This document shows positions 1 through 35,926 of a DNA stretch of 35,926 nucleotides, one piece after another. Source of the DNA: Desulfobacterales bacterium (GTDB lineage: Bacteria > Desulfobacterota > DSM-4660 > Desulfatiglandales > B25-G16). The notes beneath the pieces are model-generated. The model was not told the origin of the DNA. It did not search any database and worked only from the letters and a program-made list of their open reading frames with translations. A program made the position numbers and the translations under genes. The stretch is from the NCBI GenBank assembly GCA_013375385.1, contig JABXJY010000001.1:1-35926 (forward strand), given 5' to 3'. Every line of letters begins with the position of its first letter. Position 1 is the first letter of the stretch.

Positions 1-489
1 CTTTTGGGTCTCTTGGGAGGGCTTGTGTCAGCTATCGTGATTAATCATTTTCATGGCTCCATTGAACAGATACTTGCCCTCTCATTCTTTATACCAGTGA
101 TAATGGCAATGGGGGGAAGCACAGGCACTCAAGCAGCTGCTGTTGTCATAAGGGGTCTGGCCACCGGAGATATAAGCATAGCCCATACTGGGAAGAGGCT
201 TCTGGTAGAACTGTGGACAGCCCTGATAAACGGTGTTCTCTGCGGTATCCTTTTAGGTCTGGTAGTAGCTTTCTGGTTATCTGATCCTCAACTAGGTTTG
301 GGGGTTGGGGTTAGCCTGATTATTGTAATACTTTTTTCCGGCTCCTTCGGAGCATTTGTTCCTCTTCTCCTTAGAAAGCTCAATATCGACCCGGCGTTAG
401 CTGCAGGACCATTCATTACCACATCAAACGATATACTCGGCCTCCTGATTTATCTCAGCATAATTACCCATCTCTTGATGGCCGGATAA
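1..489 (+). CDS. mgtE: Mg2+ transporter MgtE, C-terminal membrane domain (5' end lies outside the window)
   Basis: Frame 1 is open from base 1. The translation is a run of hydrophobic helices ending in ...AAGPFITTSNDILGLLIYLSI, matching the conserved last-helix motif of MgtE. Confidence 0.8.
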   Translation, partial: LLGLLGGLVSAIVINHFHGSIEQILALSFFIPVIMAMGGSTGTQAAAVVIRGLATGDISIAHTGKRLLVELWTALINGVLCGILLGLVVAFWLSDPQLGLGVGVSLIIVILFSGSFGAFVPLLLRKLNIDPALAAGPFITTSNDILGLLIYLSIITHLLMAG

Positions 490-1417
490 CAAAAAATCTC
501 TTGACTGACCTCTTAATCCTATCCATCAATTCCCACTTTGCCATTGCTTTCGCCAACCTTCTGATCTCAGGAAGCCTCTCTATAGCCGCTGCCTCCCCCA
601 AGGAGATCAACTCCCTTGATTGAGAAAAATCAGTCCAATGGGTGCCACCTAACTCTGGTCTAATAAGAACATCTACATCTTTGAGATCGTAGTTCTCCAG
701 GTGGAAACCCTGTATCTCGCCAGCCCTTACATATATGTCCACAGCTGTTTGAAGCCCTGAGACCAAGGATATATCCCTATCTACAGGTATAGCAATGACC
801 ACATCGGCGCCTTCTTCCCGGGCGCATCGTGCAGGCACGACACAGATAATACCACCGTCAGACAACTGTCGCCCGTCAATCTCAACCGGTGGCAAAGCCC
901 CAGGAACAGCCGAGCTCGCTAGTATTGAACGCCTCAAAGACCCGCTTTTAAGGACAACATATTCACCGCTTAGCAGATCTGTTGCCACAGCCCTAAACGG
1001 TATCACGGTTTCTTCCATTTGAATGTCGGGTACAAAAAACTCAATAAACTCCTCTATCTCCCTTATTGGCAAAATGCTAGCCCTAAATATCCCCTGGGCC
1101 AACCTGATTTTGGTCTTAAAATAGGATTGAATCCGCCTGCTCAGGCTCTGTTCAGCTCCACTTTCTGCATCACCCATGGCCTTGAGCTCAGATGACTGGT
1201 AGAGGTTACTCTCTAAAAAAGACCCAACCCTTTCCTCAAGCTCCTCAACCTTCATGCCACTTGCCAGGGCACCACCCACCACTGCACCCATACTCGTTCC
1301 TACAATAATATCAGGTGTGATCTTCTCTCTTTCCAGCACCTTCATGACCCCTATGTGGGCTAATCCTCTTGCCCCACCACCACCCAAGGCTAACCCGATT
1401 TTCCTGGCTTTTTTCAT
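464..1417 (-). CDS. Patatin-like phospholipase (RssA/YchK-like)
   Basis: GGGGARG oxyanion motif, GTSMG (GxSxG) nucleophile elbow and a later SDGG catalytic Asp motif. I prefer the ATG at 1417 (MKKARKIGLALGGGG) to the upstream alternative start at 1492. Confidence 0.85.
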   Translation of the reverse strand: MKKARKIGLALGGGGARGLAHIGVMKVLEREKITPDIIVGTSMGAVVGGALASGMKVEELEERVGSFLESNLYQSSELKAMGDAESGAEQSLSRRIQSYFKTKIRLAQGIFRASILPIREIEEFIEFFVPDIQMEETVIPFRAVATDLLSGEYVVLKSGSLRRSILASSAVPGALPPVEIDGRQLSDGGIICVVPARCAREEGADVVIAIPVDRDISLVSGLQTAVDIYVRAGEIQGFHLENYDLKDVDVLIRPELGGTHWTDFSQSRELISLGEAAAIERLPEIRRLAKAMAKWELMDRIKRSVKRFFVIRPSRDG

Positions 1418-1648
1418 TCCTGCACCTGATCCAAAAGCAACAAATCCTCCACAAGAAAAATATACCAAAAATCCATTGCCAAAGGCTACCACAATACAAA
1501 GGCCTGATAGTCTTTACTATTGGAAGCAACAATTCAGGCGAGCATAGACAGATAGAGCGTTAGGAAACAGCGCTCCCCGTTCTATCGGCGTGCAAAGCCA
1601 TAGGAAGCACGTGGGGAAGCTTCCATCCTTGAGTGTGAGGAAAAGCGG

Positions 1649-3367
1649 TCATGGATGCCTGCAGATTACGTTGAGTACCGCCTGCCGTTTTTCTTCCCGT
1701 ACCACTCGCAGTGCTCGTTGCAAGGCGGGAACCACCTCTTCTGGATTCTCGACCCGTTCCCCGTGCCCTCCATTTGCCTCGCAGATCATCTCATAGGCCG
1801 GAGACGGCGAAAGCTCGGTGAGGGGAAAATGGTTGGTCTTCACTGCCCACCCCTGTGGGTGAACTCCCTGGGTAGCTCGCCTCACTGCATTCCAGCACTG
1901 ATTGTTAAATATGACCACCACTATCGGTAAGGCATACGCCCTGGAAACAAAATGGCAGGCAGTAGGAGCACTAAAGAGATAACTCCCATCCCCAACCGTC
2001 GCGATGACCGTCTTCTCCGGAGCGGCAAGTTTTGCCCCCAACGCCGCACCCACACCCCAGCCCAGGCCAGAGGCCGGTGAAGAACCGAAGAAACTTCCGG
2101 GTATGTCCAGATCCACCTGCGTTAGAAGCAAATCGTACTCATTGATCAGGATCGTTTCTGCATCCTTGACCCGATTGATGCAGGCGGAAAGCCAGACCAT
2201 ATCGATGGGTTTATCATCTTTGACCGCCTCGGCCTGCTCCCGCCAACCCTGCCTTTGGCGTTCATGTTCTTTCCTCAGCGCCTCAAAGCGCCTGTCGATC
2301 TTTCGCTTTGCTCTCCCCTGGTATCGTACCATCTCCTGAGTGAGCAGGCGGAGCGCCGCTGCCGGGTCAGCAGCCATTGCAATATCCGCCGGATAGCCAC
2401 GAAGGGGATAGCGACTGTAGAGTGGATCCGGGCGCAACTGGATCACCCGTGCCGTCTCTTTGGGTGTTACCACTGTCGGGAACCAGGGGACATCAGAGTC
2501 AATGACCAACACCACATCAGCCTCCCCAAGGTAGGGAGCCGGGTCGAAACCGAGGTGGAGGGGATGGGTCGTAGGGAAGTTCATATACATGTTGTTCAAT
2601 CCTGCCACCACTGGGATGGCAAAGGACTCGGCAAACATGACCAGTGCCTCTACCGCCTGTGGGTCCCTCCCCACCCCGGCGGTGATGATGAGAGGGTGCT
2701 CAGCGTGGGCAAAGAGTTTTGCCACCTCCTGTATCTGGGCTGGATCAGGATGCAGAGCTCCACCGATCTGCTGTCTTCCGCCTGTGGTGAAGGTTATTTC
2801 TGAGTGAGTCTCCGCGAGCACTTCTCGGGGGAGCGCAAGATACACCGGCCCGCGCGGCTCAGCCATAGCGATAGCCAGCGCTCGATCCACTACCGACTCC
2901 AGTTGGGAAAAGTACTTCAGCTCGTAGTCCCACTTGACAAACTCTCGAATCAGGCTTCCCTGATCGAACGACTCCTGCGCCCAGTGGATTTGCACGCTCC
3001 GTGAGCCGACAAACCCCACCTCGGTAAAGGGGGTGCGACCAGCACTGAATATGACGGGGACATTGACCCGGGCAGCGTTCATGATTGCACCGGAGGCATT
3101 GGCAATTCCCACGATCACATGCACCATGACAACCTGTGGTTCTCCCGTAATCATGTAGTAGCCATGGGCCATACTCACACCGAGAAACTCATGAGGCACT
3201 GTAATTGGACGCGGGTATGGTTTCCCTTGCTCAGCAAACTTAGCAAAGCCATCTACCAGGGAGGCAAAATCGGTACCTGCATTGCCAAAGAAGTACTTGA
3301 CGCCCCGATCTCGCAACAGCTCCAGGTAGCCCTGGGCGGTATTCTCAATGGGTATGGTTTTCTCCAT
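1649..3367 (-). CDS. Thiamine-pyrophosphate-dependent enzyme, acetolactate synthase / pyruvate oxidase superfamily (substrate unknown)
   Basis: Three-domain length of about 570 aa. N-terminal FGNAGTD Pyr-domain motif and C-terminal TPP-binding motif GDGSYLF...NN. Start moved to the ATG at 3367, which has GGAGGAGG immediately upstream. Confidence 0.85.
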   Translation of the reverse strand: MEKTIPIENTAQGYLELLRDRGVKYFFGNAGTDFASLVDGFAKFAEQGKPYPRPITVPHEFLGVSMAHGYYMITGEPQVVMVHVIVGIANASGAIMNAARVNVPVIFSAGRTPFTEVGFVGSRSVQIHWAQESFDQGSLIREFVKWDYELKYFSQLESVVDRALAIAMAEPRGPVYLALPREVLAETHSEITFTTGGRQQIGGALHPDPAQIQEVAKLFAHAEHPLIITAGVGRDPQAVEALVMFAESFAIPVVAGLNNMYMNFPTTHPLHLGFDPAPYLGEADVVLVIDSDVPWFPTVVTPKETARVIQLRPDPLYSRYPLRGYPADIAMAADPAAALRLLTQEMVRYQGRAKRKIDRRFEALRKEHERQRQGWREQAEAVKDDKPIDMVWLSACINRVKDAETILINEYDLLLTQVDLDIPGSFFGSSPASGLGWGVGAALGAKLAAPEKTVIATVGDGSYLFSAPTACHFVSRAYALPIVVVIFNNQCWNAVRRATQGVHPQGWAVKTNHFPLTELSPSPAYEMICEANGGHGERVENPEEVVPALQRALRVVREEKRQAVLNVICRHP

Positions 3368-3684
3368 GATTCCTCCTCCATCAGTCGTCACAAGCATACT
3401 CATCAATAACCCAATTTCCTAGCAGAAGACCAAACAAGTTCTGCCCTCAGTCCCTACATCTACTCAGTGATAGGGGTTTGCCTTTTGATGGGCTGGAGTA
3501 TAGAGGGGAGAGGGTTGCGTGTCAAGGGTGAAAGCGTCGCGGACGCATCTCGGGCTTGCGCCAGCGAGATTTAAGACCAAGCTGGGAAACCTCTTCACAC
3601 CGGCACCAACAAAGAGTGTCAATGGAGTAGTGTCTTAGGTTTGACCATGGTAAAGCAAGGTCTCTGCTTTTTTTCGGTTTATGC

Positions 3685-3713
3685 TTGACACCTCTTAGAA
3701 TTTATGTTATGGG
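3685..3713 (+). promoter_or_regulatory. Candidate sigma70 promoter for cstA
   Basis: TTGACA at 3685-3690, a 17-nt spacer, then TGtTATGGG (extended -10-like) at 3705-3713. It would give a leader of about 240 nt. Confidence 0.4.
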
Positions 3714-3958
3714 CAGATACCAATAAAAGTAAGGAGGAAGCTCGTAGGTGGCGGATTGTTTCCCCTGCAGACTCGCAATCGTACCGACTTACCGCCACCT
3801 GGGAGGACCAAAGGTTTTGTAATTGAGGACGGTAAATCCCGAGGGAAGGAGGTGATGCCGAGAAACAAGAGTTGGGAATGGGAAGGGGGCTTTATTCAGC
3901 ATTGGTGGAATAGAGCGTCCATAGAGTTTTCCATCCTTTAGATTAGGAGGGAGTTACA

Positions 3959-5707
3959 ATGAATTCACTTTTGGCCTTGATCATAGCTGTTGTTTGGGTC
4001 ATTTTAGTTTACCGAATCTACGGCCGGTATGTGGATAAAAATATCGTTCAGTCCGACCCAAAGAAGACCACACCGGCCGTGATGTACATGGATGGTGTGG
4101 ATTTCATGCCTGCTAACAAGAATATCCTTTACGGTTTCCAGTTTAAATCCATCTGCGGGTTGGGCCCAATTGTCGGGGCCATCATTGCTGTTCACTGGGG
4201 ATGGCTCCCGGCTTTTCTATACCTGCTCCTAGGTGTGGCCTTCCTGGGCTGGATCCATGATTACACGGCTGCCCAGGTCTCCATCAGGAAAGAGGGGATG
4301 AGCCTGGGAGGAATGAGCTATACCCTGATCTCACCCCGGGGCCGGACCTTGGTCAGCGTTTTCATCTACTTCAACCTGATGTTTGGCTTCGGGGCCTTCG
4401 CCATCTTCATTGCCGGTACTCTGGCCAGGCCTGATGCTCCTTTGGGTATACTCATCTGGATCGCAATGGGCCTTCTGTTCGGCCAGATGATCTATAAGTG
4501 GAAAATGCCTATTATTACCGCCACCTTGATCACGGTGATCGCAACATTTATCGGTATTTTCGTTTTCAGTGGCCTGGGGCCAATCCAGGGCCTTTTCAGG
4601 GCGATAAGCGGCGGTGACCCATCTCCCGTTCTCTTCGGCACGATCACCCAGGCAAAGTTCATATGGATCTTGTTTGTCCTGGCCTTTTGCTACCTCGGGG
4701 CTACCTTGCCCATCTGGCGCTGGGCCCAGCCCATCAATTACCTGGGTTTTTGGGTGGTCTTTCTCGCCATGTGTGCCACAGGGGTGGGGATCCTCATCTG
4801 GCACCCATCCTTCGGCAATTTTCCGGCTTTCACGGGTTTCGTCTGGGCCGGAAAACCCCTATGGCCGCTGATGTTCGTGACCCTCATGTGCGGCGCGGTT
4901 TCCGGGTGGCATTCGCTGGTGAGCAGTTCGGGAACAGCCCGGATGATCGAAAAGGAGACGGATACGCTCCCTGTGGCTGGCGGTTCCATGCTTCTGGAGG
5001 CGATCACGGGGGTGTTGGCCCTGATCATCGCGGTTTCGGCCTTCGGCAGCTTCGAGGGGTATGCAGAGGCCTTCAGGACAGGAAAGGGCTTCGTTTTCGC
5101 AAAGGGAATGAGCAATTTTCTCGGCTACATCGGCATCCCTGAGTCGATGGCCCTGACTTACGCCAACATCGTTTTTGCAATCATTGGCTTTACCCTGATC
5201 CATCTGGGGGTGCGGTTCATGCGCCTCTACGGCTCCGATGTGCTGGGAGAGTTCTGGCCAGCTTTCAAGAACATTCACTTCTCTACCCTCGTCTCCATCG
5301 CGATCTTCGCAGTCTTCTGCTTCACCGGGGTCTTGACTGCACTCTGGATGCTGGGAGGGGCCTTCAACCAGATGCTGGCTGCCATGGCCTTACTCATCTG
5401 TACCTGCTGGCTCGCCTCGGAAAGGAAGAATTACAAGATCACCCTCTTTCCCTCGATATTTCTGGGTGTCACGACCATCTGCGCCGCGCTGGTCATTTCC
5501 TATAAGGGCTTTGTCCACTTCTTTACGACCAAGGATATACCCGTTGACCGGGCCATCGGGGATTGGGTGACTGGAGTGATCGCGGTTCTTTTGGTCATTT
5601 TGGCGATCATTTTGGTCAAAGACGGCTTCGGTTCCATCGCCCGATTTGCGGCTGAGGGGGCTGCAGCGCCTGCCGGCGAAGGAGCCGAGCCTTCTAAAGC
5701 GGAGTAA
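3959..5707 (+). CDS. cstA: Carbon starvation protein A family transporter (peptide/pyruvate uptake family)
   Basis: 582-aa polytopic membrane protein. The N-terminal region (...FQFKSICGLGPIVGAIIAVHWGWLPAFLYLLLGVAFLGWIHDY) matches the CstA signature. SD AGGAGGG lies 8 nt upstream of the ATG. Confidence 0.9.
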   Translation: MNSLLALIIAVVWVILVYRIYGRYVDKNIVQSDPKKTTPAVMYMDGVDFMPANKNILYGFQFKSICGLGPIVGAIIAVHWGWLPAFLYLLLGVAFLGWIHDYTAAQVSIRKEGMSLGGMSYTLISPRGRTLVSVFIYFNLMFGFGAFAIFIAGTLARPDAPLGILIWIAMGLLFGQMIYKWKMPIITATLITVIATFIGIFVFSGLGPIQGLFRAISGGDPSPVLFGTITQAKFIWILFVLAFCYLGATLPIWRWAQPINYLGFWVVFLAMCATGVGILIWHPSFGNFPAFTGFVWAGKPLWPLMFVTLMCGAVSGWHSLVSSSGTARMIEKETDTLPVAGGSMLLEAITGVLALIIAVSAFGSFEGYAEAFRTGKGFVFAKGMSNFLGYIGIPESMALTYANIVFAIIGFTLIHLGVRFMRLYGSDVLGEFWPAFKNIHFSTLVSIAIFAVFCFTGVLTALWMLGGAFNQMLAAMALLICTCWLASERKNYKITLFPSIFLGVTTICAALVISYKGFVHFFTTKDIPVDRAIGDWVTGVIAVLLVILAIILVKDGFGSIARFAAEGAAAPAGEGAEPSKAE

Positions 5708-5731
5708 GGGATCACCTTACTAAGATCGGAC

Positions 5732-5766
5732 GGGAAGGCCTTTTTCAGGCCTTCCCTTTTCTTTTC
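5732..5766 (+). terminator. Rho-independent terminator of cstA
   Basis: Perfect 9-bp stem GGGAAGGCC / GGCCTTCCC with a 7-nt loop, followed by TTTTCTTTT, 25 nt after the cstA stop. Confidence 0.8.
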
Positions 5767-5860
5767 AGGTGAAAAGATGGAACCTATTACATTGGAAGTG
5801 CTCTCTTTAATCCCTGTCTCATTTTGTAATTGACCGCAGAATGAATTCTTTTCAGACCAG

Positions 5861-6148
5861 GTGGGTCTGGTTGGAAAAAGGGATGAGGTTGACCTCAACG
5901 AATATCCAGAGGACATGAAAGCAGACTATCTCTTCCTCAGCAACTGGCTCAGTGAACTGGCCCAAGAATATAAGGAGAAAATTCGAATCGAGATCATCAA
6001 CGTTTCATCGTTCCGCGGGCTTTATAAATCCATCCGGTATTGGACCCAGACCTACCCCACTTTTATTGTGAACAAAAAAGAAAAATGCAGTGGCAGTGAT
6101 AAATCCCAACTCGATCTCATCCTTCAAAGCCATTTGGGTCGTTCCTAA
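5861..6148 (+). CDS. Hypothetical 95-aa protein, possibly with a thioredoxin-like fold
   Basis: GTG-initiated ORF. The C-terminal ...YPTFIVNKKEKCSG... resembles the beta-strand/turn of Trx-fold proteins. There is no CxxC. Its stop overlaps the SD of the next ORF. Confidence 0.4.
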   Translation: MGLVGKRDEVDLNEYPEDMKADYLFLSNWLSELAQEYKEKIRIEIINVSSFRGLYKSIRYWTQTYPTFIVNKKEKCSGSDKSQLDLILQSHLGRS

Positions 6149-6161
6149 GGGAGCCAACGAA

Positions 6162-6659
6162 ATGGCCATCAACCATACAGAGCACAAAATATCCGCCAAC
6201 AATATTCTCTTCGGGCTCACCCATTTCTTAACCCTGACCCTTCCTGTCGGCTGGAGGATAACCAGAAGCTACCTCCAGCCGGACGTACACTCCAACGTTA
6301 GACGCGGTGATCTCCTTTGGGTGGAAGCCGGGCAAACAGACCAGATCGTGTATCATCCCCTGAGGAAAATTGCCCTGGATTTGACCATCGTGATGAAAAG
6401 GGGGAAGCGAGACGAACTCAAAACCAGGGGCGTTGAGGTCCATTCCCAGGGGTCGCTGATGATCAATGGCCACAAAGCCTGTTATTTTCTCGGAGAGGTG
6501 GGTGTGGGATTCCTCAAGAAAAAACTGGCCAGAACGCTGTGTCTTTCATTCCATTGCTCGGAGTTGGGGCGCACGATTATAATCAGATTCACTGGAGCTT
6601 GCCAGGAGGCTGACCTCTACGAAATCTTTGTGTCTCTCTCGGGATTGAAGTGCCACTGA
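6162..6659 (+). CDS. Hypothetical 165-aa beta-rich protein with several Cys/His
   Basis: ATG at 6162 is preceded by AAGGGAG 8 nt upstream, and that SD overlaps the previous stop. No family recognised. Contains CLSFHC and a C-terminal KCH. Confidence 0.5.
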   Translation: MAINHTEHKISANNILFGLTHFLTLTLPVGWRITRSYLQPDVHSNVRRGDLLWVEAGQTDQIVYHPLRKIALDLTIVMKRGKRDELKTRGVEVHSQGSLMINGHKACYFLGEVGVGFLKKKLARTLCLSFHCSELGRTIIIRFTGACQEADLYEIFVSLSGLKCH

Positions 6660-6761
6660 ACCTCCACCGGCCTTGTCTCTGAACCGTCGAAAAAAGTGGG
6701 TGGACCCTGAGAAAGCGGGCGTTCATAGCGGGGCGAAAGCCGAATAAGGATGGGGCGTAAC

Positions 6762-7058
6762 AGGAGATTGGCCATGGTCGAACAGCAAGAGAAGAAAGAA
6801 GGGATCTTAAGAAGATTTACAAAGGCCGCCGGGGAGTTCATTTACGGGATGGCCGGCCACGAGACCGTCCAACTTGCCCTCAAGACCCGCGGGAACCTGG
6901 AGCATATCTTCATCTTGATCACCATGGGTGATCTCCTGGGAGTGCCGATCCTGCGTCCCTATTATTCCCTCCGCATTTTTCCCTACATGGTTCCTAGGGT
7001 AGCTACCTGGAAGCGTAAAATGCTCCAGGAAAGGGACATCACGGACGAGCTTGGATAA
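6762..7058. repeat. Left arm of an approximately 297-bp inverted repeat (small-protein gene plus its RBS)
   Basis: The reverse complement of 9190..9486 aligns along the full length. It shares a 15-nt RBS/start block, a 21-nt block and a 46/47-nt block. Confidence 0.8.
6774..7058 (+). CDS. Conserved 94-aa protein, copy A (paralogue of 9190..9474)
   Basis: AGGAGA SD 6 nt upstream of the ATG at 6774. About 70% aa identity to copy B, with an identical core FILITMGDLLGVPIL. Confidence 0.75.
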   Translation: MVEQQEKKEGILRRFTKAAGEFIYGMAGHETVQLALKTRGNLEHIFILITMGDLLGVPILRPYYSLRIFPYMVPRVATWKRKMLQERDITDELG

Positions 7059-7140
7059 GAGAGACATGGACGAGGAGGGTCTAGGTATAAGAGCCCTTGG
7101 GCCTAATGAATTGCTGAAGGAGCGGATACTGCACTGCCTG

Positions 7141-8127
7141 TCAAGCAAATAGGTATTGAGCCGTCCTGTTGAGCATTGCCGGCCCTTGAACCTCTGTCTC
7201 AAAAAGCGGGACGATGGCCCTGTTTCTATCCCCGAAGGCCTGCCAGATCTTTTCCATGTGCTCCTCCTGCATCTTGACGCGATTGAGGACGAACTCTGGC
7301 GAGTCAGGCTTCACCGTCTCCTTCTCGATCAATCCATTGACGATCACCCCCCCTATGGGTATCCCGAATTCATGGAACCAATTGATGAACCGGGTGATGA
7401 CGGCAATAGGCAGGCTTTCCGGTAGTGTAACGAAAAAGAAAGCGGTTTTCTCCGGGTCGGTCAATAATCCCCTTGCATCGGCCATCCGATCCTTGAACTG
7501 GAGAAGGTAATCCATCAGGGGATCCTCCTCACCCTTTCTCTTCCTGCTGTAGGAGAGCTTTTTCCGCAATTCCTTGGCCTCTCCCCGGCTCTTGAGCAGC
7601 TTCTCCACCCACAGGGAGTAAACCTTGGACATCCCCAGGAGCCTTCGGGCATTGGCCGTGGGCGCGGTGTCAAAGACGTAGATCTCATATTCGTCTCGGA
7701 ATATCAGGTCGAGCATGTTCTCAAACATGGCGGATTCTTCGAATGCGGGGTTCATGGTTGCAGACTCCACGAATTCTTCGGCCTTCACCGTGATGTCCGC
7801 GAACTTCAAAAACCAGCCGATCTTATCACGGATCTCCGTCTTGGAGTGCTCGATGGTTTCTTTGGTGTCGATCTCCAGCGCGTAACAGCCTTCCTCGCCG
7901 CTGATCAGCACTGGCTTGCCAAAGACGTCCTGCTTCAGAAGGTTGCTCAGACTGTGGACAGGATTGGTGGAGGCCAGGAGTGTCTTCTTTCCCTGTTGGG
8001 CAAACCACAGGGCCGCGGCTCCGGCCATGATCGTCTTCCCCACCCCTCCCTTTCCCCCAAAAAAGACGTACTTGAGCTCCGGATGGGCCTCTACATACTG
8101 CCTCGTGGTCTGCGTAATCGTGCCCAT
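7141..8127 (-). CDS. ArsA/Get3-family (SIMIBI) ATPase, second of a tandem pair
   Basis: Deviant Walker A GGKGGVGKT, NPVHSLSN (DPAHSLSD-like) and DTAPTANARRLL (ArsA DTAPTGHT-like switch II). The ATG is 3 nt after the upstream stop, and GAGGGGAGG overlaps that stop. Confidence 0.85.
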   Translation of the reverse strand: MGTITQTTRQYVEAHPELKYVFFGGKGGVGKTIMAGAAALWFAQQGKKTLLASTNPVHSLSNLLKQDVFGKPVLISGEEGCYALEIDTKETIEHSKTEIRDKIGWFLKFADITVKAEEFVESATMNPAFEESAMFENMLDLIFRDEYEIYVFDTAPTANARRLLGMSKVYSLWVEKLLKSRGEAKELRKKLSYSRKRKGEEDPLMDYLLQFKDRMADARGLLTDPEKTAFFFVTLPESLPIAVITRFINWFHEFGIPIGGVIVNGLIEKETVKPDSPEFVLNRVKMQEEHMEKIWQAFGDRNRAIVPLFETEVQGPAMLNRTAQYLFA

Positions 8128-8130
8128 ATT

Positions 8131-9063
8131 TCACCTCCCCTCACCGAACATGGCCTCGGCCATCTTCTCAATCATAGGCAATCCAGTGACGTCCCGCTCC
8201 ATCTCCGGAACAAAGGCCAAAACCTCTTGGCCGAAAGTACGTTGGATGTCATCCAGATACTTCTCCTGCATCTCGATGCGGTGGAGCAGATACGCAGGGA
8301 TCTCTTTTTCCTTCAGATCGGGGGGAATGACGCGATTGACAATATACCCGCTCAACGGAACGTCGAACTTGGCAAAGAGCTGGGCAGCATTCTGGGTGTC
8401 CTTGATGATCATCTCCTCAGCCACCAGGACGAAGAAGAAGGCCGTCTTCTCCCTGTCGGTGAGGATGCTAGATGACTTGTTGATCCGGTCCTTGATGTAC
8501 AGGAGCTCGTTGAGGATGTGATCTTCCTCCACCTCTTCCTCCCGCTTTACGATTGCTGCCACCTTGTCGTATTCCCGCATCTCCTCTCGAAGCTGGGTTA
8601 TTTTGTCAATCCAGGTGTCGTAGACCGAGGCCATGCTCAGATAGTAGAGGGCGTGGCCCAGAGGAACGAGGTCGTAGATGTAGTAATCGTAACCCCCTTT
8701 GACAACGATATCGACCACCTCATCGAATATCGCGCTTTCCTCCATGGCCGGCTCGGCGGCCGCGGCCTGGATGTAGCTCTCGATCTCATCTGGTATCCTG
8801 GACAGGCCGTACATGCTGAAGATCTTCTGCCGGATCTCCTCCTGGTATTCCTTGATCCTTCGATCAGCGTCGATCTCCTGGGCATACAGGTTCTCCATGA
8901 TCTCTATAGCCCCCTTGCCGAAGATGTCGCGCTCGAAAATATCGCTCAGGGAAGCCTGGGGGTCTACGGAGAAAACCAGCACGCGATGTCCCTTCTTGGC
9001 CAGATAATAGGCCGTGGCAGCAGAGAAGGTGGTCTTGCCCAGACCTCCTTTTCCTCCAAACAT
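8131..9063 (-). CDS. ArsA/Get3-family ATPase, first of a tandem pair (true start may be the ATT at 9111)
   Basis: GGKGGLGKT P-loop, VDPQASLSD, and a degenerate switch II YDLVPLGHA. The ATG at 9063 would begin the protein only 3 residues before the P-loop. Confidence 0.85.
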   Translation of the reverse strand: MFGGKGGLGKTTFSAATAYYLAKKGHRVLVFSVDPQASLSDIFERDIFGKGAIEIMENLYAQEIDADRRIKEYQEEIRQKIFSMYGLSRIPDEIESYIQAAAAEPAMEESAIFDEVVDIVVKGGYDYYIYDLVPLGHALYYLSMASVYDTWIDKITQLREEMREYDKVAAIVKREEEVEEDHILNELLYIKDRINKSSSILTDREKTAFFFVLVAEEMIIKDTQNAAQLFAKFDVPLSGYIVNRVIPPDLKEKEIPAYLLHRIEMQEKYLDDIQRTFGQEVLAFVPEMERDVTGLPMIEKMAEAMFGEGR

Positions 9064-9189
9064 GATATACCTTCGGTCAGGGTATCGGGTGAAAATATCG
9101 GTGATTGAAATGGCAAACCTCCTTCTGACAGGTTACTCGGGACGCTGTTATTATGAGTTATTCGCTGTATCCGAGCGGGTCTACGCTTC

Positions 9190-9474
9190 TTATGCAAGTG
9201 CGTCCGTGAGGTCCTTTTCACGGAGCATCCTACGCTTCCAGGTCGCTACCTGAGGAACCACGTAGGGAAGAATACGCAGGGAATAATAGGGGGGCAGGAT
9301 CGGCACTCCCAAGAGATCACCCATGGTGATCAAGATGAAGAGATGTTCCATACTCCCGCGGGTCTTGAGGGCAAATCGGGCGGTGTCGTGGGCGGCCATC
9401 CCATAAACGACCTCCCTGGTGGCCCTTAAAGCTCTTTTTAGGACACCTTCTCTTTTCTCTTCCTGCTCGGTCAT
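9190..9474 (-). CDS. Conserved 94-aa protein, copy B (first gene of the ATPase operon)
   Basis: AGGAGA SD 6 nt upstream of the ATG at 9474. Paralogue of 6774..7058. Confidence 0.75.
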   Translation of the reverse strand: MTEQEEKREGVLKRALRATREVVYGMAAHDTARFALKTRGSMEHLFILITMGDLLGVPILPPYYSLRILPYVVPQVATWKRRMLREKDLTDALA

Positions 9475-9486
9475 GGCCAATCTCCT
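9190..9486. repeat. Right arm of the approximately 297-bp inverted repeat
   Basis: See the left arm at 6762..7058. Confidence 0.8.
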
Positions 9487-9546
9487 CTTATGCTCCATCC
9501 TGATTCAATTCTTGCCCTGCTACAAACACCTGCTTTTTCAGTCGCT

Positions 9547-9574
9547 AGTATAGTAACATTGAAAGTAATGTCAA
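9547..9574 (-). promoter_or_regulatory. Near-consensus sigma70 promoter for small-protein B and the two ATPases
   Basis: The minus strand reads TTGACA (9574-9569), a 16-nt spacer, then TATACT (9552-9547). It is preceded by an A/T-rich UP-like tract (gatttttttgatttttt). Confidence 0.6.
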
Positions 9575-9649
9575 GTAAAAAATCAAAAAAATCTCGTTAA
9601 CGTCGGATTGGATCAGGCACCTGTTAGCTATTGTTGGAGGTCATTCAAT

Positions 9650-10960
<1,311 letters not shown>

Positions 10961-11017
10961 CTACCTCAAACAGGTTTAACGTCCTCCTTATGAATGACGC
11001 AGAGAGAGGGCGCGTGA

Positions 11018-11869
11018 TTATGAATCCTTAGGCCTGAAAAAATCCTTTATGTTTATAATCTTTGGTGTATCCTTCTTTCGCGCTTCCCCACCTCTAATCT
11101 TTTTAATCTCCTCTATGTGTTCCCTTAATTCTGAATTCTTTTCCAAGATCTCCCCTATTTGATGATCAAATTGCTTCAGAGAACTCTCAAGTTCGAGGGT
11201 ATCAATAGAAAAATCAATGAAAGAGGCAATGAGACTAATAATCCTGACTACCACCCTAAAATTTGTACCCCTCAGGTAGAGCGGGGAGTGGCCCCAAAGC
11301 CCGATAAAGGGGTAGCTTTCTTTTTCCGCCCTCTGCATAATGAGAGAATGTATCCCGGAGGGACCTTCATACTCGATCAGATGAACGTCATTCTTGATGA
11401 AAACCTCTTTCCACTCCTCACAGGAATAGACTCCAGATACTATGGCCTCGGTGTGAAGGACATCATCATACATCCCCCCAATACTGATGATAAGAGAAAC
11501 ACCCCATTGTTTAAACAGATGAAACAGGATCTGAACAAAGGTGGGCCATCTATAATCTGGTTCTTGGGCCTTTAAAAGGATAAGATCATGTTCTCCTTCC
11601 CTGTTGGGGCAAAAATAGAAAGATATCTTTTTTAGATTGAGATCTTGAAGCCTTCCTTCCTTAACAGTAATAACCGGTCTGTTTTGCGTAAACTGGTAAA
11701 AATGGTCTGGATCTACTCTGGCAATCACCGTAGCCCCTTTTTTTCGAATAATGTACTCAATTGACTTCAGCGCAATATTGCCACCATTTGACCAACCGCC
11801 AAATCCGGCAATTAGTACTGGATTATGCAATGGAGGTGCTTGATAATATGTAACAAGGTCTTCAGCCAT
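11018..11869 (-). CDS. PAC2-family protein
   Basis: The pattern PVLIAGFGGWSNGGNIA ... LLKAQEP ... YEGPSGIH fits the PAC2 (proteasome assembly chaperone 2-like) family layout. Recognised from memory only. Confidence 0.65.
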   Translation of the reverse strand: MAEDLVTYYQAPPLHNPVLIAGFGGWSNGGNIALKSIEYIIRKKGATVIARVDPDHFYQFTQNRPVITVKEGRLQDLNLKKISFYFCPNREGEHDLILLKAQEPDYRWPTFVQILFHLFKQWGVSLIISIGGMYDDVLHTEAIVSGVYSCEEWKEVFIKNDVHLIEYEGPSGIHSLIMQRAEKESYPFIGLWGHSPLYLRGTNFRVVVRIISLIASFIDFSIDTLELESSLKQFDHQIGEILEKNSELREHIEEIKKIRGGEARKKDTPKIINIKDFFRPKDS

Positions 11870-12022
11870 AACTCAATACTCTCCCACTATTGCCCTTATG
11901 TCAACATGACTTTCATTTTGCTGGAGTCCGTTGATAGTCGTCACTCATCTCCGAATTGCAGCTTCCAAGCCCCCTAACCGGGTGATCGGAGGCCGTTGAA
12001 AGGACTACTGACAACTGACTGC

Positions 12023-13174
12023 TTACATCATCTTTAAGAATGTGCCTATTTTTTCTACAATATATTCAATCTGCTCATACCGTAACTCTGGATAAACCGG
12101 TAAAGCGATGGTCTTTGCTGCAGCTTCGATGGAAACAGGACAATCCTCCGGGCGATAACCCAGATACCGAAAACATTCCTGAATATGGAGAGGAACTGGA
12201 TAATAGATCTCGCACCCTATCCCCTGATTGGTTAGATATCTCTTGAGTTCATCTCTCTTGTGACTGATCTTTATTACAAATTGGTTATATATATGTCTTC
12301 CTTTATTCTCAAAGGGGAGTTCGATCTCCTCAATACCCTTCCTGGCGAAAAGCTCTCTATATGCACATGCATTCTCTCTTCTCTTTTCAGTCCACCTATC
12401 AAGATAGTTGAATTTTACAAGGAGAATGGCTGCCTGAAGGTCATCCAACCTAAAACATCCGCCGATAACTTTATGGTGATACTTTGGTTGAGATCCATGG
12501 ACCCTTATTATCTTAAGTCGTTGAAATGCTTCCTCATCACTAGTGGTAACCATGCCCCCATCCCCAAAGGAACCAAGGTTTTTCGAGGGGAAAAAAGAAA
12601 AACAACCATAGTTACCCACGGAACCCGCTCTTTTCAGAGATCCATCACTAGAATTGTATTCTGCTCCAATAGCCTGAGCCGCATCCTCAATAATTACTAT
12701 CCCTAGAGATTTTGCTACTGCTATAATGCTGTCCATATCTGCACATTGCCCAAAAAGATGAACGGGTACTATCGCCTTTAATCGAGACCTCTCTTCAGCG
12801 CTCATAGTAGAAATTCTCTTCTCCAATTTCTCCGGATCAATATTATAGGTAAGATGGTCTATATCTACAAAAACAGGAATAGCACCCAATCTGGCAATTG
12901 AACCGGCGGTGGAAAAAAAGGTATAAGGGGATGTCACTACCAAATCTCCAGGACCAATGCCGGCACTCATCAGGGATATGAGCAAGGCATCGGTGCCTGA
13001 AGAAACGCCCACTGCATACCTGGCCTGAGTGTAGGCGGCTATTTTTCTTTCCAATTCCTCTGCCTTCGGCCCCAGGATAAACCTCTGTGATTCATAAACC
13101 TCCATAGTGGCTGCTATGACCTCTTCTTTGATGGTCTCATACTGTGCCTTTAAATCCAGTAACGGTATATCCAT
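12023..13174 (-). CDS. DegT/DnrJ/EryC1/StrS-family PLP-dependent sugar aminotransferase
   Basis: N-terminus IPLLDLKAQYETIKEE and the FFPSKNLG lysine motif. Length 383 aa. Confidence 0.9.
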   Translation of the reverse strand: MDIPLLDLKAQYETIKEEVIAATMEVYESQRFILGPKAEELERKIAAYTQARYAVGVSSGTDALLISLMSAGIGPGDLVVTSPYTFFSTAGSIARLGAIPVFVDIDHLTYNIDPEKLEKRISTMSAEERSRLKAIVPVHLFGQCADMDSIIAVAKSLGIVIIEDAAQAIGAEYNSSDGSLKRAGSVGNYGCFSFFPSKNLGSFGDGGMVTTSDEEAFQRLKIIRVHGSQPKYHHKVIGGCFRLDDLQAAILLVKFNYLDRWTEKRRENACAYRELFARKGIEEIELPFENKGRHIYNQFVIKISHKRDELKRYLTNQGIGCEIYYPVPLHIQECFRYLGYRPEDCPVSIEAAAKTIALPVYPELRYEQIEYIVEKIGTFLKMM

Positions 13175-13201
13175 TCCTGATCCTCCCTGTTATGAATGAT
13201 G

Positions 13202-14365
13202 TCAATTCACCAAGTTAGAAACAGGTACTATCTCAGTCTCATTATTGAGGGTCGCCTGGTATCTCTTTAATAGGTCAAGGGTCTCTTTGTGGGGATGGCC
13301 AATGCCTATAGCCCAGCCTCTATGTCTTGACAGACTCAGCAGCCTCTCCATTTGTATCTTGAGAGCATTTTCCGACAGACCATTATCCAAGAATACATCC
13401 CTGCTGGCTGTCCTAAGGGCCATTTTTTTTGCAACCTTATATCCCACACTACTAGCAGTTGTCTTACTATCAATAAAGTAGAGGCCTCTTCTTTTCAGCT
13501 CAGCCAGCACTATCATCATCTTCTCCTCACTCTCTGTAAATCTCGATCCCATATGGTTATTAACGCCAGCAACAAAAGGTATCTGACTCAAATTCCTATC
13601 AAGCACCTCCAAGATCATTTCTCTATCCATCGATACCAGCAAGACCCCATCTCCCGGATTGATGCCAGGATATCTAATGGGTTCCAGGGGAAGATGAAGC
13701 ATTATTTCCCGTCCCTCTTTCCTGGCCTTTTGGGCAATCAGTCTCGTGTAAGGCGTAAAGGGTAAAACGGAAAAGGTAAGGGGCAGACCGAGCTTCATAA
13801 AGGCACTTGCGAGAGAACTATCATAGCCTAAGTCATCTATTATAATACCGATCTTGGGGCATGATAAACGATGAGGGGCCTCATAGCTGTCTACTATGAT
13901 TCTTAGTCTGTGAGTATAGAGACCGTTACGATAGATATTGTAGACTATTTCATTGTCTGATTCTCTCTCTAACTTGATTTGTATCGGTATGTTTAGATCG
14001 GAAATCCTGCTTCTGATTTCCCTTCCTGTCTTGGAGAGTGAATGACGATGTGGGACCCTTGCCTCTATACTGTAAAAATCCCAATTATAGCCGTCTTTGT
14101 GTCTTGGAAGCACGGATATAAAGAGTATTTTCTCTTGGGGTATCCCCATCGTATAGAATCCATCGGAAATCGCCTTATCTATGAGGCCAATATCTTTTGC
14201 TAACTGCTTTGAAGGGGCAGAGACCTCCTCAAATGGTAGGGGAACCCTTTCCTTATCCAGTCTTAAGACATGACCTATCAAAAGGGCAACAATGACGGCT
14301 ACTAATCCAAGGCCAACAAGGGCGAGACCAAGCTTGCCTTTTCTCCCGTTTTTTGATCCAACCAT
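13202..14365 (-). CDS. Divergent polysaccharide deacetylase family protein (YibQ-like) with an N-terminal membrane anchor
   Basis: IIIDDLGYD, LPLTFSVLP and HLPLEP motifs. N-terminal TM helix. Confidence 0.8.
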   Translation of the reverse strand: MVGSKNGRKGKLGLALVGLGLVAVIVALLIGHVLRLDKERVPLPFEEVSAPSKQLAKDIGLIDKAISDGFYTMGIPQEKILFISVLPRHKDGYNWDFYSIEARVPHRHSLSKTGREIRSRISDLNIPIQIKLERESDNEIVYNIYRNGLYTHRLRIIVDSYEAPHRLSCPKIGIIIDDLGYDSSLASAFMKLGLPLTFSVLPFTPYTRLIAQKARKEGREIMLHLPLEPIRYPGINPGDGVLLVSMDREMILEVLDRNLSQIPFVAGVNNHMGSRFTESEEKMMIVLAELKRRGLYFIDSKTTASSVGYKVAKKMALRTASRDVFLDNGLSENALKIQMERLLSLSRHRGWAIGIGHPHKETLDLLKRYQATLNNETEIVPVSNLVN

Positions 14366-14378
14366 GTAAGGTCCATGC

Positions 14379-15716
14379 TCATTTTTGGGTCTGCCGGCCC
14401 TCTACTTTGGAGAGAATGCCCCAGGATTGAAGTATCTGTATGGCACTTCTTAACTGATTATCACTATCAATACGTTGTTGGATGGTGGATCTTTCATCTG
14501 GTGATATTTTACTCTCTTCTTCTTTCTCTAGCCCCGGGGTCTCCCCTTGAATATGGCCCTCCAAATCCTTTTCTCTTATGACAGGAGGTTTCTTTGCCGT
14601 AGGTTTTTCCTTTGGAGGTATGAAGGCAACCTTTATGTCCGGTTCAATACCACTTGCCTGTATCGACCTCCCGCTTGGAGTATAGTATAGTGCCGTTGTA
14701 AGGCGCAAACCTGAGCCATCTGAAAGGGGAAAAAGGGTCTGCACAGACCCCTTTCCAAAGGTAGTAGAACCTAAGAGGAGGGCCCTCTTGTTGTCCTGTA
14801 AGGCTCCTGCTACTATTTCTGATGCGCTGGCGCTCCCCTCATTAATCAAGACAATCAAAGGATATGTTCGGGGCTTGCCATTCTTACGGGCAATGCTTTT
14901 CTCTTCCTTGTTATCCCGGCCCTTGATAGAGACAATCAAGCCTGAATCAAGAAATTCATCGGCTACCTCTAACGCCTGAGATAGCAGCCCACCGGGGTTG
15001 TTTCTTAAATCCAGAATCAGGCCATTCAACCTCTTCTTGCTCTCCATCTCTTCTAGAGTCTTAAAAAGCTCTTGACCAGTCTTGCTTTGGAAGTTAGAAA
15101 TCCTGACGTAGCCTATATCGGAAGGAAGGAGAAATGAGCGAACACTTTTTATAGGTATCACATCCCTGGTGATCAGAAAACCAATTGGTTTTTCTACGCC
15201 TTTCCTCCTGATAGTCAGCCCGATCTTGCTGCCCTTAGGCCCCCGAATAAGTTTAACGGCCTCCATGATGGAGAAATCCTTTGTTGATGTGCTTCCTATC
15301 ATGATTATTTGGTCTCCTGCCTTTATCCCAGCCTTAAATGCAGGTGTCCCCTCAATGGGGGAGACTACGGTGAGTACATTGTCTCTGATGGTTATCTCAA
15401 CCCCTACCCCAGAAAAGCTTCCCTTTGTCTCTATCATCAATTCCTTGTATTCCTCCTGACTCATAAAAAAGGAGTGAGGATCCAAGGTTCTGACCATCCC
15501 CTTTATGGCTCCGTATATAAGCTCTTTTGGGTCTGTGCCTTCGACATAGTTTTTTTCAATCTTATGTAGAACTTCTCCAAGCACCTCAATGTTCCTGTAT
15601 ACCTCTTTTGTGCCGGCCAAAACATCTTGATAACCATCGCTGACAAGAAGTGAAAATAGCAGGCAGATGAAAATAAGTGCCTGATAAATAAAATGATTGT
15701 GTTTCGCCTTTACCAT
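14379..15716 (-). CDS. ctpA: Carboxyl-terminal processing protease (S41 family) with a PDZ domain
   Basis: NEGSASASEIVAGALQD (catalytic Ser) and TFGKGSVQ (catalytic Lys) motifs. Signal-anchor N-terminus. Confidence 0.9.
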   Translation of the reverse strand: MVKAKHNHFIYQALIFICLLFSLLVSDGYQDVLAGTKEVYRNIEVLGEVLHKIEKNYVEGTDPKELIYGAIKGMVRTLDPHSFFMSQEEYKELMIETKGSFSGVGVEITIRDNVLTVVSPIEGTPAFKAGIKAGDQIIMIGSTSTKDFSIMEAVKLIRGPKGSKIGLTIRRKGVEKPIGFLITRDVIPIKSVRSFLLPSDIGYVRISNFQSKTGQELFKTLEEMESKKRLNGLILDLRNNPGGLLSQALEVADEFLDSGLIVSIKGRDNKEEKSIARKNGKPRTYPLIVLINEGSASASEIVAGALQDNKRALLLGSTTFGKGSVQTLFPLSDGSGLRLTTALYYTPSGRSIQASGIEPDIKVAFIPPKEKPTAKKPPVIREKDLEGHIQGETPGLEKEEESKISPDERSTIQQRIDSDNQLRSAIQILQSWGILSKVEGRQTQK

Positions 15717-15796
15717 CCCTTTTCTCCCTTTCTTGCTAAGATGTTAGCTTTTCGGTGTAACCGTTCAGCCTCTAATGATACCTTGGTGTCTGCCTG

Positions 15797-15844
15797 CCCT
15801 GTTAAATGCCGCCTCTGGCGGCCCCCTGTGGGGATTTAACAGGG
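15797..15844. repeat. Compact nested palindrome with a predicted three-way junction
   Basis: Outer 11-bp stem CCCTGTTAAAT / ATTTAACAGGG encloses GCCGCC-tct-GGCGGC and CCCC-tgt-GGGG with no linker nucleotides. Confidence 0.5.
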
Positions 15845-15885
15845 TGAATGTCAAAACCCTACGAACCCTATAAACTCAACAAACA

Positions 15886-17055
15886 CTAGTCTATTTTAAG
15901 CCATGTTTCGGGGTCAAGATGATTTCCTCCTCTTCTTATTTCAAAATATATTCCTGGTCCCACGTGCCAACCAAGATCTCCTACCAGACCCACTACTTCT
16001 CCACCTGAAACCATCTCTCCTTTTTCCTTTACTCTCTCCTCAAGGTGGGCAAGGATAGTAAAATAATGGGATCCATGGCTAATAACCATTAACTGCCCAT
16101 ATCCTTTAAACCATCCAGAATAATCGATCCTGCCAGGAAAAACCGATCTAATCTCCTGCCCTGGAGAACCTTTAATATATATTCCTTTTCTATGCATAAA
16201 TGGGTTGGACCCAAATTGCTTGATATCTCTTAGTATTTTTCCCTTGAGAGGAGGCGGTAATTTGCCTTTCATTTCAGCAAACCCTTTTGTTAAAAGCCTT
16301 TCCCTTTCCTCCGTCTCTAAATGTACCATGGTCTGATTAAGGGCTTGGGCGGCCTCTTTCAGTTCCTGAACCGCTTTTGCATAAAACTCCTTCTCTTTAT
16401 GTACCTTCATCAACAAAAAAACCTTTTTTTCAATATATTTCTCAAGCAGGGCCATCCTTCTATCTTCGGCTTTTTTTAACACCTCAATGGTAGCCATATT
16501 TTCCTTGAGCACCTCGAGCTCATTCTCAACTTGACTCCTCTGTCTGCCCAGCATATTCAGAATCTGTCTGTCCTGATCAACAATAGCCTTCATATACTTT
16601 ATTGTCTTCTGAAATTCTTGTAGGGATGCAGGGGTGGCAAGAAGCCCTACGTATCCGGGCCCCCCAGACTTATAAAATGCTACTAACCGCTCTTTTAAAC
16701 ACTCCTCGACAGCATGGGAAGATCGGTTTAGTTGCTGAATCCTTCTCTGCCCACCCTGGATCTCCCTGGAAACCTTTCTTATCTGGCTTGATAACCCCCT
16801 CAGTGACTTCCTGTTTGCGGCAACTTCTTTTTCTAACCTTTCTATCTCCTCCAGGATATCCTTCTCCTTAATATCAACGCTTAGCAGTTCTCCTTGCTGT
16901 TCTAGAAGCTCCTTTTCTATCTGCTGAATCTGAGAGCGAGTAATTTCCACAGGAGCTCTCTCTTCTGCTTCTGAGAAATCTATAAAGAAAAGAGCAAGAA
17001 AAACAGTATACAGTATTGAAAGGAATGATAGAAAACCTTTGATTTTCGGGTTCAT
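15886..17055 (-). CDS. envC: EnvC-like murein hydrolase activator (coiled coil plus degenerate LytM/M23 domain)
   Basis: Long coiled-coil N-terminal half. In the C-terminal M23 fold, HxxxD is replaced (RKGIYIK) and HxH is replaced (GIYFE). Its start overlaps the ftsX stop by 4 nt. Confidence 0.8.
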   Translation of the reverse strand: MNPKIKGFLSFLSILYTVFLALFFIDFSEAEERAPVEITRSQIQQIEKELLEQQGELLSVDIKEKDILEEIERLEKEVAANRKSLRGLSSQIRKVSREIQGGQRRIQQLNRSSHAVEECLKERLVAFYKSGGPGYVGLLATPASLQEFQKTIKYMKAIVDQDRQILNMLGRQRSQVENELEVLKENMATIEVLKKAEDRRMALLEKYIEKKVFLLMKVHKEKEFYAKAVQELKEAAQALNQTMVHLETEERERLLTKGFAEMKGKLPPPLKGKILRDIKQFGSNPFMHRKGIYIKGSPGQEIRSVFPGRIDYSGWFKGYGQLMVISHGSHYFTILAHLEERVKEKGEMVSGGEVVGLVGDLGWHVGPGIYFEIRRGGNHLDPETWLKID

Positions 17056-17945
17056 ATTCTAAAAAAGCGACCCAAGGATACAGTGCTTCCAATAAAACCA
17101 ATAATAATACTCATAAGCAACAAAAAAAGGGTGAATTGAGGCGAGAGGAAGATGATATCAAGGGAGGCAAATCCAAATCTAAGGTCTACTCTGGTTATGG
17201 CTGTTATATAGACCAGAAAGAGAATGATGAGGGCGATTGAGCCACCAAGAAACCCTTGGATTGACCCCTCAATCAGAAAAGGTATCTTTACAAAGCGATT
17301 AGTTGCGCCTACCAGCTTGAGTATCTCAATCTCATCCTTCCTGGAATAGATAGTCAATTTTATTGTATTGGTGATCACAAAAAGAGCTGCCAAAAAAAGC
17401 AATCCCCCAAAAACAATGCCAATTAACTTTATTACCTCCATTATGGCCTGAATTCTTTCTATCCATTCCTCGCTGTAGTGTACCTCATCAACACTCTCAA
17501 TTCTCTCCAGTTTTCTTTTCATTTGATAAGGAAGAGGGTCCCCAGCTTTATCTCTCGAGAGAATAATCTCAAGGGAGGCAGGGAGCGGATTCTCCTCCAA
17601 GCCATCAAGTAGTCCTGCTTTGTCTCCCAACTGCCTCCTAAGAGTTTCCATGGCATCATCCTTGGAAATAAACCTTTTGATAGTCACCCCAGGAAAATGA
17701 AGCAATTCTTTTTCTATGCTTTCAAGCACAATCTTTTCTGGCGTCCCTTTGAAGTAAATAGACATGGTCAGCGGTCTTCCCCACTCCACTGTCCAATGAT
17801 TGAGATTTACGAAGACAAGAACAAAAGTATCAAAAATAAGGAACGCTATGGCCATTGTGCCCACACCTACCAGATGAACTAATCGGTTATCGAGAATATT
17901 TGCCAGAGCCTGCCTGACAAAATAACGAAACAGGCTAATCTTCAT
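17052..17945 (-). CDS. ftsX: Cell division permease-like protein FtsX
   Basis: Four-TM topology with a large first periplasmic loop. Directly abuts ftsE. Confidence 0.9.
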   Translation of the reverse strand: MKISLFRYFVRQALANILDNRLVHLVGVGTMAIAFLIFDTFVLVFVNLNHWTVEWGRPLTMSIYFKGTPEKIVLESIEKELLHFPGVTIKRFISKDDAMETLRRQLGDKAGLLDGLEENPLPASLEIILSRDKAGDPLPYQMKRKLERIESVDEVHYSEEWIERIQAIMEVIKLIGIVFGGLLFLAALFVITNTIKLTIYSRKDEIEILKLVGATNRFVKIPFLIEGSIQGFLGGSIALIILFLVYITAITRVDLRFGFASLDIIFLSPQFTLFLLLMSIIIGFIGSTVSLGRFFRI

Positions 17946-18596
17946 CTATACTATCCTGCCTTTGCTGAGGGTGACTATTCTTCTCCTTGTATCCTTTAGC
18001 AGCTCTTGGCTATGGGTTGCCACGATTACTGTTGTACCCCTGATATGTATCTCTTTTAAAAGGGCCATTATCTCCATGGTTAGATCAGGGTCAAGGTTTC
18101 CTGTAGGCTCGTCGGCCAAGAGAATTAAAGGATTATTGATTATTGCCCGGGCAATAGCAACTCTCTGCTGTTCACCACCTGAAAGCTGAGGAGGGTAATA
18201 ACCTTCCTTGTTTGCCAAACCCAGATACCTGAGTGTTTGGTGAACCTTTTTGCGTATCAGAGATAGCGGAAAACCCACTATTTCCAGAGCCAAGGCTACA
18301 TTCTCAAACACATTGCGCCTTGGAAGCAACTTGAAATCCTGAAAGACCACTCCTATTCTTCGACGTAAAAGTGCAAGCTCCCTATCATTGATCCTATTAA
18401 GATTCCTTCCATTGACCAATGCATGCCCGCTGCTTGGTTTCTCTGCGCAGAAAATTATCTTTAACAGTGTAGTTTTCCCTGCACCACTAGATCCTGTTAT
18501 GAAAACAAAGTCCCCCTTGTTTACTGTCAAGCTTACGTCTATGAGTGCCGGGTTTTTTGACCCAAAGCTTTTATAAACATTGAAGAGCTGGATCAT
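17946..18596 (-). CDS. ftsE: Cell division ATP-binding protein FtsE
   Basis: Walker A GSSGAGKTT, ABC signature LSGGEQQR and Walker B LLADEP. Confidence 0.95.
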   Translation of the reverse strand: MIQLFNVYKSFGSKNPALIDVSLTVNKGDFVFITGSSGAGKTTLLKIIFCAEKPSSGHALVNGRNLNRINDRELALLRRRIGVVFQDFKLLPRRNVFENVALALEIVGFPLSLIRKKVHQTLRYLGLANKEGYYPPQLSGGEQQRVAIARAIINNPLILLADEPTGNLDPDLTMEIMALLKEIHIRGTTVIVATHSQELLKDTRRRIVTLSKGRIV

Positions 18597-18729
18597 TCGC
18601 CCACCACCTTTTTGGAGTCTGAAAAATGAGTTTCAGAAACATTAGGTTGGTCAACCGCTTTTAACCTATAAGAACACCGGCAGGATGTTTACGGGGTTAG
18701 CAGTTTAGTGTTTGTCTCAAAAGCTTATT

Positions 18730-20292
18730 TCACTTGGCATATTCAATGGCCCTGGTTTCTCTTATTACTGTTACCTTAATCTGTCCGGGATAGGTAAGAT
18801 CTTTTTCTATCTTTTTTGCCACCTCACTGCATATCATTGTTGACTCAAAATCATCTACCTTATCGCTCTCCACTATTATCCTCAGCTCTCTCCCTGCCTG
18901 GATTGCATAGGACTTAGTTACGCCTTTAAAAGACATGGCTATCTTTTCCATATCTTCCAAGCGCTTCACATACGACTCAAACATCTCCCTCCTTGCACCA
19001 GGCCTCGCACCGGATAGGGTGTCAGCTGCCTGAAGAAGCACATCCATAACGGAGTTAGCCTGGACATCTTCATGGTGAGCGGCTATGGCATGAACCACCT
19101 GATCAGATTCGCCATATTTCTTTGCTAGGTCTGCACCTATCATCGCATGTGCCCCTTCAACCTCATGGTCTACTGCTTTACCGATATCATGGAGAAGTCC
19201 GATTCTTTTGGCCTCTTTCTCATCTAACCTTAACTCCGCTGCCATTATGCCACATAAGAAGGCAACTTCAACAGAGTGTTGCAGAACATTTTGAGCATAA
19301 CTCGATCTATATTTTAACCGACCAACTAATTTAATCAATTCTGGATGGATACCATGAAGACCGATATCAAAAGTTGCCTGTTCCCCAGCCTCTTTAATGT
19401 CTGTCTCCACCTCTCTGCTCACTCTTTCTACGACCTCCTCAATCCTGGCCGGGTGAATCCTGCCGTCCTCAATTAATCTCTCTAAGGCCACCTTGGCCAC
19501 CTCTCTCCGCGTCGGATTAAAACCTGACAGCACCACAGCCTCCGGTGTATCATCAATTATCAGATCAATTCCAGTGGCCGCCTCCAGGGCCCGTATATTT
19601 CTGCCCTCTCTTCCAATAATCCTCCCTTTCATCTCATCATTTGGCAGATTAACCACAGATACGCTCTCTTCAGCCACATAATCACTGGCATATCTCTTAA
19701 TGGCTAGGGCCAAAACCTCTTGTGCCTTTCTGTTTGAGATCTCTCTTGTCTCAGCCTCTATTTTCTTTATGAGTTTGGAGGCCTCATGACGTGCCTCTGA
19801 TTCCATAGAAGAGATGAGCATCTCTTTAGCCTCTGCCGCTGAGATCCCGGCTATTCTCTCTAGTTTCCGCCTCTCTTCTTCAATAAGGCTATTGAATTCC
19901 CCTTCCTTCTTCTTTAGATCATTCTCCCGATTCTCTAAAATCACTTCTTTTCGAGCAGCTAGTGATACTCTTTGCTCGAGTTGCTCCATCTTCTTATCTA
20001 AGGTCTCCTCTTTTTGGAACAACCTTCTTTCTTGGCCCTGAAGCTCCTTTCGTCTTGATCTCGTCTCCTCCTCAAAATCGAGTTTCATTTGATAGAGCTT
20101 TTCTTTGGCCTGTAGCTGGGCCTCCTTCTTGATTGTTTCTGCCTGCTTGCTGGCTTCAAGGATAACCTTCCTCGAATACTCCTCTGCGGAATCAAGCTTG
20201 CTATCTGCCATTTTTTTGCGGACGACGATACCAATCACCGCTCCTGCTATGATTCCTGTCAGTGCAACAATAACTAACTGAGTGACCAACAT
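18730..20292 (-). CDS. rny: Ribonuclease Y
   Basis: N-terminal TM helix, a long coiled coil, a KH domain ([15 protein letters not shown]) and an HD domain (LLHDIGKA). SD AAGGTGGTGA upstream. Confidence 0.95.
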
Positions 20293-20335
20293 ATTGTCAT
20301 CACCACCTTTTGTTTTTTAGGATTTTTCTTAAGGA

Positions 20336-20573
20336 AAAGAGAGGGCTGATAGAGGCTTAGCGAAATGATGGGTAATCGATGCTCAATAGACAATAAATGG
20401 TAGCTTCAAAGGATTTGAAAACTGCGACCCTGTTAACCTTCATACGAGTTATTTCTTGTAAGAGTTATTCACGCTTGCGCTATTTCTACCAAAGATAGAG
20501 ATATCTTCTCCTGCTTTATTATTAAGTCAGATGGCAATCTATTCCTCAGCCTTAGGCTATCAGTCCTCTCTTT
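20336..20573 (-). ncRNA. Candidate structured RNA: 6S RNA (ssrS)-like, or a structured rny leader
   Basis: A 17-bp closing helix with one mismatch (20557-20573 pairs with 20336-20352) continues inward as an irregular bulged helix. A promoter-like CTGACA-16 nt-GAAAAT sits at 20601-20574. The position directly downstream of zapA matches E. coli zapA-ssrS synteny. Confidence 0.3.
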
Positions 20574-20688
20574 ATTTTCCCCCGCTCCAATGCCGTGTCA
20601 GCAGTTCTTTTTTGATCTACTGTTGTTTAGGTGGGCGTTCCATTACCCCATTAGGCCTTCTTTCAATATCTAAGAAACACACGAGAGT

Positions 20689-20707
20689 AAAAGGGAACTC
20701 CCTTTTT
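20689..20707 (-). terminator. Possible bidirectional intrinsic terminator after zapA
   Basis: AAAAGGG-aact-CCCTTTTT: an A-tract, a short GC stem and a T-tract, about 55 nt after the zapA stop. The stem is short. Confidence 0.4.
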
Positions 20708-20761
20708 CATTCGTTTTGACCCAAAACCTTCCACCAATCACGAACATACCAGGGGAATGAT

Positions 20762-21052
20762 TTAGCTTAACACCCTATTCAGACTTTGAATTAACCTCTG
20801 AGACCTGTTATTGATTTCGGTCAATAGATCCTCCTTTTCTTTAATGACCTGAAAATAATCGCCTGCAATATCAAGAGCAGCTATGATAGCTGTCGTATCA
20901 TCAAATAATCCCTTTTTCGTATCGTCTATCTCTTTCAGCTTTTTGTCCACATACGCTGCCACCTTCAGCATCTGTTTCCTGTCGTCAGGCCCTCTTATAG
21001 CATATTCCCTATCCCTTATTTTGATTTTAACCTTCTCGCCCATAGGATCCAT
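20762..21052 (-). CDS. zapA: Cell division protein ZapA
   Basis: 96 aa. N-terminal VKIKIRDREYAIRG beta-hairpin pattern followed by a helical tail, typical of ZapA. Confidence 0.8.
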   Translation of the reverse strand: MDPMGEKVKIKIRDREYAIRGPDDRKQMLKVAAYVDKKLKEIDDTKKGLFDDTTAIIAALDIAGDYFQVIKEKEDLLTEINNRSQRLIQSLNRVLS

Positions 21053-21061
21053 CTCTTGAGG

Positions 21062-21295
21062 TCATGGATTGAACTCTTCTATCTTTTCCAAAAGAGCCGC
21101 TATTTTTTTTTGAACCAAATCTCTGTCAGCCTTTAACATCTCTATCTCGCCAGCAAGTGAGTCGATCTTTTCCTCTTGGCCTTGAATCTTCTTCTCTAAG
21201 TTAATCTTCTCCTCTTTAAGAGAACTCGCCAGCGAGATAAGGGATTCAATCTTCTGTTCTAATAAACCAAATTGCTCTAATTCTTCCAATCCCAT
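21062..21295 (-). CDS. ZapB-like short coiled-coil protein
   Basis: 77-aa all-heptad coiled coil immediately upstream of zapA. I prefer the ATG at 21295 to the TTG at 21307, because the predicted promoter puts the transcription start near 21316. Confidence 0.55.
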   Translation of the reverse strand: MGLEELEQFGLLEQKIESLISLASSLKEEKINLEKKIQGQEEKIDSLAGEIEMLKADRDLVQKKIAALLEKIEEFNP

Positions 21296-21322
21296 ATGGA
21301 TCTTCAATATTCTGATAGGGTT

Positions 21323-21350
21323 AGTATATCTTTTCTGTAAAGAAAGTCAA
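21323..21350 (-). promoter_or_regulatory. Near-consensus sigma70 promoter for zapB-like/zapA
   Basis: The minus strand reads TTGACT (21350-21345), a 16-nt spacer, then TATACT (21328-21323). Confidence 0.55.
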
Positions 21351-21418
21351 GTGATAATGAAATGAAATAAGGCAGGCGTTCAAAACGAGAGGTTAACGTA
21401 GACAGGGCAGGCTTCTTA

Positions 21419-21577
21419 TCAAATAACTCTAAGAAGTCGCAAAATGAAGAAAAGGACCCCAACAACCAAACCAAAGAGGGAACATATCTGGGCGATCAAA
21501 AACAGGTAAAATAATTTCGTCTTGGTATCACTTTCATGAGCCCTTTTTCGTTTGCTTATCTCAGGTTTAATAGTCAT
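21419..21577 (-). CDS. Possible 52-aa single-pass membrane protein (below the ORF-track cutoff)
   Basis: My own translation: MTIKPEISKRKRAHESDTKTKLFYLFLIAQICSLFGLVVGVLFFILRLLRVI. It has a basic N-terminus and one TM helix. Weak SD AAGGTAG upstream. Confidence 0.35.
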   Translation of the reverse strand: MTIKPEISKRKRAHESDTKTKLFYLFLIAQICSLFGLVVGVLFFILRLLRVI

Positions 21578-21684
21578 GCTACACTACCTTATCCGCGTTC
21601 TGATCAGGTGGAAAGGGATTGAATATGAATGGTAAAGGAAATCGAAATGATAGGGGAAGGTCAGCAAATCCTTTATAGGATACC

Positions 21685-22326
21685 TTATTTTCTTGCTTCA
21701 AGAGAGGCCTTGATCTTCTTTAAGCGCAGGAAGCTTTCTCGTTCTATCTCTTCCATCCTCATTTCTATATGCTTAATCGTTGCCTTGAGCCTGGGGATAA
21801 CAATGTATTCCAAGGCATTAACCCTTCTCTTTGTCTTTTCTACCTCTTGGGCAATCCTCCTGACAGACTCTTCCACCTCCGCCAGTCTCACAATTACTAA
21901 AAGGGACTCCTCAAAATTCTTGGCGGCATCATCAAGTTTCGCATTTGTACTTAAAAGGCCATACCCTCTCTCGTTTATCCGCCGAACCAGATCGTCGATT
22001 TTCATAACAGGAACTGAGACACCCATTATGTTTTTAGTCGTAAAATCCAGGCCTATATCTCGTAATGTTATCGCACTTATCTGTTCTATGTCCCGAGATC
22101 CCAACAAGACGTGAGCCATCAAAAGATTGTAAAAGGCAATCTTCAGGTTTTCCTCTACCTTCTTTCTTGCTTCTCTATATTCCTTGATCACTACCATGAA
22201 CTCGGAAATCAATGCGTCTCTCTTTTCCTTTAGGAGTTTGTGTCCCTTGTCAGCGAGCTTCACCCTTCTTTTGAGCTTCAACAGTTCCATCCTCGTGGGC
22301 TTAACATTTTGTAGAATCTCTGCCAT
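21685..22326 (-). CDS. atpD: A/V-type ATPase subunit D (central stalk)
   Basis: 213 aa. The N-terminus NVKPTRMELLKLKRR is the subunit D signature. Last gene of the operon. Confidence 0.9.
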   Translation of the reverse strand: MAEILQNVKPTRMELLKLKRRVKLADKGHKLLKEKRDALISEFMVVIKEYREARKKVEENLKIAFYNLLMAHVLLGSRDIEQISAITLRDIGLDFTTKNIMGVSVPVMKIDDLVRRINERGYGLLSTNAKLDDAAKNFEESLLVIVRLAEVEESVRRIAQEVEKTKRRVNALEYIVIPRLKATIKHIEMRMEEIERESFLRLKKIKASLEARK

Positions 22327-22329
22327 GCA

Positions 22330-23748
22330 CTAAACACCCATCTCTAGCAGAGGGCCCTTCTTATAGTATTGTCTGATGTATTTTTCATCTATCCTTTTTA
22401 GTTCCCCCTCTGGAAGCATTGAGAGGAGCTCCCACCCCAAGTCGAGTGTCTGTTCAATGGTTCTATTTTCATCCACTCCCTGATTAACAAACCTCTCTTC
22501 AAAAACGTCTGCAAACTTCAAATTGAGGCGATCCCTTTCGCTCAATGCCTCCTCTCCGACAACTGCAACGAGGCTCCGCACATCCCTCCCTTCAGCATAA
22601 GCAGAATAACATTGGTCAGACACCCCTAAATGATCTGCCCTTGTTCTGCCTTCGCCTATGCCTTCGTTCATGAGCCTCGACAGGCTGGGCAAAACATCAA
22701 CGGGCGGATAAATTCCCTTTCTGTGCAACTCCCGAGAGAGAACAAACTGCCCCTCAGTTATATATCCTGTAAGGTCCGGTATGGGATGTGTTATGTCATC
22801 ATCTGGCATAGAGAGGATTGGCATCTGAGTGATAGAGCCTTTCTTGCCTCTGATCCTCCCTGCCCTCTCGTAATTGGTTGCCAAATCGGTATACATGTAA
22901 CCCGGATACCCTCTTCTCCCAGGAACCTCTTCCCGTGCCGCTGAAATTTCCCTCAGTGCCTCACCGTAATTGGTCATGTTTGTAAGTATGACCAACACAT
23001 GAGTGTCGTAATTAAAGGCAAGAAACTCCGCGGTTGTAAGCGCCATTCTTGGGGTAATAATCCTCTCAATGGCAGGATCATCTGCCAAATTGATAAAGGA
23101 CACTATCCTCTCCAATGCCCCGGTTGATTCGAAGCTATTCATGAAAAAATTTGCCTCCTCATGGGTTATCCCCATAGCTGCAAAAATCACCGAGAAAGGT
23201 TCCTCTGAACCCAAAACGGTAGCCTGCCTTGCAATCTGTGCAGCAAGATCATTATGGGGTAATCCAGCGCCTGAAAAGATGGGAAGCTTTTGTCCTCTCA
23301 CCAGGGTATTCATTCCGTCAATGGTGGAGATACCAGTCTGAATAAATTCATCCGGATAGGCCCTTGCTGTTGGGTTTATAGCCGCACCTGTAATTGGCAA
23401 CCGGACCTCCGGAATGATATCGGGGCCACCATCAATCGGCCGACCCAAGCCATCGTAGGACCTTCCTAGCATCTCCTTGGAAATAGAGATTTTCATAATG
23501 TCCCCAGAAAATCTGACTCTCGTCTGATCCGTATCAAGCCCCCTCGTGCCTTCAAATACCTGGACAATGGCCAAATTCTCCTGTGACTCCAGGACCTGAC
23601 CCATTCTGTTGTCACCTCCAGGTGTCCTGATATGAACAACCTCTCCATAGGCCACCCCTTCCACACCTTCAACAATCAGAAGAGGCCCTGCAACCTGGAC
23701 AACAGACCTGTACTCCCTTGATTTTATATCCCTAGGTCTCTCTTTCAT
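22330..23748 (-). CDS. atpB: A/V-type ATPase subunit B (non-catalytic)
   Basis: 472 aa with the [18 protein letters not shown] and [10 protein letters not shown] motifs. Its start overlaps the subunit A stop by 4 nt. Confidence 0.95.
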
Positions 23749-25514
23749 GTTTGATTCCTCAAAGATTCGAATTCACTTTCAATGGATTTTAGCAACTCCT
23801 CATACCTCTGTGGAAAATCCTGGTTTGGCGTATACTTCATTCGGGCTATCTCATCCTTGACCTTCAGCACTGCTATTCTGCTCGCCATGATACCTGACTC
23901 AATTGCCTTGTTGACCTCTTGATGGAACTTCATAATGATCTTAAGCATGAGATATTGCTTCTCTTTGGAGCAGTAGGAATCTATTTCATGGTAGGCATGT
24001 TGTTGAAGATAGTCTTCTCTGATCATCCTTGCCACCTCTAAAAAGGCCCTGTCTGATTCCGGTAATGCATCCTGGCCGACCAACTGAACAATCTCCTGCA
24101 ACTCAGCCTCTTTCTCCAGGAGAGCCATCGTCTCTCGTCTGAGGGTTTGAAATTCCGTGTCTACGTTTTTGTCATACCACGGTCTTACAAAGTCCAGATA
24201 GAGCGAGTAGCTCGTCAACCAGTTGATAGCAGGAAAATGTCTTCGGTCTGCCAGGTTTGTGTCTAATGCCCAGAAGGTGCTTACTACCCTCAAGGTATTT
24301 TGGGCAACGGGTTCAGAGAAATCACCCCCTGGCGGGGAGACCGCCCCAATGATAGAAACTGATCCAAATCTCTTTTCCTTCCCCAAGGTCACTACCCTGC
24401 CAGCCCTTTCATAGAAGTCAGCAAGCCTGGTACCCAAATAGGCTGGAAACCCTTCTTCGCCTGGCATCTCCTCGAGTCTTCCTGAAATCTCTCTCAATGC
24501 CTCAGCCCACCGTGACGATGAGTCAGCCATCAAGGCTACATCATATCCCATATCCCTATAATACTCGGCAATGGTAACCCCTGTATAGATAGAGGCCTCT
24601 CTGGCTGCCACTGGCATATTTGAGGTATTGGCGATCAAGGCAGATCTCTCCATTAATTTTTCCCCGGTGTTTGGATCGTCCAATTCGGGAAAGGTCAGCA
24701 AGACCTCTGTCATTTCATTTCCTCTTTCTCCACAGCCGACATAGACGACAACCTGGGAATCAGCCCACTTTGCCAACTGATGTTGGCTAACCGTTTTGCC
24801 CGTTCCAAAACCCCCAGGAATGGCAGCGGTCCCTCCTTTGGCTATGGGGAAAAAGGTATCATAAATCCTCTGGCCTGTGAGCAGTGGTACCTCTGGGTCG
24901 AGTTTTTCTTTTAAGGGCCTTCCTATCCTTACGGGCCACTTTTGTTTCATTGTTAATTCTTTTCTTCCTCCTCCATCATCAAGAACAGCTATAACCTCAT
25001 CAACGGTAAACCTCCCGCTTTTAATCTCTAACACCCTACCGTGTATCCCTGGCGGGACCATTACTTTATGCAGGATAACCTTTGATTCCTGAACCTCCCC
25101 TATATAGTCCCCTTCAACGAGCTCATCACCCTTTTTGACCGTGGGCATAAAGTCCCACTTTTTTTCGGGATCCAAGCTGGGAACACTGATCCCTCTGGTT
25201 ATGTAATCCCCTGCCAGGTTCTTGATTCCAACTAAAGGCCGCTGTATTCCATCATAGAAATTGGCAATAATTCCTGGACCAAGCTCCACTGATAGGGGGG
25301 CACCTGTTCTTACGACCTCTTCCCCTGGCTTGAGCCCGGTAGTATCTTCATAAATCTGTATATAGGCCAAATCTCCTATCAACTTTATCGTCTCTCCCAT
25401 CAAACCTTCCTGGCCCACCCTGACAACCTCATACATCTCGCAACCTCTCATATCTTTGGCGATTACAAGTGGACCAGCAATGCTCTGGATCTTTCCTGTC
25501 TTTTGATCTGTCAT
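23745..25514 (-). CDS. atpA: A/V-type ATPase subunit A (catalytic)
   Basis: 589 aa. Walker [10 protein letters not shown], and the non-homologous insert typical of A subunits is present. Confidence 0.95.
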
Positions 25515-25524
25515 GATCTCCTTG

Positions 25525-25848
25525 CTATGCTATCTCGAATCCAACAGTCCTTCTAATAAGCTCCCGCATAGAGTCAATCTTTTCAGGCAGGGGGCCACTG
25601 CTATCCGGGATCTCCACAATTATAGGCATTATCCCTTTCCTATATCTGTTCGCCTCTTCCAATACATTCTTTATTTCCTCTGCTACCTTCTCGGTAACCA
25701 ATATCAAGGCGACGTTATCGCTAAACAGGCCCTTCAGTATCCCTCGAATATCTTCTTGCCTGATCTCCTCCATCAGGAACGTCTTTTTTATGCCTGCCAG
25801 CCTGAAGCCATAAACTGTGTGTCTATCTCCGATGAGGGCAATCTCCAT
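25525..25848 (-). CDS. atpF: A/V-type ATPase subunit F
   Basis: 107 aa. [18 protein letters not shown] is the subunit F signature. Confidence 0.85.
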
Positions 25849-26888
25849 TATTTCCTCACTACTACATCTCTGATCTCATCCCTATTCAGATCAACTTCTG
25901 TACTCCTGACGATAGCCAAAAGGTTTTTTACCTCTGTCTCTTTTGATACCAGGAAACCGATGAGAGGTCCCGGGCCAAATGGCTTTTTCTTCCTAATATC
26001 TCCTGCCTTTTTAACCACCAGATCATCGAGCACCTCTTCAAATGATAGAATAGAACCGGTTCTTTCATGCTCAGCCTGAGCGCTTAGGAGAGGCTCAAAA
26101 TATACTGTACCTTCCAGAAGGGATATAAGACCAGATAGATCCTCTTCATCAAGAGTAGGGAGCAATTCATTCAACAGCGCGCAATCGCGGATCAAAAAGG
26201 GATCAATATCTTCTAGGCGGAGCCCGTCATTCTTTGCCCTCAAAAGCATTTTAAGATTGTGGGTTTCGACACATATTTCTATAAAATCTCTGAATTCCTT
26301 AGTGCCTCTTAGCTTCAAGGCCCCTTCCCATAAATCTTCCCAAAAAATTTTATCCAATGAGGCCTCTAAAAAAAATAGGTTTTTAGTTTCGTTGTATTTG
26401 GCCAGCCCCCCACTTAACGATTGATAAGGGGTCCTTGCCAAGAGGGCAACAAAATCGTCCATGCCTTCTGCATCGATAAGGGTCTTAAGAAAGGCAAAGC
26501 CCAGCTCGCCTCCCTCAATAAAGGAATCTGCTATTTCCTCTTTCTTTAAGCCTCCATGTATTCCCCTCATGACTGTTCTTAAATTGATAACATCCCATCT
26601 TCTGAGGAGGTAGTCTCTTATTGGCCATGACCTTTTAGGAATGATCGTGGAGATCTCCCTCCCTAACTCGGAAAACTCCTCTAAGACAGCCTTCTCCAAT
26701 TCTCTTGAGTCACTAATTGCCTTTTCTGAGAGGTAAGGAAAATAATCTGTTCCCTCGAGAAGAGAGGCTACCTCTCCGGGCGATGCGCATCCCCATAGAT
26801 CCTCCCATCTTGCCGAAGAGATAAACTTCCCCTCTTTTGCCATTATTTTTGCATTGACATACAGGTATGAAAGGACTTCTCCAATCAT
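25848..26888 (-). CDS. atpC: A/V-type ATPase subunit C (V0 d-like)
   Basis: 346-aa helical protein in the canonical operon position between E and F. Overlaps both neighbours. Confidence 0.8.
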   Translation of the reverse strand: MIGEVLSYLYVNAKIMAKEGKFISSARWEDLWGCASPGEVASLLEGTDYFPYLSEKAISDSRELEKAVLEEFSELGREISTIIPKRSWPIRDYLLRRWDVINLRTVMRGIHGGLKKEEIADSFIEGGELGFAFLKTLIDAEGMDDFVALLARTPYQSLSGGLAKYNETKNLFFLEASLDKIFWEDLWEGALKLRGTKEFRDFIEICVETHNLKMLLRAKNDGLRLEDIDPFLIRDCALLNELLPTLDEEDLSGLISLLEGTVYFEPLLSAQAEHERTGSILSFEEVLDDLVVKKAGDIRKKKPFGPGPLIGFLVSKETEVKNLLAIVRSTEVDLNRDEIRDVVVRK

Positions 26889-27535
26889 ATCCTATCCCCA
26901 AAGAGGATCTTGGCCACATCCACCCTTATGCTCTCTCTAAGCCGATTCAATTTGGCCTCAAGGGTGTTGTCAACCTCCACCTGCTTTTCCGTATCCCTGA
27001 CAACTACACCTCCAAGGCACTGTATGGTCTCATCTGTTAAGGCCAAAGAGATATCTCTTCCTGTCATCTTCTTGACAAATGCACCTAATTTCCCCATCAT
27101 CTTACCCTTGAAGGTTTTGCTGTCCCTTTGGTTAAAGGCCAGCTCAAGTTTATCTCCGTCAACAACCTCAGAGGCAGAAGCAATCAGGTTAAACATTATA
27201 TCCTTGTATACAAGATTGTCCCGCTTCCCCTTTTCGGCCAACTCTTGCAGAACCTTTCTAGCCCCTTCAAATGAAGCAACAATTGCTTCCTCTTGGGCGT
27301 CCATCCTCTTTCGTCTAACGTCAATTTTAGTCTCGGCGATTATCCTTTGTTCTTCCAGGGAGGCGAGCCTTTCGCCGTTTGAAAGGATTCTCTCTGCCTC
27401 TCTCTCTGCTTTCTCCTGGGCAGCCTTCTTGATCTTATCCGCCTCTGCTTGAGCCCTAAGAAGTATCTCAGATACCTCCTTTTCTGCCTTTGCCTCTATG
27501 TGGGATATTATTTTGTCAACCCCTTCATCTGACAT
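26885..27535 (-). CDS. atpE: A/V-type ATPase subunit E (peripheral stalk)
   Basis: N-terminal long charged helix (KIISHIEAKAEKEVSEILLRAQAEADKIKK) and a globular C-terminus. The ATG at 27535, with GAGGGG upstream, is preferred to the TTG at 27547. Confidence 0.85.
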   Translation of the reverse strand: MSDEGVDKIISHIEAKAEKEVSEILLRAQAEADKIKKAAQEKAEREAERILSNGERLASLEEQRIIAETKIDVRRKRMDAQEEAIVASFEGARKVLQELAEKGKRDNLVYKDIMFNLIASASEVVDGDKLELAFNQRDSKTFKGKMMGKLGAFVKKMTGRDISLALTDETIQCLGGVVVRDTEKQVEVDNTLEAKLNRLRESIRVDVAKILFGDRI

Positions 27536-27685
27536 AATTCCCCTCAATTAAATTCACATGGAATGGTGGAAGTATGGAATATTGGGTAGCAAAATCAGTA
27601 GAAACAGTATCCAATCTTTTTTTCTTTTTCCATTAAACCCATCACTCCAATATTCCAATTGGGGCGAAGCCCCTAAGTTATTGAT

Positions 27686-28171
27686 TTAACCACCCATGAT
27701 CTTGGTTCCCACAAAGATCAGTATTGCTATAAGGAGACCGAAAATAGCAAAGGTCTCTGCCATGACAGCGAGGACAACTGCCTGGCCGAAAGTTTCTGGC
27801 CTTTTGGCTACGGCACCCATGCCACTGGCAGATATAGCGCCCTGCGCAACGGCTGTAATACTGCTTAAAGCAATCACGATGCCTCCCCCAAGGGCGGCAT
27901 AGCCCATGCCTATAGGAATTTCCTTGACCGTTCCCCCGAGTACGCCAACCCCTATAAGAATCAAAACAGCCCCCAGAAAACCATAAATTCCTTGGGTTTG
28001 TGGCAGCGCCTGGAGAACCAAAACAGGCCCAAACTTCTTGGGGTCCTCTGATATCACACCGGCCCCGGCAACGCCGGCCAAACCAACTCCAACCCCAGCG
28101 CTAATAGCAGCCACACCCATAGAAATTGCTGCCCCTATAATTGCTAAAACTGTTCCCATTGATAATTCCAT
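27686..28171 (-). CDS. atpK: A/V-type ATPase proteolipid subunit K (duplicated, four helices)
   Basis: About 161 aa, Gly/Ala-rich, four helices. Carries LPQTQG, AQG and AVMAETFAI motifs. The ATG at 28171 is 8 nt after AAGGGAGG. Confidence 0.9.
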   Translation of the reverse strand: MELSMGTVLAIIGAAISMGVAAISAGVGVGLAGVAGAGVISEDPKKFGPVLVLQALPQTQGIYGFLGAVLILIGVGVLGGTVKEIPIGMGYAALGGGIVIALSSITAVAQGAISASGMGAVAKRPETFGQAVVLAVMAETFAIFGLLIAILIFVGTKIMGG

Positions 28172-28187
28172 AAACAATACCTCCCTT

Positions 28188-30134
28188 TTATTTAATCTCT
28201 ACTGTTCTTAACCTCCTCTCAAGAGGTGTGTACTCTGTTCCTCCACTTTGATAAAACTTTGTAAAGAACTCTACATAATGTAATCTGAGCCCATGAACAA
28301 AGCTCCCCATGGCGTTAATGATAAAATTGAATAAGTGGCCAACAACAAAGACAATAATAGCGACGATTATCCCTATGGAACCTACCATGGAGAGCATGCC
28401 AGAGAGCACATTAACGGTCATGGCTATTCCTGTTGTGCACAACCCTAAGGCCATAAGTCTGGCATAAGAAAGAATATCCCCCATGAATCCTGTTACTTGA
28501 AACATGGCCATGGCCTTGTGCCCCATCAACAGCACTATGAGTGAGATTCCTATAAAGATCAGGCTGGCCGACTTATAGCCCAGCAGAAAGAAAACAATGC
28601 CTGGCTGGGCAAATAAAAACCAGAGGTTCCCACTCAGTGCCCTCCATATCTGTCCTCTTTTGAGGTTATGCAACACGTTTATCACTACACCAGTGTTCAC
28701 ATGGGCCAGGCCTATGATCAAGGCAATCAGCAAAAAGGCAGTGACTTGAACCATGGGATCAAATATCTGCAGAGCACCCAGTATAGACAACTTAAGCCCA
28801 AACCCACCGAACCATCCCCCAGAAAGGGCTCCTATAATAATGGTCGCTGCCCCTGCTGATGAAAGGATGATTCCCCCATCCCGTATTGCTTGATTATACC
28901 TTCCTCCCCCCCTTATTAATGAGAGACCCAACACAAGAGCGATTATCCCATACATTGCATCCGTCAACATGATTGAAAAGAACAGGAGAAAGCCCGGAAC
29001 CAAAAATAGGGTAGGATCAACGCCGTTATAGGCTGGCAATCCGTAAAGCCGCGTTAACAGCTCAAAACTCCTAATGAATTTAGGATTTTCCAACTGTACT
29101 GGAACATCATCGTTCTCATCAGGATCCGATACCCCTATAACACACGCCCCATGGCTGATCTCTCTTATCTCCTGAGCGGCTTGGGCGGACGAGTGCTCGG
29201 GAACCCAACCCTCAATAGCCACAACATGCTCCATCCTGGCAAACTTATTCTGGCTTTCTTCCCTTTGTCTCTCAATCAGCAACAGTTCCTGGTACTTCTC
29301 AAGCTCATCTCGCCATCTTTTAGCTATATCGATAATGATTGCCTCTCTTCTTATCTTCTCCTCATTCAACGCCATGAGTCTCTTATTAATGGAATCTATT
29401 GCCTCTTTTGGTGTTCCTTGCTGATCCTCTATTTCAATCCTTTCCCAGTTCAGCCGGCGAAGATTAGCTAACACCAGTGATGCTTGTTCCTTGAGGCAGA
29501 TTAATACTGTTACCAGCTTGTTCTCAGATGTCTCCCCGACCCCAAGGAAAACGTTACCGCTAGTCAATTCCTGTAATCTATCCCTTATATCGTCTATGCC
29601 CTCCCTTGGCACAGCACCCAAAAAGATAGACAGAAACTCTGACTCCCCTATATCTGATAGATCTATGTCCAATGGTAAAATCAGGTCCAATAACCCTTTT
29701 ATCCTCTCTGATTCTACAATCTCTTCTTCAATCTTTTCGAGCTCCTTAACAGGCCCTTCTACCTCTCTGTCAATCTTCTCTATGGTGCGGTCAACAGTAT
29801 CAATAAGCTCCTTACCATAGATCTCTTTGGTTTCAAGCCTTTTTGGCGGTAGAGGGGCAAAAACCCCCCTTATGAAACCTTCTTTTGGTTCAGGATTATG
29901 GCGTTCAAAAAGATCTAACAATCGATTTACCGCAATATTCTGGGCAGCTATTTTTCTGATATTAGGAGAAAAAGGGTGAGGTTCTAGCAGATCCTTCCAA
30001 TCAGGATCAGCAAGTTTTTCCGAATAATCAGTAAGATGGATCGTGCCGAGCTCTTGCAGTCTTTTAATTATCTCATACCTAAACCCCTCTAATCCAAGTA
30101 TCTGTATCTTTTTCATTCGGGCTGGTCTTAACAT
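28188..30134 (-). CDS. atpI: A/V-type ATPase subunit I (a-subunit, stator/ion channel)
   Basis: 648 aa with a soluble coiled N-terminal half and a polytopic C-terminal half ending in ...HGLRLHYVEFF, which contains the conserved Arg region. Confidence 0.9.
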   Translation of the reverse strand: MLRPARMKKIQILGLEGFRYEIIKRLQELGTIHLTDYSEKLADPDWKDLLEPHPFSPNIRKIAAQNIAVNRLLDLFERHNPEPKEGFIRGVFAPLPPKRLETKEIYGKELIDTVDRTIEKIDREVEGPVKELEKIEEEIVESERIKGLLDLILPLDIDLSDIGESEFLSIFLGAVPREGIDDIRDRLQELTSGNVFLGVGETSENKLVTVLICLKEQASLVLANLRRLNWERIEIEDQQGTPKEAIDSINKRLMALNEEKIRREAIIIDIAKRWRDELEKYQELLLIERQREESQNKFARMEHVVAIEGWVPEHSSAQAAQEIREISHGACVIGVSDPDENDDVPVQLENPKFIRSFELLTRLYGLPAYNGVDPTLFLVPGFLLFFSIMLTDAMYGIIALVLGLSLIRGGGRYNQAIRDGGIILSSAGAATIIIGALSGGWFGGFGLKLSILGALQIFDPMVQVTAFLLIALIIGLAHVNTGVVINVLHNLKRGQIWRALSGNLWFLFAQPGIVFFLLGYKSASLIFIGISLIVLLMGHKAMAMFQVTGFMGDILSYARLMALGLCTTGIAMTVNVLSGMLSMVGSIGIIVAIIVFVVGHLFNFIINAMGSFVHGLRLHYVEFFTKFYQSGGTEYTPLERRLRTVEIK

Positions 30135-30138
30135 TATC

Positions 30139-30450
30139 TCAACCTAATACTGAATCTAAAATGAATTCCTTAGCCTTTTCCAGGTTTTTTTGGGCCTCTT
30201 TCCTCAGTTCCTCGATTTCCTTTTCCCATTCATTGGTAATATCCTGGCACTCCTCCCTTGCCTCCCCTCTGGCATCTTCCCTCATCTTCTCCGCTTGACC
30301 ATGAGCATTTCTCTTCTTTTCAGCCAACAATTCCTCTGCCTCTACCTTAGCTCTCTCAACTACCCTGATTGCCTCTCCTCTGGCGTTCTCTATCCTCTCT
30401 TTTGCCTCAGTCTCTGACTTCTTTATCTTTTGTAAGGATTCTAAGATCAT
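30139..30450 (-). CDS. A/V-type ATPase subunit H/G-like (peripheral stalk coiled coil)
   Basis: 103-aa charged single-helix protein in the first operon position, as in archaeal ahaH. SD GAGAGG 6 nt upstream. Confidence 0.7.
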   Translation of the reverse strand: MILESLQKIKKSETEAKERIENARGEAIRVVERAKVEAEELLAEKKRNAHGQAEKMREDARGEAREECQDITNEWEKEIEELRKEAQKNLEKAKEFILDSVLG

Positions 30451-30508
30451 ACTAAGCCTCTCGTGCTTACTGGAATCTTTATAGGGGCTTATAGGAGAGA
30501 TATGATGG

Positions 30509-30901
30509 TTACTTCAAAACGGAAAGGCCTTCAGTTCTCGCTGGAGATATGGCAAGATTTTTCCCTTTCAGGTCTTTCATCTTGCAATTTCCCTCAAAGA
30601 TAACCCCTTCTTCAATGACTAATTTTGGGGTTTGAATATTGCCAAAAAGTTTGCCCGGGACTTTAATCTCGATCTTATTCTCTGCAAATATATCGCCATG
30701 AACCTCTCCTCTTATTATCATATCAGCAACATTTATCTGTGATCTAATAAGTGCACTTTCCCCTACGATCAAGGTTCCACTGGAGAAGATTTCACCGGAC
30801 AATTTTCCATCTATCCTGACAGCGCCGGTGAAGGAAAATTTACCCTCAAATTCTGTATCCCTGCCCAAAAAGGCGTTAATTTCGTCCCTTGCCTTCTTCA
30901 T
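30509..30901 (-). CDS. Bactofilin (polymer-forming cytoskeletal protein, DUF583)
   Basis: 130 aa. Repetitive beta-helix pattern (GKLSGEIFSSGTLIVGESALIRSQINVADMIIRGEVHGDIFAENKIEI...). SD GAGGGGG upstream. Confidence 0.85.
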   Translation of the reverse strand: MKKARDEINAFLGRDTEFEGKFSFTGAVRIDGKLSGEIFSSGTLIVGESALIRSQINVADMIIRGEVHGDIFAENKIEIKVPGKLFGNIQTPKLVIEEGVIFEGNCKMKDLKGKNLAISPARTEGLSVLK

Positions 30902-30932
30902 TGACGACCCCCTCTAGATATTTACCAGCGGC

Positions 30933-30962
30933 TTAATAACATGATCTCATTGTTGATTGCAA
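30933..30962 (-). promoter_or_regulatory. Candidate sigma70 promoter upstream of the bactofilin gene
   Basis: The minus strand reads TTGCAA (30962-30957), an 18-nt spacer ending in TGt, then TATTAA (30938-30933). Confidence 0.35.
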
Positions 30963-31170
30963 GAAATTTGTACTACCTAACCCGGCCAAGCCGGAACCAA
31001 ACAGGATGTAAAAAGTTGAATAACTATTTATTCTCCGGAAATCCTCTATATCCATGGCTTTCCGGGCATTGCAAAAATTTTTCTGCGCGTTTTGAACACA
31101 AATTTACTCATAAGGGACTAAAAGGTAATTTCAAAAGGAGATTTTCGAAACTCTCAGCCTTACCTCATGA

Positions 31171-32277
31171 TCATTCCTGAAATATGAACCTCCTCATGCT
31201 TACATTCATTATCAAACCCATGGCGGCCATAGTGGAAATTACAGACGATCCTCCATAGCCAAAGAGGGGCAGTGGTATTCCGACTACGGGGAGTAGACCA
31301 GTTACCATACTGACATTTATGGCTAGCTGCCAGAAAATCGACGCAACAATACCCACAACAACAAAAGTGCCAAACTTATCCTTACTGTTTTTGGCAATGT
31401 TGAGGCACCATAAAATCAAAAATAGATACAGAAACAAGAGCATGGCTGAGCCTACAAAGCCCCACTCCTCAGCAAAAACAGAGAACGAAAAATCGGTATG
31501 TTGCTCCGGGAGAAAATGTAATCTTGTCTGGGTCCCCTTAAGAAAACCCTTCCCCCGAAGAAGGCCTGAACCAATCGCAATCTTCGACTGAGTAACATGA
31601 TAGGCAGCGCCCAAGGGATCTAGGTCAGGCCTTAGAAATGTTATTATCCGTTTCTTCTGGTATTCCTGAAGGGTAATCCAGAAAAAGGGTGCTGCTAGCA
31701 GAGCTGTGGACAAGAATATCAGTATTGATTTCCAATTTACCTTAACAAAGATAATGATTGAGAAGGAGACTATGAGCAACATCAGAGCTGTTCCCAGATC
31801 AGGCTGGTCGACTACCAGCACGAAAGGGATGGCAATCAACATAAAGGGTCTCAATAGCTCTCTAAGTCGGTAATCTCCTATCTTTTCTGCTTTGGAAAAA
31901 TATTTGGCAAGAACAACAACAAGAGATATCTTGACCATCTCCGAAGGTTGGACATTGAAATAACCAAAGCTCAACCACCGTTGAGATCCATGTGTGACTT
32001 TGCCTATCTTTAGAACAACCACAAGAAGAACCAGAGAGACAAAAAACAAGGGATAGGCAAATCGTTCCAAGAGATGATAGTCAAAGGTTGTCATCAAAAG
32101 AAGAATCAAGAAACCTATAGCATACCAACAAATTTGTCTTACATAAATCTGACTTCCCCCCATAGACCTAATTGAATAGGCGGCACTGTAAAGGTTAAGA
32201 ACACTCATAAACCCTATGATTATCAACACGCTTAACAGTATCCAATCAAAGTTATGTATCAATCGGCGATCGAACAT
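31171..32277 (-). CDS. rodA: Rod shape-determining SEDS glycosyltransferase RodA
   Basis: 368-aa polytopic FtsW/RodA/SpoVE family protein with PEQHTDFSFS and GGSS motifs. Located downstream of PBP2. Confidence 0.9.
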   Translation of the reverse strand: MFDRRLIHNFDWILLSVLIIIGFMSVLNLYSAAYSIRSMGGSQIYVRQICWYAIGFLILLLMTTFDYHLLERFAYPLFFVSLVLLVVVLKIGKVTHGSQRWLSFGYFNVQPSEMVKISLVVVLAKYFSKAEKIGDYRLRELLRPFMLIAIPFVLVVDQPDLGTALMLLIVSFSIIIFVKVNWKSILIFLSTALLAAPFFWITLQEYQKKRIITFLRPDLDPLGAAYHVTQSKIAIGSGLLRGKGFLKGTQTRLHFLPEQHTDFSFSVFAEEWGFVGSAMLLFLYLFLILWCLNIAKNSKDKFGTFVVVGIVASIFWQLAINVSMVTGLLPVVGIPLPLFGYGGSSVISTMAAMGLIMNVSMRRFIFQE

Positions 32278-32319
32278 ATTCGTTTCTCGTTACTCGTTTT
32301 CTTAACAGGGATCGAGCAA

Positions 32320-34158
32320 CTAGAGGGGTTTCACCTTATTGAAATAACTCTCGAATAAATCTCTTGCGATTGGGGCCGCTACAGCACCCCCTAGACCACC
32401 ATGCTCTATAAGAATGGCTACTGCTATCTCCGGATTTTCAGCAGGTGCAACAGCCGCAAACCATGCATGATCTCTAAATCTGTATGGAACATCTCTTTCT
32501 TGTACGGATTCCTCCTCCTGTGGTAAAGCAATCACTTGGGCGGTTCCTGTCTTGCCAGCAACCCTTGTTCTATCAAGCCTTGCCCTCTTCCCCGTTCCAT
32601 GAGGCTCATTCACAACACCAATCAGGGCTCTTTTCACCAGTTCCATATTTTCTCTTTTTAGATCCCAGTATCCTGTTAAATCGGGTTTAAATTCAGAAAT
32701 TCTTTCCTCATTCATTCTCCCTATCCACTTCGTTACCTGTGGTCTAAAAAGAATGCCCCCGTTAAAAAGGGCTGATATAAATCTTACTATTTGAACAGGT
32801 GTTATAAGGGTAAAACTTTGTCCAACCGCTACAGACAATGTCTCCCCTTCTTCCCACGGAGCATGCCATCGCCTTAGCTTCCAGGCCCTATCTGGAATAA
32901 GCCCTGGTTTTTCGTCTCCTAATTGAAGCCCTGTCTCACAGTTAAAGCCAAGTCTTTTAGCATATTTTGCAATGGTATCAATGCCTATCTTTTGGCCCAT
33001 TTTATAGAAGTAGACGTCACATGACTCAACTATCGCCCTGTGCAAATCAACATAACCATGTCCTTCCTCTTTCCAATCACGATATACCCTTCCCTTAAAA
33101 CTATAACTTCCCCCACAAAATATCTTTTCGTTGGGATCAATCACTCCTTCTTCTAGTCCTGCCAGAGCTACTACCAACTTGAAAAGAGAACCTGGTGGAT
33201 ACTGTCCTGATATTACCCTGTTCTGTAGCGGAAAGTAGCGATTAGAGACCAATCTTTCCCATCCCTTCTTGTCCATCCCTTTAGCAAAGCCATTAGGATC
33301 AAACGTTGGGCTGCTTGCCATAGCTAATATCTCTCCGCTACCTGGCTTCATGACAACAATAGCACCTTCCTTATCATAGAGGGATCTCTCGGCCAACATC
33401 TGAAGATCTCTGTCTATCGTCAGATAGACATTAAATCCTGGCTCTGCCGCCTTTTGGTAGAGCACTCTCAGTCTCCTACCAGAGGCATCTATCTCAACCT
33501 GTTGCCCTCCCCTCATACCATTCAAATATCTTTGCCATTTCTTCTCTACACCGAATTTTCCCACAAAATCGCCGGGCTTGTTCTCCTTATATTCTTCCCT
33601 ATTAAGCTGCTCTCTATCAATTTCACCAAGGTAACCAATCAGATGGGCGGCGAGGGTCCCGTACAGGTAATGCCTCTTAGGCTTCGCTTTGATAATCACA
33701 CCGGGGATGCTCAAAGTATTAGTTTCTATTCTGGCTAACTCATCCCTGGTTAGGCCCTTCTTTATGTAAACAGGATTAAAGGGATCACGTTTTAGAGCCT
33801 CTTCTATCCGCTTCTTGGTAGATATGCCATCAATCTCGATCAATCTGCGTAGATTTCCTATTAAACAATCAAGCCCTCTGATGTCCTCTGGAACCACCCC
33901 TAAGATAAAGGATGGCCTGTTATCGACTAATAGTTGGCCATCCCTGTCAAAGATTAATCCTCTAAAGGGTAACACATCCCTCAGGTCTATTCTGTTATTC
34001 TCTGATTGTATCCTATATTTGGCACCATTGATGATCTGTAAAAACCACAACCTCACCAACAGGACGCCAAACACAATAAGGACAAAGTAGGTTAACCTCG
34101 TTAGGCGTTTCTGATATATCTCAGTTTCACTGGTATCAAAATCTGGACGCCACGCCAT
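32320..34158 (-). CDS. mrdA: Penicillin-binding protein 2 (elongasome transpeptidase)
   Basis: SLFK (SxxK), SCD (SxD/N) and KTGTA motifs. N-terminal anchor. Confidence 0.9.
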   Translation of the reverse strand: MAWRPDFDTSETEIYQKRLTRLTYFVLIVFGVLLVRLWFLQIINGAKYRIQSENNRIDLRDVLPFRGLIFDRDGQLLVDNRPSFILGVVPEDIRGLDCLIGNLRRLIEIDGISTKKRIEEALKRDPFNPVYIKKGLTRDELARIETNTLSIPGVIIKAKPKRHYLYGTLAAHLIGYLGEIDREQLNREEYKENKPGDFVGKFGVEKKWQRYLNGMRGGQQVEIDASGRRLRVLYQKAAEPGFNVYLTIDRDLQMLAERSLYDKEGAIVVMKPGSGEILAMASSPTFDPNGFAKGMDKKGWERLVSNRYFPLQNRVISGQYPPGSLFKLVVALAGLEEGVIDPNEKIFCGGSYSFKGRVYRDWKEEGHGYVDLHRAIVESCDVYFYKMGQKIGIDTIAKYAKRLGFNCETGLQLGDEKPGLIPDRAWKLRRWHAPWEEGETLSVAVGQSFTLITPVQIVRFISALFNGGILFRPQVTKWIGRMNEERISEFKPDLTGYWDLKRENMELVKRALIGVVNEPHGTGKRARLDRTRVAGKTGTAQVIALPQEEESVQERDVPYRFRDHAWFAAVAPAENPEIAVAILIEHGGLGGAVAAPIARDLFESYFNKVKPL

Positions 34159-34200
34159 GATTAGTCATCAAAAATAGCTATAAGGAGACAAAGTGCCTTC

Positions 34201-34764
34201 CTAGGCATAATCTCGGTGCTCTCTTCCTCTTACCAGATTTAGGAAATAGAATAAAAAGGGGGTAATCATGCCTGTTATCAGAACAGAGATAGATACTAGA
34301 ATAAAGAAAATCAAAGGAGTAAATTGCCCTAAAGGGGAGGGCCTAATGATAATCACGAGAAAAGACCACTTGGCCAAAAGAAAAATAGCCACAAACAAAA
34401 TTGAGGTCTTGATGTCGTTGAAATCCAAGAATTGTCTGCAGTGATTAATTCCAAGAATAATAGCAGAATAGAGAAAGGCAAACAGACCAAGCTGACATGG
34501 AGCGAATGTGTCTGTCAACACCCCCATGAAAAAGGCGAGGCAACCGGCCATAAAGTTTTGATCCTTGGCGATGAGGTATATGAGGAAGATAGGAATCAGA
34601 TCGATATCCAGCCATTCAATGCCTACAAGATGGTTTATGCTTCTCCTTAAGATCACAGAGAGACCACACGTTAACCAGATTAAAGGATAGACGAATACAT
34701 CGCCCTCTTTCCATCGCTTTACAGAAGCCCTGATCCCCACTCCAAAACCTTGATAAAATTGCAT
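34201..34764 (-). CDS. mreD: Rod shape-determining protein MreD
   Basis: Small polytopic membrane protein immediately after mreC. Called mainly on position. Confidence 0.7.
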   Translation of the reverse strand: MQFYQGFGVGIRASVKRWKEGDVFVYPLIWLTCGLSVILRRSINHLVGIEWLDIDLIPIFLIYLIAKDQNFMAGCLAFFMGVLTDTFAPCQLGLFAFLYSAIILGINHCRQFLDFNDIKTSILFVAIFLLAKWSFLVIIIRPSPLGQFTPLIFFILVSISVLITGMITPFLFYFLNLVRGREHRDYA

Positions 34765-34771
34765 ATGCGCC

Positions 34772-35617
34772 CTATTGAATTTCTGGTCTTCTTAAAGGTA
34801 CAAAACCCGATCTCAAAACGATGAGAACCTCTTCTAACTTAGAGAAATCCACAGCCGGGGTTACCCTAACATCCTTGAATAGTTTATTGGGGGAGTCATT
34901 AATCTCTTTAACTTTGCCCAGATAAAGTCCTTTTGGGAATATCCTTCCCAATCCTGAGGTTACAATAGTGTCACCTTCTTTTATGTCACATGTCTTTATT
35001 ACATAATCAAAATAACATTCACCCGATCCCATTCCTTTTACCATTCCCCTTCCTCTTGATCTCTGAACTAACCCGTCAACAGCACTGTTTTGATCTGTAA
35101 TCAATAATACCTGGGCATAATTAGAGGAGACAGATACCACTCTCCCAACAGCTCCTTCTGAGTTAACTACCGGCGTGTTTATCCTGAGACCATCCTTTTC
35201 CCCCTTGTCTATAATGATGGACTTAAACAATCCGCTCGAATCCCACCCTATCACCCTTGCTGGCAAAACAGGTTCATCGGTGTTTTCTCGAAAGTTCAGG
35301 AGTTTTTGGAGGCGCTGATTAGCTAACAATAGCTCTTGATACTTACTGTTTTCGATCTTGAGGAGGTCTATCTCTTTCTTGAGAAGCAGATTCTCCTGGC
35401 GGGTCTCAACTAAGAAGAAGTAATTTCTCCAGATATTCCTTGTTATAGATATCGTCCCCATAAATAACTTTTGAAAAGGGGCGGCTACCTCGGCCACAAG
35501 CCTTTCCGTCGGATTCCATTCCTGTCCCTTGCCAATACTCAGAGACAGCAAGATCAGGGATAGTACAATAAAGATGTAAGGAACCCATTTTGGCCTATGC
35601 TCGAAAAGAATGGACAA
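34772..35617 (-). CDS. mreC: Rod shape-determining protein MreC
   Basis: N-terminal anchor, coiled coil (LLKKEIDLLKIENSKYQELL), then beta-barrel repeats (VVNSEGAVGRVV..., IVTSGLGRIFPKGL). Confidence 0.9.
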   Translation of the reverse strand: MSILFEHRPKWVPYIFIVLSLILLSLSIGKGQEWNPTERLVAEVAAPFQKLFMGTISITRNIWRNYFFLVETRQENLLLKKEIDLLKIENSKYQELLLANQRLQKLLNFRENTDEPVLPARVIGWDSSGLFKSIIIDKGEKDGLRINTPVVNSEGAVGRVVSVSSNYAQVLLITDQNSAVDGLVQRSRGRGMVKGMGSGECYFDYVIKTCDIKEGDTIVTSGLGRIFPKGLYLGKVKEINDSPNKLFKDVRVTPAVDFSKLEEVLIVLRSGFVPLRRPEIQ

Positions 35618-35641
35618 TTATTGCAAGCCTAAACTCTTGAA

Positions 35642-35926
35642 TTACTTTATCATAATCTCTCTTAAAAGTGACAGATTATCTAAGGTCTTTCCTGCCCCCA
35701 TAACAACTGTGGTAAGTGGATCATCGGTTATGGTTATCGGCAGCCGTGTCTCCTCTCGCAGTAAGACATCAAGATTCTTTAAAAGGGCCCCTCCGCCAGT
35801 CAACACTATCCCCTTATCTACCACATCAGCAGATAATTCAGGTGGGGTCTGCTCCAAAGCGATTCTCACTGTCTCAATAATGGTTTCTACCTGTTCAGAT
35901 ATCGCCTTTCTAACCTCCTCTGAGTC
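35642..35926 (-). CDS. mreB: Rod shape-determining actin homologue MreB, C-terminal 94 codons (5' end lies outside the window)
   Basis: The frame is open to the window edge. ...LEQTPPELSADVVDKGIVLTGGGALLKNLDVLLREETRLPITITDDPLTTVVMGAG is the MreB C-terminal signature. Confidence 0.9.
   Translation of the reverse strand, partial: DSEEVRKAISEQVETIIETVRIALEQTPPELSADVVDKGIVLTGGGALLKNLDVLLREETRLPITITDDPLTTVVMGAGKTLDNLSLLREIMIK

Follow-up and report, generated by a model that had tools for sequence, protein, structure and literature searches.

A locus very probably belonging to a conserved CstA-linked ATPase module, with a predicted thioredoxin-fold selenoprotein, in a Desulfobacterales bacterium

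Two adjacent genes for ArsA/Get3-family ATPases, bracketed by two related 94-aa proteins in opposite orientations, raise the question of which system these ATPases serve. The locus (5861-9574) lies in a window of 35,926 nt, the whole stretch of DNA analysed, where its neighbours include MgtE, a patatin, a TPP enzyme, CstA, PurA, PAC2, DegT and others. An earlier note, made from the sequence, had excluded an arsenic pump context, and this holds: no ars genes occur within about 8 kb of the locus, ATPase 1 is devoid of Cys, and the single Cys of ATPase 2 is not conserved. The same note regarded the locus as an undescribed system with two unclassifiable ORFs. The features that it listed (ORFs, promoter and gene junction) were all recovered at their coordinates (Table 1), whereas the extent of the 95-aa ORF and the start of ATPase 1 had to be revised, and the boundary had been drawn too tight, overlooking the adjoining gene of the organising partner, a CstA-family permease. 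Our results indicate that the locus is, with high probability, one copy of a conserved CstA-linked multi-gene module, and the two ORFs are conserved members of it with homologues elsewhere. The first unit runs from CstA through the thioredoxin-fold selenoprotein and the 165-aa Cys/His protein to DUF7990-A, and the second from the promoter through DUF7990-B and ATPase 1 to ATPase 2.

Table 1. Features of the locus and of the adjoining permease gene (positions in the window).
Feature	Position	Strand	Remarks
CstA-family permease, 582 aa	3959-5707	+	PF02554, 2e-101; adjoins the locus
Terminator-like hairpin (putative)	5732-5756	+	10-bp stem then T-run; between CstA and selenoprotein genes; pattern scan
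Predicted thioredoxin-fold selenoprotein, 123 aa	5777-6148	+	C-N-U motif replaces CxxC of homologues
UGA selenocysteine codon (predicted)	5831-5833	+	in-frame; aligned with first Cys of CxxC
SECIS-like hairpin	5853-5869	+	CAGACC-AGGUG-GGUCUG; begins 19 nt past UGA
ORF	5861-6148	+	95-aa ORF of the earlier note; part of selenoprotein gene downstream of UGA
ORF	6090-6659	+	165 aa counted from ATG 6162
Conserved Cys/His protein, 165 aa	6162-6659	+	81 homologues
ORF	6750-7058	+	94 aa counted from ATG 6774
DUF7990 (probable CstX) paralogue A, 94 aa	6774-7058	+	68% identical to B
ATPase 2 (also ORF), 328 aa, ArsA/Get3 family	7141-8127	-	PF02374, 3e-64; STNPVHSL, FDTAPTANA
ORF	8131-9063	-	ATPase 1 as first called from ATG 9063
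ATPase 1, 326 aa, ArsA/Get3 family	8131-9111	-	PF02374, 5e-69; SVDPQASL, YDLVPLGHALYYLSM
DUF7990 (probable CstX) paralogue B, 94 aa	9190-9474	-	first gene of ATPase operon
ORF	9190-9498	-	94 aa counted from ATG 9474
Sigma-70-like promoter	9547-9574	-	TTGACA-16-TATACT; 11/12 consensus positions; pattern match only

The two small proteins are indeed paralogues, aligning over 94/94 residues with 68% identity (E 5e-52). Paralogue B has 4642 homologues, which form 370 clusters at 50% identity, and among the matches listed 120/120 carry PF25952 (DUF7990). Paralogue A shows a sub-threshold NCBIfam match to cory-CC-star (2e-07), and its orthologues are similarly arranged in two other loci (L011 and L075). 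Across phyla, DUF7990 retains 73-86% identity with G52, G56, P58 and W79 invariant and contains no Cys; a tandem DUF7990::DUF7990 protein also exists (P0001). The AF2 model of paralogue B predicts two long helices meeting at the PPYY turn (pLDDT 77.6, pTM 0.33), and GGAG lies 7 nt ahead of its ATG.

Synteny was assessed at 80 species loci, drawn from at least 597 genomes with a match. The genes immediately downstream of DUF7990 are ATPase 1 and ATPase 2, on the same strand and in the same order, in 69/69 species loci with enough flank, and a CstA-family permease adjoins this gene set in 35/37 loci (upstream on the same strand in 33 of those 35). These figures may drop in distant members, since the loci sampled are the nearest ones to the query. 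The linkage is far above chance. The tight association between the 94-aa family and paired ArsA-like genes, which the earlier note proposed to check across genomes, is borne out. Two or more DUF7990 copies are present in 23/37 loci, and CstA was absent within 8 kb at two Thermoflexia loci carrying the DUF7990-ATPase genes. The same cluster is present in Hodarchaeota and on a contig from a soil metagenome, where the DUF7990 protein groups with one from a 'Firmicutes bacterium' MAG.

Castillo & Saier (2010; Int J Microbiol 2010:187373; PMC2963123) had already recognised clusters of this kind by genome context and proposed a mechanism in which the ATPase energises CstA via the ~90-aa CstX. They reported 26 clusters of CstA with an ArsA homologue, 24 of them containing CstX, and a co-phylogeny of the three proteins. 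As in our locus, these cstA-cstX-(cstY)-arsA-homologue clusters place CstA beside a ~90-aa protein showing a single hydropathy peak, along with single-domain ArsA homologues of ~330 aa, the ATPase pairs are adjacent in some genomes (Symbiobacterium, Pyrobaculum), CstX is duplicated in some, CstX is more conserved than the ATPases, and arsR and other ars genes are absent. In contrast, the present module is divided into two convergent units, includes two proteins absent from the paper's description (the thioredoxin-fold selenoprotein and the 165-aa Cys/His protein), and has no recognised counterpart of the ~210-aa CstY. Judging from sequence and gene order, it is probably the same system, and DUF7990 is the probable CstX, the two being equated by matching descriptors and not by accession numbers.

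The interpretation of the 95-aa ORF as a separate gene was rejected because coding continues upstream of the in-frame UGA; the ORF is, on sequence grounds, the tail of the 123-aa selenoprotein. At seven loci, the in-frame TGA is flanked on both sides by conserved coding sequence and aligns with the first CxxC Cys of Cys-type homologues, and the SECIS-like hairpin is present in 7/7 UGA-type genes. A search of both strands of 1.2 Mb of fetched loci gave no further occurrence of the motif, and the hairpin had no match in Rfam. For a Cys-type homologue (P0348; AF2 pLDDT 77.7, pTM 0.72), thioredoxins and constructs based on them make up the top Foldseek PDB matches listed (TM 0.5-0.6). Trx-like::DUF7990 fusions occur in three proteins (P0190, P0192, P0128), and the gene order CstA-fusion-DUF7990-ArsA-ArsA is seen on the four contigs with such a fusion, which come from different samples. 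The 165-aa protein matches no Pfam or NCBIfam model, is 27% identical (E 2e-22) to the product of a 162-aa gene located after ATPase 2 in locus L096, and belongs to a family with a C-terminal Cys-His in 79/80 members, along with other invariant Cys and His residues. With detection in 22/37 loci for the Trx-like gene and in 5/37 for the 165-aa gene, both rank as accessory rather than core members. These data directly support the homologies, the synteny, the asymmetry of the motifs, the gene fusions and the selenocysteine signature.

The tandem genes encode ArsA/Get3-family ATPases as first noted, both matching PF02374 and TIGR00345 in the HMM check, with 36% identity to each other. Among solved structures, the best sequence matches are archaeal Get3 of M. 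jannaschii (3ug6; 5e-59 for ATPase 1 and 5e-55, its best PDB match, for ATPase 2) and M. thermautotrophicus (3zq6), full length with E 5e-51 to 5e-59. Both share with these the deviant Walker A GKGGVGKT and no large gap at the TRC40-insert position, and their groove-lining helices equal those of M. jannaschii Get3 in hydrophobicity. Unlike the archaeal homodimer, they are two diverged paralogues without the CXXC of M. jannaschii Get3 (CDFC), and their lid segments are charged (net -5 in ATPase 1, +4 in ATPase 2) and Met-poor (1 and 0 vs 4 in M. jannaschii). ATPase 1 keeps the catalytic motifs, including the switch I Asp; ATPase 2 lacks the GH of DTAPTGH and has an invariant Asn in place of the switch I Asp, and its catalytic site is probably degenerate. 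The pair is therefore probably an asymmetric heterodimer. The gene order is constant and the signature motifs of each ATPase are invariant (at least 95%) among 76 orthologues each, yet different between the two, which makes an obligate pair likely, in agreement with the heterodimer first suggested.

The ATPase 1 stop (8133-8131) lies just ahead of the ATPase 2 start (8127), with GGGAGG within the end of ATPase 1, and homologous loci show 4-nt overlaps at this junction. The ATPase 1 start at ATG 9063 was replaced by a conserved ATT (9111), 6 nt after AAGGAGG, at the aligned start codon across loci (ATT in 30, ATG in 29 and TTG in 25 of 85 loci). The near-consensus promoter is present as reported, as a match to a pattern only, and the region holds 4 promoter-like sites against 3.1 expected from shuffles, which is no excess.

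E. coli ArsA-ArsB resembles the present system in belonging to PF02374 and TIGR00345, in a SIMIBI ATPase whose two halves are homologous but not equivalent, and in the docking of the ATPase on a secondary-carrier-type permease, as proposed here. In contrast, the halves here are separate genes without metalloid-binding cysteines, they score 86-96 bits against the ArsA equivalog cut-off of 650, and ArsB, Acr3, ArsD, ArsR and ArsC are lacking. M. tuberculosis BagA/BagB (Rv3679/Rv3680) are likewise two adjacent diverged ArsA/Get3-like genes, whose products form a heterodimer (PDB 6bs3); however, the NCBIfam scores reach 31-53 bits against cut-offs of 400-521, the match to 6bs3 (1.5e-07) covers only the P-loop region, and we know of no linkage of the Bag genes to CstA.

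The permease matches NCBIfam CstA (6e-49) under the equivalog cut-off, has about 13-17 hydropathy peaks, and belongs to a short, divergent subfamily, just 26% identical to E. coli BtsT and without its ~100-aa central insert. Its E. coli CstA relatives transport pyruvate or peptides. As here, the CstA-family permease of E. coli btsT-yjiX-yjiA is accompanied by a small protein (in E. coli with Cys) and by a SIMIBI NTPase, and that of cstA-ybdD by a small Cys-containing protein; relatives of their small protein are selenoproteins. Nevertheless, the E. coli small protein is DUF466, unrelated to DUF7990 by hhalign (probability 0.9%), and the btsT-locus NTPase is a COG0523 GTPase and not an ArsA/Get3 protein. 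CstA requires YbdD for pyruvate uptake (PMC5847655), and other CstA-family permeases have partner proteins ending in CC or CU (bioRxiv 10.1101/2022.07.06.499078), in line with a KCU-star match in our NCBIfam search. According to database annotation and PMC7730263, E. coli CstA and BtsT are proton symporters that work with no ArsA-like ATPase, and an ATP motor is thus no inherent property of the CstA family.

Among the mechanisms considered, ATP-coupled transport or gating of CstA appears the likeliest, and we favour it tentatively. ATPase 1, retaining the switch I Asp, and ATPase 2, which because of its Asn should bind nucleotide and hydrolyse poorly, would pair as an asymmetric heterodimer of the Get3/ArsA type. 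The helical hairpins of DUF7990 (CstX) would serve as stoichiometric adaptors whose near-invariant hydrophobic tip docks either within the groove of the closed ATPase dimer or onto CstA from the cytoplasmic side, and ATP-driven closing and opening would be coupled to transport or gating, analogous to ArsA on ArsB. The thioredoxin-like Sec/Cys protein (CstX-fused in some lineages) and the Cys/His protein may add a thiol/selenol redox or ligand-handling step. We infer that the ATPases form a heterodimer and associate physically with CstA, and likewise infer which way transport runs and what is carried. Counted in favour were synteny, the Hodarchaeota and soil clusters, the 2010 co-phylogeny, motif asymmetry, opposite lid charges, fusions and DUF7990 conservation, together with the btsT-yjiX-yjiA analogy and the YbdD requirement. 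Counted against were symport by CstA/BtsT without an ArsA-like ATPase, the closeness of the ATPases to archaeal Get3 and not ArsA, Get3-like groove hydrophobicity, the two Thermoflexia loci, the equation of DUF7990 with CstX by descriptors, and the sampling of loci nearest the query.

The earlier note instead saw the pair as a dedicated Get3-like targeting ATPase or chaperone, with the hairpin proteins as clients or partners. In this reading a targeting or holdase chaperone would shield the DUF7990 hairpins and deliver them to the membrane, and once there they may go on to associate with CstA. The nearest structural relatives, archaeal Get3, bind tail-anchored proteins (PMC6593721), the insert is of about Get3 length, the groove helices are amphipathic, the hydrophobic stretch of DUF7990 lies 16 residues from the C-terminus at the tip of the predicted hairpin, and paired small proteins often accompany paired ATPases; yeast GET clients include monotopic hairpins (PMC9123286). 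Nevertheless, the hydrophobic stretch of DUF7990 is only borderline (Kyte-Doolittle 19-residue maximum about 1.6). It contains Asp, Arg and five Pro, its insertion energy sums to about +7 kcal/mol on the Hessa scale, and it is ill-suited to membrane insertion. Unlike client transmembrane segments, it is nearly invariant across phyla, and a specific docking element would thus fit better than a generic anchor needing chaperoning. The charged, Met-poor lids and the missing CXXC also argue against a chaperone, which leaves the near-universal CstA linkage and the Trx-like fusion unexplained, and we consider it unlikely.

A nucleotide-state switch or assembly factor is improbable to a similar degree: the pair would sense energy charge and gate, regulate or assemble CstA via DUF7990, while transport stays proton-driven. 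The symport attributed to E. coli members, the use of the COG0523 GTPase YjiA in the analogous trio, and the degenerate ATPase 2 site with the weak ATT start of ATPase 1, which suit a low-turnover, low-abundance regulator, all speak for it. BtsT is, to our knowledge, not dependent on YjiA, and SIMIBI NTPases are commonly dimerisation switches. However, ATPase 1 conserves the full catalytic motif set strongly, the only established ArsA-permease pair, ArsAB, is energising, and no sensor domain is evident. We give still less credence to trafficking of a thiol/selenol-reactive ligand (a metal, metalloid, sulfur or selenium species), resembling ArsD-ArsA-ArsB, in which the thioredoxin-like and Cys/His proteins would carry the ligand to the ATPase-permease pair. 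The UxxC/CxxC thioredoxin-fold member, its fusion to DUF7990, the invariant residues of the 165-aa family and the CC/CU-ending partners of other permeases are consistent with it, and ArsD is itself a thioredoxin-fold chaperone for ArsA. In contrast, the lack of conserved Cys in both ATPases means that there is no ArsA-type thiolate site, DUF7990 has no Cys, and the two candidate carriers are patchily distributed.

The module is widespread and has been known since 2010 as a genome-based prediction, and the copy described here additionally carries a predicted selenoprotein that had been overlooked.

All the elements that the earlier note had listed for this region are present at the locus, as judged from the ORF map and the sequence. 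The two small proteins (DUF7990-A and DUF7990-B) are inverted paralogues, encoded on opposite strands and 68% identical, and between them, on the minus strand, lie the tandem genes of two ArsA/Get3-family ATPases (ATPase 1 and ATPase 2), clear members of PF02374/TIGR00345 that share 36% identity. The stop codon of ATPase 1 is located 3 nt ahead of the ATPase 2 start codon, with a GGGAGG within the last ATPase 1 codons, and homologous loci show a 4-nt overlap of the two genes. The near-consensus promoter proposed for this operon agrees with the consensus at 11 of 12 positions and is a consensus match only; a pattern scan across the region found no excess of promoter-like sites over shuffles. 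Since ars genes are absent within about 8 kb, this is not an arsenic pump context, as had been stated. The boundary drawn by the earlier note, in contrast, was too narrow: the gene of a CstA-family permease sits immediately outside it, and the module extends from 3959 to 9574.

Features of the CstA module and of other parts of the window
Feature	Coordinates	Strand	Description
TPP-dependent enzyme	1649-3406	-	585 aa, three TPP domains
CstA-family permease	3959-5707	+	PF02554 at 2e-101
Terminator-like hairpin	5732-5756	+	strong; between CstA and the selenoprotein gene
Trx-like protein	5777-6148	+	123 aa, putative selenoprotein
SECIS-like hairpin	5853-5869	+	CAGACC-AGGUG-GGUCUG
165-aa ORF	6162-6659	+	conserved Cys/His family
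DUF7990-A	6774-7058	+	94 aa
ATPase 2	7141-8127	-	328 aa
ATPase 1	8131-9111	-	326 aa
DUF7990-B	9190-9474	-	94 aa
Promoter-like site	9574-9547	-	TTGACA-16-TATACT
6S RNA (RF00013)	20575-20758	-	62 bits, exceeds the gathering score

When species-representative genomes were scanned with a peptide pattern built from nine sequences, P[IV][LI]PPYYSL, at least 597 loci were confirmed; the 80 best of these belong to Thermodesulfobacteriota, Chloroflexota, WOR-3, and Phycisphaerae. The window proteins were mapped by tblastn onto these best loci. The co-occurrence of the 94-aa family with paired ArsA-like genes, which the earlier note had proposed to compare across genomes, was found throughout, as every one of the 69 loci with enough flank encodes ATPase 1 followed by ATPase 2, directly downstream of DUF7990 and in the same orientation. 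Of 37 loci, 35 have a CstA-family permease gene (located upstream, on the same strand, in 33 of those); a second DUF7990 copy is found in 23/37, and a homologue of the Trx-like protein in 22/37. The split arrangement of the window also occurs in six related loci (L001, L011, L015, L017, L029, and L075). Another locus, L090, comes from a Chloroflexus MAG. A Hodarchaeota genome (L094) carries the core cluster too, as does a contig from a soil metagenome; the DUF7990 of this contig clusters with a protein from a ‘Firmicutes bacterium’ MAG. Overall, the module is spread over Desulfobacterota, Chloroflexota, Acidobacteriota, Planctomycetota, WOR-3, this single ‘Firmicutes bacterium’ MAG, and Asgard archaea. 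In the latter, DUF7990 and paired Get3-like ATPases, with CstA nearby, were observed in Hod-, Heimdall-, and Thorarchaeota MAGs (L094 and P0140 clusters). Two Thermoflexia loci (L062 and L079) carry two DUF7990 genes and the ATPase pair with CstA absent within 8 kb either side, and are possible exceptions to the CstA linkage. A tblastn search for DUF7990 in the PLSDB plasmids found none.

In the window itself, the strong terminator-like hairpin downstream of CstA implies that this gene is possibly transcribed apart from the unit formed by the selenoprotein, the 165-aa ORF, and DUF7990-A. The gene of a TPP-dependent enzyme is located on the other strand, some 550 bp upstream of CstA; its position beside CstA is suggestive, by analogy, as it would fit the carriage of pyruvate by CstA-family members.

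The earlier note did not recognise this cluster as a described system, but it had already been predicted in 2010. By SEED context and tree comparison, Castillo and Saier (2010; PMC2963123) found 26 clusters that link cstA with genes of single-domain, ~330-aa ArsA homologues; in 24 of them there was also a ~90-aa ‘single-TMS’ protein, CstX, which was never found without CstA, was sometimes duplicated, and was more conserved than the ATPase. They also reported a cluster in Thermococcus kodakarensis, adjacent ATPase pairs in Symbiobacterium thermophilum and Pyrobaculum arsenaticum, as well as a ~210-aa protein, CstY, in five archaea, and proposed that the ArsA homologue energises CstA with CstX as the coupler. 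The present locus resembles that module in its adjoining CstA permease gene, a linkage shared by 35/37 related loci, in the size of its ArsA homologues (326 and 328 aa, their range being about 300-340), and in having no ars genes. CstX is described as having a single hydropathy peak; DUF7990, the candidate CstX, is 94 aa long with a Kyte-Doolittle 19-residue maximum of about 1.6, is duplicated in 23/37 loci, and is accompanied by CstA in 35/37. Judged from these sequence features, DUF7990 and its locus fit all the descriptors of CstX and its module, a match by description and not by accession: the supplement of PMC2963123 holds no CstX identifiers, the members of the two clusters looked up are MAG ‘hypothetical proteins’, and no accession or organism linking DUF7990 to CstX was found. 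The searched literature contained no later papers on DUF7990, PF25952, cory-CC-star, or CstX in this sense beyond Castillo and Saier, no follow-up of the 2010 prediction, and no experimental characterisation. The system is a known bioinformatic prediction, and the locus belongs to a kind described from genome context in 2010, with extra components. ATPase 2 is followed in 15/37 loci, in Chloroflexota (e.g., L008 10326-10928), by a protein of ~200 aa that has TPR repeats and, at the N-terminus, hydrophobic segments; this protein may be a functional counterpart of CstY.

The structures closest to both ATPases are those of archaeal Get3 (3ug6 and 3zq6, E-values of 5e-51 to 5e-59), followed by E. 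coli ArsA (about 1e-30), while M. tuberculosis BagA matches at the P-loop only. Alignments of 76 orthologues each delimit two sharply distinct and highly conserved subfamilies, ATPase 1 being characterised by the motifs GGKGGLGKTT, SVDPQASL, and YDLVPLGHALYYLSM, and ATPase 2 by GGKGGVGKT, LLASTNPVHSL, and FDTAPTANARRLLGMS. ATPase 1 keeps the switch I Asp (D57 in yeast Get3) in SVDPQASL; in ATPase 2 it is replaced by an Asn (STNPVHSL) that is invariant in the 76 orthologues. In yeast Get3, the D57N variant binds ATP and does not hydrolyse it. From this phenotype and the invariant Asn, it is natural to infer that the two proteins would form an obligate heterodimer with one active and one degenerate site, unlike the Get3 homodimer, in which each subunit carries the catalytic Asp and the two chains are not distinct paralogues. 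Compared with M. jannaschii Get3, the groove-lining helices of both ATPases are equally hydrophobic and the length of the TRC40 insert is kept, whereas the CXXC zinc motif (CDFC) is found in neither, being replaced by KEIPAYL in ATPase 1 and DSPEFVL in ATPase 2; some functional Get3 proteins also lack CXXC (PMC6593721). The lid, which in the M. jannaschii protein contains four Met, has a net charge of -5 and one Met in ATPase 1, and a net charge of +4 and no Met in ATPase 2. A groove may exist in the ATPase pair, but the greasy lid appears to be absent.

In contrast to ArsA, which consists of two fused halves (about 580 aa) and bears metalloid cysteines, the two proteins are encoded by separate single-domain genes and such cysteines are absent, ATPase 1 having no Cys and ATPase 2 a single, non-conserved one. 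The DTAPTGH of ArsA corresponds to DLVPLGH in ATPase 1 and DTAPTAN in ATPase 2, both invariant. Assignments to true ArsA (TIGR04291, 86-96 bits against a cut-off of 650) and to M. tuberculosis BagA/BagB (NCBIfam, 31-53 bits against equivalog cut-offs of 400 and 521) were rejected; the motifs also speak against both.

The ATPase 1 ORF as listed opens inside the P-loop strand (MFGGKGG). An in-frame ATT (9111-9109(-)) is located upstream, 6 nt after an AAGGAGG, and gives the N-terminus SITDIFTRYPDRRYIMFGG, which parallels that of ATPase 2. In an alignment of 85 loci, the start codon reads ATT 30 times, ATG 29 times, and TTG 25 times, always with a strong Shine-Dalgarno sequence ahead. The upstream AAGGAGG, the parallel N-terminus, and the aligned starts therefore place the true start at 9111. 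ATT is a conserved non-canonical start codon of the clade, suggesting that ATPase 1 is translated at a low level or in an IF3-sensitive way. Standard gene callers make the protein 16 residues too short.

The search with DUF7990-B yielded 4642 homologues, and an exhaustive HMMER search 370 clusters at 50% identity. Among the matches listed, the precomputed table assigns PF25952 (DUF7990) to all 120 homologues, one of them 96% identical, and most listed homologues are 75-96% identical despite belonging to different phyla. The proteins are labelled hypothetical in every source, and NCBIfam gives a sub-threshold match only, to ‘cory-CC-star protein’. In a 36-member alignment, the core reads FGDLLGxPxLPPYYSLRLLPYVVPxIxxWKRRxLRERDxTD, with G52, G56, P58, and W79 invariant. 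AlphaFold2 models DUF7990-B as a pair of long helices, spanning residues 3-54 and 62-93, that meet at the PPYY turn (pLDDT 77.6, pTM only 0.33), the hydrophobic stretch being the predicted hairpin tip. Insertion of this stretch into a membrane, as in the hairpin proposed by the earlier note, is poorly predicted: the stretch is only borderline hydrophobic (Kyte-Doolittle 19-residue maximum of about 1.6; summed Hessa-scale insertion energy of about +7 kcal/mol). Foldseek retrieved no PDB match for this model at E <= 10; a helical hairpin offers little fold information, and the pTM is low. In three representative proteins (P0190, at L098 6001-6675, P0192, and P0128), a Trx-like domain is naturally fused ahead of DUF7990, at its N-terminus, and P0001 is a tandem of two DUF7990. 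A candidate fusion to CstA (fragment P0157, resembling the CstA C-terminus) was set aside as weak and possibly an artefact, with no contig on record and none in the 74 fetched loci. Homology of DUF7990 to E. coli YjiX (DUF466) was likewise rejected (hhalign probability of 0.9%).

Two ORFs had been called unclassifiable by the earlier note, and both can now be placed. The 95-aa ORF is, by its sequence conservation, most probably the downstream portion of a thioredoxin-fold selenoprotein. Its gene starts at ATG 5777, with AGGTGA ahead, meets a TGA at 5831-5833, and continues in frame into the 95-aa ORF. The in-frame TGA, with conserved peptide on each side (MxPITxEVxSLxP...U...SDQxGL...YPED), recurs in six further loci. 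When these seven UGA-type genes were compared with more than 20 of the Cys type, the TGA position fell on the first Cys of their CxxC, which is nearly invariant; some Sec forms have UPHC here, and the window form has CNU. The SECIS-like hairpin begins 19 nt past the UGA in 7/7 UGA-type genes, with a stem of 6 bp or longer, a loop of AGGUG or AGUUG, and a G in the apical loop, and is exclusive to these seven genes in 1.2 Mb of fetched sequence. The stem displayed no covariation among the seven genes, Rfam gave no match for the hairpin, and no tRNA gene is located within the window. Sec use is common in Desulfobacterota. Nearly all the database entries of this family end at the UGA (94-99 aa, ‘hypothetical’, no Pfam) and NCBIfam has no model for it, so it may not have been described as a selenoprotein family before. 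One full-length homologue, P0303, has a Trp at the Sec position (CNWGHY), which reflects either a genuine TGG codon or gene calling with a code in which TGA is Trp. The AlphaFold2 model of a Cys form, P0348, has a thioredoxin-type arrangement of strands and helices (pLDDT 77.7, pTM 0.72), and its top listed Foldseek matches in the PDB are thioredoxins or thioredoxin-based constructs (TM 0.5-0.6). Four contigs from different samples carry one of the Trx-like::DUF7990 fusions, preceded by CstA and followed by DUF7990 and then by two ATPase genes; such fusions are gene-fusion evidence of a physical partnership with DUF7990.

The 165-aa ORF belongs to a conserved family with 81 homologues, none annotated in Pfam or NCBIfam, and is present in 5/37 loci. 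It is 27% identical (E 2e-22) to the product of a 162-aa gene that immediately follows ATPase 2 in a cluster from a soil metagenome (L096 9333-9821). A C-terminal Cys-His is found in 79/80 members, and further Cys and His are invariant. The protein is a genuine but patchy accessory component. Its Cys-His end recalls the CC/CU-terminal small proteins beside other CstA-family permeases.

In E. coli K-12 (L101, NC_000913.3, 4587909-4591279), btsT is followed by yjiX, a DUF466 gene with a Cys-Cys end, and by yjiA, a COG0523 SIMIBI GTPase. This trio is analogous to the present one, but the accessory parts are non-homologous, and the window CstA is 26% identical to BtsT and lacks its central insert of about 100 residues. 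Pyruvate uptake by CstA requires the DUF466 protein YbdD (PMC5847655), and DUF466 relatives in Campylobacter are Cys-Sec-terminal selenoproteins (bioRxiv 10.1101/2022.07.06.499078), in line with which a KCU-star match was obtained in the NCBIfam search. By analogy, the recurrence of a CstA-family permease with a small Cys/Sec protein and a SIMIBI NTPase suggests a general organisation.

The best-supported reading, which we hold with a little less than even confidence, is that the ATPase heterodimer is coupled via DUF7990 to CstA and powers or gates transport, together with a redox accessory. In this reading, the two ATPases would form an asymmetric Get3/ArsA-type dimer linked to CstA by the DUF7990 hairpins, the ATP-driven closing and opening of the dimer would power or gate CstA transport, and the redox accessory would join this coupling. 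The NTPase need not be the energy source, however, because BtsT is a proton symporter and is found beside a SIMIBI NTPase; this E. coli analogy favours the ATPases being a nucleotide-state regulator or an assembly factor instead of a motor, which we consider unlikely.

The earlier note had proposed a dedicated Get3-like chaperone with DUF7990 as its client. A partnership between a heterodimeric ATPase and the small proteins is supported by the asymmetry of the pair and the 69/69 linkage, and the chaperone role agrees with the proximity of the ATPases to archaeal Get3 and with their retained amphipathic groove helices. Nevertheless, the near-invariant hydrophobic tip of DUF7990, its poor predicted insertion, the CstA linkage (35/37), and the Trx-like fusions point to a stable subunit instead of a transient client, so that DUF7990 as client is also unlikely and less favoured than DUF7990 as adaptor to CstA. 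Less probable still is a prokaryotic GET-like pathway with a dedicated client, in which the heterodimer groove would capture the DUF7990 hairpin before loading it onto, or into, the CstA complex; the DUF7990-ATPase system, whose conservation reaches from Desulfobacterota and Chloroflexota as far as the Asgard archaea, could therefore be a living model of pre-eukaryotic Get3 client handling. A relay of the ArsD/ArsA type, passing on a thiophilic ligand, is the least probable of these readings.

To our knowledge, ArsA/Get3-class ATPases are understood in two settings only, arsenite pumping and tail-anchored protein targeting. The CstA module is a third setting, and a widespread one: a single narrow peptide pattern finds matches in at least 597 species genomes. 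To the 2010 description, the present analysis adds the module boundary, the invariant catalytic asymmetry, the ATT start, a putative selenoprotein that fusions tie to the probable CstX, one more accessory family, and the occurrence of the system in Asgard archaea. Annotations would be corrected as well: a selenoprotein family is cut at its UGA, ATPase 1 is 16 residues short, and a functional context is given to two ‘hypothetical’ families. Were the ATPase pair to drive or gate CstA via the 94-aa adaptor, this would be the second case, after ArsAB, of a secondary-type permease working with a Get3/ArsA-type ATPase, and would also provide a function for most of the non-ars bacterial ‘ArsA’ annotations.
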